Shown here one piece after another: positions 1-64,000 of a stretch of DNA of 64,000 nucleotides. The position numbers and the translations under genes are program-made. The stretch is from Candidatus Multivorans sp. (GTDB taxonomy: Bacteria > Acidobacteriota > Thermoanaerobaculia > Multivoradales > Multivoraceae). Numbering within the stretch: position 1 is the first letter of the stretch; every line of letters begins with the position of its first letter. The stretch is from assembly GCA_965247095.1 (NCBI GenBank), contig OZ251997.1, positions 1,280,001 through 1,344,000 on the forward strand, in the 5' to 3' direction. Under the pieces are notes generated by a model. It saw only the letters and a list, made by a program, of their open reading frames with translations. It had not been told where the DNA came from and ran no database searches.

Positions 1-808
1 ATTCGAGCACCGCGACACGGTTCCACGGCGAGCCGGCCAGAACGGGGGTCGCCAGTTGGACCCGCAGGGCGTTCGGCCGATCGGCTAGTTCCCTGCTGCC
101 CAACCCGACGCCGCTGTCCTCGATCCGGCGCGGGCTGCCGGCCGCCGAGGGCTCGAACGAGTCCACGAACTCGCGCACGATCACGGCGCCGGTCGGCGTC
201 GTCAGCTCGCCCTCCACACCGCCTGTGCTGATCGGCACGCCCTGAAGCAGCAGGGCCGTCGCCGGCGCCGGCACCGGCATCACGCCGTGCCGGGTCCGGA
301 CCGTGCCGCTGCCCACCACCACGGTGGAACAAGACACGCCCGCCGGAACGAAATGCTCGATGGCGAGCGCGGCGCCGACCAGATCGACGATCGAATCGTC
401 GGCGCCGACTTCGTGGAAGTGCACCTCGTCCAGGCCGACCCCGTGCACGCTCGCCTCCGCCTCTCCCAGACGGCGAAAGAGCGCCGCGGCACGTTCCTTT
501 GTGCCAGCAGCGAGACCGCTCCGCTCGATCATGCGGAGGATCGTGGACAGGTTCCGATGCGAGGCGCCCTCGCCGCCTCCTCCCTCCACCGGCCGGCCAT
601 CACGAAGCACGCTGAAGCGCACACCCGCCAGCGCCCCCCGCTTCGCCCGCCGCACCTGCAACTCGACGCCGTCCAGGCCCAGCCGCTCGACCATCTCCTC
701 GAGCAGGCCAACCGGCAGCCCCAGGTCCAGGCAGGCGCCCAGGAACATGTCGCCCGAGATGCCGCTCGCACAGTCCATGTGGAGCAGTACGGGGCCTCCA
801 GCAGCCAT
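1..808 (-). CDS. larC: LarC-family nickel insertion protein (partial, runs off left edge)
   Basis: Manual translation from ATG at 808: MAAGGPVLLHMDCASGISGDMFLGACLDLG...VHFHEVGADDSIVDLVGAA...VPVPAPATALLL, which are LarC hallmark motifs; absent from ORF track because truncated. Confidence 0.9.
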   Translation of the reverse strand, partial: MAAGGPVLLHMDCASGISGDMFLGACLDLGLPVGLLEEMVERLGLDGVELQVRRAKRGALAGVRFSVLRDGRPVEGGGGEGASHRNLSTILRMIERSGLAAGTKERAAALFRRLGEAEASVHGVGLDEVHFHEVGADDSIVDLVGAALAIEHFVPAGVSCSTVVVGSGTVRTRHGVMPVPAPATALLLQGVPISTGGVEGELTTPTGAVIVREFVDSFEPSAAGSPRRIEDSGVGLGSRELADRPNALRVQLATPVLAGSPWNRVAVLE

Positions 809-845
809 CGGGCCGAACCCTAGCACCCCGCGCAGCCGGTGCCCG

Positions 846-1565
846 CTACAGGAATCCCCTTTCCCGCATCGACACCCAGCGACCGCCACCGGCCAGGATG
901 AGGTGGTCGACCAGTTCGACTCCGACCGCGGCGCCGGCCCGCGCCAGCCTGCGGGTGAAGGCCACGTCCTCCCGGCTCGGATCCGGGTCGCCACTGGGGT
1001 GGTTGTGGAAGATCACGGCGGCCGTCGCTCCCAGGCGCAGCGCCTCCTTCAGGACCACCCGCGGCTCGACCGAGGTCCGGTCCAGGGCGCCGACGAAGTG
1101 CTCCCGCTCGCTGATCACGCGACCGCGGACGTCGACGTAAATCGCGCCCATCACCTCCTGGTCGCGGCGCGCGTAGCGCAAGTTCAGGTAGCGGGCGACG
1201 CCGACCACGTCGCCCAGGGGCCTTCTCTCCGGGAGCTGCGCCCGGGCCAACCGCCGGGCCAGTTCGACGGCCGCCAGGACGGTAGCCGCCTTGGCGGCCC
1301 CCAGCCCCTTGCGGCGCAACGACGGCAGGTCGTGCTCAACCAGCAGGGCGAGCGCCGGCAGGCCGCCGAGCCCGCGCCCCTCGTCGTAGAGCAGATCGTA
1401 GGCGAGATCGAGCACCGAGCAGCCACGGTGCCCGGTGCGCAGCAGAATGGCGATCAACTCGCAGTCGGTCAGGACGCCGGCGCCGTGCGCCAGCAACCGC
1501 TCTCGCGGACGCTCGCCCGAAGGCATCTCCCTCAACGTGCTGCCGGTCCTGGTGTCCTTCGTCAT
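846..1565 (-). CDS. radC: RadC family JAB-domain protein
   Basis: ERPRERL, ELIAILLRTG, HNHPSGDPDPSRED, LVDHLIL motifs; start chosen at MTKD (1565). Confidence 0.93.
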   Translation of the reverse strand: MTKDTRTGSTLREMPSGERPRERLLAHGAGVLTDCELIAILLRTGHRGCSVLDLAYDLLYDEGRGLGGLPALALLVEHDLPSLRRKGLGAAKAATVLAAVELARRLARAQLPERRPLGDVVGVARYLNLRYARRDQEVMGAIYVDVRGRVISEREHFVGALDRTSVEPRVVLKEALRLGATAAVIFHNHPSGDPDPSREDVAFTRRLARAGAAVGVELVDHLILAGGGRWVSMRERGFL

Positions 1566-1632
1566 CGATTTCTGTTGACCAAGACGTTTTCTGCCCGGCA
1601 CTTCCCGCGACCCGGCCCTCGCCAAGCCCTGC

Positions 1633-1746
1633 TATGAGCGTGCGCCGCACAACATGGGGTAGTCCGATCTTCCTGCCGCGCACGCTGCTATGAGCGTGCG
1701 CCGCAGAACATGGGGTAGTCCGACCTTCCTGCCGCGCACGCTGCTA
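1633..1746. repeat. Two head-to-tail 54-bp inverted-repeat mini-elements separated and flanked by TA
   Basis: Units 1635-1688 and 1691-1744 differ at 2 positions; each has an imperfect ~16-bp terminal IR (AGCGTGCGCCGCAGAA / TCCTGCCGCGCACGCT); TA at 1633-34, 1689-90, 1745-46. Confidence 0.85.
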
Positions 1747-1759
1747 GCGTGCCGCAGCC

Positions 1760-2686
1760 ATGCGCGGCGCCGAACTTCCACCGTTCCTCGAGTTCGAGGC
1801 GCCGGCCGGCGAGCCGGCCGTCGCGGTGCTGCCGGTTCCCTACGAACGCACGACCTCCTGGGGACGGGGCGCCGAGGATGGACCGGCCGCCCTGCTCCGC
1901 GCCTCCCACTACGTCGAGCTCTACGACGAGGAGCTCCGACTGGAACCGTTTCGCATCGGCATCGAGACCCTGCCGCCGGTCGACGTCGAGGCCGGCGAGG
2001 ACGCGGCGCTGGAGCGGATCAGCGCCTCTGCCAGAGCCGTGATCGAACGCGGCCGTTTCCTCGCCGCGATCGGCGGCGAACACACCGTCACGCCCGCCCT
2101 CGTGCGCGGCGTGGTGGAGGCGCTCGGCCCGGACCTGGGCCCCGACCTGGGAGTCGTGCAGTTCGACGCCCACACCGACCTGAGGCCGACCTACGCAGGC
2201 ACCCCCTGGAACCACGCCTGCGCGATGAGCCGGGTACTCGACCTCGGCGTGTCCACGCTGGCCATCGGCATCCGTTCCCTGAGCCGCCCCGAGGCCGTGC
2301 GGATCGAAACCGAGGGCCTCCCCATCATCTGGGCCAGCCAGATGCATGCCCTGGCCGCCGAGGAACTCCAGGCGCTGTTCCTGGGTCTGCTGGCCTCACT
2401 GCCGGACACCGTCTATCTGACCTTCGACCTCGACTTCTTCGACCCCTCGTTGCTGCCGGCGACCGGGACGCCCGAGCCCGGCGGCGGCAACTGGCGCCAG
2501 GCTCTGGCGCTGCTCCGGCTGCTGTTCGAGCACAAGCGCGTGATCGCGATGGACATCGTCGAACTGGCCCCTATCCCCGGCAACCCGGCCAGCGACTTCA
2601 CGGCCGCCAAACTGCTCTACAAGTGCATCGGTTACCGCTACCGGCAGGAGTTGACGGCGCTTTCGACCTTTCAACCCGCGCAGTAG
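1760..2686 (+). CDS. speB: Agmatinase (ureohydrolase/arginase family)
   Basis: GGEHT, DAHTDL, NHAC, DLDFFD...PATGTPEPGG and DIVE motifs. Confidence 0.9.
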   Translation: MRGAELPPFLEFEAPAGEPAVAVLPVPYERTTSWGRGAEDGPAALLRASHYVELYDEELRLEPFRIGIETLPPVDVEAGEDAALERISASARAVIERGRFLAAIGGEHTVTPALVRGVVEALGPDLGPDLGVVQFDAHTDLRPTYAGTPWNHACAMSRVLDLGVSTLAIGIRSLSRPEAVRIETEGLPIIWASQMHALAAEELQALFLGLLASLPDTVYLTFDLDFFDPSLLPATGTPEPGGGNWRQALALLRLLFEHKRVIAMDIVELAPIPGNPASDFTAAKLLYKCIGYRYRQELTALSTFQPAQ

Positions 2687-2765
2687 AGCGACCCTGCCAA
2701 TTGTTGACAAGCAGGAATCACGCGGCGCCGTCGTGGCTGTAGAAGGTCCAGGCGACCCCCAACGC

Positions 2766-3109
2766 CTACCGCCCGAGGACGATGTCGATACCGGCGAGGA
2801 AAAGGTCGATCTTCGCACGCGAAACCCGACCTACGGGCTGCTCGAGCAACGCTCGGTCCAGAGCATTGACTTGCGACACGTTAGCGACCGAGTCCTTCGG
2901 GAGATGCGTCATCCGCGCGGTGAGCAGTACGTGCCAGGTGCGTCGGCCCAGCGCAGATTGCTGGTCAGGGGCACGCAGACGACGGTAGCCAACCGGCTCC
3001 GGTTCAGGGCGTCACCCTGGACGACGATAACCGGTCGGCGAAACCCCGGCCCGGATCCCGTGGGCTCAGGCAGCTCAACCCAGCAGACGTCACCTTGGGC
3101 GATCACCAT
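2766..3109 (-). pseudogene. mazF: MazF/PemK endoribonuclease toxin, frameshifted by a 1-bp deletion at ~2932
   Basis: N-half GDVCWVELPEPTGSGPGFRRPVIVVQ...VPLTSNLRWADAPG; C-half VLLTARMTHLPKDSVANVSQVNALDRALL...IDIVLGR* in the next frame; GGC AC GTA lacks one A of AAC. Confidence 0.88.
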
Positions 3110-3336
3110 TCGGCACGATGCAGGGTGTGTCTTGCGGCGGCAGTGAGGAAGCCATCATCATCGCCTACATCGTCGCAAACGCGGTTCATCGTGTCCGTGA
3201 CTTCGTCGGGAGCATGGCGTGCGACGTATTCGTCGAGGGCGGCGGCATACACTTCGCTCCGCGACCGCCGGGCGCGTCTGGCTAGGCGCTCAGCCCGCGC
3301 GAAAAGCTCATCAGGGATCGAGATCGCAGTCTTCAT
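3103..3336 (-). CDS. Ribbon-helix-helix antitoxin (ChpI/MazE-like) of the MazF module
   Basis: MKTAISIPDELFARAERLARRARRSRSEVYAAALDEYV...AEW, overlapping the toxin start; TATACT (3343-3348) lies 6 nt before the ATG. Confidence 0.85.
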   Translation of the reverse strand: MKTAISIPDELFARAERLARRARRSRSEVYAAALDEYVARHAPDEVTDTMNRVCDDVGDDDGFLTAAARHTLHRAEW

Positions 3337-3361
3337 ACCGATAGTATAACCACGAGGCTGC

Positions 3362-3529
3362 CTAGCAGCCCGTGGTGGAAGTCCGTGTCGCACCGAGACC
3401 GGCGAGGCGCGCGTTCCAACAAGGCGCGACGAAGGAGCATATCGGGGCCATATTCGACTGAGGAGCAACGATGTTGGACGTGATGCATCGCCGGTCGAAT
3501 GCAGCGCGACTTTTTCAGCAAGCCCCTAG
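3362..3529. mobile_element. 168-bp MITE flanked by CTAG, sharing its left end with the IS at 6260
   Basis: First 22 nt CTAGCAGCCCGTGGTGGAAGTC identical to 6260-6281; right end GACTTTTTCAGCAAGCCCCTAG is a degenerate IR (13/22); no recognisable coding content. Confidence 0.8.
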
Positions 3530-3611
3530 GAGCACTCGCAACGATTTCGCTGCGCTGCCGCGCATGGAACACTGTAGGAGCGTGGTCGCTACTTAGGTCC
3601 GCCCTGGGAAC

Positions 3612-3679
3612 CCGTGTGGCGCGACCCGCGCCACACGCGAACCACTCCGTGCGCCCGTCATCGGGCGCACGGATGGCAC
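3612..3679. repeat. 68-bp double-hairpin element, copy A, inserted into a REP-like palindrome
   Basis: 11-bp stem CGTGTGGCGCG/CGCGCCACACG and 12-bp stem TCCGTGCGCCCG/CGGGCGCACGGA; homologous to 40488-40554; removal restores CTGGGAAC-GCGGGCGTCTCGCCCGC. Confidence 0.85.
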
Positions 3680-3734
3680 GCGGGCGTCTCGCCCGCATCC
3701 GGCACGAAGCGCCGGCCAGGACGAGGAGTTTGTT

Positions 3735-3905
3735 CCATGCAAGGCCGTCGCGGAGTTCGTGCAGGATGTTGTTCAGATACCGGCCCCGCCCGTCCATCGA
3801 GATCTTCACCTCTGCGTCCTTTTGAACGCCGCCGTGAACTTCCGGCGCTTCCTCATCCTGTACTCCTCCTCTCGGCTAAGCCCCGACTTGCAGGAAATCC
3901 AGGCA
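3735..3905 (-). pseudogene. Internally deleted IS3-family remnant
   Basis: GAGGAGG RBS and orfA start MRKRRKFTAAFK (ATG 3856) joined to orfB pieces KDAEVKISMDGRGRYLNNI and LHELRDGL. Confidence 0.75.
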
Positions 3906-3977
3906 CGAGTCGCGTTGGCGACGGCGAGGAAGTGGCCAGCGACGGCGGTTGAGTGACCGAGGTGCAGGGTGGTCCTT

Positions 3978-4105
3978 CCGGACACCGTCTATCTGACCTT
4001 CGACCTCGACTTCTTCGACCCGTCGCTGCTGCCCGCGACCGGGACGCCCGAACCCGGCGGCGGCAACTGGCGCCAGGCTCTGGCGCTGCTCCGCCTGCTG
4101 TTCGA
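3978..4105 (+). repeat. 128-bp duplicate of internal speB segment 2402-2529
   Basis: 123/128 identical; encodes PDTVYLTFDLDFFDPSLLPATGTPEPGGGNWRQALALLRLLFE. Confidence 0.95.
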
Positions 4106-4317
4106 ACGCCGGCCCCCTGACCGCCCAGGCGGCGGCCGTCCAGGTGGAGTTCGACTACCTGCGGCTCGGGATGGGCTATCTCGAACTGCCGCTATGGGAC
4201 GGTTCGGTGATCGAGGCCGAGAACGCCGTGTTCGAGGACCGCGGCGGCGGCAACTTCCTGTGGACCGGCGAGGTGCCGGGCGCCGGCTACGAGAGCGTCC
4301 TGTTCACGGTGCAGGAC

Positions 4318-5593
4318 CATTGCTGTCCCACAAACTTCAGAGTAGAGCGAGTTGAGTTCGCGTGTTGTTCGGGTCGGGTGGTCCGCTCGGAGGTTCGAAG
4401 AGGTCCAGCAGCGATCTTCGGTCGAACAGGTTGAGTTGCAGAAGGCGCAGGATCCGGCTCATGCTCCAGGACATCTTGTTGACGAACTTCAGGTAGGCGA
4501 GCAGGAGATGGACGCACACGGCGATCCAGATCTGCGTCATGACCGCGTTGGGCGAGGCGCCGACGAAACTCTTGATGCGCAGGTTCTGTTTGATCCACTT
4601 GAAGAAGAGCTCGACCTGCCAGCGCGCCTTGTAGATGTCCGCGATGGTCTTCGGGGCGAGGCTGAAGTTGTTGGTCAGGAACTTGTAGTGCCGGCCCGTC
4701 TCCGGGTCGCGATAGCCGACCCGACGCAACGGAATCGGGCACCGCTTGCGCCCCTTGACGCTGGTCAGCTCGATGGTCTGGTCCGACGTCACGCCCCGGC
4801 CGCGAGCGAACGAGCGCCGCTCCCGAACCGCGTACTTGACCTTGCGCTTCAGGCGGGTGACCAGGAAAACCCCTTGTGCATCAAGGTCCTTTAGCCATCC
4901 GAAGTCGAGGTACAGACGGTCCGCCGCCACGATGCTCCCCTTCGGAAGACGAAGCGACCGGGCCACCTCGAGGTCCGAGCCCTTGCCGTCGGTGACGTGC
5001 AGGAACGACGGCAGACAGCCCTCGTGGTCGAGACCCACGTGCAGCTTCAACGCCCCCTTGGTCTTGCGGTACCGCGCCCAGGGAAACACCTTCAGGCACA
5101 GGTCCACGTATGTGGCGTCGAGCGACAACAGCTTGTTCCGGAAACGGAACCCATGCCCCGGCGCCGCCGCCTGACAACGGCTCAGAAGGCGACCGAACAG
5201 CGCCTCGTACAGTTCGTGAGGCTGCTCTCTGTTCACCCGCGCCAGCGAAGATCGGGCTACCCGGCCAACGCCGAGATGGTACAGCTTGTGAGCCTGCGCA
5301 TCCAGGTTCGACACGATGTCTCGCAGACTGCGCCGCCCGGAAAGCTGCGCCATCGCCATCGCTACGAACTGGCCCCAGCGGCTCATCGAGCGCAGCTTGC
5401 GTCCCCTGTGATGCCGCCGGGCCTCCCGCTCGAACTCATGTCTCGACACCAGCTTGAGGAACTGGCCAAGTACGGTACTATTGTGCGCCATGGGTCTGGA
5501 TCTCCTTGCCGTCATTGGCTTTGCTTGAACACCAATCATACGACAAGGCACGGTTCAGACCCATCCTTCCTCCCCGTTTGTGGGACAGCACTG
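4318..5593 (-). mobile_element. Complete IS4-family insertion sequence (1276 bp)
   Basis: 18-bp TIRs CATTGCTGTCCCACAAAC / GTTTGTGGGACAGCACTG (17/18); 9-bp TSD GTGCAGGAC at 4309-4317 and 5594-5602. Confidence 0.95.
4337..5491 (-). CDS. IS4-family DDE transposase (DUF4372-type N-terminus)
   Basis: LDATYVDL, ADRLY, IYKARWQVELFFKWIKQNL (YREK signature); start MAHNSTVLGQ. Confidence 0.95.
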   Translation of the reverse strand: MAHNSTVLGQFLKLVSRHEFEREARRHHRGRKLRSMSRWGQFVAMAMAQLSGRRSLRDIVSNLDAQAHKLYHLGVGRVARSSLARVNREQPHELYEALFGRLLSRCQAAAPGHGFRFRNKLLSLDATYVDLCLKVFPWARYRKTKGALKLHVGLDHEGCLPSFLHVTDGKGSDLEVARSLRLPKGSIVAADRLYLDFGWLKDLDAQGVFLVTRLKRKVKYAVRERRSFARGRGVTSDQTIELTSVKGRKRCPIPLRRVGYRDPETGRHYKFLTNNFSLAPKTIADIYKARWQVELFFKWIKQNLRIKSFVGASPNAVMTQIWIAVCVHLLLAYLKFVNKMSWSMSRILRLLQLNLFDRRSLLDLFEPPSGPPDPNNTRTQLALL

Positions 5594-6259
5594 GTGCAGG
5601 ACGGACACCTGGTGGGGTGGTTCGGGGAGCCGGGAGGGCCGCAGTACACCGTCCGCGCGGGGCCAGACGGGCGGGGCACGCTGGCGGTCGAGGTGGGGCC
5701 GACAGGCGACTGGTGTGGCCATGGCAAGGTCCAGCAAGAGGCGCTCCACCCGGACCACAACAGGCGAGAGATGACCGGTGCCGGGATACCGAAGTCGGTC
5801 GGCGCAACATCGACCGACATATTGGACATTCTGGTGGTTTTCGATGAGGGTGCTGCGGCGTATTGGAAGAGGGCTGGTGGAATTCACTTAGCGATCCAGT
5901 CCGTCGGCGACTACTTCAACATGGTGTTGCGCAACAGCGGGCTATCGACCTCTGCAAGAGCGATAGCCGTCGGTTGGACCCCCTGGACAGGCAGCGCTCC
6001 ACTTGAGCGCCATAGGTATCCAGGTTGGCAGTACACCATTGGCGAGAAGAACCTGATGGCCACAAGAACTCTGGACCGCATTCGCTTGGGAAAGCGTGCC
6101 GATCTGGTGGTCGTAGTCGAGTTCCCCCGGACAAATCTCTGGAGACTCGGAATGGCAAACCCAATAGGATTCATTCTGAAGCCAGAAGTCGGTCAGTATG
6201 GATTCGGCAGCGATGTGTCCGCACCGGCTCTCTCGCACGGCTACGTCTTTGCACACGAC

Positions 6260-7749
6260 CTAGCAGCCCGTGGTGGAAGTCGGTTCGGCGCGGTTGCGAT
6301 AGAATGCAGTCATGGCTATGGGCAAGACGGATCGTAGTGGTAGTCAGGAGCCGCTTTGGGTGGCGGGAGCGGATCTTCCTCGCAGCGCTGGTCACCCGTT
6401 CTATGAGCGGTTGAACGGCATTCTGGAAGCCGGCGGTTTCGACGAGTTGGTGGAGTCGGAGTGCGCGCAGTTCTATGCGGAGCGGATGGGCCGTCCGAGT
6501 CTTTGTCCGGGCCGGTACTTTCGTCTGCTGCTGGTGGGTTACTTCGAGGGTCTGGACTCGGAGCGCGGGATCGCGTGGCGTGCTCAGGACTCTCTGAGCA
6601 TTCGTCGGTTCCTGGGGTTGGGCGTGACCGAGTCGGCGCCGGATCATTCGACCATTTCGCGTACGCGTCGGCTGGTCGACGTGGAGACTCACAGCAGAGT
6701 GTTCTCGTGGGTGCTTGGTCGTCTGGCGGAGTCGGGTCTGGTGTCGGGCAAGACGGTGGGCGTGGACGCGACGACTCTGGAGGCGAACGCGGCGTTGCGG
6801 AGCATCGTGCGTCTTGACAGTGGGGAGGACTACGACGAGTTCGTGCGGGGTTTGGCGGAGGCGTCGGGTGTGGAGACGCCGACGCGGACCGAGTTGGTCC
6901 GTTTCGACCGCAAGCGCAAGAAGAAGCTGTCGAACGCGGAGTGGGAGAATCCGCACGACCCGGAGGCGGAGATCACGAAGATGAAGGACGGCCGCACGCA
7001 CTTCGCGTACAAGGCGGAGCAGGCGGTGGACCTCGAATCCGGGACGATCCTGGGAGTGACGGTTCAGGGCGGATCGAAGGGGGACACGGAGTCGTTCGGC
7101 GAGACGCTGGAGGAGACCTTCGAGCAGGTGGAATCGGCGACCGGGGACGATGCCGCGATCCAGGAGATCGTTGCCGACAAGGGCTACCACAGCAACGCTG
7201 TTCTCGCCTCCATCGACGAGTTGGGCCTTCGCAGCTACATCGCGGAGCCGGACCGTGGTCGTCGTCGTTGGAAGGGCAAGAAGGACCTGCAGGCCATCGT
7301 GTACGCGAACCGTCGGCGGATCCGGGGGAATCGGGGCAAGCGGATGCAGCGCCAGCGAGGGGAACGGCTTGAACGGCCTTTCGCTCACCAGTACGAGACC
7401 GGCGGCATGCGGCGGCTGCACCTGCGCGGTCGCTCGAACGTCCTCAAGCGCGTCTACATTCATGCCTGCGGCTGCAACCTCGGGCTCCTGATGCGCGAGC
7501 TTGTGGGAGTCGGCACGCCGCGGAGCCTCCAGGGCCGCGCTTCGGCAGCCCGCAACGCCCTCGCCGGTCAACATGGAGGGGTCTGGCCGCGACTCGTCGC
7601 GCTATACCGGCGGATCTTCCTGAGCCGGCCCGCAAACCCGATCCACTCGCTATCCAACATCTACCGCCGCGGCTGGTCCCCTCCAGAACCACACGTCTGA
7701 CTGGTCCGCCTCCTCGGGCCACGAAGCCACTTCTGCCACGGGCTGCTAG
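6260..7749 (+). mobile_element. Complete IS1182/IS5-like insertion sequence with CTAG target duplication
   Basis: TIRs CAGCCCGTGGTGGAAGT / ACTTCTGCCACGGGCTG (15/17); CTAG at 6260-6263 and 7746-7749. Confidence 0.92.
6312..7700 (+). CDS. IS1182-family DDE transposase
   Basis: GRPSLCPGRYFRLLL...PDHSTISRTRR, VDATTLEANA, ADKGYHS, RGERLERPFAH; TAGAAT 6 nt upstream of the ATG. Confidence 0.92.
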   Translation: MAMGKTDRSGSQEPLWVAGADLPRSAGHPFYERLNGILEAGGFDELVESECAQFYAERMGRPSLCPGRYFRLLLVGYFEGLDSERGIAWRAQDSLSIRRFLGLGVTESAPDHSTISRTRRLVDVETHSRVFSWVLGRLAESGLVSGKTVGVDATTLEANAALRSIVRLDSGEDYDEFVRGLAEASGVETPTRTELVRFDRKRKKKLSNAEWENPHDPEAEITKMKDGRTHFAYKAEQAVDLESGTILGVTVQGGSKGDTESFGETLEETFEQVESATGDDAAIQEIVADKGYHSNAVLASIDELGLRSYIAEPDRGRRRWKGKKDLQAIVYANRRRIRGNRGKRMQRQRGERLERPFAHQYETGGMRRLHLRGRSNVLKRVYIHACGCNLGLLMRELVGVGTPRSLQGRASAARNALAGQHGGVWPRLVALYRRIFLSRPANPIHSLSNIYRRGWSPPEPHV

Positions 7750-9735
7750 GGCACAATCTCGGGTCCGGTCACGAGGCCCCTTACGACACCTGCTGCGGCA
7801 CAGCCGGTCAAACTCCGAACTTCGGCACGTCGCTGCCGGCCTACGCCTGCGGCCACACCGACCTCACGGCAAGCCCGCAGCCTGTCCACACGATCATGAG
7901 TTACGGCCGAGTCCCTTCGGGCAGCCCGTACTCCAGGCAGGTGCCGTACTTTTCCTCCCCTGAGTTGTACAAGCCGAATGACTGGACACTAGGCGTCATC
8001 GGCGAGGCGGACAATGTACTGGCCTTCCAGGAAACGACTCTGCCACGTGCGGTCCGACTGAGTGACATTGCAGTACCGCACCCTCCGGGCCCTACCGGCT
8101 TAAGTGGGCACTGGACGGATCGGGGCAGTGTAGAACTGACGTGGGATGCGGCCAACGTCGTTAGGGTAGGAATTCGACTTGATGATGACTATTGGGATTC
8201 AGCTTGCTGCCCCGGAGCCGAAGGTTCCGGCGTGCGTGCTGTTTGGGGTGCGAGAATGGACGGCTGGATCGAGGATCCCTCCTCCCTTGAGAGGGTTGGA
8301 GTCCACCTCTCCGGATTGAGACCAGGCGGCCGGTACTCCTTCTTCGCTTGGAGCGGTTATCCCTACAGCGTGATGAGTGACGTGCTGGTGTTGGAGCCGC
8401 CAGAGGGCGGCCGGCATGGGTTTAGAAGCGCCGAGCAATGTTGCCGCGCAGGAAACGGGATCGGACAGCGTACGCCTGACCTGGGCCGACAACTCGGAAA
8501 GTGAGGACGGGTTTGAAGTCTGGTACCGCAAGTGGACCCCCGGAGATCCTCATTGGAACGACGCGGACCTGCGCTGGCGTCGCTACGGTGAACCACTGCC
8601 GGCACGTACCCGGTACGTAGATGTCGAAGGGCTGGCAGCGGAGGAGGAGATCCAGGTCACGGACAGCTACGAGAGAGCGCAGCGCGGGCGTTACTCGTTC
8701 GTGGTCGTCGCTTACAACGACATAGGGTTCAGCGCCAGCGAGACGTTCGACCTGGAGTTCATGCCCGGGCCCTATCCCGAGCCAAGGGCATCCGGAGAGA
8801 TCACGGACTGCGGCGTTCAGAGCCGCCCGACGGGAGTCGACCTGGACGGCTACCAAGTCTATGCCTGTGTGGAGACGCCGGACGGAGCTCGCCGTAGGGC
8901 TTGGGACTACCGCCTGGAGGCGGACCAGTCCCCGCTGCTCTACTTCTTCGACCGGGACAACGCGGAGGTCCTGATCAAGGTGCTGGACGGCTGCGCGATC
9001 AACGGCCATCGGTGGGTGTTCGTGGCCCCGGTGACGACCCTGGCGTTCCGGCTCCAGATCCGGGAACTCGGCCCCTACCTCGCGAACCGGAGACAGGTCT
9101 GGCACTACGACTCGGAACGTCGGCCGCAGGACAGGATTCGCCACCAAGCCGTCGGCAACCCGAAGGACAGAACGGCGCGCACGGTGAGCGACACGACGGC
9201 CTTTCCGTGCACCGCGGCGGAGATTGCGGCTGCCAGGGCGGAGTCCTCAGGTTCTGGAGACGATGCAGGACTCCTGTCACGCGGCGCGAACTCGCTGCCT
9301 GCGCTGTCGGCTGCCGCGGCGACGCCTCTCGCCGCGGGAGCGCGCACGGACTGCGCCCCCGGCGGGCCGGCGCTGACGCTGCGCGGCGGCTACACGGTGA
9401 GCATGTGCTACGAGACGTACAAATGCGAGGTCGGCGACGCGCGCGACTGGGGGCTCGATTCGAGTCAGTCGGGGCTCCTATACTTCTTCAAGCCGAACAA
9501 CGTGGAGGTGCTGATCAAGGTGCTGGACGGCTGCGGCGTCAACCGCCATCGCTGGGTGTTCGTGGCGCCCGTCACCGATCTGGCATTCAACTTGGTCGTG
9601 GAAAGCCCCGACGGCCAGCGCTGGACGCACACGAACCGTCTCGGCGTAACGGCGGACACCATGGCCGACACGTCCGCGTTCCCCTGCGCCTCGGTGGCGG
9701 CCTCCGGACCCTGACCACAGGGGGGGGAGAGACGC

Positions 9736-10483
9736 CTAGCGCTCGAACCCGCCGCCGCGGCTGAACCCCGGGTGGGCGCTGGGCCAGGGATCGCGCACGG
9801 GCCGCGGCCAGACGGTAGAGCCGGCGTAGCTGCTCCTCGAGGTGGACCAGTTCGCCCCGGTAGTAGTCCACGGCGCTCCTGAACGCCTCCTGCAGGCGAC
9901 CGGCGCGCTCGACGCGAGGGTGCGGCCGGCTGGTGCGTCGGGCCGCCCAGGCCGCCGGCCCCAGGTGGATGCCCGGCGCGCGGTCCAGCTTGGCGGCCGC
10001 CTCGAGGTCGCCGCGGCCAAGCGCCGCCTCGTACTGCTCGACCAGGGAACGGTGGTCGATCCTCTCCGGCCGGCCGGCCGGCGCGATCGAGGGCGACGTT
10101 CGTGAGGCCGCACCACTCCTCCCGCCACTGCTTGAGCAGCGCCCGGTCGTTCCAGGCGCGCTCCTTGCCGGCGAATCCGTCAGGACCGATCGCCCTGGTC
10201 GTCAGCAGGATGTGAGCGTGCGGGTTGTGGGTGTCGCCACCGTGGTAGGCGACATCGGCGATCATGCCGGCGGCAACGAACTCGTCGTGGCAGCAGCCGC
10301 GGACCAGCTCGCGGCGCTGCTGGGGCGTCAGTTCGACCGGCAGCGCGACCACGACCTCGCGGGCGACCTAGGCGTCCTTGCGCCGCTCGGCCGCCTCGAC
10401 CTGGTTCCAGAGGCGGGCGCGGTCATGCACCCAGGCCGGCGCATCCTGCGAAGCCAGGATCTCCGCGCCGTCCACGCCGCCGC
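9736..10483 (-). pseudogene. MobA/MobL (MOBQ) relaxase remnant
   Basis: APAWVHDRARLWNQVEAAERRKDA*VAREVVVALPVEL...YHGGDTHNPHAHILLTTR...RIDHRSL; in-frame TAG at 10368-10370, frameshifts, N-terminal Tyr motif missing. Confidence 0.88.
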
Positions 10484-10669
10484 GGCGCTGGACCTGGCGC
10501 TCGAGACGGACCTGCCGATCGAGGCTCCCCTCGAGGTCGCGCACGCCTTCGGACTCCTCGACTGCGACCCGGACTCGGCCGAGGCGCTGGACGTCGCCGG
10601 CCGGCCGTGGCTCGTCCTGGCGTCAGGTTCCGACGCTCGGGGTAGCATCGAAGGCATGAAGGGCCGGCG

Positions 10670-10914
10670 ATGAGCACGACAGACACGCTCCGTACGGCGG
10701 AGACGTTGACGGAGGCCGGCGTGCCGGACCGGCAGGCCGCCGCCCATGCGCAGCGATCGAGGATGCGGCGACGGAGGCGGTAGGCGACTTGGTGACGCGC
10801 GAGGACCTGCGTTCCGCCCTAGCGGAGCTTCGCGCTGACCTGTACCGCATGATGCTGATTCAGGCCGGCGTGATCATCGGCACAGTGGTCGCCCTGTTGC
10901 GGCTGATCCCCTAA
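10670..10914 (+). pseudogene. DUF1640/CCDC90-like small coiled-coil membrane protein, 1-bp frameshift at ~10752
   Basis: MSTTDTLRTAETLTEAGVPDRQAAAHA / AIEDAATEAVGDLVTREDLRSALAELRADLYRMMLIQAGVIIGTVVALLRLIP*; length 245 nt = 3n+2. Confidence 0.7.
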
Positions 10915-10979
10915 AGCGCGGCCGGGGAGACAGCGGTCCCCGCTTTCGGTTTCCGCCGCGGTGAGGCGGCCCACGCTTT

Positions 10980-12506
10980 CTACAGGCCGATCAGTCCGCC
11001 GGCGACGTAGACCCAGAACACGATCAGGACCAGGCCGATCGCGTTGAGCCACAGGCCGGCGCGGACCATCTGGGGGATGGTGATCTCCCCGGAGCCGAAC
11101 ACGATCGCGTTCGGCGGCGTGGCCACCGGCATCATGAAGGCGCAGCTCGCCGCCAGCGTGGCCGGCACGATCAGGAGCAGCGGATCCACGTTGATCGCCG
11201 CCGCCGTGGCGCCCAGGATCGGCAGGAAGGTCGCGGTCGTCGCCGTATTGCTGGTGACCTCCGTCAGCATGATGAGCAGGGTGGCGGCGCCGACGACCAG
11301 AACCAGCACCGGCATGCCCTCCAGCACCAGCAGGAGGCTTCCGATGAAGCGGTCCACGCCGGTACTGACGACCGCGGCCGCGAGGCTGAGCCCGCCCCCG
11401 AACAGCAGCAGGATCCCCCATGGCGCCTCGAGCGCCTTCTTCCAACTCAGCAGAAAGACACCCCGCCGGAAATGGACGGGCATCGCGAACAGCAACAGGC
11501 CGGCGCCGATCGCGATGCCCGGGTCGGTCAGTCCGGCCAACGGCATGGCGCCGCCGATCTCGATCTCGGCGAGCCAGGTGCGAGTGGTCCACAGGACGGC
11601 CGCCGAAACGAAGATCGCGAGCACCGCTTTCTCCGGTCCGCTGATCGGCCCCAGCTTCCGCAGCTCGCCGCGGATGAGTTCCGCACCGCCGGGCACTTCC
11701 CGGATTTGCAGCGGGTAGACGAACCGGGTGAGCACCAGCCAGGCCAGCGGCAGGAAGGACAGGGTGAGCAGGAGACCGAACGGCATCCACTGCGCAAACG
11801 TGATCTCCCGGCCGTAGGTGTCCTCCACGAACGACATCATCTGGATGTTGGGAGGGGTGCCGATCTTGGTCGCGACGCCTCCGATCGAGGCGCCGTACGC
11901 CGTCCCGAGCAGCAGATTCAGCGCGAAGGGGAACGGCTTCCCCACCGGCGCCACCTCCGGGCCGAGTCTCTGGCGGACCAGATCGATCACCGACAGGGCG
12001 ATCGGCAGCATCATGACCGTGGTGGCCGTGTTGGAGATCCACATGCTCAGGAAGGCGCTTGCGGCCATGAAGCCGAGCACCAGGCGATCCGGCCGGCTGC
12101 CGACACGAAGGATGATGTGGAGCGCCATACGGCGGTGCAGACCCCAGGTCTGCATCGAAAGGGCGATCATGAAACCGCCCAGGAAGAGAAAGATGTTCGG
12201 ATTCGCGTAGGGCGCCGCGACCCGTGCGATGCCGAGGTCCCCGCCCGTCAAGAGCGGGATCGCGACCAGCGGCAGCAGCGAGGTGACGGCCACGGGCAGG
12301 GCCTCGGTGAGCCACAACACGCCCATGAGGACCCCGGTCGCCGCCACCGCACGGCCCCCGTCGGAAAGCCCGGAGACGACCTCGCCGTTGGCATCGACAA
12401 CCGCCTCAGGGATCAGGAAGTAGGCCAGCGCCGCCAGGATCGGCGCGCCGACCAAGCCGGCCGCAACAGAAGCCCAGGGACCCCGATCGCGGCTGTGCTC
12501 AGCCAT
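10980..12506 (-). CDS. DASS/SLC13 sodium:dicarboxylate or sulfate symporter
   Basis: SMWISNTAT, IGTPPN, TSNTAT, AFMMPVATPPNAI motifs; multiple TM helices. Confidence 0.93.
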   Translation of the reverse strand: MAEHSRDRGPWASVAAGLVGAPILAALAYFLIPEAVVDANGEVVSGLSDGGRAVAATGVLMGVLWLTEALPVAVTSLLPLVAIPLLTGGDLGIARVAAPYANPNIFLFLGGFMIALSMQTWGLHRRMALHIILRVGSRPDRLVLGFMAASAFLSMWISNTATTVMMLPIALSVIDLVRQRLGPEVAPVGKPFPFALNLLLGTAYGASIGGVATKIGTPPNIQMMSFVEDTYGREITFAQWMPFGLLLTLSFLPLAWLVLTRFVYPLQIREVPGGAELIRGELRKLGPISGPEKAVLAIFVSAAVLWTTRTWLAEIEIGGAMPLAGLTDPGIAIGAGLLLFAMPVHFRRGVFLLSWKKALEAPWGILLLFGGGLSLAAAVVSTGVDRFIGSLLLVLEGMPVLVLVVGAATLLIMLTEVTSNTATTATFLPILGATAAAINVDPLLLIVPATLAASCAFMMPVATPPNAIVFGSGEITIPQMVRAGLWLNAIGLVLIVFWVYVAGGLIGL

Positions 12507-14208
12507 TCCCTGCGCCGCGGCCCTTGCGGACGTGGCGGCGGAAGTAGGACCTCGTCAAGCCGGTGACGACACCCGACAGCAGCAGCAGTGAAATCAGGTT
12601 CGGGAACGACATCAGCCCCAGGGCGACATCGCCGAAGGTCCAGACGGTCGAGAGCGGCAGCAGGCAGCCCAGGAAGAAGAAGCCGACATAGACCCAGCGG
12701 TACACAGGAATGGCTCTGGCGCCGAACAGGTACTCGGTCGAACGGTCGCCGTAGTACGACCACGAGATCGCCGTCGACACAGCGAACAGCAGCACAGACA
12801 GCGTGACGATCAGATCGCCCCGGCTTCCCGGCAGACCGAGACTGAAAGCCCGCGCCGTCAGTGGCGCTCCGGTCAGAAGCGCTCCGCCCTCGATCCTCGG
12901 CGGCTCGCCCCCGGCGCGGAGCGTTCCGTCGCCGGCGATCTCCAATCTTCCGCTCCAGGCAGCGCCCGTGCCGTCCACCAGGCGCGGCTCGGCGATCATC
13001 GAGTTCAGCACCACGAAGGAGCCGGCGGCTATCCCGTCCTGGACATCGACCGCGCCACCGCCGCGCGTCGTCCGCTCGTCCCGCGCCGAGAGCAACTCGG
13101 AGTCGTCGTCGAGCACGCGGTGGATGCCCTCGACCTCGTCGAGCCCAAAAGCCTGCGGCGTGTGGTCGCGCCACGCGTCCGTGCTGACGATGACGAGCCC
13201 CGTCATCGTGCAGATGACCAGGGTGTCGATGAACGGCTCGAGCGAGGCGACCAGCCCCTCGCGCACCGGCTCGTCGGTCCGGGCCGCCGCGTGGGCGATG
13301 GGTGCGCTGCCCTGCCCCGCCTCGTTGCTGAACAGACCGCGGCGGATGCCCCACATCATGGTCATCAGGAAGGAGCCGGCAGCGCCGCCGACCATGGAGG
13401 TGGGCCGGAACGCCTGCTCGACGATCAGGGCCAGGCTCGCAGGCACAATCTCGATGTTCAGGAGCAGGATGACCAGGGCGCCGCCGACGTAGATCACCGC
13501 CATGCCCGGCGCGAGGATCGAGGTCACCCTGCCGATGCGGCGGATACCGCCGACAATGACCACCGCCACCAGGGACGCGAAGACGAGACCGGTCCACACC
13601 GGCGCCAGACCGAACTGGGACTCGAGTTGATCGGCCATCGTGTTCGCCTGGTTCATGTTGCCGGTGCCGAAGGAGCACATCACCGCCAGACCGGCGAACA
13701 GCATCGCCATCCACTTCCAGTTCGCGCCGAGGCCCTTCTCGATGTAGTACATCGGACCGCCGGAGACCGAGCCGTCCGCATGCACCCGCCGGTAGGCGAC
13801 CGCCAGGGTGCACTCGGCGAACTTGAGCGCCATACCGAAGAACGCGGTCACCCACATCCAGAACAGGGCGCCGGGCCCCCCCATGCGGATCGCGATGGCA
13901 ACGCCGGCAATGTTCCCGATGCCGACCGTCGCCGAGAGCGCCGTCGTCAGGGCCTGGAAGTGAACCAGGTCGCCCTCGTCCTCCGGATCGTCGTACTTGC
14001 CACGCAGGATCGCCCAGGCGTGGCGAAAGCCGCGCAACTGGATCAGGCCCAGGCGCACGGTGACGAAGAGACCCGTACCCAGGAGCACCAGCGCCAGGAT
14101 CGGCGCCTGGGGCGGCGTGTTCCAGACCAGCCCCTCGAGCCAGCCGGCTACCGGTCCAAGAAGCCCGTTGATCCCGTCTGCTACCTTCCCAAACAGCTCC
14201 TCGGGCAT
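12499..14208 (-). CDS. Alanine/glycine:cation symporter (AGCS family)
   Basis: ATVGIGNIAGVA, GGPGALFWMW, GGPMYY, RGLFSNEAGQGSAP, IDTLVICTMT. Confidence 0.95.
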   Translation of the reverse strand: MPEELFGKVADGINGLLGPVAGWLEGLVWNTPPQAPILALVLLGTGLFVTVRLGLIQLRGFRHAWAILRGKYDDPEDEGDLVHFQALTTALSATVGIGNIAGVAIAIRMGGPGALFWMWVTAFFGMALKFAECTLAVAYRRVHADGSVSGGPMYYIEKGLGANWKWMAMLFAGLAVMCSFGTGNMNQANTMADQLESQFGLAPVWTGLVFASLVAVVIVGGIRRIGRVTSILAPGMAVIYVGGALVILLLNIEIVPASLALIVEQAFRPTSMVGGAAGSFLMTMMWGIRRGLFSNEAGQGSAPIAHAAARTDEPVREGLVASLEPFIDTLVICTMTGLVIVSTDAWRDHTPQAFGLDEVEGIHRVLDDDSELLSARDERTTRGGGAVDVQDGIAAGSFVVLNSMIAEPRLVDGTGAAWSGRLEIAGDGTLRAGGEPPRIEGGALLTGAPLTARAFSLGLPGSRGDLIVTLSVLLFAVSTAISWSYYGDRSTEYLFGARAIPVYRWVYVGFFFLGCLLPLSTVWTFGDVALGLMSFPNLISLLLLSGVVTGLTRSYFRRHVRKGRGAGNG

Positions 14209-14224
14209 CGAGCGTCAGCCTCCC

Positions 14225-15379
14225 CTAGCGATAGTTGGCCGGATGGCCGGTAGCGAAGACCACCACGGACTCGCCGGAACGGATGGTACCGGAGTCGCTG
14301 AGACGGGAAAGTGCCGCCATCGCCGCCGCGGTCTCGGGGCCGACCAGGAGCCCTTCCTCCGCCGCCACCCGGGCCGCCGTCGCCGCGACCTCGGCCTCCT
14401 CCACCGCCACCGCGGCGCCGCCGCTGTCCCGCAGCGCCCGCAGGATGAGGAAGTCGCCGATCGCCCTGGGCACCCGCAACCCCCATACCTCGGTGTCCGG
14501 TTCCTGCCAGGGGTCGGCGTGGTCACTGCCGGCCTCGTGGGCGCGCACGATCGGCGCGCACCCGGCCATCTGGACGACGGCGAATTTCGCCGGCGGACCG
14601 CTCAAGAGGCCGAGCCTGCGTAGCTCAGAGAACGCCTTCGCCATGCCCACGATGCCGGTGCCGCCGCCGGTGGGATAGATGATCCAGTCCGGCAGCCGCC
14701 AGCCGAACTGCTCGGCGACCTCGAAGCCCATCGTCTTCTTGCCTTCCGCACGGTACGGCTCGCGGAGGGTCGAAAGATCCCAGAAGTCGCCGCCCCGCTC
14801 CAGGAGCGCCGCGCCGGCGTCGACCAATGTCCCGCCGGCCTCGATGACCTCGGCGCCGAAGCCACGGCAACGCTCACGCACCGTTGCCGGCGTGTCCTCG
14901 GGCAAAGCCACGCGGCAGGGCAGCCCCGCGGCGGCGGCGTAGGCCGCGGCCGCCATCGCCGCGTTGCCGGCGCTCGGAAGCTGCACACCGGGGGCGCCGA
15001 GTTCCCGCGCCCGGTTCACCGCCAGCGACAGTCCCCGATCCTTGAAGGAACCGGTGGGATTGCCCGCCTCGTTCTTCAGGAAAACCCGCACTCCGTCGGG
15101 CGCCAGGCGACGAAGTCGGAGCACCGGCGTGCCGCCCTCGCCGAGATCGACCCGGCGGTGGAAGTCGACAACCGGCAGCAACTCGCGGTACCGCCACAGC
15201 GTCCACGGCCGGCTGTTCAGAGCTCCGGCGAACGTCCTGCCCCGGTTCCGGTCGAGTTCGTAGGCGACCAGCCAAGGCTTGCCAGCGGGCGACAGAAACG
15301 CCGGTTCGTCAAGCGGCCTCTGAACCCCGGTCGCGGAGCAGACGAGACCGCTGGCCCACGTGTTTCCGTTCGCCCGCAT
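14225..15379 (-). CDS. thrC: Threonine synthase (PLP fold II)
   Basis: LWRYRELLP, LGEGGTP, NPTGSFKDRG, SAGNA, EGKKTMGFE, PTGGGTG. Confidence 0.85.
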   Translation of the reverse strand: MRANGNTWASGLVCSATGVQRPLDEPAFLSPAGKPWLVAYELDRNRGRTFAGALNSRPWTLWRYRELLPVVDFHRRVDLGEGGTPVLRLRRLAPDGVRVFLKNEAGNPTGSFKDRGLSLAVNRARELGAPGVQLPSAGNAAMAAAAYAAAAGLPCRVALPEDTPATVRERCRGFGAEVIEAGGTLVDAGAALLERGGDFWDLSTLREPYRAEGKKTMGFEVAEQFGWRLPDWIIYPTGGGTGIVGMAKAFSELRRLGLLSGPPAKFAVVQMAGCAPIVRAHEAGSDHADPWQEPDTEVWGLRVPRAIGDFLILRALRDSGGAAVAVEEAEVAATAARVAAEEGLLVGPETAAAMAALSRLSDSGTIRSGESVVVFATGHPANYR

Positions 15380-15453
15380 CAGTCCTTTCCCGCTGCGGGA
15401 GGATAGCAGCAGTTCCCGCCGCCGGACCCTCAAGAAAGACACAACACACTGAG

Positions 15454-15486
15454 AAACAACAACTTAGACGCAAAACGTGCTATCAT
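15454..15486 (+). promoter_or_regulatory. AT-rich divergent promoter region: IHF-like site and extended -10
   Basis: AAACAACAACTTA (1 mismatch to WATCAANNNNTTR) at 15454-15466; TGcTATCAT at 15478-15486. Confidence 0.4.
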
Positions 15487-15523
15487 CAGCTTCTACCGTC
15501 GATCAACTTCTTCGCATCAGTCT

Positions 15524-17395
15524 ATGAGCAAACAAATCGGCAGCTTTGAGATCGTCGGCCGTCTCGAAGCCCTCGCTGGCGCCGCCTCCTACCTGGGCCG
15601 CAACTCCATTGACGGCTCCTCGGCGACGATCGACATCTGGACGCCGGAGACTCCCGACGCGCAGGCGCGCTTCCTCGAGCGGGCCACCGCCGGCGCGCGG
15701 CTCGAGCACGACGGCGTCGCCCGCATCCTCGATTTCGGCATCGACGGCGCCACCTCGTGCCGCATCGAAGAGTTCGCCGACGGTGAGACCCTCGCGGCGA
15801 AGCTCCGGCAGGCCGGCGATCTGTCGAAAGAGACTGCTCTCGCCTGGCTGGCGCAGATCGCGCGCGCCCTGGAGTACGCACACGGAATGGGCGTCGTTCA
15901 CGGCGACCTGCACCCCGGCATGGTCACGATCCGTTCCGACGGCAAGGCCCAACTGCGCGGCTTCGCCAATCCACGCACCACCGGCGAACTCCGGTACCGC
16001 GCGCCGGAACTCCTCCGCGGCGACGCGATCGATGTGCGCACCGACCTCTACGCCTTCGGCGTTCTGCTCCACCGCCTGCTGACCTACCAGCCGGGCTGGA
16101 ACCCGACCCTTCCCCGCCGGCTGAAGTGGAAGTCGCCCCAGCCGCTGAACGATCTGCCCGCGGACTTTCCGCGCCGGCTGCTCCCCGTCTTCGAGGGCTG
16201 CCTGCACGACAACCCCGCGGATCGCCTCGGAAACTTCACGTCCGTTGTCGGCGCACTCGAGGCCGCGATCCAAGATGCGGCTGAGGTCAGCGCGACCAAC
16301 GCCAATGTGACCGCGACCCACGGCGAAGCCGCCCTGCCGCCCGACGCGTCCCCGAGTTGGGCTTCAGCGACCATGGTGACCGGCCGGGACGACGATTCGG
16401 GCGCCGGACCCACGGTTGACATCCCGGTTCAGAAGTCGATCAAGGGTGATGGCCCGCTCGTCGATGTCGAGCTCCAGGGCAGCGCCTCCGGGAAGGACGG
16501 AGCGATCCCGCCCAGTCTCGAGACGGTGGCGGCCGCAATCAAGCGGCCATCGCGCTCCCGCTTCCGCCGACGCTGGTTGACGTTCGCGACCGTGGCCGGA
16601 ACCGCGCTCTGGCTCGGCGGCACTCTCTGGTGGTCCAAGGGCAGTCCGGCCGTGGCCGGTTCCGATGTCCCCGCGGCCGACGAAGAGACGATTTCCGAGC
16701 CGGCGCAACCGGGCACGGCGGGCGCGACCGGCGATGCCCGGCCCTCTGACGACCTCCATTCCCCGGCGGACGCCGCGGCGCCGGTCGGCTCGGCCGCGAG
16801 TCGGCCCGAGACAGTCCGCCCGACCAACCGCGGCACCGGCCGCCTCGCCCTGGCGCCCGCCTGGCACCCCGAGATCACCGTCTCGGTGGCAGGCGGAGAG
16901 CCTGTCGTTCTCGACCGGCGGCGGGTGTTCGAAGTCGAAGCCGGCGTCGACCACGTGCTCACGTTCGAACTCGCGACTCGCGACTACCAGATCCGGGAGC
17001 AGGTGGTGACCCAGGTCGCATCGGGCCGCCTGCTGGAAACGCCCGTGCCCCTGGTGCGACCGGGGTTCCTCAGCGTGGCTTCGGCCGAGGAGTCGGCGCG
17101 TCCAGTCTTCGTGCGCGTCGGGGATGAGGCGATCGGCTGGACACCGATCGACAGCCTGCAACTGCCGGTCGGCGCCCACGTCATCAGCATCTTCAAGAAC
17201 CCCACCTGGCGCCCCGAGGAGCGGATAGACCAGCGCATCCGGGTACGTTCCAAGCAGGAAACCACGGTGCAATTCGACCTCGAATCCGAGCCGCCGGCGT
17301 TAATCGTCGACGGACGGAGAATCGAGTACGTTCCGGTCGATGCCGAGCCCGCACCTGAGACATCGAACACGCCGGTCACCACCCCTTCGGACTGA
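15524..17395 (+). CDS. Hanks-type Ser/Thr kinase-like membrane protein (probable pseudokinase) with extracytoplasmic PEGA-like region
   Basis: ARFLERA...HDGVARILDFG, ALEYAHGMGVVHGDLHP, YRAPE, DLYAFGVLL; one TM helix after RRRW. Confidence 0.8.
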   Translation: MSKQIGSFEIVGRLEALAGAASYLGRNSIDGSSATIDIWTPETPDAQARFLERATAGARLEHDGVARILDFGIDGATSCRIEEFADGETLAAKLRQAGDLSKETALAWLAQIARALEYAHGMGVVHGDLHPGMVTIRSDGKAQLRGFANPRTTGELRYRAPELLRGDAIDVRTDLYAFGVLLHRLLTYQPGWNPTLPRRLKWKSPQPLNDLPADFPRRLLPVFEGCLHDNPADRLGNFTSVVGALEAAIQDAAEVSATNANVTATHGEAALPPDASPSWASATMVTGRDDDSGAGPTVDIPVQKSIKGDGPLVDVELQGSASGKDGAIPPSLETVAAAIKRPSRSRFRRRWLTFATVAGTALWLGGTLWWSKGSPAVAGSDVPAADEETISEPAQPGTAGATGDARPSDDLHSPADAAAPVGSAASRPETVRPTNRGTGRLALAPAWHPEITVSVAGGEPVVLDRRRVFEVEAGVDHVLTFELATRDYQIREQVVTQVASGRLLETPVPLVRPGFLSVASAEESARPVFVRVGDEAIGWTPIDSLQLPVGAHVISIFKNPTWRPEERIDQRIRVRSKQETTVQFDLESEPPALIVDGRRIEYVPVDAEPAPETSNTPVTTPSD

Positions 17396-17465
17396 CCCGG
17401 ATTCGGCGGCCATGGCCGGCGGATGCTGTCGTCTGACCGCGAAGTCGCCGTAGACTGCTACCGGC

Positions 17466-18497
17466 ATGGTCCAAACGACCGAGTTGTCGACGCCACGAAG
17501 GGAGTCCGGTTCCTGGCTGGGCGATCCGTCGCCGTCCAGTACCGATGCTGGTGCGGAGCAGACGCCGCTTGACGTCAGCGTGCTGGTGCCGGTGCTGAAC
17601 GAGGAGGCCACCGTCGCCAGCCTGACGGAGCGTGTTCTGGCGAACCTGGACGCCCTGGGCGTCCGCTCCGAGGTCCTGTTCATCGACGACGGCTCGACCG
17701 ACGGCACGTTCGAAGAGGTGCGGCGGCAGCACGAGCGCGATCCACGGGTCCGCGTCATCCGCCTGCGCCGGAACTTCGGCAAGGCGGCGGCGCTCTCGGC
17801 AGGGGTCGATTACGCCCGCGGCCGCATTCTGGTCACGATGGACGGCGATCTGCAGGACGATCCAGACGAGATTCCCCGCCTCCTGCAGGCCCTCGAAGAC
17901 GGACCCCTCGATCTGGTCAGCGGCTGGAAGCGAACCCGGCGCGACCCACTGCGGCGCCGCATGGCTTCGAAGGTCTTCAACTGGGTAACGCGCACACTCT
18001 CCAAGGTCGAGCTGCACGACTTCAACTCGGGTTTCAAGGCCTATCGTCGCGAGGTTCTGGAGCAGGTGGCCGTCTACGGCGAACTCCATCGGTACATTCC
18101 GGTTCTCGCCAGCCGCCGCGGCTTCGTCATCGGCGAGATCCCCGTTGCCCACCATCCACGCCGGGTCGGCCGCAGCCGGTACGGATGGGATCGGTCCTAC
18201 AAGGGCCCGGTCGACCTGATCACGGTGCTCTTCATCAGCCGCTTCACCCGCCGGCCGCTGCATCTCTTCGGACCGATCGGCCTGATCAGTTGTGCTCTGG
18301 GCTTTGGCATCTGCTCCTATCTGGCCGTGCTCTGGTTCACCGGCGCCTCCCTCTCGAACCGGCCCCTGCTGCTGCTTGGCGTCCTGCTCATGGTGCTGGG
18401 CATTCAGATCGTCACCACCGGCCTGATCGGCGAGCTGATCACCTTCAAGAACTTCCGCCGGCACGACAGCTACTCCGTTCGCGAGCGGGTTGGCTGA
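17466..18497 (+). CDS. GT2 glycosyltransferase, polyprenol-phosphate type (ArnC/GtrB-like)
   Basis: SVLVPVLNEE, IDDGSTD, RNFGKAAAL, MDGDLQDDP, HDFNSGFK, two C-terminal TM helices. Confidence 0.92.
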   Translation: MVQTTELSTPRRESGSWLGDPSPSSTDAGAEQTPLDVSVLVPVLNEEATVASLTERVLANLDALGVRSEVLFIDDGSTDGTFEEVRRQHERDPRVRVIRLRRNFGKAAALSAGVDYARGRILVTMDGDLQDDPDEIPRLLQALEDGPLDLVSGWKRTRRDPLRRRMASKVFNWVTRTLSKVELHDFNSGFKAYRREVLEQVAVYGELHRYIPVLASRRGFVIGEIPVAHHPRRVGRSRYGWDRSYKGPVDLITVLFISRFTRRPLHLFGPIGLISCALGFGICSYLAVLWFTGASLSNRPLLLLGVLLMVLGIQIVTTGLIGELITFKNFRRHDSYSVRERVG

Positions 18498-19833
18498 GGG
18501 CGACTTGCCTGAAGCGAACCTGACCTCGGCAGCGGAACGGGGCGGGCGAACCGGCGCCCCCGAGGCGGGTCTGCGGATCCTCTTCCTCACCCAGACCTAC
18601 CCCCGCTGGCCGGGCGACACGGCGGGACCCTTCATCCGCGAACTGGCCCGCGGCCTGGTCCGCGGCGGCGACCGCGTCACCGTGCTGGCGCCGCGCGCGG
18701 AGGGCGTGCGTTCCGCCTGGATCGACGACGGCGTCGAGGTCCGCACCTTCGCCTACGCGCCACGACGGCTGGAGGTGCTCGGCTATGGACGCAGTCTGGC
18801 CGCCGACGAGCGCATCCGGCCTGGCGCCGGTCTGGCGGCGCCGCTCTACCTGCGCGCCGCCGCCTCCGCGGTCGCCCGCCATCTCGCGCGCGACCCCTAC
18901 GATCTGCTCCACGCGCACTGGCTCGCCCCGAACGGACTGGTGGCGCTGTGGCCAGGCGTGCGCAAGCGGGGCACCCTGATCGCCGCGGGTCTGCACGGCA
19001 GCGACGTCTTCCTGGCCGAGAAGGCCGTGGTGCGTCCCGCGATCCGGCGCGTCCTGAAGCGCTGCCAACTTTTGACCGGCTGCTCGCCGGAACTCGTGGA
19101 CCGGGTCCTGAGACTGGGTTACCACGGCAAGCCGCACCGGGTCATCCCCTACGGCGTCGACGTCGACCTCTTCTGTCCCGCCACCGAGGCCGCGGACCCA
19201 CCGAGCGGCGACGGGTGGCGTGAACGCCTCGGCATCCCCGACCACGCCACGGTGCTGCTCGGCGTCGGGCGGTTGGCGACAAAGAAGGGATTCCACGTCC
19301 TGGTCGACGTGCTACCCCGGCTCCTGGCCGAGTTCGACGACCTGCACGCCGTCATCGCCGGCGGCGGCGACCAGATGCCCGAACTCCTGGCCGCCGTAGC
19401 GGAGTGGGCGCCGGAACACACCGGTCGAGTCCACTTTCCCGGTCTGGTCGCCCACGACGATCTGCCCGACCTCTACCGCAGCGCCGACCTCTTCGTCCTA
19501 CCTGCTGTCCACGACCCGCAGGGCAATGTCGACGGCCTGCCCAACGTGATCCTCGAGGCTCTGGCAAGCGGCCTGCCCGTGGTTTCCACAGCGATCTCGG
19601 GGATCCCACTCGCGATCGAGTCCGGCGTCCACGGAATCCTCGTCCTGGAGCAGGACCGCGCCGCCCTCAAGGACGCGATCGCCGGTCTGCTCGCCGCGCC
19701 CGAGCGACGGCGCCGGATGGCGGTACGAGCGCGCGCCAAAGCCGTCTCGCAACTGACTTGGGACATCGTGTCCGGCGCCTATCGCGACGCCTACCTGGAA
19801 GCCCTATCGCAGCGGGAGCGCCGCCGACGGTGA
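18490..19833 (+). CDS. GT4 glycosyltransferase
   Basis: HAHWLAPNG, VGRLATKKG, DGLPNVILEALASGLPVV. Confidence 0.92.
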   Translation: MAEGDLPEANLTSAAERGGRTGAPEAGLRILFLTQTYPRWPGDTAGPFIRELARGLVRGGDRVTVLAPRAEGVRSAWIDDGVEVRTFAYAPRRLEVLGYGRSLAADERIRPGAGLAAPLYLRAAASAVARHLARDPYDLLHAHWLAPNGLVALWPGVRKRGTLIAAGLHGSDVFLAEKAVVRPAIRRVLKRCQLLTGCSPELVDRVLRLGYHGKPHRVIPYGVDVDLFCPATEAADPPSGDGWRERLGIPDHATVLLGVGRLATKKGFHVLVDVLPRLLAEFDDLHAVIAGGGDQMPELLAAVAEWAPEHTGRVHFPGLVAHDDLPDLYRSADLFVLPAVHDPQGNVDGLPNVILEALASGLPVVSTAISGIPLAIESGVHGILVLEQDRAALKDAIAGLLAAPERRRRMAVRARAKAVSQLTWDIVSGAYRDAYLEALSQRERRRR

Positions 19834-20570
19834 AGGGAGTCGGCGAGGAGGTCGCGTTCGGCCCACAGAGCCGAAAGGCCTGGTGGACCGTCCTGGTCGC
19901 CGCCATGACCCTGCCGACCGTCGCCTCGCTCGCGTACTTCGTCTGGCTCGAAGGCACCGCCTGGGTCGCGCCCGCCTACCTCGGCGCCAAGGTGCTCCAG
20001 TTCGCGGGCCCGGTGGCAGCCCTCGGCGCACTGCTCGCGGCGGCAACCGGGCCGTCACGCCCGGGCCGCTCGGTGGCCCTGGGTCTGAGCACCGGCATCG
20101 CCGGCGCCGCCTCCACCTGGATTGCCTACGTGGCGCTGTTTCGGGGCGGCGACATGGCGGCCCGGGCCACTGAAGCAATCACCGTCAAGCTCGCCGACTT
20201 CCACCTCGACGCCCTCTGGCGCTTTGTCGTCGCGGCCCTCCTCATCAGCTTCCTCCACTCCTGGCTCGAGGAGGTCTACTGGCGGGCGTTCGTCTACCGC
20301 TGGCTCCAGCGCCTGACGTCCTCCGAGTGGGCCCTGATCGTCGCCGCCCTCGGCTACGCGGCCCACCACGTCGTCGTCATCGGCGTCTACATTGGCGACG
20401 CGTCGGTTCTGGTGGTGCTCCTCATGGCGGCGCCCGTCGTTCTCGGAGGCGTCCTCTACTCCCTGCTCTACCGCGCCACCGGTAACCGCCTCCTGGCGCC
20501 CTGGATCAGCCACGTCTGCTTCGACCTCGCCATCATGGCGGTCGGCTACGACCTGATCTTCGGCGGCTGA
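19830..20570 (+). CDS. CPBP (CAAX/Abi) intramembrane glutamic endopeptidase
   Basis: EEVYWR, AAHH, SHVCFD motifs; GTG start overlapping upstream stop. Confidence 0.85.
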   Translation: MKGVGEEVAFGPQSRKAWWTVLVAAMTLPTVASLAYFVWLEGTAWVAPAYLGAKVLQFAGPVAALGALLAAATGPSRPGRSVALGLSTGIAGAASTWIAYVALFRGGDMAARATEAITVKLADFHLDALWRFVVAALLISFLHSWLEEVYWRAFVYRWLQRLTSSEWALIVAALGYAAHHVVVIGVYIGDASVLVVLLMAAPVVLGGVLYSLLYRATGNRLLAPWISHVCFDLAIMAVGYDLIFGG

Positions 20571-20583
20571 GCCGCGGTGGCTG

Positions 20584-21684
20584 CTACCGGCCGCGCGGAG
20601 CGTCGGTGCGCGCCGTCGGCAGGCCCTGCTCGCGCAGCCAGTCGTCGTTGTAGATCGTGCTCAGGTAGCGGGTGCCGGAGTCGGGAAACAGGGTGACCAC
20701 CCGCGCCCCCGGGTGCAGCTCGGGCAGGATCTCGCGCACTCCCCAGAGCGCCGCGCCGCTTGAGCCGCCCACCAGCATCGCCTCCTCCCGCGCGAGTTCC
20801 CGGGCGGCCAGGAACGCCTCCGCGTCGCTCACCTGGAGCATCCGGTCGAAGACATCGAACTCCGGGCAGTCGATGATCTCTTCATCGCCAAGTCCTTCGA
20901 GCAGGTAGCGGCCAGGCGCCGCCGAGTCGTCCTGCGCCCCCGACAGCGCCGCGAAGTGGCGGCTGAACACCGAACCTTCGACATCGACAGCGACCACCCG
21001 AATCTTCGGATCCTGCTCCTTCAAGTACCGGCCCACGCCGGAGACGGTGCCGCCGGTGCCGATGCCGCCGACGAACACATCGATCCGCCCTTCCATCTGT
21101 CGCCAGATCTCCGGGGCGGTGGTCTCGTAGTGGCACCTGTTGTTGTCGCGGTTGTTGTGCTGATCGGGGAAGAAGGCGTCGGGATCCGCGGCGGCCAGGC
21201 TCCGTGCCTTCCGGTTGTATGACTCCGGGTGCTCAGGGGGCAGATCGCCGTCCACCAGGATCAGCTCAACGCCCAGGGCGCGCAGACAGTCGAGCTTTTC
21301 CCTGCTGGTCTGGCTGCGGACCACGGCACGGCAGCGCAGCCCCCGGTTCGTCGCCATCATCGCCAGCCCCATTGCCGTATTGCCGGAGGAAGCCTCGATC
21401 ACCACGCCTCCCGGCGAGAGCCTTCCCGAGGCGAGCGCACGGTCCACGAGGTACCGCGCCACGCGGTCCTTCACGCTACCCATCGGGTTCAGGTACTCGA
21501 GCTTCGCGAAGACACAGGTCTCGCTCCGGGCCGTGCCCAGCGAACGGCGGAGACGCACCATGGGCGTGCCGCCGATCGCCTCGCTCACATCCTCGCAGAC
21601 CTTCTCCGCAAGACCCTCTGGAGGGACACGAGCACCGCTCAAGATGGCGGAACCCCCGGACCTGCCGCGCACACTCCTAACCAT
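20584..21684 (-). CDS. Cysteine synthase / cystathionine beta-synthase family PLP enzyme
   Basis: AKLEYLNPMGSVKDR, EASSGNT, GIGTGGT, GGSSGA, FPDSGTRYLST. Confidence 0.9.
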   Translation of the reverse strand: MVRSVRGRSGGSAILSGARVPPEGLAEKVCEDVSEAIGGTPMVRLRRSLGTARSETCVFAKLEYLNPMGSVKDRVARYLVDRALASGRLSPGGVVIEASSGNTAMGLAMMATNRGLRCRAVVRSQTSREKLDCLRALGVELILVDGDLPPEHPESYNRKARSLAAADPDAFFPDQHNNRDNNRCHYETTAPEIWRQMEGRIDVFVGGIGTGGTVSGVGRYLKEQDPKIRVVAVDVEGSVFSRHFAALSGAQDDSAAPGRYLLEGLGDEEIIDCPEFDVFDRMLQVSDAEAFLAARELAREEAMLVGGSSGAALWGVREILPELHPGARVVTLFPDSGTRYLSTIYNDDWLREQGLPTARTDAPRGR

Positions 21685-22357
21685 CTCCGCCAGCCTCCGA
21701 CAGACGATCGCGGACGAGCTGCATGTCTTCCCAGGCCGCCCGCTTGTACGACGGATCCCGCAGCAGGAAGGCCGGATGGTAGGTAACCCGAACCGGTACG
21801 CCCGCCACTTCATGCCAGCGCCCACGCAGGCGGCCCAGAGAGTCCCGCGTCTGCAACAGTTGCTGGGCGGCGACTCGACCGAGGGCGACGATCACCCGAG
21901 GGGCGATGAGTTCCACCTGCCGGTCGAGGAACGAGCGGCAGGCGGCGGCTTCGTCGGGCTGCGGATCGCGGTTGTTCGGCGGCCGGCACTTGACCACGTT
22001 CGTGATGTAGACATCCTCCCGCCGCAGATCGATGGCCTGGATGATCCGGTTCAGGAGTTGGCCGGCCGGTCCCACGAAGGGCAGGCCCTGCTGATCCTCG
22101 TGGTAGCCGGGCCCCTCGCCAACAAACATCAGGTCCGCGTCACCGTCGCCGTCGCCGAACACGACCGTGTTGCGCTGCTCACAGAGCCGGCATGCGGTAC
22201 AGCCCTGAGCCTCCTCCGCCACCGCCTGCAGACGGTCAGAGCGGTCTCCCGCACCTTCCCGCACGGTTTTCACCGCCCGCGGCGGATAGGCATCCTCGAA
22301 GCCGAGCTCTCGCAGCAGACCGAGTTCCTGCCCCACCGAGAGTTGAAGTCGCGTCAC
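21677..22357 (-). CDS. Uracil-DNA glycosylase family 4
   Basis: CTACRL, GEGPG, PFVGPAG, KCRPPNNR, TYHPA. Confidence 0.93.
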   Translation of the reverse strand: MTRLQLSVGQELGLLRELGFEDAYPPRAVKTVREGAGDRSDRLQAVAEEAQGCTACRLCEQRNTVVFGDGDGDADLMFVGEGPGYHEDQQGLPFVGPAGQLLNRIIQAIDLRREDVYITNVVKCRPPNNRDPQPDEAAACRSFLDRQVELIAPRVIVALGRVAAQQLLQTRDSLGRLRGRWHEVAGVPVRVTYHPAFLLRDPSYKRAAWEDMQLVRDRLSEAGGDG

Positions 22358-22363
22358 GAGCCC

Positions 22364-23599
22364 TTAGCCCGAAGCGGCCCTGTCGCCGGCAAACAACTCC
22401 AGCAGACGGCCCGCCAGTTCGTCCTTCGACTGCTTTGGGAACCGGACGGGTCCGCCCTTGCGGCCGAAGACGACTACCTCATTGTCCGTCGCCTCGAATC
22501 CGATGTCAGGCCGCGACACGTCGTTGGCGACGATCCAGTGCGCCTGCTTCGCCTCCAGCTTGCTCCGCGCCGACTCCTCGAGGTGTTCAGTCTCGGCCGC
22601 GAAGCCGACGCGCGTCGCCTGAGGCGCCAGCGACGCCAGGCCGGCGAGGAGGTCGGGGTTCTGCTCCAGTTCGAGCACCAGACCGTCGGCGCCTGACTTC
22701 TTGAGCTTCTGGCCGGCAGGCTCGCGCGGCCGGTAGTCGGCGACCGCGGCGGCCATCACAACGAGGTCGGCCGCCGGCGCCGTCTCTCCGAGCGCCGCCT
22801 GCATCTCGACCGCCGAGACGACATCGATCCGCTGCACGCCCTCAGGAGTCTCCTGGTTCACGGGTCCGGCGACGAGAGTGACCTCCGCGCCCCGGAGCGC
22901 CGCCTGACGCGCCAGGGCGAAGCCCATGCGCCCGCTCGACCGGTTGCCGAGGAAACGAACGGGATCGATCGCCTCGTAGGTCGGGCCGGCTGTGACGACG
23001 ACTCGCCAGCCGGCCAGCGGACCCACAGGCGAGGCGGCCCCGGTCTCCGGCAGCGCCAACTTCCGGCACACCGCGTCCACGATCGCCTCCGGTTCGGCCA
23101 TACGGCCCCAACCCCGCTCGCCCGAAGCCAGCGCGCCTTCGACCGGCCCCACGATCAGGGCGCCGCGGCGGCTCAGCGTCTCGACCTGGGCGCCGACCTG
23201 CGGTTTGCGCCACATCGCGTCGTGCATTGCCGGCGCCACCACCACCGGGCCCTCGAACATCAGAGCGGTGGTGCTCAGGAAGTCGTCCGCGAGACCGAGA
23301 GACAGGCGGGCCAGCGTGTTGGCGGTCGCCGGCGCGACGCAGAGCAGATCGGCCCACTGCGCCGCCTCGACATGGAGTTCGGCGCCGTCCACGCCGCCGT
23401 CGCGCGACAGGTAGCTCTGGCCGTAGACCCGTTCGCCGCTCAGCACCTCGAGGGTGAGCGGCGACACGAAACTCTCAGCCGCCAGGGTCGGCGCGCAGCG
23501 TACGGCGATCCCCCGCTCACGAAGCCGGCGGACCAGGTAAGCGCCCTTGTAGGCGGCTATCCCGCCGCTTATGCCGAGAAGGACTCTGGCAGCGGGCAC
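22364..23599 (-). CDS. coaBC: Phosphopantothenoylcysteine decarboxylase/ligase
   Basis: GGIAAYK, APATAN, TAGPTYEAIDPVRFLGNRSSG, AAVADY, GFAAET. Confidence 0.96.
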   Translation of the reverse strand: MPAARVLLGISGGIAAYKGAYLVRRLRERGIAVRCAPTLAAESFVSPLTLEVLSGERVYGQSYLSRDGGVDGAELHVEAAQWADLLCVAPATANTLARLSLGLADDFLSTTALMFEGPVVVAPAMHDAMWRKPQVGAQVETLSRRGALIVGPVEGALASGERGWGRMAEPEAIVDAVCRKLALPETGAASPVGPLAGWRVVVTAGPTYEAIDPVRFLGNRSSGRMGFALARQAALRGAEVTLVAGPVNQETPEGVQRIDVVSAVEMQAALGETAPAADLVVMAAAVADYRPREPAGQKLKKSGADGLVLELEQNPDLLAGLASLAPQATRVGFAAETEHLEESARSKLEAKQAHWIVANDVSRPDIGFEATDNEVVVFGRKGGPVRFPKQSKDELAGRLLELFAGDRAASG

Positions 23600-23611
23600 A
23601 CCGTGAGACTC

Positions 23612-23878
23612 CTAGTTGACTGTGCTGCGCCGCCCGAAGGCATCGTCCCCGGGCTGCGGATTGCCGTCCTCGACGCTACCCGACTCCGGAGACTCGGGCG
23701 CCTCGCCGTAGTCCCACTCGATCACGTCGTGCTGTATCTCGCTCATCGCGTGCCGGGCGAACTTCGGGCTCTCCCGTGGCATGCGTTCCTGAGCGCCGCG
23801 AATCAACTGCTCGGCGCGGCGCGCGGCCAGGAGGACGAAGCGGAACTTGCTATCTATTTTCTCAGGAAAACGGGCCAT
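23612..23878 (-). CDS. rpoZ: RNA polymerase omega subunit
   Basis: IDSKFRFVLLAARRAEQL; lies between gmk and coaBC. Confidence 0.92.
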   Translation of the reverse strand: MARFPEKIDSKFRFVLLAARRAEQLIRGAQERMPRESPKFARHAMSEIQHDVIEWDYGEAPESPESGSVEDGNPQPGDDAFGRRSTVN

Positions 23879-24524
23879 GTGCATGAAAGTCCGCGAGAAC
23901 GCTGCGTACACGCTCCCGCATCCGCTCCCTTCGCTGTCGTTTCTCGAGAATGATGGCTGCCAGGGTCTCACTGGCCGCCTCGGCGCGGTCGTTGACAATA
24001 ACATAGTCGTAGTCCCGCACGCGGCCCAATTCGCCCAGCGCACCCTGGAGCCGCTGCCGGATCGCCGGCGCCTCATCCAGATCGCGTCCCCGGAGGCGCG
24101 CCACCAGCGCCTGGGGGCTCGGCGGCATCACGAAGATGCTGTGGACCGCGGTACCCAACTGGCCCGCCGCACCCCCGGTGGCCATCACCTGGGCGGCGCC
24201 CTGCACGTCGATGTCCAGCAGCACATCCACTCCCCTCTCGATCCGGGGCAGGACCTCGTCGACCGATGTCCCGTAACGGTTGCCGTGGACGTCCGCCCAC
24301 TCAAGAAATCGGTTCTCCGCCACCATGGACGCGAACGCGTCCCGCTCCACGAAGTGGTAGTCGACGCCGTCCCTCTCGTTCTCGCGGGGACGGCGGGTAG
24401 TGTGGCTGATCGAGAACTCGACCCCGGCGACGAGTTCCATCGCCCGATGCACAAGCGTGGTCTTCCCGGCGCCGGACGGCGCCGAAAGTATGAACAGCTC
24501 CCCTCTCGCCGTGCCCGCGGTCAT
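23862..24524 (-). CDS. gmk: Guanylate kinase
   Basis: SAPSGAGKTT, SHTTRRPR, DGVDYHFV, LDIDVQGA. Confidence 0.96.
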   Translation of the reverse strand: MTAGTARGELFILSAPSGAGKTTLVHRAMELVAGVEFSISHTTRRPRENERDGVDYHFVERDAFASMVAENRFLEWADVHGNRYGTSVDEVLPRIERGVDVLLDIDVQGAAQVMATGGAAGQLGTAVHSIFVMPPSPQALVARLRGRDLDEAPAIRQRLQGALGELGRVRDYDYVIVNDRAEAASETLAAIILEKRQRRERMRERVRSVLADFHAHGPFS

Positions 24525-25441
24525 TCGATGTTCTGCACCTGCTCCCGCAACTGCTCGCACAGCACCTTACCCTCGACGACCGCGCGCTGCATCGCCAGGT
24601 CCCGGCACTTGGACCCGACCGTGTTCAGCTCCCGCAGGATCTCCTGGGTCAGGAAGTCGAGTCGCCGCCCCACCGCGCCCTCTTCGGCCATTGCGGCCGC
24701 AAAGCCCTCCAAGTGGCCGCTCAGCCGTTCCAGTTCCTCGACCGTGTCGCTGCGCTCGATCAGCAGGGCGACCTCCTGAACCACGCGCACCGGGTCGAGT
24801 CCGACGCCCGCCGCGTCCGCCGCTTCGTGTCCCTCGAGCAGTTCCAGCACCCGCCGCTCCAACTCGTTCAGGGCCCGTGCGACCACCTCTCCGCGGCGCG
24901 CAGCAAGGGCTTCCACGCTACCCCGCAGCTCGCAGAGATGGCCCCGAAGAGCGTCCTCCAGGGCCTGTCCCTCCCGTTCCCGTTCGGCCACGAGAGCAGC
25001 CACCGCACGCCGGCAGACCCGCACCGCGAGCGCCATCTCCTCCGCCCCCATGACGGACGGCCCGGCTTCCGGTCGCGATACGCGCGCGGCCGACATCAAC
25101 TCGCCGGCACTCAGCTCCGACGCCACGAGACCCCGACGCCGCCAGCGCCGGGCGACCCGTTGCAGGGCATCCGCCGTCTCGTCGCACACGTCCACGGTCG
25201 CGGCGCCAGCCGCCGTTTCGATTTCAACGCCGAGCTCGACCCGGCCGCGCCGGATCTCCGCCGCGACCACCGCACGCAACTCCGGCTCCAGAACCCGGTA
25301 GGGCGCCCGTAGACGCACTGCGAAGTCGAGAAAGCGGTGGTTGACGGTCCGGGCCGTGACGGTCACGCGGTGGGTACCGCTCTGTTCGGCCGCCTCCCCG
25401 ATCCCGGTCATGCTTCTCAGGGTCGGCCCCCTTCCCGACAT
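24521..25441 (-). CDS. yicC: YicC/YloC family endoribonuclease
   Basis: RSMTGIG, VNHRFLD, GRRLDFLTQEILRELNTVGSK, LREQVQNIE. Confidence 0.93.
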   Translation of the reverse strand: MSGRGPTLRSMTGIGEAAEQSGTHRVTVTARTVNHRFLDFAVRLRAPYRVLEPELRAVVAAEIRRGRVELGVEIETAAGAATVDVCDETADALQRVARRWRRRGLVASELSAGELMSAARVSRPEAGPSVMGAEEMALAVRVCRRAVAALVAEREREGQALEDALRGHLCELRGSVEALAARRGEVVARALNELERRVLELLEGHEAADAAGVGLDPVRVVQEVALLIERSDTVEELERLSGHLEGFAAAMAEEGAVGRRLDFLTQEILRELNTVGSKCRDLAMQRAVVEGKVLCEQLREQVQNIE

Positions 25442-26673
25442 CGCCTGTTCATCGAAAGTTCCTGCAGGAGGCTCCGGGCGGCCCTCTCGCTGGCGCCGGA
25501 CTCCCCGAGCGCCGGCCGGAGTTCGGCCAGATCCGCCCGCATGTTGTCGATCCGGCACCGTTTGGACAGGAGTTTCCGCGCCGTCGCCGCCATTTGCGCC
25601 TCACCAGCCTCACCCTGGAGCAGTTCCGGTACGACCCGACGACCGAGCACCAGGTTGACCAGGCTGACGAACGGCAGGTTAACCAACCATCGGCCGATGA
25701 GCCCGGTCAGCGGCGACACCCGGTAGACCACAACCATGGGCGTGCCCAGGAGCCCCACCTCCAGGGTCGCAGTGCCGGAAGCGCAGAGCGCGAGATGAGA
25801 GCCGGCAACCGCCGCAAACCGCCCTGAGCGGACCATCTCCAGGTCCTCGCGGGCTAGCGGGCTCGCCGCGACCAGACGATCAACCAGATCGGCATCCACC
25901 GTAGGCGCCAGGATCAGGCGAATGCACGCGGCGTCGTTACCGGAACCGGCTGCCGTCGTACCGTGCACTCGCCCGCCCGCCACGGCTGCCGCGGCCCGCA
26001 GCATCGGCGACAGGATCCGTCGCACCTCACTGTTGCGCGAGCCCGGCAGCAGCGCCACCGTCGGCCGTGCCGGCAGATCCGCCTCCACGTCCCACACCGA
26101 CTGGAGTTGGGGCACCTCATCGACCAGGGGATGGCCGACGTGCTCCACCTCGAGTTCGTGCCCCCGGTACACGTCGACCTCGAACGGAAAGAGCACGAGC
26201 ATGCGTTTCACCAGGCGGGCGATCGTTCCTATCCGGCGCCGGCGCCACGCCCACACCTGCGGCGACACGTAGTAGAGCACCGGCACGCCACGCCTGTGAA
26301 GCCGCCGGGCCAGGCGCAGATTGAAGTCCGGGAAATCGACCAGCACCGCCAGCTCCGGCCGGCGCTTCTCGACTGCCCTGAGCAGCCGGCGAAAGACCTG
26401 TCGAATCCGCGGCAGCTCCCGCAGAACCTCGACGATGCCGACCACGGCCACCTCGTCGCTGTGCGCGACCGGGTCCAAACCCGCCGCAGCCATCGCGTCG
26501 CCGCCGAGTCCGAAGAAGCGAATCGGCCCCTGGTCCCCAGCCAGACGCCGCACCGCTTCCATCATTCGCGCCGCGTGGTGGTCGCCGGAGGCCTCGCCGG
26601 CGGAGATCAGGACGGCCGGGCTGCCTTGGATCAGCGGGTTTGTCCTCAGGGAATCGGCGCCGGCGGCGACCAT
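25417..26673 (-). CDS. lpxB: Lipid-A-disaccharide synthase
   Basis: AGEASGD, VDFPDFN, YYVSPQVWAWR, LLPGSR, SGTATLE. Confidence 0.95.
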   Translation of the reverse strand: MVAAGADSLRTNPLIQGSPAVLISAGEASGDHHAARMMEAVRRLAGDQGPIRFFGLGGDAMAAAGLDPVAHSDEVAVVGIVEVLRELPRIRQVFRRLLRAVEKRRPELAVLVDFPDFNLRLARRLHRRGVPVLYYVSPQVWAWRRRRIGTIARLVKRMLVLFPFEVDVYRGHELEVEHVGHPLVDEVPQLQSVWDVEADLPARPTVALLPGSRNSEVRRILSPMLRAAAAVAGGRVHGTTAAGSGNDAACIRLILAPTVDADLVDRLVAASPLAREDLEMVRSGRFAAVAGSHLALCASGTATLEVGLLGTPMVVVYRVSPLTGLIGRWLVNLPFVSLVNLVLGRRVVPELLQGEAGEAQMAATARKLLSKRCRIDNMRADLAELRPALGESGASERAARSLLQELSMNRRCREGGRP

Positions 26674-26843
26674 GGGAACGGGAACATCAACCAGGCCAGC
26701 ACCAAGCCCCCGCCGACCATGCCGATCATCATCTGCGCGAAGAGCCGCACCCTGTCCTTGAACCGCCGCCGCCACAGCACGGCGAAGAACAGGCTGACCT
26801 GGACGGCGTAGATCACCATCAAGGCGAAGTGGCTGGTTATCAC
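26646..26843 (-). CDS. Small two-TM membrane protein
   Basis: AAGGAG RBS then GTG ITSHFALMVIYAVQVSLFFAVLW...LAWLMFPFP; operonic position. Confidence 0.7.
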   Translation of the reverse strand: MITSHFALMVIYAVQVSLFFAVLWRRRFKDRVRLFAQMMIGMVGGGLVLAWLMFPFPWSPPAPIP

Positions 26844-26848
26844 TTCGA

Positions 26849-27259
26849 CTACTCCTTCGATCCGCTGGCGATGTCCCAGGCGTCGAACACCGCCAGGAGA
26901 TTGAGAAGACCGGCAGTCAGCAGGAACGCCTTGCCGTACTCGAAGGTCGAAGACAGGACGTCGCCGCTGTACTCCACCAGGTAGCGGGCCACGAAGTACG
27001 GGGCGCCGGCGCCCATCGAACTCAGAGTGGCCAGCCGGCTGAGCGGCTGCTCCGGCACGACGACGTAGAGGTGACCCCGGAGCCAGCACCCGAACAGGAA
27101 GGAGAACAGGACCACGCCGAAGACGACGGCAGCGCGACGCGGCTTGCGCAGAATCAGGTGGCCGCTGCCGGGCACCGCCCAGGCTGCAACCGTCACGAGC
27201 ACAGGCCGGAGCACACCGCTGGGCGCGGCGGGAGGGCCGGCTGGAGGCGAAGTCGTCAT
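26849..27259 (-). CDS. DUF6677-like membrane protein
   Basis: AWAVPGSGHL...EYGKAFLLTAGLLNLLAVFDAWD pattern. Confidence 0.75.
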   Translation of the reverse strand: MTTSPPAGPPAAPSGVLRPVLVTVAAWAVPGSGHLILRKPRRAAVVFGVVLFSFLFGCWLRGHLYVVVPEQPLSRLATLSSMGAGAPYFVARYLVEYSGDVLSSTFEYGKAFLLTAGLLNLLAVFDAWDIASGSKE

Positions 27260-27313
27260 CTGGGCGCAGCGGGCTCAAGCCGGGCCTTGTGGGGCCCGGT
27301 CTGACTACCAAGG

Positions 27314-27637
27314 TCACTCGTCAGAGTTCAAGCGCTCCTTGAGTTCCTTGCCGGGCTTGAAGTACGGGATCTTCTTGGAGGGAACATCGACCCGGGCGCC
27401 TGTCTTCGGGTTGCGACCGATCCTGGAACCCCGCTCGCGGATGCGAAAACTCCCGAAGCCGCGAAGCTCGATCTTGTCGCCGTCCTTCAGGGAGTCGACG
27501 ATGCTCTCGAGCACCGTGCTCACGATGACTTCGGCGTCCTTCTTCGTCAAGTCGGTGCTGCGCGCCACTTCCTCGACCAGGTGAGCCTTGGTCATCCCCT
27601 GGCGGATGGCTTCAGAGATCTGGATCGCATCTTTCAT
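27314..27637 (-). CDS. ihfB: Integration host factor beta / HU family DNA-binding protein
   Basis: MTKAHLVEEV, IELRGFGSF, GRNPKTG, FKPGKELKERLN; downstream of rpsA. Confidence 0.9.
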   Translation of the reverse strand: MKDAIQISEAIRQGMTKAHLVEEVARSTDLTKKDAEVIVSTVLESIVDSLKDGDKIELRGFGSFRIRERGSRIGRNPKTGARVDVPSKKIPYFKPGKELKERLNSDE

Positions 27638-27666
27638 TTTCAGCTTTCTCCCCTTAGCCGGCCCGC

Positions 27667-29793
<2,127 letters not shown>

Positions 29794-29931
29794 GGGTTCC
29801 TGTGTTCTCGCTTCGGTCGGTGGACCGTGCGGTGGGCGTTTCTAGGTAGTGAGCGCACCGACAATCGGGCCCGTGACGCACTGCGCAAAGCAGACGTCGA
29901 GGCCCGAACGGACGCCAAGGTCAGACTGACA

Positions 29932-29960
29932 AGTATAGGGACGCAGCCGGAAGCGGTCAA
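29932..29960 (-). promoter_or_regulatory. Sigma70-type promoter of rpsA operon
   Basis: Minus strand TTGACC-17 nt-TATACT, ~140 nt upstream of rpsA. Confidence 0.7.
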
Positions 29961-30020
29961 CCGCCCGGCGGCTCGCAGAACGTGCCATCCCGTATGGCCT
30001 AATCACTCATTCCACAACAC

Positions 30021-31100
30021 TTACGTGTCAAGTTCCGCCCGTTTCCGGAGCTGCTCCAGGGACCAGGATGCGTGGCTTCGGACGACGGGGTCACCGCTTG
30101 CCTGCGCCCGTTCGAGCGCGGGAATGTAGGCAGCTTCGCCCCGGTTCCCCATTGCCAACGCGGCGTTGCGCCGCAATCCGGAACGCCCGGGCCGCTTCAT
30201 CGGGCTGCCGCGGAAACGCGTTCGGTACTCGTCCTCCGACACCGCGAGGAGCGCCGTCAGATCGAGTTCGGCGCGAGCCGCGGGCAATTCGAACTCCCGG
30301 CTCCGCTCGGGCGTCGCCGGCGCGGCGCGATGGTCGTTCCAGGGGCACGCCTCCTGGCAGACGTCGCACCCGAAGACCCAGTCCCCGACCAGGGATCGCG
30401 CGTGGTCCGGAAGTTCGCCGCGGTGCTCGATCGTCCAGTAGCTGATGCACCTGCCGGCGTCCAGGACGTAGGGCGCCGGCAGCGCCCCGGTCGGACAGGC
30501 GTCGAGACAGCGCCGGCAGTTGCCGCAGAGGTCTTCGGCCAGCGGCTCGGAGGGCTCCAGTTCCAGGGTCAGGAACAGCTCGCCGAGCAGGAACCACGAT
30601 CCGGTGCGGTCGAGCAGCATGGTGTTCTTGGCAATGGCGCCAAGCCCCGCCCGCGCCGCCAGTTCTCTCTCGAGCACCGGCCCGGTGTCGACGTAGAGGC
30701 GCGCACCGGCGCCCGGGAACGCCTCCCGGATACGGGCCGCGAGCGCCCGCAGGCGCCGCTCCATCAGCGGGTGGTAGTCGTCGCCGCGGGCGTACCGGGC
30801 CACCCGGGGCCAGAGGTCGCCTTCGGGCTCGGGCTCGCCCTCCAGGGGGTGGTAGTGAAGCGCCACGCACACAACCGACCTCGCTCCGTCGAGCAACGAA
30901 GCCGGCACCAGGCGCCGCCGCGGCCGCCTGCCGAGCCAGGCCATGGAGGCGAACAGGCCCCGCTCCAGCCGGCGCAGGAAGGACGCGCCGGCGCCGGCCT
31001 GCGATTCCAGGGAAGCGACCCCCGCGCGGTCGAAACCGGCCTCGAGCGCCCACCCGGTCAGCAGCTCCGTGCGGTTCTTCGCCGCGCTGGCGGCGCTCAT
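30021..31100 (-). CDS. queG: Epoxyqueuosine reductase
   Basis: ARYARGDDYH, YVDTGPVLER, CGNCRRCLDACPT, CISYWTIE, FGCDVCQEACPWN. Confidence 0.95.
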   Translation of the reverse strand: MSAASAAKNRTELLTGWALEAGFDRAGVASLESQAGAGASFLRRLERGLFASMAWLGRRPRRRLVPASLLDGARSVVCVALHYHPLEGEPEPEGDLWPRVARYARGDDYHPLMERRLRALAARIREAFPGAGARLYVDTGPVLERELAARAGLGAIAKNTMLLDRTGSWFLLGELFLTLELEPSEPLAEDLCGNCRRCLDACPTGALPAPYVLDAGRCISYWTIEHRGELPDHARSLVGDWVFGCDVCQEACPWNDHRAAPATPERSREFELPAARAELDLTALLAVSEDEYRTRFRGSPMKRPGRSGLRRNAALAMGNRGEAAYIPALERAQASGDPVVRSHASWSLEQLRKRAELDT

Positions 31101-31603
31101 CGCCGGTCTTCTGGCGGCGAGAGGATCTCGAAGCGGGTGGCGTGATCGTCGTTGAGGCCGGCGGGAACGTCCTCGAAGCTCTCGACCCGCCATCCCTGAA
31201 GGGGGCCGAGATCGACCGCCGTGTCGCCTTCGACATCCGCCAGTACCCGGGTCAGGTAGACCCGGTCGGCGAAACGGAACGCGGCCTGGAACAGGCCGGC
31301 GCCGCCGATCACGAACGCCTCCTCCTCCCCCGCTTCGCGGGCCGCGGCCAGCGCGTCGTCGAGCGACCGGAATGCGGCCGCGCCCGGCGCCTCGAAGTCC
31401 GACCGGGTGCTCAGTACGATGCACTCCCTTCCCGGAAGCGGCCGGCAACCGATCTCCTCCCATGTCCGCCGGCCCATCACCACATGATGGCCCACCGTCA
31501 GACGCTTGAAGCGGCTCACATCGGTCTGGAGTCGCCATGGAAGCTGGCCGTCCAAGCCGATGACGCCGTTCGTCGCCGCCGCCAGGATCACCGAGAGTCT
31601 CAT
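31097..31603 (-). CDS. folA: Dihydrofolate reductase
   Basis: NGVIGLDGQLPW, VVMGRRTWE, PLPGR, VIGGA. Confidence 0.95.
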   Translation of the reverse strand: MRLSVILAAATNGVIGLDGQLPWRLQTDVSRFKRLTVGHHVVMGRRTWEEIGCRPLPGRECIVLSTRSDFEAPGAAAFRSLDDALAAAREAGEEEAFVIGGAGLFQAAFRFADRVYLTRVLADVEGDTAVDLGPLQGWRVESFEDVPAGLNDDHATRFEILSPPEDRR

Positions 31604-31628
31604 CTCCACCTCCAGCACCGGGAACCGA

Positions 31629-32423
31629 TCAAACCGCGACCGGGGCGCGGATCGCCGGATGCGGGTCGTAGCCCACGAGTTCGAAGTCGTCGAGCACAAA
31701 ATCGAACACCGAACGCACGTCCGGATTCAGCCGCATCTCCGGCAGCGGCCGCGGCTGCCTGGACAACTGCTCGCGCGCCTGCTCCACGTGGTTGCTGTAC
31801 AGGTGGGCATCGCCAAACGTGTGAACGAACTCACCGGGCGCCAGTCCGCAGGTCTGGGCCACCATCATGAGCAGCAGGGCGTACGAGGCGATGTTGAAGG
31901 GGACCCCCAGGAACAGGTCGCCGCTGCGCTGGTAGAGCTGGCAGGAGAGGCGGCCGTCGGCGACGTAGAACTGGAACAGCGTGTGGCAGGGCGGCAGGGC
32001 CATCGAGTCGACCTCGGCCACGTTCCAGGCGCTGACGATGAGTCGCCGCGAGTTCGGCTCGTTGCGAATACGGTCGATGACCGCCTCGATCTGGTCGATC
32101 GACCGTCCGTCCGGCGTCGCCCACGATCGCCACTGCGAACCGTAGACGGGGCCCAGGTCGCCGTTCTCGTCGGCCCATTCGTCCCAGATCGTCACTCCGT
32201 GCCGGTGCAGGAAGTCGACGTTCGTCTCCCCGCGCAGGAACCACAGCAGCTCGACGATGATCGACCGCAGGTGCAGCCGCTTCGTGGTCAGCGCCGGAAA
32301 CCCGTCGGCCAGGTCGTAGCGCAACTGCCGGCCGAACACACTGCGGGTGCCGGTGCCCGTGCGGTCGTCGCGCACGACACCGCGGTCGAGCACCTCCTGC
32401 AGCAGGTCGAGGTACTGGCGCAT
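31629..32423 (-). CDS. thyA: Thymidylate synthase
   Basis: [38 protein letters not shown]. Confidence 0.98.
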
Positions 32424-32494
32424 CAGCAGCGAAGACCTGGGCGAACACGAGACACTGGCCACTCCCTCCGCAAGCCGGGAACCTTACCAACCGG

Positions 32495-33439
32495 TCACGC
32501 CTCTTCAAGCAACCGGAGCATGGCTCGTCTGTGGTCTTCGTCCCCGATCGCACCGAACCTGCGGCGTAGCCGCCGGCGCAGCACCGCCCGTTCCCAACGG
32601 GGCCGGTGGAGGTCGTAGTAGCGCAACTGGGAAGCGCGGTAGAAGCGCTCCACTGTGGGCGTCAGACCGCGTTCGCGATCCGCACCGGTCACAGCGCCCC
32701 GCACATGCCATGCCCGCGCCTCCGCCACCTGGCGCTGCCTGAAGCCGGCCCGGTGGAGCCGGAGTCCCAGGTCCGCGTCCTCGAAGTAGAGAAAGAACCC
32801 TTCGTCGAAACCGCCGACCGCGTCGAAGGCCGAACGACGGACGAGGAGACAGGCGGCCGTAAACCAACCGGCGCCAACAGCCGGTTTCAGCAGACGCGGC
32901 AGCAAGCCATGGTTCCACCGTGCTTTCTCGAACCGGTTGCGGAATCTCTGGATCGCCTCGCCAAGAACACCCACAGGCGGCGCCCAGACGAACTGGCGCG
33001 ACCCGTTCGGGTAGTGAAGCGAAGGCGCGGTCACCCCGAGCCGCCCGTCGGACTCCAGCGCCTCGACCAGACGCCGCAGGGATACCTCGTCGATCCATGC
33101 GTCCGGGTTCAGGAGCAGCAGATGACGGCCGGCCGACTTCGCGGCAGCCAGATTGCACCCGGCGCCGAAGCCGAGGTTGCGATCCGACTCGATGACTCGA
33201 ACCGGCAGGACCGGGGACGCGGCCGACTCGAACTCGCGGACCGCCGCCGCCGAACCGTCAACAGACGCGTTGTCGACCACCACGGCCTCCAAACCGGCCG
33301 GGGAACCGGGGTTACCCGCATCGTCCGGCCGCCATGCCTCGGCGATGGCCAGGAGGCGCTCCAAGCACCGCCTGAGCCCGTCACCGGCGTTGTGGTTCAC
33401 GACCAGGGCGCTGACCGCCGGGCGATCCGACCCGCTCAC
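32495..33439 (-). CDS. GT2 glycosyltransferase (WbbL/rhamnosyltransferase-like)
   Basis: VVDNASVD, NLGFGAGCN, LLNPD, GGFDEGFFLYFEDAD. Confidence 0.9.
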   Translation of the reverse strand: MSGSDRPAVSALVVNHNAGDGLRRCLERLLAIAEAWRPDDAGNPGSPAGLEAVVVDNASVDGSAAAVREFESAASPVLPVRVIESDRNLGFGAGCNLAAAKSAGRHLLLLNPDAWIDEVSLRRLVEALESDGRLGVTAPSLHYPNGSRQFVWAPPVGVLGEAIQRFRNRFEKARWNHGLLPRLLKPAVGAGWFTAACLLVRRSAFDAVGGFDEGFFLYFEDADLGLRLHRAGFRQRQVAEARAWHVRGAVTGADRERGLTPTVERFYRASQLRYYDLHRPRWERAVLRRRLRRRFGAIGDEDHRRAMLRLLEEA

Positions 33440-34641
33440 CGGACCTTCCCCCGGGCCGTTCGCCAGACTGCTTCCACTTCGTCGGCGAAGCACTCGGCGG
33501 CGCGGTCCCAGGTCAGGAACCGCACACGCTCCGGACCCTCCGACATCGCCGAGCGACGTGCTTCTTGGTCCAGCACCAGCCGACGCAGGCCCTCGGTCAA
33601 CGCGTCGATCTCGAGCCGGTGACATCGGAGCGGATAGTCCGGCCACAACTCGGTCAAGGCCGGCGCGTCCGAGACGAGGACCGGCACCCCGGCAGCGAGC
33701 GACTCGAGCGGCGGCAGCCCGTACCCCTCGTACTCCGACACGTAGATCGTTCCCAGGGCCCGCGCGTACAGCGCCGGCAGCAGTCCGTCGTCGACGTAGC
33801 CGAGGCGGACGACCCGTTGGGCCCAGTCACCGGCCCGGATCAGCCGGTCGAAGTCGTCACGACGGGGCAACTGGTTCCGGCCCGCGATGACGAGGCGGAG
33901 ATTGGTTGGCGCCGGGTCGCGCACCAGGCGACCCAGAGCGCGCAGCACCAGGTCGAGCCGCCGGCGCGGGAGAATCGAACCCAGCACCAGCAGGTAGGGC
34001 CGCTGAACGCCCAGCTCCGCCAGCGCCCGGGCCTGCTCCTGCTCTCCGGCGCCGGCCGACTCGCGGGCTCGGGCGAAGCGGGGCGACACGCCCAGGGGCA
34101 CAACAGCGACGCGCTCCGCCGGCACGCCGTACCGCTGCCGCAAGTCGGCGGCGGTGCGCCCGGTGTCGGTCAGCACTCTGGTGGCCGCGCGCGCCGCACT
34201 GCGGGCAAGGTAGCGCCGCCGCCGCAGCTCGCGGAAGCCGAAGTCCCCCGGCCGGTGCTCGAAGGCGAGATCGTGGATCGTGACCAGGGATGGCCGACCC
34301 GGGGCGCGCGGCAGGCTGTAGCCCGGCGAGAAGATGACGTCGGCGGGCTCACGCCGCAGCAATCTGGGCAGCCGGAACTGCTCCCAGAGAATCGGATGCG
34401 CGCCGGGACGCCGATCGAAGACCGGTTCCAGGCGGCAACCCCCGCCCGCCGCGCCGGTCCACAGCGGGTGCTCGAAGGGATCGCCCTTGAAGAACAGCCG
34501 CAGCCGCCAACTGCGGGCCTGCGGCGTTCTTTGCAACGCCAGGAGGAGTTCTTCGATATAGCGCCCCACACCGGTCGGCTGGCCTTCCATCTCGTAGGCG
34601 ACGACGCCAATCGAGCGCGGGCCTGCCGCCGCGCGAGTCAC
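33436..34641 (-). CDS. GT4 glycosyltransferase (MtfB-like)
   Basis: TGVGRY, VTIHDLAF, EGYGLPPLESLAAG; start approximate. Confidence 0.88.
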   Translation of the reverse strand: MTRAAAGPRSIGVVAYEMEGQPTGVGRYIEELLLALQRTPQARSWRLRLFFKGDPFEHPLWTGAAGGGCRLEPVFDRRPGAHPILWEQFRLPRLLRREPADVIFSPGYSLPRAPGRPSLVTIHDLAFEHRPGDFGFRELRRRRYLARSAARAATRVLTDTGRTAADLRQRYGVPAERVAVVPLGVSPRFARARESAGAGEQEQARALAELGVQRPYLLVLGSILPRRRLDLVLRALGRLVRDPAPTNLRLVIAGRNQLPRRDDFDRLIRAGDWAQRVVRLGYVDDGLLPALYARALGTIYVSEYEGYGLPPLESLAAGVPVLVSDAPALTELWPDYPLRCHRLEIDALTEGLRRLVLDQEARRSAMSEGPERVRFLTWDRAAECFADEVEAVWRTARGKVR

Positions 34642-34699
34642 GGCACACCACCCTCCGCGCCGGCTCTCCGGCGCAACCGTCTCGCCCGGAGCTTCACGG

Positions 34700-37345
34700 T
34701 CACCGGGCCAGGCCCGCATGAACAGCCATCAACAGCCGCCGCATTCGTTCGCCCACCGCCTCGTAGGAAAGATCGCGTTCGATCCTCGAACTGCCGCGTT
34801 CCGCGCGACGCGCCGCTTCACTGCGATCCTCGAACACCCGCCGCATCTGGTCAGCGGCGTGATCGATGTCCGGCTCGGCCCACACGGCGCCAGCCGGGTA
34901 CGGGCCTTCGTCGCGCTCCAGTTCGACAGAGTCATACCGCACCAGGAAACCACTTTCGGCGTCGAGGAAATCCGTTACTCCACCGTACCCCGTAGCGATC
35001 ACGGGAGTGCGGCATGCCATTGCCTCGGCCACCGTCAGGCCGAAGCCCTCCGAGCGATGAATCGACACGTAGCAGTCGGCCGCTGCGGTCAGGGCATCGG
35101 TCTCGGCCCGGCTCAGATAGCGGTCCAGGACCACAACACGCCCTTCCTCCAACGTTTCGCACAGCGCCGCCGAGGCTTCCGGCTCGAACTCCGGCGAGCT
35201 GCTCTTCAGCACCAGCAGCGGGCCGCCCGCCGCGCCGAACTCCTCCCGATCCGGAAACGCCCGGCGGAAAGCCTCCACTGCCGCGACGGGGTTCTTGCGC
35301 TCCGAATAGCTCAGATGGCTGAAAGTGAACAGGAACAGGAATCGGTCGCCCGGCAGACGGAGCCGGGCACGGATGTCTTCTTCCCGCGCCGGACCGGGCC
35401 CGGCGACCTCGCGCGGCACGACAACCGGGATCGGCACCCTACGTACCGGAACCGGCGCAACGGAGGAAAACGAGTCGAGGCAGAACCGGCTCGGGGTCCA
35501 AACCTCGCAGAAGGGTCGGAACGCATGGTGATAGCGATCCGGGAAGAACTCCAACTCCCACAGCCAGTAGCCGACCGTGCGCCGGTGGGCGAACACTTCA
35601 GGCCCCAAGCTGTGCGCGACCACCTCGACCTGATCGGCATTCACCACCATCAGGTTCACGTCGTGCCGGAAGTCGCTCCGGCTGACCGCAAAGCTCGGAT
35701 CCTCTCGCCGGCTCAAGACGCCGAGATCGACACTGTGCAGCGTGAGCGGCACTCCGGCGGCCGACAGCGCCCGCACCAGACCACGCGCCGCCTCCCCCAT
35801 GCCGGTCTCCGCCTGCAGGTATCCGATCACGTTGACACCGAGTTCGTCCTGCACTCGGACCGCGGGAGCCACCACCATGGAGGAAGGGGCTGGCCCCGAC
35901 GGCACCGAAGTTGCCGGCTCGGAAGAACCGCCGATCACGAAACTGCGTAGACGACCGTACAGTCTTCGTCCGATCAGCCTCCGCAATGCTGACCTGAGGG
36001 CTGCGCCCGCCCTTGAGTGGTACAGGCTCGCCAACCGACCGCGCACCTTTCGGGCCCCGGTATCTCCAGAGCCGGGCGCCGAGGCAAGGAAGATCGGGTC
36101 GAGGTCGTGTTCGAACCGGCCCTTGGTCTCCAGCCAATCCCCAAAACGGACAAGGCCGGCGCCCCTCTCCTGAGCGTCGTGAAAGGCGATCCTCATGTCG
36201 CTGCGGGACCGCAGTAGATAGCGCTGCAGCCGCGACAGGTAAGGCGGCGACAGGCGAGGACCGTTCATCCAGTCGAAGAAGCTGGCGCCATCGTCTCCCG
36301 CGGTTCGGAAGGGGTTCTCGAACCGGCGACGGCGATGCACATCGAGCGACAGGAACAGCGACCGCGCGAGATCGGGAACCTGGACGCCGTTGTCGAAGCG
36401 ACTGAACGCGTACGGCCACCGGCGACAGTCGCCGTGGCCCTCGGCCAGCACCCGTGCCGCGTATCGCCGGATGATCTCGCCGGCTTCGCCCCGGGCGTCG
36501 AGATCGGCGAGTCGGAACCGGTCCTGGTGCTTCGAAACACCATCCAGACGTTCCGGATCGAGGCCGCTGAAGTGGAAGAAGTAGAGCGGCTCACCGTTGG
36601 CCAGATAGCGCGTATCCACCGGCGGCTCGACCGCCTCGTCCCCGTCGCCGGCCCATGTGACCACCCTGTGCGCCAGGTTCCAGTAGGCGACATTCAGTCC
36701 GGGCTGCTTCAGAACCGCGACGCCGTCGAACAGCAGCGGCGCCAGGTCCATCCACTTCTGGTCGACGAAGAGCCCCAGGTCGACCCGGTCGACGCAGCGG
36801 TCGAACAGTCGCTCCTGCCACCACGCAAGCAGCCGTCCGGTTTCGGCCGACGCGCGCAGGCCGACGAACCCAAGGTTGTAGAGACCCGCCCGCAGCAACG
36901 TGAGTTCTCCGGGGGCGTCTCCGTCGTCCAGAGGACGGTCGATGTGGGGCGTAAGAACGGCGACGCCTCGATCGAGCCCCTCGAGTACAGGCACCAGGGG
37001 GCGCAGCACCCAGATGTCCGGGTCGAGGTAGATGACCCGTTCGGCGCCGTCGTCGAACAACCGCTCCAGCAGGTACGGCTTGACGGCTGTGGCCAGTTCC
37101 AGAAGCCGGTATTTGAACAGGAACTGCCGCAGTTCCGGCACGTTGTCCAACTGCTCGACCTCAATAACATCGAACGGCTCCTGCTCGGGATCGAAACAGC
37201 CGTCCACGCGGTCGACGAGGAGTACGACGAAGCGCCCCTCAGGATGATGGGCCAGGAAGGACCGCGCCAGCACCCGCGCGTAAGCGAGGTAGTTCTTGGC
37301 CACGATCGTGCAGGCCACGAGTGCGCCGCTGCTCGAATCACTCAT
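34700..37345 (-). CDS. Bifunctional glycosyltransferase (N-terminal GT-A-like domain and C-terminal GT4 domain)
   Basis: N: CTIVAKNYL...YLDPD...YNLGF...DQKWMD...NVAYWNL; C: GMGEAAR...GYWLWEL...RKNP...HRSEGFGLTVAEAM. Confidence 0.85.
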   Translation of the reverse strand: MSDSSSGALVACTIVAKNYLAYARVLARSFLAHHPEGRFVVLLVDRVDGCFDPEQEPFDVIEVEQLDNVPELRQFLFKYRLLELATAVKPYLLERLFDDGAERVIYLDPDIWVLRPLVPVLEGLDRGVAVLTPHIDRPLDDGDAPGELTLLRAGLYNLGFVGLRASAETGRLLAWWQERLFDRCVDRVDLGLFVDQKWMDLAPLLFDGVAVLKQPGLNVAYWNLAHRVVTWAGDGDEAVEPPVDTRYLANGEPLYFFHFSGLDPERLDGVSKHQDRFRLADLDARGEAGEIIRRYAARVLAEGHGDCRRWPYAFSRFDNGVQVPDLARSLFLSLDVHRRRRFENPFRTAGDDGASFFDWMNGPRLSPPYLSRLQRYLLRSRSDMRIAFHDAQERGAGLVRFGDWLETKGRFEHDLDPIFLASAPGSGDTGARKVRGRLASLYHSRAGAALRSALRRLIGRRLYGRLRSFVIGGSSEPATSVPSGPAPSSMVVAPAVRVQDELGVNVIGYLQAETGMGEAARGLVRALSAAGVPLTLHSVDLGVLSRREDPSFAVSRSDFRHDVNLMVVNADQVEVVAHSLGPEVFAHRRTVGYWLWELEFFPDRYHHAFRPFCEVWTPSRFCLDSFSSVAPVPVRRVPIPVVVPREVAGPGPAREEDIRARLRLPGDRFLFLFTFSHLSYSERKNPVAAVEAFRRAFPDREEFGAAGGPLLVLKSSSPEFEPEASAALCETLEEGRVVVLDRYLSRAETDALTAAADCYVSIHRSEGFGLTVAEAMACRTPVIATGYGGVTDFLDAESGFLVRYDSVELERDEGPYPAGAVWAEPDIDHAADQMRRVFEDRSEAARRAERGSSRIERDLSYEAVGERMRRLLMAVHAGLAR

Positions 37346-37501
37346 GTTCCACTCGCCCCGAGCATCTGCAGCATCGTCCGCCGCTCGCCGCACTCACCAC
37401 CATCTCCCGTCGCCGGCCGACCCTGCCGCGCCGCCAACCATCTCGCCGTAGAGCGCACCTCCTGGTGCCGGCAGCTACACCGAGCGCGGCCGACCCGCGC
37501 C

Positions 37502-38626
37502 TCACGCCGGCCCACCTGCGCCACGCGCCACATCGCCGTAGATCTCAATCACCTGGTCCGCTGCCGTCTGCCACGAGAACTGCGCGGCCCGTATGAATCC
37601 GGCCTCCCGGCAGCGGCGGCGCAGAGCCGGATTGTTGAGTAGCGCCTCCAGACCATCGCGAATCGCACCAACGTCGAGCGGGTCGACGCACAACGCGGCG
37701 TTCGCTCCGACCTCGGCCAGCGAGGACGTGTTCGACGTCAGCACCGGCGCGCCGCATGCCATCGCCTCGACGACGGGAAGGCCGAACCCTTCGACGATGG
37801 ACGGATAGGCGACCACTGAAGCGCCGTTGTAGAGCGCGATCAGATCGCTCTCCTCCACTGTCCCAAGACGCAGCACGGAACCGGGAGCAGCGCGGCCGGC
37901 CAACGACGCCCAATCCAAGTCCTGCTTCCAGCCGGCGCCGCCGACCAGCACCAAGGACGTTTCCCGCCGCACGGCGCAATCAAGCCCGGAGTACGCCTCG
38001 ATCAGCCGAGCGATGTTCTTGCGCGGCTCGAGCGTGCCGACCGACAGCACGAACGGACCGTCGAGCCCGAAGCGATCGGCGAGTCGACGCTTCGCGGCAG
38101 CGAGCTCCCCGCCCTCCAGTGCGACGAACACCGATGACGCCGCCGGGTAGACCACCTGCATCCGCTCGGGCGCCATGTGGAACCAGCGCCTCACCTCGTC
38201 CGCCGTCGCCTGCGAATCGACCGCCAGGATCGCGTCCTGCCACAGCGCGCGCAGCGTCGACCGGAGGCAGTTGGCCCGATTGACCGACTGGTGGTACTCC
38301 GGATGGGTGAGGAAGGTCAGATCGTGGACGGTGAACAGAATCGGCCCGTCGAAGAAGCCCGTGTCCGTGAACGAAGTCGTGTGGAACAGATCGAAATCGT
38401 CCCGGTTCGGGTGACGACCCGAACGCCGGACCGCGCTCCCCGGCAAGTGGCCCAGGGCCCGCTCCCAACCCTCCGGCCCAACATCAACGCCCCCGGCGTA
38501 GAGATGCAGAGAGAACTCGCCGCTGCTCTCCGCGCGAGCCGCCAGCACGTCCAGCAGGCTCGTCGTGTAGCTGGCTATTCCGTCGCGCGGTCCGAAGACC
38601 TTGGCAACATCGAAGCCGATCCGCAT
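37502..38626 (-). CDS. GT4 glycosyltransferase (MtfB-like)
   Basis: TVHDLTF, VGTLEPRKN, EGFGLPVVEAMACG. Confidence 0.92.
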   Translation of the reverse strand: MRIGFDVAKVFGPRDGIASYTTSLLDVLAARAESSGEFSLHLYAGGVDVGPEGWERALGHLPGSAVRRSGRHPNRDDFDLFHTTSFTDTGFFDGPILFTVHDLTFLTHPEYHQSVNRANCLRSTLRALWQDAILAVDSQATADEVRRWFHMAPERMQVVYPAASSVFVALEGGELAAAKRRLADRFGLDGPFVLSVGTLEPRKNIARLIEAYSGLDCAVRRETSLVLVGGAGWKQDLDWASLAGRAAPGSVLRLGTVEESDLIALYNGASVVAYPSIVEGFGLPVVEAMACGAPVLTSNTSSLAEVGANAALCVDPLDVGAIRDGLEALLNNPALRRRCREAGFIRAAQFSWQTAADQVIEIYGDVARGAGGPA

Positions 38627-38635
38627 GGCGCCGCG

Positions 38636-39004
38636 CTATGTCGCTCGTGGAAGCGTGAGACCGACATCCGCCCCGTGGCCGAACCACGCCTCGGCGCGTA
38701 TTTCCAGCGTCAGACGCCGCAGGCGCTCCGCCGTGCCCTCGGTCAGCCCGCCGCCCCGATCGAGCTTGTCGATCAACGGCAGGACCTCCGCCGGATACAA
38801 CTCGAAGAAGAGTGCCTCTTCGACCTTCGCCGCCCGATCCGACATCTCGCCGATCCTGTTCTGCAGCGCGCCGCACAGCGTCGCAACCCGGGTCACCTCG
38901 AGCCGCAGAGCGTGGATCCGCTGCCGGACCCGCAGCAACACGAACGCTGCCGCGGCTACGGCGGCGGCAGCGAGGAGCACAAGAAGAACGACGGACGGCC
39001 GCAC
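38636..39004 (-). CDS. Hypothetical membrane-anchored protein
   Basis: N-terminal hydrophobic helix and coiled segment; fills the gap in a co-oriented operon. Confidence 0.6.
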   Translation of the reverse strand: MRPSVVLLVLLAAAAVAAAAFVLLRVRQRIHALRLEVTRVATLCGALQNRIGEMSDRAAKVEEALFFELYPAEVLPLIDKLDRGGGLTEGTAERLRRLTLEIRAEAWFGHGADVGLTLPRAT

Positions 39005-39028
39005 AACGGCGGCAGACTAACAGTCGTT

Positions 39029-40576
39029 CTACGGCGTGCCGTCTCCGGTCGGTTCGAGATCCGCCGCCAGCCCGACCACCTCGTCGTACAGTTCGGAGCG
39101 CCGCCGGCGCAGGCGCTTCACCGTTCCGGTGCGCAGTCCCACCGTCCACAATGCCCGCAGACCGTGACCGAGCTCGGCGATCAGGCGGTGGTAGCGGAGG
39201 CCGAGCAGCGCCGACGCGGCGCACAGCCCGAGCATCCCGCCGACGCGCACCCACAGGGACTCGGGCACCCAGTCGAATCCCGGCAACGGCTCGGTCCAGG
39301 CGATACCGACCGCGAAGCTCGCGACGATCCACACCGTCGGCAGAATGACGAGACCGAGCACCATCTTGAGTCCCGCCTGCTCCTTCCTCGTCTTCGAGAG
39401 TCTCTTCGCGCCGAGCACCACCAGCAGCGCCGCCGGAAGGTTGATCAGGTTGCCGACCAGGACCACGGTGGGCAGGAGCAGCAGCATGACCAGCGCCTCG
39501 GCGCCGAGCAGGGCCAGGCGTAGCGCCGTCCGCGGCAGCGGTACGCCGTCCAGTTCGCGGTCGTTCAGGCCCAGGAGTCGCAGCGCCTCGTCGTACCGCG
39601 TCACCCTGCGCATGAGCCGCCTCGTCCCGTTCGGATCGACGGCGCGCCGGGTGCTGTAGCCGGCCCAGACACGGGCAAAACCCTCGTCCCGTTCCCGCAT
39701 CGGCGCCCGGCGCAGGCGCTCGCCCGCCCGAGCCGCGCCCTCGGCTCTCACCAGGGCCCGCACCCGCTCCATTGCCCGGTGAATGCCCCAGCTCTCGGTC
39801 GGGTGGGTGACCTCGATCAGTTGCTCTTCGATCACGCCGGTCAGCCGATCGACGAACGTGTCGGTAGCCGCCCCACCGGCGTCCGACTCCGGTACGCCAC
39901 CGTCGCCGCCGCCGAGATCGGCTGGCAGCTCGACAGGCGCGTGGAAGGCCACCAGAGCCCGGGAGCGAAACGCGTGCTTCCGCTCGTAGTGCAGCCCAAC
40001 CGGCACCAGCGCCGGATCGCCTCCACTCTCCCGGGCCAGTTGGAACAGGCGCGCCGCTCCGGCCCGCAACTCAAGCAGGTTCGGCTCGTCGTGCGTGGCG
40101 CCCTCCGGAAAGATGGCGACGAAGGAGTGCCGCGCCGCCTCGGCAAGGGCAGTAAGACTCCGGTGGTTCGCCTCCCGGCGTTCGCGGTCGCTCACGGGGG
40201 CGCCCGCCTCGCCGCGATCCCGAGCCCGGTAGAGCGGCACGGCGCCGACGCCGCGCAGCAGCCAACCCACCACGGGAATGCGGAACAGACCGTGACGGGC
40301 CCCGAAGGTCACCGACCGGGGACAGAACCCGAGGACCAGGACGCCGTCGGCAAGTCCGTTCGGATGCCAAGCGACGAGCAGGCCGCCGCTGTCGTGCGGC
40401 ACGTTCTCAGAGCCGACCACTTCGACGCTGCGGAAGAACAGCCTCGCCAGCAAACGCAGAAAGTGAGTCAGGCAACGCTTCCTGAACCCGGGTGGCGCGT
40501 TCCGCGCCACCCGTGAACCATCCGTACGCCCGTCATCGGGCGTACGGATGACACCCGGTGGATCGACGCAATTCAT
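39029..40576 (-). CDS. Glycerol-3-phosphate/lysophospholipid acyltransferase family membrane protein (start uncertain)
   Basis: WHPNGLAD (HxxxxD-like), PLYR, IFPEG, VPVGLHY motifs, C-terminal TM helices. Confidence 0.85.
   Translation of the reverse strand: MNCVDPPGVIRTPDDGRTDGSRVARNAPPGFRKRCLTHFLRLLARLFFRSVEVVGSENVPHDSGGLLVAWHPNGLADGVLVLGFCPRSVTFGARHGLFRIPVVGWLLRGVGAVPLYRARDRGEAGAPVSDRERREANHRSLTALAEAARHSFVAIFPEGATHDEPNLLELRAGAARLFQLARESGGDPALVPVGLHYERKHAFRSRALVAFHAPVELPADLGGGDGGVPESDAGGAATDTFVDRLTGVIEEQLIEVTHPTESWGIHRAMERVRALVRAEGAARAGERLRRAPMRERDEGFARVWAGYSTRRAVDPNGTRRLMRRVTRYDEALRLLGLNDRELDGVPLPRTALRLALLGAEALVMLLLLPTVVLVGNLINLPAALLVVLGAKRLSKTRKEQAGLKMVLGLVILPTVWIVASFAVGIAWTEPLPGFDWVPESLWVRVGGMLGLCAASALLGLRYHRLIAELGHGLRALWTVGLRTGTVKRLRRRRSELYDEVVGLAADLEPTGDGTP
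40488..40554. repeat. 67-bp double-hairpin element, copy B
   Basis: Stems CGGGTGGCGCG/CGCGCCACCCG and TCCGTACGCCCG/CGGGCGTACGGA; homologous to 3612-3679. Confidence 0.85.
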
Positions 40577-40633
40577 CGACGCAGGTACATCGACGCAATT
40601 GTACGCCACCGGAGACTCCCGGTTCGCCGCAAC

Positions 40634-40681
40634 CGTCCGACCGGTCGGACGCTTGACAAGCCCCGTTTCCACCCCTACCGT
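40634..40681 (+). promoter_or_regulatory. 18-bp perfect palindrome abutting a sigma70-type promoter
   Basis: CGTCCGACCGGTCGGACG (40634-40651); TTGACA (40653)-17 nt-TACCGT (40676). Confidence 0.65.
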
Positions 40682-40711
40682 GGCTTCACCGATGCAAGAC
40701 AAGGAGGCGCC

Positions 40712-40801
40712 ATGACACCGCCGGGCCATCTCCCGCCCCCGGCCCGCCTGAGGCAAAACGCTCAGGGCGCCAAGCCGGGGGCCGCCAAGTCCGCAGCCTG
40801 A
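40712..40801 (+). CDS. Putative 29-aa small ORF
   Basis: AAGGAGG at 40701-40707 then ATG; MTPPGHLPPPARLRQNAQGAKPGAAKSAA*. Confidence 0.35.
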   Translation: MTPPGHLPPPARLRQNAQGAKPGAAKSAA

Positions 40802-40967
40802 GTGGACGAATGACATCCGGCCGCTCGACCGTCGCCTGAATCGCCTGAGCGTCCATCGGATCAGTTGATCTGAATCGGACCGCGCCGAGGCCAACGAGAA
40901 CGAGTCGAGGCCCAGCGGGCGCCCAACGCCCACCGCGAAAACGCATCCATCCAGGCCGGGGACACAC

Positions 40968-40997
40968 TGAGAGCGCAGGTTCATACCTGCGCTCTCA
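40968..40997 (+). terminator. Perfect 13-bp hairpin, terminator-like
   Basis: TGAGAGCGCAGGT-TCAT-ACCTGCGCTCTCA followed by TTGCGTTT. Confidence 0.55.
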
Positions 40998-41087
40998 TTG
41001 CGTTTACGGGGCGGGAACTCTCGCGGACTTCCATCGCGCCCCTCAGCCGGATCGGGGTTCGAAGGGCCGTTTTCCGTCTAAGTCCAT

Positions 41088-42605
41088 GTGATCGCTTTCA
41101 TGAGTTCCGCGACCCCGTGGGGCATCGAGGCGCGAGAGGTCCAGGTCGAGGTCGGGGCCGACTTCGGTCTGCCCGCGATGCAGTTGATCGGGCTGCCGGA
41201 CACCGCGGTTCGCGAGAGCCGCGACCGGGTGCGTTCCGCGATTCGCAACAGCGGCTACGACCTGAAGAACCGCAATGTCGTCATCAACCTCGCCCCCGCC
41301 GACCTGAAGAAGGAGGGCAACCAGCTCGATCTACCGATCGCCCTGGGCCTCCTGACCGCACACCGCGAACTGACGACCGATTCGCTGGAGGGCCGGATGG
41401 CCTGTGGCGAACTGGGCCTGGACGGCGAGGTACGCCCGATCCGGGGAAGCCTCCAGGTCGCCGAGTTGGCCCGCCGGCTCGGCATCCGCGAACTCCTGCT
41501 TCCGGCCGCGAACAGCCGGCAGGCCGCGGCGCTGTCCGGGACACCGGTGGTTCCGGTCACCCATCTGCGGGAGGCGATCCAGCACCTGAGCGGCGACCTG
41601 GTCATCGGCCCGGCGACTCCGCTCCCTCGTAGCGAGACGAGCGGCGCGACCCCGGACTTCTCCGACGTCCGGGGCCAGGAAACCGCCAAGCGAGCGCTCG
41701 AGATCGCGGCCGCGGGCGGACACAACGTCCTCTTCGTGGGTCCGCCGGGCACCGGCAAGACGATGCTCGCCCGCCGGCTGCCCGGCATCCTGCCTCCGCT
41801 CAGCGAAGCGGAAGCGATCACGGTAACCAAGATCCACTCGCTGTCCGGCTCCGCCCGCGGCAATGGACTGCTGTGGACGCGCCCCTTCCGCAGCCCGCAC
41901 GCGGGGGTTTCGTCGTCCGGGCTGATCGGCGGCGGCTCCATGCCGAGACCCGGAGAGATCAGCCTCGCTCACGGGGGCGTGCTGTTCCTCGACGAACTGC
42001 CCGAGTTCCGCCGCGATGCGCTGGAGGCACTGCGCCAGCCGCTCGAGGACGGCGCCGTCACCGTCGTCAGGGCCCGGGCCAGGCTCACCTTCCCGGCGCG
42101 CTTCACCCTCGTCGCCGCCTGCAACCCCTGCCGCTGCGGCCATCTTGGAGATCCCCGTGCGGAATGCGTGTGTACGACCCGGGACATCGACCGCTACCGC
42201 CGTCAGCTCTCAGGACCTCTGCTCGACCGCATCGATCTCCACATCGAGATGCCGGTACCCAGCCTCGAGGAGCTCAAGGGGCCGGCCTGCGAGACGTCCG
42301 CCTCGATCGCCGAGCGGGTGAAGGCGGCCCGCCGTACCCAGGCGTCCCGGTTCCCTGCCGGACATCCGACGCCGCTGAACAGCGCGATGGCGCGCCGGGA
42401 CCTCGATCGGCACTGCCGGCCGACAACCGCCGCGCAGAGCCTCATGGACGCCGCGTTCGAACGCCTGGCGATGTCCGCCCGGGCGCTGACCCGGGCGCTC
42501 AAGGTCGCTCGCACCATCGCCGACCTGGACGAGTCCCCCAAGGTCGACGTCACTCACGTTGCGGAAGCAATCCAGTACCGGCCACTGGATCGCAGCGGAC
42601 CGTGA
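41088..42605 (+). CDS. comM: YifB/ComM Mg-chelatase-like AAA+ ATPase
   Basis: GLPDTAVRESRDRV, NLAPADLKK, GPPGTGKTMLA, PGEISLAHGGVLFLDELPEF. Confidence 0.93.
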   Translation: MIAFMSSATPWGIEAREVQVEVGADFGLPAMQLIGLPDTAVRESRDRVRSAIRNSGYDLKNRNVVINLAPADLKKEGNQLDLPIALGLLTAHRELTTDSLEGRMACGELGLDGEVRPIRGSLQVAELARRLGIRELLLPAANSRQAAALSGTPVVPVTHLREAIQHLSGDLVIGPATPLPRSETSGATPDFSDVRGQETAKRALEIAAAGGHNVLFVGPPGTGKTMLARRLPGILPPLSEAEAITVTKIHSLSGSARGNGLLWTRPFRSPHAGVSSSGLIGGGSMPRPGEISLAHGGVLFLDELPEFRRDALEALRQPLEDGAVTVVRARARLTFPARFTLVAACNPCRCGHLGDPRAECVCTTRDIDRYRRQLSGPLLDRIDLHIEMPVPSLEELKGPACETSASIAERVKAARRTQASRFPAGHPTPLNSAMARRDLDRHCRPTTAAQSLMDAAFERLAMSARALTRALKVARTIADLDESPKVDVTHVAEAIQYRPLDRSGP

Positions 42606-42740
42606 CGTCGAAGCGGAAGGCGGCCGGGCGGGGCTTCCCCTCCGCCCCGTCCGGCCGCCCCCCTGACGACCGGCGAGGTTTGCTGCTAAAGTACCCCGGT
42701 CGGTCCGGTACACGCCGCCGCCCCACGGAGGTCCGGGTCC

Positions 42741-42769
42741 TTGACACGGCTCCGCGCAGGACGGATAAT
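42741..42769 (+). promoter_or_regulatory. Sigma70-type promoter for the M23 peptidase/secA region
   Basis: TTGACA-17 nt-GATAAT. Confidence 0.65.
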
Positions 42770-42845
42770 ATTCGGGTTCTTCGATACCTCGCGCTTCGGT
42801 GGTCGACGCTTGCAGCGACTCAGCCTCTGACAGGCTCTCTTCAGC

Positions 42846-43733
42846 ATGCGATCAAGGTTCCACACGATTGTCTTCGTTCCGCAATCCCAGAAGCGGACGC
42901 GGCAGTTCCGCGTCAGCAGTCGCTGGTTGACAACCGCCGCGGTCGTTGCCGCCCTGGTACTGGGCTTTGTCGGCTGGGCCACCGTCGCCCAGGTGCGGTC
43001 GGCGGTGGAACTCCGCGAGCTCGCCCGCATCGAAAGGGAGAATCAGGAGTTGCGGCGGGCCAACGATTCGTTCGAGGCCAGCATCTCGCGCCTGCAGCAG
43101 GCGCTGACCGACGCCGAGGACCGCACCCGGGACCTCGCGATCGTCGCCGGCCTCGAGCAGATGGTGGGTGGCGAACCGGAGAACCGCCCGTCCGAAAGCG
43201 GCGCCGGCGGCAGCTACGCGAACCCTACGGCGCCCAACAGCCACGACCTGTCAGTGCTCGAAGCCCGAGCCTCCCGGCTCGACGGCCAGCTCGACGAGGT
43301 GAACGGGGCCGTAGAGGATCGCCTCATCCTGCTCCGTTCGACGCCCATGACCTCGCCGGTGCGGGGCGTGATCAACAGCGGCTTCGGCTTCCGCCGCGAT
43401 CCGATCACGGGGCAACGCTCCCACCACGACGGCATCGACATCTCGGCCGACCGCGGCCAGCCGGTCTTTGCCACGGCCGACGGCATCGTCGTCCGCGCCG
43501 AAAGGACGGGCAACCTGGGGCGCGCGGTCTACATGGTCCACCGCTTCGGCTACGAGACGCGTTTCGGTCACCTGTCGAAGATCCTGGTCGAAGAGGGCCA
43601 GGAGGTCCGGCGCGGCGACACGGTAGGCTGGGTCGGCAACTCCGGACGCGCGACCGGCTACCACCTGCACTACGAAGTCCGGCTCAGCGGCGACACCCGC
43701 GACCCGTTCGAGTTCATGCGAGACCAGGGTTAG
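42846..43733 (+). CDS. M23 family peptidase with TM anchor and coiled coil
   Basis: HDGID, FGHLS, GNSGRATGYHLHYEV. Confidence 0.93.
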   Translation: MRSRFHTIVFVPQSQKRTRQFRVSSRWLTTAAVVAALVLGFVGWATVAQVRSAVELRELARIERENQELRRANDSFEASISRLQQALTDAEDRTRDLAIVAGLEQMVGGEPENRPSESGAGGSYANPTAPNSHDLSVLEARASRLDGQLDEVNGAVEDRLILLRSTPMTSPVRGVINSGFGFRRDPITGQRSHHDGIDISADRGQPVFATADGIVVRAERTGNLGRAVYMVHRFGYETRFGHLSKILVEEGQEVRRGDTVGWVGNSGRATGYHLHYEVRLSGDTRDPFEFMRDQG

Positions 43734-43851
43734 CGGCAACGCCGTGACGGCGAAAGTGCCGCGCCCCGGGCACTCACCAACTGAGAATCGGCGAACCGTC
43801 CGGCGGTGCTAGCACCGCCGCCGGCTCACCATCTCAACCGGAAACGAGTCG

Positions 43852-46683
<2,832 letters not shown>

Positions 46684-46717
46684 CTGCGCCACCGCCTCTC
46701 AGTTGATAGCGTTCGGC

Positions 46718-48199
<1,482 letters not shown>

Positions 48200-48214
48200 G
48201 CCCCGCTCCGCGCC

Positions 48215-49447
48215 TCAGGCCTGCCAGGCACGGGGATCGAGATCGTAGGGCAAGGGTGTGAGATTCGTCATGCCATCCTCCGTGACGACCACGAGATCCT
48301 CGAGCCGCACGCCCCAGCCGGCTTCCGGGTCGTAGAGACCGGGCTCGATCGTCACCACGTCGCCCGACAGGAATTCCTCCGTGCCCGGTCCGGTCTCCCG
48401 GAAGCTGGGCAGCTCGTGCAGTTCGTAGCCGACTCCGTGTCCCAACAGGTGGAAGTAGCCGGTGTGCGAACCGGGGTTCTTGTCGGGCACCGCGAAGCCC
48501 TCGCCTTCGAACCTGCGGCACACCCGCTCGTGCAGGGTCCAACCGCGCACACCGGGCCGGACCGCCGCGAGACTGGTCTCGAGCGCCTCAAGCACCAGGC
48601 CGTGCGCCCGCGCCAGACCTTCCGGCGGCTCTCCGACGCAAAAGGTCCTGGTGCAGTCGGCGAACAGAAGGCCCCTCGGGAACAGATCGACGACCAGGGA
48701 CTCGCCGGCCCGCAGGACCCGGTCCGGCGTGCCGGTGCTGTGTCCGGTCGCCCCCTCCTCTGCCGGGGCGACAATCGAACTCTCCGGCTGTTCCAGGCCG
48801 TGGCCGGCAAACACCGCGGCGGCCCGGGCCTTGACCCGAGGCACGGTTACGCGCTCCTCGCCCAGCCAGAGTTCGCCCCGCTCCCGCGTCGCACTGCCGG
48901 CGAGCATCCGCGCCACCGACGCGAAAGCCTCCACTGTGGCGCGCGCGGCGGCGGCGATCCCCTCGATCTCGCTCCCGGTCTTGGTCCGGCGCAGGGCCTG
49001 CATCAGCCCGCGTCCCGAGACCGGCGCCCGCTTCGCCTCCCGCAGTGCGCCAGCCACCGCCACCGCCGAACCCGCCGGCGGTCGGCCGGCGAGGGCGACC
49101 CGGCCGGTACCGATCCCGGCCCGGTCGAAGGCCGAGTTGAGCGCCGCGATGAGGATGTCCTCGTGGCTCTTCCCTTCGCGGCGAAGGGTCTCCATGTCGA
49201 AGTCCGCCGGGTGGATCAACTCGACGCCGCCGGCCTCCGCCAGGGCCGCCTCCTCCCGCTCCATCGACGTGAAGTAGACCAGGCGGGCGCCCGAACCGTC
49301 GGCGAGCACGCAGGCGGCCCCCAACCGTGCTCTGCCAACGAAGGGAAGCAGGTCCGGGTCACGGCTCGACCCGGCGAGCACCAGGAGCGCCTCAGCCTGC
49401 GCCTCGGCGAGCAACGCCTCGAGGACTCCGCTCCGCGGCCAAGTCAT
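48215..49447 (-). CDS. M24 Xaa-Pro peptidase family protein
   Basis: VVDLFP, ADCTRT, HLLGHGVGYELHELP, TIEPGLY, GVRLED. Confidence 0.9.
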   Translation of the reverse strand: MTWPRSGVLEALLAEAQAEALLVLAGSSRDPDLLPFVGRARLGAACVLADGSGARLVYFTSMEREEAALAEAGGVELIHPADFDMETLRREGKSHEDILIAALNSAFDRAGIGTGRVALAGRPPAGSAVAVAGALREAKRAPVSGRGLMQALRRTKTGSEIEGIAAAARATVEAFASVARMLAGSATRERGELWLGEERVTVPRVKARAAAVFAGHGLEQPESSIVAPAEEGATGHSTGTPDRVLRAGESLVVDLFPRGLLFADCTRTFCVGEPPEGLARAHGLVLEALETSLAAVRPGVRGWTLHERVCRRFEGEGFAVPDKNPGSHTGYFHLLGHGVGYELHELPSFRETGPGTEEFLSGDVVTIEPGLYDPEAGWGVRLEDLVVVTEDGMTNLTPLPYDLDPRAWQA

Positions 49448-49467
49448 CCCGGCGCCTCGCAGCCCCC

Positions 49468-49797
49468 TCAGACGTGGTCGTCCAGGAACGCCTGGAACCG
49501 GATCTTGGGGGCCGCGCCGGTCATGCGCCCCACGATCTCGCCGTCCTTGAACAGGATGAAGTGCGGGATCCCCTGCACGCCGTAGCGCACGGCAACATCC
49601 TGGGCGTGGTCGACATCCAGCTTGGCGATCCTCACCCGGCCGCCGTACTCATCCGCCAGTTCGTCGAGAACCGGCGCCACCATGCGGCAGGGGCCGCACC
49701 AGGTGGCCCAGAAGTCGACCAGGACCGGGCTTTCGGCGCCCAGCACCTGATCCTCGAAGCTCTGACTGTCCACGTTGAAGATCTGTTCGCTTGCCAT
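49468..49797 (-). CDS. trxA: Thioredoxin
   Basis: VDFWATWCGPC. Confidence 0.95.
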   Translation of the reverse strand: MASEQIFNVDSQSFEDQVLGAESPVLVDFWATWCGPCRMVAPVLDELADEYGGRVRIAKLDVDHAQDVAVRYGVQGIPHFILFKDGEIVGRMTGAAPKIRFQAFLDDHV

Positions 49798-49846
49798 GGG
49801 GTTGGGTTCCTCGTGTTTCCTCGTTTCAGGGTAGTTGATGCCGGCA

Positions 49847-50794
49847 TCAACCGGAACTCTCGAGACGGCGAAAGTACTCCCGCGCCGCGTCGGCGTCACG
49901 TCCTATCTGCGCGGAAAGATCCATCATCGACGAGAACAGCTTTTCCTCCCGCAGGTGCCGGCAGAAGGACACGTCCACGCGCTCGCCGTACACATCGCTC
50001 GAGAAGTCGAGGATGTGGCTCTCGATGACCCGCCGGTAGTTCTCGTACACGGTCGGCCGGGTGCCGATGTTCGTCACCGACCGGAAGGTCGCCTCGAAGC
50101 TGGGGAAGTACACCTTGGTCACGTACACACCGTTGTGCGGGTAGAGCTCGCTCTCGGGCGCCAGGTTGATCGTCGGCCACCCGAGCCGCTGTCCCATCCG
50201 GTCGCCGCGGGCGATGGCGCCCGTCATCGTGTACGGGCGTCCGAGCAGATCGTTCGCCTCCGCGATCCTGCCCCCCACTACGAGGCGGCGGATCCGGCTG
50301 CTCGACACCCGCTCGCCGCCGGAACGCACCTCGTCGATCTCCACCGCCGCGAAGCCGCAGGACTCTCCCATCTCCCTGAGCAGCGCCATGTTGCCCTCGC
50401 GCCGGCGGCCGAAGGTGAAGTTCGAGCCGACGTAGAGCTCGGAAACCGCAAGCCGGCCGTGCAGGAAGTCGCGCACGAACGTCCGCGCCCTGGTGTTGGA
50501 GAACTCGTGCGAGAAGCGGATCGTGAGCACATAGTCGACGCCCGCGGCCGCCAGCAGGGCCTCCTTCTGGTCCTGAGTCACCAGGCGCGGCGGCGCCTCC
50601 TCGGGGCGAACCACGCTGAGAGGGTGGGGATCGAAGGTGATCACAGCAGACGGAACGCCGACCTCCCGCGCGCGGCCGGTCACCATGTCGAGCACGCTCT
50701 GCTGGCCGATGTGGATGCCGTCGTAGTTGCCGATCGTGGCGATCACGCCACGCGGGAGTTCGGTCGACTTCATCGCGTCTCGGATCGCAGGCAT
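49847..50794 (-). CDS. ribF: Bifunctional riboflavin kinase/FAD synthetase
   Basis: IGNYDGIHIGQQ, TFDPHP, VSSSRIR, LGWPTIN, NIGTRPT. Confidence 0.95.
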   Translation of the reverse strand: MPAIRDAMKSTELPRGVIATIGNYDGIHIGQQSVLDMVTGRAREVGVPSAVITFDPHPLSVVRPEEAPPRLVTQDQKEALLAAAGVDYVLTIRFSHEFSNTRARTFVRDFLHGRLAVSELYVGSNFTFGRRREGNMALLREMGESCGFAAVEIDEVRSGGERVSSSRIRRLVVGGRIAEANDLLGRPYTMTGAIARGDRMGQRLGWPTINLAPESELYPHNGVYVTKVYFPSFEATFRSVTNIGTRPTVYENYRRVIESHILDFSSDVYGERVDVSFCRHLREEKLFSSMMDLSAQIGRDADAAREYFRRLESSG

Positions 50795-52275
50795 CAGGGA
50801 TTCGCCCTCACGATGGCCGGCGCGGTGCCCGCGGTTGTTGTCTCCAGTCCGACGATCCGGCCCACCAGGTCGTCGGCGAACGCATCGGTCACCTCGACTT
50901 GCGCGATCCGCCCCGCGGCGACATCGGCCAGCGACAGGTCGACCGTGCCGCTCCCGGCATCGCCGGCGCCGATGTCGTTGATCAGCACCCGGCCGTCCAC
51001 GTCCGGCGCCATGCCCTGGTGCCGGGCACAGAGCAGGTGCTCGGTCTCCTCGCAGGGTCCCTCGATCAGCATCGGCAGCGTTCTGCCGACGAAACGTTGG
51101 CGGCGCTCCAGGGCGATTGCCCGCTGCAAGCCGAGCAGCCGCTGCTTCCGCTCCTCCGCCACCCGGCGCGGCACCTGGTCCGGCAGCGCCGCCGACGGCG
51201 TATCGCTCTCGCGGCTGTAGACGAACGCGCCGAGGTGATCGAAGCGAACCTCCGAAACGAAGTCGAGCAGGTCTTCGAAGGCCGCGTCGTCCTCGCCCGG
51301 GAAGCCGACGATGAAGGTCGTGCGCAGGCTGACTTCGGGATCGAGTTCGCGCGCCCGCTCGAAGATCCGCCGGTAGCGGTCCGCGGTACCGCCCCGGCGC
51401 ATGGCGCGCAGCATCCGCCGGTCGCTGTGCTGGAGCGGCATGTCGAGATACGACGCCACCCTGGGTTCGGCCGCCATCAATTCGAGCAGGGCGTCGTCGA
51501 GCGTGGTCGGATAGGCATAGAGGAACCGGATCCACTCCGCGTCCGTGCCCGCGAGCAGCGCCTCCACGAGACGCGCCAGACCGTGACGGCCGTAGTCCAG
51601 GTCCTCCCCGTACCGGGTCGTGTCCTGGGCCACGAGCACGAGTTCGCGGGCCCCGCGCGCCACAAGATCGCGCCCCTCCGCGACCAGGCTGTCCACCGCC
51701 CGGCTGCGTAGCCGGCCCCGCCACACGGGAATGGCGCAGAAGGTGCACGGGTTGTTGCACCCCTCCGCAACCTTGAGGTACGCGTAGCCGCTCGTAGTCA
51801 GCAGCCGGCTGTCCCGGTGATCGAAGACCAGGTGGGACGCGGAAGGCGCCGCGGCCGGAGCGCCGCCGAGTTTCACCAGGGAACCCACCTGGCGCAGGGA
51901 GTCGAGATCGACGAATCCGTCGATCTCGGGGATCTCGGCCTGAAGTTCCTGGCCGTACCGGTTGGCCATGCAGCCGGCGACCAGAACCTGCCGTACAGGC
52001 GCGCCGCCGTCGGACTTGCGGGCCGCGGCGTCCAGAATCGCTTCGATCGACTCCTCCCGGGCCTCGTCGATGAAGCCGCAGGTGTTCACGATCACGGTCT
52101 CGGCCTCATCCAGGTCCGCGACCAGCCGGTAGCCCTGGCGGTCCAGTACGCCGAGCATGATCTCGCTGTCGACGTGGTTCTTGGCGCAGCCGAGGCTGAC
52201 CAGGCCAACCGCGGCCCGGCGCCCCGGCACGCCGGACACAGCAACCGGATCCTCCCTCCTCGGGGGGGTCGACAC
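50794..52275 (-). CDS. rimO: Ribosomal protein S12 methylthiotransferase
   Basis: SLGCAKNHVDSE, NTCGFI, AEGCNNPCTFCAIP, C-terminal TRAM (APDVDG). Confidence 0.95.
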   Translation of the reverse strand: MSTPPRREDPVAVSGVPGRRAAVGLVSLGCAKNHVDSEIMLGVLDRQGYRLVADLDEAETVIVNTCGFIDEAREESIEAILDAAARKSDGGAPVRQVLVAGCMANRYGQELQAEIPEIDGFVDLDSLRQVGSLVKLGGAPAAAPSASHLVFDHRDSRLLTTSGYAYLKVAEGCNNPCTFCAIPVWRGRLRSRAVDSLVAEGRDLVARGARELVLVAQDTTRYGEDLDYGRHGLARLVEALLAGTDAEWIRFLYAYPTTLDDALLELMAAEPRVASYLDMPLQHSDRRMLRAMRRGGTADRYRRIFERARELDPEVSLRTTFIVGFPGEDDAAFEDLLDFVSEVRFDHLGAFVYSRESDTPSAALPDQVPRRVAEERKQRLLGLQRAIALERRQRFVGRTLPMLIEGPCEETEHLLCARHQGMAPDVDGRVLINDIGAGDAGSGTVDLSLADVAAGRIAQVEVTDAFADDLVGRIVGLETTTAGTAPAIVRANP

Positions 52276-52281
52276 AGTTCG

Positions 52282-54153
52282 CTACGAGGCGGCGGCAGCC
52301 GTCTGGCGCGGCTGTCGCGCCGACGGATCGAGGGCGGCCAGGAGTTCCTCGCGCCCGACATGCTGACCCTTCATCACGTCCTGCGCGGTGCGGTACTTCA
52401 GCGCGTCGTCGTTGTGCCACAGCTCGTGGAAGAGCTGCTTCACCCGCCGTCGCGACATGCGGCAGAAGAGGTCGCACAACGCCGCGGACCGCTCCGCCGA
52501 CTCGGCGCCCTTCTGCGCCTCCGTATGGGCCCGGGAGATCGAGGCGGCCATGGCGAAGAGTTCGTTGACCACGTCCACGAGGCGGAACAGGAACATCTGG
52601 CGCCGCTCCATCTTCTCGCGGTAGACGAGCATGCCGTGGAAACTCTCGCGCGCCAGCTTGCGCGCCGCGCGGTCGATGAAGCGGAGGTGCCGGCCGTAGC
52701 GCCCGTAACCGGCGTAACGGGGCCAGCGACCCCACGCAAGCCACCGCGTCGGATACCACCAGGCGTAGAAGAGACCGATCTTCGGCAGCGCCGCCAGCTT
52801 GGCGCCGAAACCGGCTCGCTTGTCGATCAGGGCACCCGCCACCTGCAGGTGCTTGTCCACCGCCTCGCGGGCCATGATGAGGTGCATGATCTCGCTCGAG
52901 CCCTCGAAGATCCGGTTGATCCGGAAGTCGCGCATCATCCGCTCGATGCCGACCGGCTCCTCACCGCGGTCACGCAGGGAGGACTCCGTCTCATAGCCGC
53001 GGCCGCCGCGCACCTGCATCGTCTCGTCGATGATCTGCCAGCCGCGCCAGGTGTTCCACTCCTTGCAGGCCGCGCTCTCGAGCCGCAGATCGAGCTTCTT
53101 GTTGTTCGCCATGTGGCTGGCCAGCTTGACGATCGCCTCCATGGCGAAGCCGTAGGCCGCGATGTCCGAGATCTTCTGCGCGATCGCCTCGTGCTTGCCG
53201 ATCGGCACGCCCCACTGAATCCGCGTGCTGCTGAACTCACGCACCGCCTTCAAGCAGTACTTGGCGGCGCCCACCGAGCTGTTGGGGATCGACAGCCGGC
53301 CGTCGTTCAGGGTGGTCAGGGCGATCTTGAGTCCCTTGCCCTCCTGGCCGATCAGGTTCTCCTTCGGCACCTTCACGTTGTCGAACTGGATGATGCCGTT
53401 CGCCAGTGCCCGGAGACCCATGAAGTGGCAGCGGCGCTCGACCGAAACTCCCTCCCAAGCGGTTTCGACGACAAAGGAGCTGATCTTCTCGGTCACGGGA
53501 TCCATCGCCATGACCACCAGGAGACCGGCCTTGGTGCCGTTGGTGCACCACAGCTTGGTGCCATTGAGCAGGTAGAAGTCACCGTCGAGCACGGCCGACG
53601 TCGCCAGCCGGGCGGGATCCGAACCCACCTCCGGCTCGGTCAGGGCGAAGGCGGAGATCTCGCCCGCCGCGCAGCGCGGCAGGTACTTCCGCTTCAGCTC
53701 CTCGGTACCGAACAGGTTGAGCGGCTGCGGCACCCCGATCGACTGGTGAGCCGACAGCAAAGCCGTCAGGTTGCCGTCGAAGGCGCCGATCAGCTCCATG
53801 ACCTGGGCGTACTCGACCTGGTCGAAGCCGAGGCCGCCATACTCGGTCGGGATCTTCATGCCGAAGGCGCCGAGCCTGGCGAGACCGTCGATCACGTGAT
53901 CCGGGTAGTCCTCCGAAACGTCGATCTCGATCGGATCGACCTCACAGCATAGGAAGTCGCTGAGAGCCGAGTAGAAGGACTCGAACTCCGGGCGCCACTC
54001 GTCCCGCGTGGGGTAGGGGCAGATCAGGTCGAACCGGAAGTTGCCCAGGAACAGCTCCTTCATGAAGGACGGGTTCTTCCACTCCTTCTCGCGCGATGCT
54101 TCGGCGACCGCCCGCGCCTTCTCTTCGCTCACTCGAACCTGTGGCTGGCTCAT
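52282..54153 (-). CDS. Acyl-CoA dehydrogenase (VLCAD/ACAD9-like long form)
   Basis: AFALTEPEVGSD, LNGTKLWCTNG, GGRGYE, RINRIFEGSSEI. Confidence 0.93.
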   Translation of the reverse strand: MSQPQVRVSEEKARAVAEASREKEWKNPSFMKELFLGNFRFDLICPYPTRDEWRPEFESFYSALSDFLCCEVDPIEIDVSEDYPDHVIDGLARLGAFGMKIPTEYGGLGFDQVEYAQVMELIGAFDGNLTALLSAHQSIGVPQPLNLFGTEELKRKYLPRCAAGEISAFALTEPEVGSDPARLATSAVLDGDFYLLNGTKLWCTNGTKAGLLVVMAMDPVTEKISSFVVETAWEGVSVERRCHFMGLRALANGIIQFDNVKVPKENLIGQEGKGLKIALTTLNDGRLSIPNSSVGAAKYCLKAVREFSSTRIQWGVPIGKHEAIAQKISDIAAYGFAMEAIVKLASHMANNKKLDLRLESAACKEWNTWRGWQIIDETMQVRGGRGYETESSLRDRGEEPVGIERMMRDFRINRIFEGSSEIMHLIMAREAVDKHLQVAGALIDKRAGFGAKLAALPKIGLFYAWWYPTRWLAWGRWPRYAGYGRYGRHLRFIDRAARKLARESFHGMLVYREKMERRQMFLFRLVDVVNELFAMAASISRAHTEAQKGAESAERSAALCDLFCRMSRRRVKQLFHELWHNDDALKYRTAQDVMKGQHVGREELLAALDPSARQPRQTAAAAS

Positions 54154-54301
54154 CGACTCGGCTCCTGTTCGATGCATGAAACAACATGTACCCTGCGCAT
54201 CAGCGCGGCGAAGACGCCGCGACTCTACTGCTCACTGGCAAGGGCTGGCCCGACGCGCCGGGACGGGCGCATTGTACCCGGCGGCGCCCGCCGCCGTCCT
54301 G

Positions 54302-55852
54302 TCAGGATTCCTTCCGGCCCCAGCCTCCACCGCCCGGCGTTTCCAGAACCAGGAGGTCGCCCGGCTCGACGTCGGCCTGATCGACGGAGTCCAGTTCCCG
54401 GACCCCGCCCGCGGCGCGCAGGATGCGGGCTCGGCCGACGGTTCCGCTCTCGCCGCCAAGGGCGCCGAACGGCCGCTCCACCCGGTGCTGGCCGAGCACC
54501 GAGACCTGCTGCCGGGACAGGAAGCGCAACTCCCGCCTGAGACCGTCGCCGCCCGGGTACCTGCCGGCCCCGCCCGACCCCGGACGCAGGCCAAACCGCT
54601 CGAGACGCACGGGATAGCGATGCTCCAGCACTTCCGGATCGGTGATCCGCGTGTTCGTCATGTGGGTGTGCACACCACTGGCGCCGGCAAAGCCGGGACC
54701 GGCGCCGGCGCCCCCGCCGACCGTCTCGTAGTACCCGAAGGTGTCGTCGCCGAACAGCGTGTTGTTCATCGTGCCCTGCCCGCAGGCGCAAAGTCCGAGC
54801 GCCCGCAGCAGCGTGTCGACGACCCGTTGACTCGTCTCGACGTTGCCCCCGACCACCGCCGGGCAGAGCCTCGGGTCGGCCGAGAACTCGGGGTTCAGCA
54901 TGCCGCGGGGGATCTCGATCTCCACCGGCTCGAGTAGCCCCTCGTTGAGCTGCAACGGCACCCCGATGAGCAACCGCAGCACGTAGATCGTGGCGCTCCG
55001 GACGATCGCCGGGGTGGCGTTCAGGTTGCCCGGATGGGTCGGGGCGCTGCCGGTGAAGTCGATCCGCGCCGAACCGCGCTCGATCGTCACCTCGACCTCG
55101 ATCGGGGCGCCGTCGTCAAGCCGTTCGAGGGCGTGGAAGGACTGGCGCCCGGTGCTCCGCACGTGTTCCTCGAGGGCGACCCGCATGCGGTCGGCGGCGC
55201 GCGAGTAGAGCGCTGTCATGTAGCGGCGCACCTCGTCCTCGCCGCGGTCCGCCGCGAGCTGTTGAAGCGCGGCCGCTCCACGCCGGTTGGCCGCGACCGC
55301 AGCGGCGAGGTCGGCGAGATTCTCGGCCACCGAACGGGACGGCGACGGGCCTCGGCGCAACAGCGCCTCCATCTGCTCCCACTGGGGTTCGCCGGCCCGC
55401 ACCAGGCGCTGCGGTGCGATGACGACGCCCTCCTCGGCCAGGTTCGCCGCCTTCGGCGGCATCGAGCCGGGGCGGATGCCGCCGAGCTCGGCGTGGTGGG
55501 CCCGGTTCGCGACGTAGCCGATCAGCCGGCCGTCCACGTGGACGGGGGCGATGACCGTGATGTCCGGCAGGTGGGACCCGCCGTAGGCGGGATGGTTCGT
55601 GACCGCGACATCGCCGGGGTCGAGTTCGAGCTCGGCGGCGACACCGCGCACGCACTCGCCGAGGGCGCCGAGGTGCACCGGAATGTGCGGCGCATTGACC
55701 AGCAGCCGCCCAGAGGCATCCAACAGACCGCACGAGAAGTCGAGCCGCTCCTTGACGTTCACCGACATCGCGGTCCGCTGCAGCATGACGCCCATCTCGG
55801 ACGCAATCGCCGCGAAGCGATTCGAGAACAACTCCAAACGGACCGGATCCAC
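54302..55852 (-). CDS. Hydantoinase B/oxoprolinase family protein
   Basis: SVNVKERLDFSC, HIPVHLG, NHPAYGGSHLPD, HHAELGG, TNTRITDPE, TPGGGGWG. Confidence 0.92.
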   Translation of the reverse strand: MDPVRLELFSNRFAAIASEMGVMLQRTAMSVNVKERLDFSCGLLDASGRLLVNAPHIPVHLGALGECVRGVAAELELDPGDVAVTNHPAYGGSHLPDITVIAPVHVDGRLIGYVANRAHHAELGGIRPGSMPPKAANLAEEGVVIAPQRLVRAGEPQWEQMEALLRRGPSPSRSVAENLADLAAAVAANRRGAAALQQLAADRGEDEVRRYMTALYSRAADRMRVALEEHVRSTGRQSFHALERLDDGAPIEVEVTIERGSARIDFTGSAPTHPGNLNATPAIVRSATIYVLRLLIGVPLQLNEGLLEPVEIEIPRGMLNPEFSADPRLCPAVVGGNVETSQRVVDTLLRALGLCACGQGTMNNTLFGDDTFGYYETVGGGAGAGPGFAGASGVHTHMTNTRITDPEVLEHRYPVRLERFGLRPGSGGAGRYPGGDGLRRELRFLSRQQVSVLGQHRVERPFGALGGESGTVGRARILRAAGGVRELDSVDQADVEPGDLLVLETPGGGGWGRKES

Positions 55853-55971
55853 GAGCGGAGTCTACGCGGGCGGGGGCCGGGAAGCGTTCGCGGCCGGGAA
55901 CTCGCTAAGGTACCGCTTCCGCAAGATCCGAAGAGACACCGGAACACGACGCCGACACCCCAGGAGCCGCC

Positions 55972-57594
55972 ATGACCGACAGCACGATGATGGACTTCCC
56001 GTTGACGATCCGCATGATCTTCGATCACGGCCGCCGGGTCTACGCAGACAGTCGCGTGATCACCTGCCAAGCGGACGGCGCGCGGATCGGCACCTACGCC
56101 GAGGTCGCGGACCACGCCGCGCAGCTCGCCCACGCGCTGAAGGACTTGGGGATAGAACCGGGCGACCGCGTCGGCACCTTCGCCTGGAACAACCAGGAGC
56201 ACATGGAGGCGTACTTCGCGATTCCCTGCATGGGCGCCGTCCTGCACACCCTGAACATCCGCCTGTTCCCGGAACAGTTGACCTACGTCACGAACCACGC
56301 CGAGGACCGCGTCGTGATCGTCGACGACTCCCTGATTCCGCTGCTGGCCCAGGTCGCCGCCGACCTGACCACGGTGGAGCACTTCATCGTGGTCGGCGAC
56401 GGCGACGCTTCGGCGCTCGCCGCGGGAGGCGCCGCCATCCACCGCTACCACGATCTGCTCGAAGGCAAACCGACCACCTTCGACTGGCCGGAGATCGACG
56501 AGCGGGCCGCGTGCGCGATGTGCTACACGAGCGGCACCACCGGCAACCCGAAGGGCGTCGCATACAGCCACCGGTCGTCCTTCCTGCACGCGCTCGGCGT
56601 CGCCTCGGGCGGCGCGCTGGGCATCAGCCAGCAGGACAGCATCCTGGCCATCGTACCGATGTTCCACGCCAACGCCTGGGGCCTGCCCCACGTCGGCTGG
56701 TTCACCGGCGCCGACTTCGTGATGCCCGACCGTTTCCTGCAGGCGGAACCCCTGTGCCGGATCATCGCCGAGCACCGGCCGACCCTCTCGGGCGCGGTGC
56801 CGACGATCTGGAACGAGGTCCTGCGCTACTCCGAGAACCACGAAGTGGACTTCTCCTCGTTCCGCGCCGTCCTGTGCGGCGGCTCGGCCGTGCCGCGCTC
56901 CCTGATCGAGGGTTTCCGGGATCGCTTCGGCGTCGACATCATCCAGGGCTGGGGGATGACCGAGACCTCGCCCCTCGCCGCGATGGCGATTCCCCCACGC
57001 GGCACGCCCCGCGAAGAAGAGGTCGACTGGCGGGTGAAGACCGGCCGTATCATCTCCGGCGTCGAAATCCGGATCACGAACGACGCCGGCGAGGTCATGC
57101 CCTGGGACGGCGAAGCGGTCGGCGAGATCGAGATCCGTGGCCCCTGGATCACCGGCTCGTACTACCTGGACGACGACCCCGAGAAGTTCCACGACGGCTG
57201 GCTGCGGACCGGCGACGTCGCCTCGATCGACCCACTCGGGTTCGTCCAGATCACCGACCGGGCCAAGGACGTGATCAAGTCCGGCGGCGAGTGGATCTCC
57301 TCGGTCGATCTCGAGAACGAGCTGATGGGCCACCCCGCCGTTGCCGAAGCCGCCGTCGTCGGCGTGCCGGACGACCGCTGGGACGAGCGGCCGCTCGCCT
57401 GCGTGGTGCTCAACGACGGCGCCGACGCCGACCCCGGCGAACTCCGGAGCTACCTCGCCGACCGCGTCGCCCGCTGGTGGGTCCCCGAGCGCTGGACCTT
57501 CATCGACGAGGTGCCGAAGACCAGCGTCGGCAAGTTCGACAAGAAGGTCCTGCGCGCGCGGTACGGGGACGGAGACCTGGACGTGGTGACCTAG
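55972..57594 (+). CDS. Fatty-acid--CoA ligase (AlkK/DmdB-like)
   Basis: [44 protein letters not shown]. Confidence 0.93.
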
Positions 57595-57618
57595 TCGGCC
57601 GCTCTGGCGCGCAAGCTC

Positions 57619-58497
57619 CTAGTCCGACGACACGCCCAGGTGCTCGTTGAACCAGGCCACGAGCGCGCTCGCGGCGCGCTGGCCGTTCTCGCCGCCGAAG
57701 CCGTGGCCGGCGCCCTCGATCACGATCAGCTCGGAGGTCACGTTCGCCTCGTCGAAGGCGGCCTTGATCCGCTCGCTGTTGGCGAGCGGCACGAGTTGGT
57801 CGGCATCGCCGTGGACGAGCAGGGTCGGTGGATCGTCCTCGCTGACGAACAGGACCGGTGAGATGGCGGTCGCCTTCTCCGCGTCGAAATCGAGTGCCGG
57901 GAAGCGCTCGTTCGGGCCGGTAAGCCCCTGCAGGTCGACCGGCGGGAAGTAGGCGACCACCGCGGCGACGCGGTTTCCGGTCTGTTCGATGGGATCCTTG
58001 CTCTCTGCGTTCCCCTCGTCCGAGGCGTTGCCGAGCATCAGGGACAGGTGGCCCCCGGCGCTGCCGCCGGTCACACCCAACCGGTCCGGGTCGACGCCGA
58101 AATCGTCCGCGTTGAGGCGAACGTAGCGGACCGCGCGACGCACGTCGGCGACCGCCTCCGGCACCTTGAACAGCGGGGCCGAGCCGTGGCGGACCATGAA
58201 CACGGCGTAGCCGTTGTCCAGGAGATCGCCGATCGCGCCGGCCCGGCGACTGTCACCGGACACGATGCGGTGCGGGTCGTTCCAGCGGGAGAACCAGCCG
58301 CCGCTGACCATGAACAGCACGCCGGCGCCGTTCTGATCCGCCGGCACGAGTGCATCGAAGGTCAGGGCCATGCCCATCTTGTGGCCGTAGACCACGTCGG
58401 CGTGGACTTCGGTGTCGCCGCCGGCCGACAGCGGCGCGGCGAGGAGGGCCGCGACGATCGCGGCAGCGAGTAGGTGCTTCACGAGTGTCTGTTTCAT
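57619..58497 (-). CDS. Secreted alpha/beta hydrolase (BD-FAE-like esterase)
   Basis: Signal peptide, SGGW, GGSAGGHLS, HGDAD, GAGHGF. Confidence 0.88.
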   Translation of the reverse strand: MKQTLVKHLLAAAIVAALLAAPLSAGGDTEVHADVVYGHKMGMALTFDALVPADQNGAGVLFMVSGGWFSRWNDPHRIVSGDSRRAGAIGDLLDNGYAVFMVRHGSAPLFKVPEAVADVRRAVRYVRLNADDFGVDPDRLGVTGGSAGGHLSLMLGNASDEGNAESKDPIEQTGNRVAAVVAYFPPVDLQGLTGPNERFPALDFDAEKATAISPVLFVSEDDPPTLLVHGDADQLVPLANSERIKAAFDEANVTSELIVIEGAGHGFGGENGQRAASALVAWFNEHLGVSSD

Positions 58498-58575
58498 TTG
58501 GGGGTTCTCCATGTTCTCGGTCTGTTCGGGCGGGCGGACGTTCTTCGCTCGGGCCACTACGGTTCACTCAGGCCA

Positions 58576-60255
58576 CTACGGCCGCGCTCCTCCCGCCGTC
58601 TCCTGCAGCGGGCTCTCTGACTGCATCTTGGCGGCGGCAACCATATCCGCCACGTCGGCCAGCAGGGCCTTCGCGTCGAACACGATCCCGTCCTTGATCG
58701 TGTAGCGGACGCCGCCGATTCGCTCGGGCCGTCCCGTCGCATCGTTGAGCCGCACGGCCCCGGTGCCGTAGAGCACCTTCAGGTTGGCGACCGGGTTCTC
58801 GTCGACCACGAGCAGGTCGGCCAGCATGCCCTCGCGCACGATGCCGAACTCCATCTCGGCGCCGCTGGCCCGGGTCAGCTCCTCGGCGCCGTACATGGTC
58901 GCCGAGCGGATGACCTCCAACGGATGGAAGCCGGACTCCTGGAGCAGTTCGAGCTCCAGAATCGTGCCGAAACCGTAGGTCTGGTAGATGAAGCCTGAGT
59001 CCGAACCGATCGTGACCTTGCCGCCCCGGTTCTTGTACTCGTTGAGGAACTGCATCCACACCCGGTAGAAGTTCTTCCACGCCACCTCGTCCCAGGTGGT
59101 CCAGTCGTACCAGTACGAGCCATGGTCCTCGCGGCTGGGGGCGTAGAACTCCGCCAGGGTGGGCAGGGTGTAGTCGGCGTGCCAATCGGCGTTGCGCGCC
59201 CGCATCACGTCGCGGCCGGCCGAGTAGATCGTCATCGTCGGGTTGATGAAGAAGTCGAGTTCGAGGAACTCGTCGAGCAGGGCGTTCCAGCGCTCGCCGC
59301 CGGGCTCGACGAGGCGCCACTGGCGGGCCACCTGGCCGAAGCGGAACTGCTCGTCCGTGTAGTTCATCTGCGCCGGCCAGGGCTGGACATCGGCGCCGTC
59401 GTACATCGACTCGAACAGGCCGTAGAAGTGGGTCATCCCGACCAGGCCGAGCCGCGCGGCGTCGAGCGCGTTCATCTGCGCCACGCCCATCTGGTCGAGA
59501 TGGGCCGTCGAGCCCAGGCCCAGGCTGCCCGCCTCGTCGAGGAGCGCAGCCATGATCTTCGGCGGGTAGGCGCCGAGCTTCAGCCCGTCCACGCCCTTGC
59601 CGTGGGCGTAACGCACCCACTCGCGCGCGTCGGCGGGAGTGCGGATCTTCCGGTCCTTCCACTCCTTGCCGCCACCGGGACGTTGGTAGGACACCAGACG
59701 CGGCGCCGTGATCTCGTTGTTCTGGCTGCGCTCCTTCTCGCTCAGATCCCATTCCAGCGGCCCCGTCGGCACACCGCGGGCCGTGGTGATGCCGTGAGCG
59801 AGCCACAACTTGTAGACGTACTCGGCCTGCGGCACCTTGGGCATGCCGCCGGTATGCACGTGGAGATCGACCAGGCCCGGCATGACGAAGGAACCGGCGA
59901 GGTCCAGCTCGCGGTCGGCGTCCTTCGGCCGCTTGTCCTCGTCGATTTCGGCGTTCGGCATCCCGATGCTCTTGATCTCCGCGATCCGGTTGCCCTCGAT
60001 CACGACATCGACAGGCCCCATGGGCGGCGCCCCGGCGCCGTTGATCACCGTGACCCCGCGCAGAATCAAGCGGTCGAAGGGACCCTCTCCCTCGTCGTCG
60101 GGCCGCGGCGGCGCCGGCTCGACCAGTTTCTCCTCTTCGTCCTCGTCATCGGCAGCCGCCAGCGGCGCAGCCGCCGCCGAGATAGCGACCAGAACGGCCA
60201 GTCCGAAGCCGAACAAACGCCTCCAGGGCGAGAGATCCAAACTCAACTGGGACAT
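58576..60255 (-). CDS. Secreted amidohydrolase superfamily protein
   Basis: Signal-like N-terminus, MPGLVDLHVH, GSDSG, G..ADLLVVDENP. Confidence 0.88.
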   Translation of the reverse strand: MSQLSLDLSPWRRLFGFGLAVLVAISAAAAPLAAADDEDEEEKLVEPAPPRPDDEGEGPFDRLILRGVTVINGAGAPPMGPVDVVIEGNRIAEIKSIGMPNAEIDEDKRPKDADRELDLAGSFVMPGLVDLHVHTGGMPKVPQAEYVYKLWLAHGITTARGVPTGPLEWDLSEKERSQNNEITAPRLVSYQRPGGGKEWKDRKIRTPADAREWVRYAHGKGVDGLKLGAYPPKIMAALLDEAGSLGLGSTAHLDQMGVAQMNALDAARLGLVGMTHFYGLFESMYDGADVQPWPAQMNYTDEQFRFGQVARQWRLVEPGGERWNALLDEFLELDFFINPTMTIYSAGRDVMRARNADWHADYTLPTLAEFYAPSREDHGSYWYDWTTWDEVAWKNFYRVWMQFLNEYKNRGGKVTIGSDSGFIYQTYGFGTILELELLQESGFHPLEVIRSATMYGAEELTRASGAEMEFGIVREGMLADLLVVDENPVANLKVLYGTGAVRLNDATGRPERIGGVRYTIKDGIVFDAKALLADVADMVAAAKMQSESPLQETAGGARP

Positions 60256-60331
60256 GGCTTCTCCTTCCAGTCTTCTAGACCGGGGAATCAAGGGACCGAA
60301 CCTATCGCGGTCCAGGCGGCGACGTTCAGGG

Positions 60332-61333
60332 TCAGGACAGCGAGGGCCGCTCACCGGAATCGACCACAGCACTCAGGTAGAGCAGCGCCTGACCCGGCTG
60401 GGGCGCCTGCACGAGGAGGTCGTGGGTGGCGGCGAGCACGTCCCGCCGGCTGATCTGCCCCACCAGCTTGCGGTCCTTGAGTACCGGCAGCCGGCGATAC
60501 GGAGTGCTCTTGAAGATGCGCGCGATGCTCAAGAGATCCGTGTCCTCGGAGATCGTACGGGCTTTGCGGTCCATGAAGGCAGAGGCGTCGGTGGAGTCGA
60601 GCTCGAAGTCTCCGGAGTCCCCTTCCTCGTCCTCCGCCAGATCCTCCAGGCCGAGTTCGCTGCTGCGCTCGCGCAGAATCGAGCGCCGGCCGTCCAGCGC
60701 CGATGTCAGGTGGTGCGACGCCGCGAGCACGTCGCGGCGACTCACCTGACCAACAAGCGCGCCGTCCCGGACCACCGGCAAACGGCGGTACGGCGTGTCG
60801 AGAAAGCGCTGGGCGATCTCCAGCAGCGGCTCGGAGCCGTCGATCACGCGGCCGAAGTCCGTGTTCATGAAGGCGTCGACGGGCGCCGCCGGCAACTGGT
60901 CATAGGCTAGCCCCAGCAGAACCTCCATCGAGAACTTCTCGGAAAAAACACCCAGCAAGCGGCCGTTCTTATCGACGACCGGCGCACCCGAAATCCGGTT
61001 CTTCAGCAGCAGGGCGATCGCATCCAACGCGGACATTCCTGCCTGAAGCGTGACCAGGCGAGTGGCCATGAAGTCCCGCGCCCGGGTACGGCGGCTCGTC
61101 GCCAGTCCCCGCTCGTCGGCGGCCCGCGCGGTCACCGTCAGCACGGTGAGGCAGCTCTTCTCGGACAACATACCGAGATAGCGGTGCCGCTCGCCGATCA
61201 CGGGCGCGCCCGTAATCCGATGCCGCAGCAGTGCCGCGATGCAGTCGTAGACGTGGGTGCGCGGATGCACGGTGACCAGCTTCGTCACCATGATGTCCCG
61301 CGCAAGCTTCGGCTTGTCGATCACTCTGTCCAT
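60332..61333 (-). CDS. CBS-domain protein (four CBS motifs)
   Basis: ITGAPVI...LGMLSEK, ISGAPVV...LGVFSEK, YRRLPVV...VGQVSRRDVL, YRRLPVL...VGQISRRDVL. Confidence 0.88.
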   Translation of the reverse strand: MDRVIDKPKLARDIMVTKLVTVHPRTHVYDCIAALLRHRITGAPVIGERHRYLGMLSEKSCLTVLTVTARAADERGLATSRRTRARDFMATRLVTLQAGMSALDAIALLLKNRISGAPVVDKNGRLLGVFSEKFSMEVLLGLAYDQLPAAPVDAFMNTDFGRVIDGSEPLLEIAQRFLDTPYRRLPVVRDGALVGQVSRRDVLAASHHLTSALDGRRSILRERSSELGLEDLAEDEEGDSGDFELDSTDASAFMDRKARTISEDTDLLSIARIFKSTPYRRLPVLKDRKLVGQISRRDVLAATHDLLVQAPQPGQALLYLSAVVDSGERPSLS

Positions 61334-61453
61334 CGGAAACCTTGATCGTAGCAGCGACGCCCCGCTGGAGGTCGTCGAGGTACAGCCAGGGCCTGCTAGG
61401 GTTGTTCGCTCTCAAGAGCCGAGAATCCACAGCCAGTCCGAGGAGAGAGTTCC

Positions 61454-62770
61454 ATGTTTCGTTCCACCACCCTGCCCCGCCTCCTGACCGCGCTCCTTGC
61501 GATCGCATTCCTGAGTCTCGGCCTCACCGCCTGTGCCCAGACCCGCGCCGACGTTCCGGTTCAGAGTCCCCGCGACCTGGCAACGGCGACGCCGGAGAGC
61601 GTCGGCATGTCGAGCGAGCGGCTCGAGCGCCTGAACGAAGGGATGCAGGATCTCGTCGACGACGGCCTGCTCGCCGGCATCACGACGATGATCGCGCGCC
61701 ACGGCAAGATCGCCCACTTCGGCGCCTTCGGACACCAGGACATCGAAGCCGGCGTCGAGATGAACGAGGACACGATCTTCCGCATCTACTCGATGACCAA
61801 ACCGATCACCGGCGTCGCCCTGATGATCCTCTACGAGGAAGGCAAGTTCCGGCTCTCCGACCCGGTCCACCGCTACATCCCCGAGTTCGAGGGCCTGGTC
61901 GTCGCCGCCGGCGAGGGTCCGAACGGCCCGATCACGGAAGAGGCCGACCACCCGATGACGATCCGCGAGCTGATGAGCCACACCGCGGGCCTCTCCTACG
62001 GCATCTTCTCCCAGTCCCAGGTCGACGCGATGTACAGGGAGGCGGGCATCATCACCAACCCGGACCACACCCTCAAGGACATGATCGACGAGCTCGCGAA
62101 GATCCCCTTGCTCTACCAGCCAGGCTCGACGTGGCACTACAGCGTCGCGGTCGACGTCCAGGGCTACCTGGTCGAGGTGCTTTCCGGCCAGCCGTTCGAC
62201 GAGTTCTTGGGCGAGCGCGTGTTCGGTCCGTTGGGCATGAACGACTCGGCCTTCCACGTCGCCGCCGACAAGGCGGACCGCTTCTCCCAGGTCTACACCC
62301 ACGATGAGGACGGCAACCTGTTGGCCCAGGAGGGCTTCGGCGGCCGCCGCGACTACCTCGACCCGCCCGCATTCCTCTCCGGCGGCGGCGGTCTGGTGTC
62401 CACGACGATGGACTACATGCGGTTCAGCCAGATGATGCTCAACGGCGGCGAACTGGACGGCGTGCGCATCCTCGCGCCCTCGACGGTCAAGCTGATGCAC
62501 CTCAACCACCTGCCGCGCGAACTCAAGGAGATGTCGCCGGGCACCGGCTTCGGCCTCGACTTCGCCGTCGTCCTCGACCCCGTCGCCGCCGACGGCATCT
62601 CCAAGGGCGAGTACTGGTGGGGCGGCGCCGCCGGCACCTGGTTCTGGATCGACCCGAAGGAAGACCTCGTCTTCGTCGGCATGATCCAGCACTTCGGCCC
62701 CCGCCGTCCGGACGTCCGCTCCCTGAGCCGCCGTCTCACCTACCAGGCAATCCTCGAACCGAGCTCGTAG
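61454..62770 (+). CDS. Serine hydrolase, beta-lactamase-related family (probable lipoprotein)
   Basis: LTAC lipobox, FRIYSMTK (SxxK), WHYS, WGGAAGT. Confidence 0.9.
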   Translation: MFRSTTLPRLLTALLAIAFLSLGLTACAQTRADVPVQSPRDLATATPESVGMSSERLERLNEGMQDLVDDGLLAGITTMIARHGKIAHFGAFGHQDIEAGVEMNEDTIFRIYSMTKPITGVALMILYEEGKFRLSDPVHRYIPEFEGLVVAAGEGPNGPITEEADHPMTIRELMSHTAGLSYGIFSQSQVDAMYREAGIITNPDHTLKDMIDELAKIPLLYQPGSTWHYSVAVDVQGYLVEVLSGQPFDEFLGERVFGPLGMNDSAFHVAADKADRFSQVYTHDEDGNLLAQEGFGGRRDYLDPPAFLSGGGGLVSTTMDYMRFSQMMLNGGELDGVRILAPSTVKLMHLNHLPRELKEMSPGTGFGLDFAVVLDPVAADGISKGEYWWGGAAGTWFWIDPKEDLVFVGMIQHFGPRRPDVRSLSRRLTYQAILEPSS

Positions 62771-62799
62771 CCGGGCGGGCAGCGTCCGCCCAACCTTCG

Positions 62800-62971
62800 C
62801 TAGGTCGAAACGTGTCGCCGGCCGGCCGTCAAGCCACTTGGCGAAGCGCCCGAGCGCCGCCCGGTAGTCCTTGGCGGTGTTGGGTGCGATCGAGGCTTCG
62901 AGCGCGGCGCCGACGCGGCGGACGTCGCCGGCGGTGAGCTCGGCCGCGGCGGTGGGTTCGAGCTGGCTCAC
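62800..62971 (-). pseudogene. N-terminal fragment of a tyrosine recombinase/integrase
   Basis: LEASIAPNTAKDYRAALGRFAKWLDGRPAT resembles the core-binding-domain start of phage-type integrases; catalytic domain absent. Confidence 0.55.
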
Positions 62972-63026
62972 GGTGGGTTCCCGGGGGTGTGGCGCTGCGA
63001 TTCTGGCGCGGATCGTAGGCGCGAAC

Positions 63027-63236
63027 ATGCGGGAGCTCCGGGTCACCACACGTCCTCCCATTCGTGTCTTCTATGCCTTCGACCCGCGGCGATCCGCTAT
63101 CCTCCTCATCGGTGGTCACAAGACGAGCAACGACCGCTTCTACCGTGATCTCGTTCACCGCGCAGACGCGCTCTATGACGAGCACCTCCACGAACTGAGT
63201 CTCGAAGGCTCCGACGAGCAAGGACCTGACCGATGA
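63027..63236 (+). pseudogene. C-terminal half of RelE/HigB (Gp49-like) toxin
   Basis: ANMRELRV...IRVFYAFDPRRSAILLIGGHKT...FYRDLVHRADALYDEHL; usual N-terminal half absent. Confidence 0.8.
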
Positions 63237-63451
63237 GCGGACGCCACCCCTGGAACACTCTTCTCGAACGCACGTTCAGCCCCGAAGAACGCACCGAGAT
63301 CGCGCGCGAGGGGGCGAAGATCGCCGCTGACAATCGTCGGCGGCGGAACCCTCCGGCCGGCCGTAGCTCATCGCCGCAGCCGCAACCCCGGCCACGCCGC
63401 CCGGCTGCCGAACGCGCCGCGCTCTCACCAAACCGGAGCGACCGCGCGTAA
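63233..63451 (+). pseudogene. HigA-like antitoxin N-terminus without HTH domain
   Basis: ATGA overlap with the toxin stop; MSGRHPWNTLLERTFSPEERTEI then low-complexity tail. Confidence 0.55.
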
Positions 63452-63621
63452 GCCTCAACCGAGACGACAGCCGGGTCGCGCGCCAGGTAGCTGAGCAGCC
63501 CGGGCAGCCGACCCGCCGACGCTCATCGGCTTCCCGGTCCACGAGGCGTTCGCGGTCGCTCTCGACCTGGTGTCGGCCCGAACGTCCGCGATGTCCGCCT
63601 TGGTGGCGGTGCCCTTGATCG

Positions 63622-64000
63622 CTAGCGCTTTGCTTTCTTGCCGAACATGATGCCGGCGACGCGGCGGATCTGGATTTCTTCGGAGCCTTCGGTGATGCGG
63701 TAGCGGCGGTGGTGGCGGTAGATGTGCTCGAAGGGTTTGTGGCGGGTGTAGCCGATGCCGCCGTGGACCTGGATGGCGCGGTCGGCGGCGTTGCAGACGA
63801 GGCGGTTTGCGCGGTAGTTGCACATGGAGACCTTGTCGGTGACCTCCATGTGGTGCTGCTGGTCGAGTTCCCAGGCCGTCTTGTAGACGAGGTTCCGCAC
63901 CATCTCGCATTCGGTCTGCAGTTCGGCGAGCGGGAACTGGATCGCCTGGTTGAGCCATAGCGGCTTGCCGAAGACCGTCCGCTCGCGGGCGTATTCGATG
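63622..64000 (-). CDS. Acyl-CoA dehydrogenase, C-terminal part (runs off right edge)
   Basis: YARERTVFGKPL...NQAIQFPLAE...AIQVHGGIGY...RRYRITEGSEEIQ. Confidence 0.92.
   Translation of the reverse strand, partial: IEYARERTVFGKPLWLNQAIQFPLAELQTECEMVRNLVYKTAWELDQQHHMEVTDKVSMCNYRANRLVCNAADRAIQVHGGIGYTRHKPFEHIYRHHRRYRITEGSEEIQIRRVAGIMFGKKAKR

Follow-up and report, generated by a model that had tools for sequence, protein, structure and literature searches.

The window, by which we mean the whole stretch of 64,000 nucleotides analysed here, carries two copies of a short mobile repeat. This repeat, unit C, is 67-69 nt long and consists of two differing hairpins arranged head-to-tail on one strand, with GAAC before each of them. 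Its mobility is well supported by loci that contain the unit in one genome and lack it in another. From the comparison of sequences we somewhat favour the view that unit C is a non-autonomous element of the REP type, which would move as single-stranded DNA (ssDNA) with the help, in trans, of an enzyme of the REP-associated tyrosine transposase (RAYT) type. The assignment to a particular enzyme is not well supported, because unit C is far more widespread than the RAYT encoded in the genome to which the window belongs (G000).

Two copies of unit C in the window

The positions of the two copies, A and B, and of the structures within and next to them are given in Table 1. The ends of both copies can be written in two ways, 2 nt apart, because AC stands on both sides. 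Copy A was matched by nhmmer at 3609-3679 (71.1 bits) and by a covariance model (CM) built from 11 copies of the unit at 3606-3682 (103.1 bits); the CM match of copy B spans 40482-40557 (91.0 bits).

Table 1. Features of the two copies of unit C and the adjoining repeats, in positions of the window
Feature	Positions	Strand	Description	Basis
Unit C, copy A	3610..3677 (= 3612-3679)	+	68 nt	sequence
Hairpin 1, copy A	3613..3637	+	11-bp stem, 3-nt loop	fold and pair table
Hairpin 2, copy A	3642..3676	+	stem of 3 + 12 bp, one bulge, 4-nt loop TCAT	fold and pair table
R3 repeat at copy A	3678..3703	+	hairpin 3680-3696 and conserved ATCCGG tail	R3 nhmmer, fold, consensus
Fourth small palindrome (R4)	3699..3715	.	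after R3 in many composites	module map, flank consensus
Unit C, copy B	40486..40552 (= 40488-40554)	+	67 nt	sequence
Hairpin 1, copy B	40489..40513	+		fold
Hairpin 2, copy B	40519..40550	+	14-bp stem	fold

In a hand alignment, the two copies differ by one 1-nt indel and 8 substitutions, of which four are in the stems. These four affect two base pairs and compensate each other, T-A being exchanged for G-C in hairpin 1, and G-C for A-T in hairpin 2. All other differences are located in the tail, the linker and the first loop. Each hairpin of both copies has GAACC on its 5' side, and terminal inverted repeats are absent. All these features had been described in a sequence-only reading of the window and are borne out here. 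Folded as ssDNA, the segment 3604-3697 (+) has an energy of -46.0 kcal/mol, compared with -24.5 +/- 2.6 for its shuffles (z = -8.2), and the segment 40480-40570 (+) one of -36.5 kcal/mol (z = -7.3); in both cases none of 200 shuffles was as good. The minus strands of both copies fold equally well.

Copy A belongs to a composite of the C>R3>R4 type and separates the R3 hairpin from CCTGGGA (3603-3609), the conserved 5' flank of R3. Its insertion point is GGGA^AC of the R3 repeat, the junction being inferred from the short and long forms of a MITE and from orthologous pairs (see below). The REP-like palindrome that, according to the sequence-only reading, is restored when copy A is taken out is thus this R3 repeat, of which nhmmer found 247 copies in G000. 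No empty orthologue of the copy A site was seen among five genomes, where synteny is limited to 2753-3358 (in G016) and the sequence beyond approximately 3360 matches solely as dispersed repeats.

Copy B is a solo copy. An acyltransferase ORF of the minus strand, recognized from the translation and Pfam, either begins just beyond this copy or includes it in frame at its 5' end, and there is a possible GTG start codon within hairpin 1. Copy B has orthologous counterparts in G016, G012 and G019, as seen in alignments, and in G024, as seen from a spanning BLAST match. The orthologous versions retain subfamily-specific changes; one of them has a one-sided change (G012) and another a compensatory replacement of C-G by G-C (G019). 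The corresponding region of G001 is diverged and offers no clean empty site. Among the assembled contigs of sequencing runs, neither a circular junction nor an excision allele of copy A or B was seen. One contig of run X1 joins 3608 to 3678, skipping 69 letters and carrying 2 other letters at the join (depth 289; side 30); most likely it stems from other R3 copies without unit C, rather than from excision at copy A.

Copy number and distribution

Genome G000 is a single contig of 4,617,209 bp with a GC content of 67.7%. An nhmmer search iterated to convergence (E <= 1e-3) identified 171 copies of unit C in it, of which 139 are full length. With copy A as the query, blastn-short returned more than 100 matches in this genome, 13 of them identical across 74 nt. 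The same 74-nt query matched 21 of 24 sampled genomes of the same genus and not one among 16 genomes representing other families of the same order, and there was no match in a plasmid collection or in a phage collection. The numbers of candidates per genome were 163 in G000, 159 in G024 and 94 in G012, and the CM gave 99 strong matches from the window and 80 loci of other genomes. The contigs bearing unit C come from MAGs of 'Candidatus Multivorans' / Thermoanaerobaculia (Acidobacteriota), an uncultured lineage, on whose repeats a literature search found nothing relevant. A search of Rfam with a permissive E-value yielded 13 matches with E <= 10, all far below the gathering thresholds, the best being RF01521 (score 23.5 bits, threshold 50).

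Covariation and constraint in the stems

The covariation seen between copies A and B extends to the whole family. In an alignment of 124 distinct copies from G000, with 27 base pairs, 95.8% of the cells are paired, and double-sided changes occur in 18 of the 27 pairs (107 cells), compared with an average of 5.5 pairs and 13.6 cells in column shuffles; none of 500 shuffles reached the observed values. A cross-genome CM alignment, A4 (99 matches, 90 distinct rows), is paired in 97.8% of cells and has double changes in 12 of 26 pairs, again reached by none of 500 shuffles, and slid controls were all far lower. A4 was fitted to the CM, and the choice of its loci by an exact hairpin-2 pattern damps variation in that hairpin. 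On the GAAC strand, G.T wobbles outnumber A.C mismatches both in G000 (62 to 42) and in A4 (40 to 18). This excess, drawn from copies that are not mutually independent, is a modest hint that the GAAC strand may be the one that folds.

Constraint is also visible at sites retained between genomes. At 10 orthologous filled sites, unit C differs at 2.5% of positions (18 of 710), compared with 8.3% in the 350-nt flanks, and within the unit the paired columns differ at 1.7% and the unpaired ones at 5.3%. For this sample of 10 sites, gene conversion among copies could be an alternative source of the low divergence.

Mobility and insertion junctions

The junctions of unit C can be read at several kinds of sites. 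The short (15 copies) and long (14 copies) forms of an inverted-repeat MITE in G000 differ solely by a 68-nt block at GGGAAC^GCGGGC. For a comparison between genomes, 106 copies with 350-nt flanks were taken from 103 loci outside G000, and for 86 copies G000 has matches to both flanks on a single strand. Eleven pairs, corresponding to 10 sites of G000, are filled in both genomes. We aligned 27 candidates for sites empty in G000, most of which turned out to be larger or messy indels; readable junctions were limited to L126, L051, L058, L097/L082 and L039. At L126, a MITE copy that contains the unit in another genome lacks it in G000; L051 and L058 are R3 repeats with unit C elsewhere and without it in G000; L097/L082 and L039 are insertions into unique DNA that is empty in G000.

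In all these cases unit C was inserted as a precise block, with neither target duplication nor inverted ends. The filled and empty alleles support the earlier description of AC at both junctions and of a GAAC-type target beside a REP-like palindrome. Some non-canonical sites have AG or GC instead of AC as the right flank, and the insertion is therefore, in its simplest form, that of ACCCGGG...GGATGGC at GA^AC, GA^AG or GA^GC. In agreement with these limits, conservation among 56 solo copies begins at (G)AAC and ends after GGCAC, and the flanks beyond are unrelated. The preferred sites are the foot or the loop of resident palindromic repeats, namely R3 in G000 and GCCGGCC-AGAA-GGCCGGC in relatives. 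The orientation of copies relative to the replichores, which were defined by GC skew, is mildly or weakly biased (100:71 for unit C, 158:89 for R3 and 36:29 for solo copies of unit C). Together with the 171 genomic copies and the covariation, the filled and empty alleles support the proposal of a structure-constrained, non-autonomous mobile unit; the CM search and the check for empty sites suggested along with it yielded many copies, strong covariation and clean empty alleles.

A mosaic of repeats

Unit C is part of a mosaic of palindromic repeats. The consensus of its most frequent neighbour, R3, is CCTGGGAAC-GCGGGCGTCTCGCCCGC-ATCCGG. Among 307 repeat clusters of G000 we counted 108 with solo R3, 65 with solo C, 29 of the type C>R3> and 13 of the type C>R3>R4, as well as 15 copies of the short MITE with inverted ends (T>R3>R4 T<) and 14 of the long one (T>C>R3>R4 T<). 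A co-oriented R3 stands directly 3' of 71 of the 171 copies of unit C and 5' of only five, and tandem or mosaic arrays of repeats, including unit C, are present. Searches for an autonomous partner of the MITE found pairs of its ends 0.4-5 kb apart in no recurring size.

A strict R3 pattern matched 128 times in G000, 92 times in G016 and 125 times in G024, and 0-4 times in each of the other 38 genomes. In other genomes unit C often occupies the loop of a different repeat, GCCGGCC-AGAA-GGCCGGC-GCACC, which is the flanking repeat of RAYT genes in those species.

Copies within genes

Coding-like frames on both sides were found for 11 of the 171 copies of unit C (approximately 6%) and for 22 of the 247 copies of R3. 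Nine of the 11 intragenic matches of unit C, two of which overlap at one locus, have the orientation of the gene. Five hosts were scanned with Pfam and proved to be ORFs for GyrA, an Lhr helicase, a prolyl oligopeptidase, an MmeI/Eco57I-type (type IIG-like) methylase and an amidase. The intragenic copies that were checked are mostly compatible with a multiple of three nucleotides, HMM spans of 72 nt corresponding to inserts of 69 nt. The translated insertion in gyrA reads ...PGWRESAPPANQSERSSSSARMEP... and has a 15-nt internal duplication in G000. It is present in three of 41 genomes (G000, G024 and, with decayed hairpins, G001); of 17 genomes aligned at the DNA level, 14 lack it, among them G016.

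Behind the 3' ends of genes, 48 copies have the same orientation as the gene and 35 the opposite one; these context counts are rough, because the gene calls, which cover 70% of the genome, come from a crude GC3 filter. Unit C also occurs in divergent promoter regions and in other repeats. Short C-like contigs were present in metatranscriptome run X16, which does not show transcription.

A candidate RAYT and its flanking repeats

The sequence-only reading placed the recombinase outside the window, and indeed the single Y1_Tnp match in G000, an ORF of 214 aa at G000:C1:2898169-2898813 (-), is 1.6 Mb away from the copies in the window and is flanked by unit C. The protein scores 79.8 bits with NCBIfam REP_Tyr_transpos (cut-off 80) and 33.7 bits with Pfam Y1_Tnp (cut-off 23). 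Its best match in PDB is TnpA-REP of E. coli (4er8), with which the HUH histidines, the catalytic tyrosine and one metal-ligand asparagine align (H59/H61, Y115 and N119, respectively, residue roles as described in parts of PMC3479197), and it has alanine at the equivalent of His123 of 4er8.

The gene lies between two inverted arrays, C>3>3>3> and 3<3<C<3<3< (3, R3). In G016, a 99%-identical RAYT gene is located between seven and eight tandem R3 repeats, with one copy of unit C on one side only, and the RAYT segment is inverted relative to the neighbouring gene. G024 lacks the RAYT and differs in the region upstream of the neighbouring gene, so that two of the three R3-rich genomes carry the enzyme. 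The expansion of R3 in G000, G016 and G024 only, and the arrays at the RAYT, make R3 the likely cognate repeat of this enzyme, better supported in that role than unit C.

The phylogenetic distributions of unit C and of the enzyme differ. Among the 24 other genomes of the same genus, the RAYT of the G000 type (P0001) was found in one (G016), any Y1 gene in 16 and unit C in 21. Six genomes have unit C without any Y1_Tnp match (G003, G006, G007, G013, G019 and G024), and one, G014, has a Y1 gene and no unit C. The RAYTs of other species, approximately 51% identical to that of G000, are flanked by different repeats, and one copy of unit C was near the gene in one of 10 loci. Longer versions of unit C with the same ends around a transposase gene, a search suggested by the sequence-only reading, were not found in G000: HMMs of the half-units detected only 13 and 5 fragments, none of them paired around a gene.

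How unit C may move

If unit C is a REP-type element mobilized by a RAYT, it would move as ssDNA by the 'peel-and-paste' reaction of HUH/Y1 enzymes, catalysed in trans either by the RAYT of G000, which is the candidate enzyme, or by related ones. Its hairpins would be recognition elements of the enzyme, which would account for the covariation of the stems. Some copies are passive passengers in the larger inverted-repeat MITE. Of the enzyme families named in the sequence-only reading, HUH enzymes are the best fit, and IS110 fits poorly, as detailed below; a search for IS91/Y2 genes gave no match, its control also being silent in every genome.

We regard as unlikely the further-reaching idea that unit C is a minimal, enzyme-less 68-nt 'parasite of parasites', homing to the cleavage sites of resident REPs through the borrowed, bound RAYT. 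In G000 the target would be GA^AC at the R3 foot, and in sister species the loop of the unrelated GCCGGCC-type REP; one element would be serviced by RAYTs only approximately 50% identical; and some copies would later have come under structural selection in situ, as suggested by their slow evolution and the compensatory change at orthologous sites. If this were true, the natural filled and empty alleles would provide the first nucleotide-exact view of the insertion of REP-type DNA.

Two other explanations concern the way in which copies of unit C arise. It is quite improbable that an IS110-family (DEDD, bridge-RNA) recombinase moves the unit in trans, with AC as a 2-nt core and the REP-like palindromes as the programmed target. 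IS110 elements are known to target REPs; the absence of target duplication and AC at both junctions agree with such an enzyme, three IS110-family genes are present in G000, and RAYT-less genomes bearing unit C have IS110 matches (32 in the C-rich G024, eight in G019 and two in G003). The 0-4 matches of unit C in genomes with neither Y1 nor IS110 (G006, G007, G011 and G022) fit either enzyme. IS110 genes were found in 11 of the 24 genomes of the genus. However, 10 of the 21 sampled genomes bearing unit C, including G012 with its 94 candidates, have no PF01548 match. The ends of the two-copy IS110 element of G000, to which this comparison applies (a third, single-copy IS110 could not be delimited), are unrelated to unit C, the left one beginning with GGGATTGTTCCATGCAAG and the right one reading GCCGCCTGAA. 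The right flanks AG and GC at non-canonical sites mean that AC is not a strict shared core, and unit C has too little room for a bridge RNA. There is a similarly small chance that most copies are passengers of multiplying composite repeats, i.e. of the inverted-repeat MITE and of REPs with unit C in the loop, supplemented by tandem slippage. The 13 copies with 74-nt identity belong mostly, by eye, to the long MITE, which has 14 copies, tandem arrays exist, and among 98 distinct contexts in other genomes approximately 48 are adjacent to R3 (scripted count), approximately 30 are nested in the GCCGGCC-type hairpin (by eye; 10 with a regular expression) and two more contexts recur. A passenger origin contributes to the copy number; as the sole explanation it is ruled out by the pairs filled and empty in situ, such as the MITE copy at L126 and the R3 sites at L051 and L058, and it is contradicted by insertions into unique sequence, including gyrA, and by the 65 solo copies with unrelated flanks.

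It is rather unlikely that unit C is mainly a structured element used by the host, for example as a hairpin module in RNA or as a DNA structure bound by protein, with selection acting on its stems and mobility explaining its arrival only. The slow divergence of orthologous copies, particularly in paired columns, would be expected in this case, as would the retention of copy B in four genomes with a compensatory change in one of them; the wobble asymmetry in favour of one strand points in the same direction, and so do the short metatranscriptome contigs, though these do not demonstrate transcription. The copies behind 3' ends of genes have no orientation preference, other copies are situated in divergent promoters, genes and other repeats, the hairpins of the gyrA copy of G001 have decayed, no Rfam family reached its threshold, and the low divergence, being based on 10 sites, could result from gene conversion, all of which argues against a host function. 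Movement of a REP-type element by a RAYT-type enzyme is the reading that we retain as the most probable one, with odds that we put near even.

To our knowledge, the movement of REP-type repeats in the cell is a long-standing open point, and natural insertion junctions are rarely clear. In the family described here, clean filled and empty alleles are numerous, the unit is small, its junction is defined (GA^AC without duplication) and there is a single candidate enzyme; a direct biochemical test is therefore easy to design. The family extends biology of the REP/RAYT type to an uncultured acidobacterial lineage, and it exemplifies the use of other repeat families as landing sites by one repeat family and the toleration of in-frame insertions in essential genes such as gyrA.

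Comparison with known systems

Several known types of repeats share features with unit C. Classical MITEs moved by DDE transposases differ from it, as unit C has neither terminal inverted repeats nor target-site duplications. Like IS110/IS1111 elements, it enters REP-like palindromes site-specifically, without target duplication and with a 2-nt overlap at the junctions, but it encodes nothing, its ends are unlike those of the resident IS110, and the two co-occur poorly. The Rickettsia palindromic elements (RPE) are likewise in-frame palindromic repeats in protein genes, including genes of DNA metabolism; unit C differs from them in sequence and tag, and only the small fraction of its copies given above is intragenic.

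The palindrome-associated transposable elements (PATEs) are non-autonomous derivatives of IS200/IS605, presumed to be moved by a Y1 transposase in trans. They share with unit C the same-strand hairpins near both ends and the lack of inverted ends, and both PATEs and IS200/IS605-type elements share with it the precise insertion beside a short specific sequence without target duplication. Unit C is far smaller (68 nt) than PATEs, no full-length IS with both of its ends was found in G000, and its replication-strand bias is weak.

The closest likeness is to the REP/RAYT system (REPtron) of E. coli and Pseudomonas. Common features are short GC-rich hairpins in hundreds of copies, mostly intergenic, a conserved tetranucleotide beside each hairpin, mosaic arrays, and a single-copy Y1/HUH gene flanked by repeats in inverted orientation, which in G000 are unit C and R3. 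Unit C and REPs also share the occasional location within genes and the insertion into small palindromes, passages of PMC3733652 describing REPs at both kinds of sites. RAYTs cleave and rejoin REP DNA in vitro, recognizing the tag and the hairpin, and the tag can guide the choice of the cleavage site as in IS200/IS605, according to parts of PMC8266576. The REPs treated in the same passages of PMC3733652 have GTAG or CGTC tags and form mostly inverted dimers, head-to-tail dimers being absent or rare in most families. Unit C, in contrast, has the tag GAAC and neither GTAG nor CGTC at either end; unlike in a REPIN, its two hairpins differ from each other and follow head-to-tail instead of being an inverted pair that forms one long hairpin. 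Its distribution follows no single RAYT lineage, and its host is an uncultured lineage of Thermoanaerobaculia. The impression of an undescribed unit given by the sequence-only reading therefore holds insofar as no Rfam family matches it, but not for its kind: unit C differs from described systems in its tag, its head-to-tail heterodimer architecture, its host lineage and its lack of a one-to-one RAYT partner, and in kind it belongs to the known REP/RAYT systems.

Copies of C within genes

In the genome from which the window comes (G000, a single contig, C1), the mobile two-hairpin repeat C (67-69 nt) is translated in frame in long genes at five loci (Table). The copy in gyrA is common to G000 and only two other genomes of the genus, G024 and G001, with a 15-nt internal duplication being extra in the G000 version. 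Copy B, one of the two copies of C in the window (40486-40552), lies in the reading frame of an acyltransferase ORF (window 39029-40984, minus strand), at its 5' end, and hairpin 1 of this copy contains a possible GTG start. Copy B may provide the ORF with a start codon, a leader or an N-terminal extension.

Table. Locations of in-frame C copies, features around copy A and other mobile elements
Feature	Location	Strand
C in gyrA	G000:C1:3294612-3294683	
C in Lhr helicase gene	G000:C1, 2039799	
C in prolyl oligopeptidase gene	G000:C1, 3203866	
C in MmeI-type methylase gene	G000:C1, 540017	
C in amidase gene	G000:C1, 2537279	
VapB/RHH-like ORF (weak)	window 3103-3468	-
Arginase-family gene fragment	window 3969-4355	+
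IS4-type DDE transposase with DUF4372 domain	window 4337-5551	-
IS110-family element (1.6 kb), two copies	G000:C1:4033500-4035107 and 1057380-1058987	
Short-form MITE	G000:C1, e.g. 81184, 563757, 1350974	
Long-form MITE	G000:C1, e.g. 215023, 861114, 2892140	

Other repeats and mobile elements

The second window copy, copy A, is surrounded by a decayed patch with three features (Table). The region to its left (window 3340-3609) is repetitive: it has a second copy in G000 at about 1,046,000, shows very high summed contig depth in metagenome runs and contains a CTGCGC...GCGCAG palindrome followed by GGAAC. A short distance to the right of copy A (window 3729-3745) lies the motif TTGTTCCATGCAAG, which is also present at some MITE ends, at the start of the two-copy IS110-family element and again about 38 nt downstream of the end of this element. 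The motif probably represents another repeat family used as a target by the IS110-family element.

The MITE has inverted ends (GCGCGGCAGAAC / GTTCTGCCGCGC) and a size of about 100 or 170 bp, with 15 short and 14 long copies in G000. It carries the REP-like palindromic repeat R3 together with the small palindrome R4, and C is present in some copies and missing from others. CTAG or TAG usually borders the element, frequently at the stop codon of a gene. End pairs 0.4-5 kb apart in G000 revealed no autonomous partner of a size that recurs.

GC skew and the RAYT locus

GC skew along the whole G000 contig reverses near 1.1 Mb and again near 2.5 Mb, and the two replichores so defined differ greatly in length (about 1.4 and 3.2 Mb). 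The imbalance is either genuine or was produced by assembly or rearrangement.

In G000 (L001/L005) and another genome of the genus, G016 (L006, L027, L029), the gene for the REP-associated tyrosine transposase (RAYT) and the inverted repeat arrays around it stand in opposite orientations with respect to the neighbouring gene. Recombination between the inverted flanks would be expected to produce such a flip. In G024 the RAYT gene is absent, and the shared neighbour gene has a different upstream region. Long inverted structures also flank the RAYT genes of sister species (about 51% identical; L007, L009, L010, L013-L016). These are built from GGTGCGCCGGCC...GGCCGGC hairpins and represent a REPIN-like family of their own.
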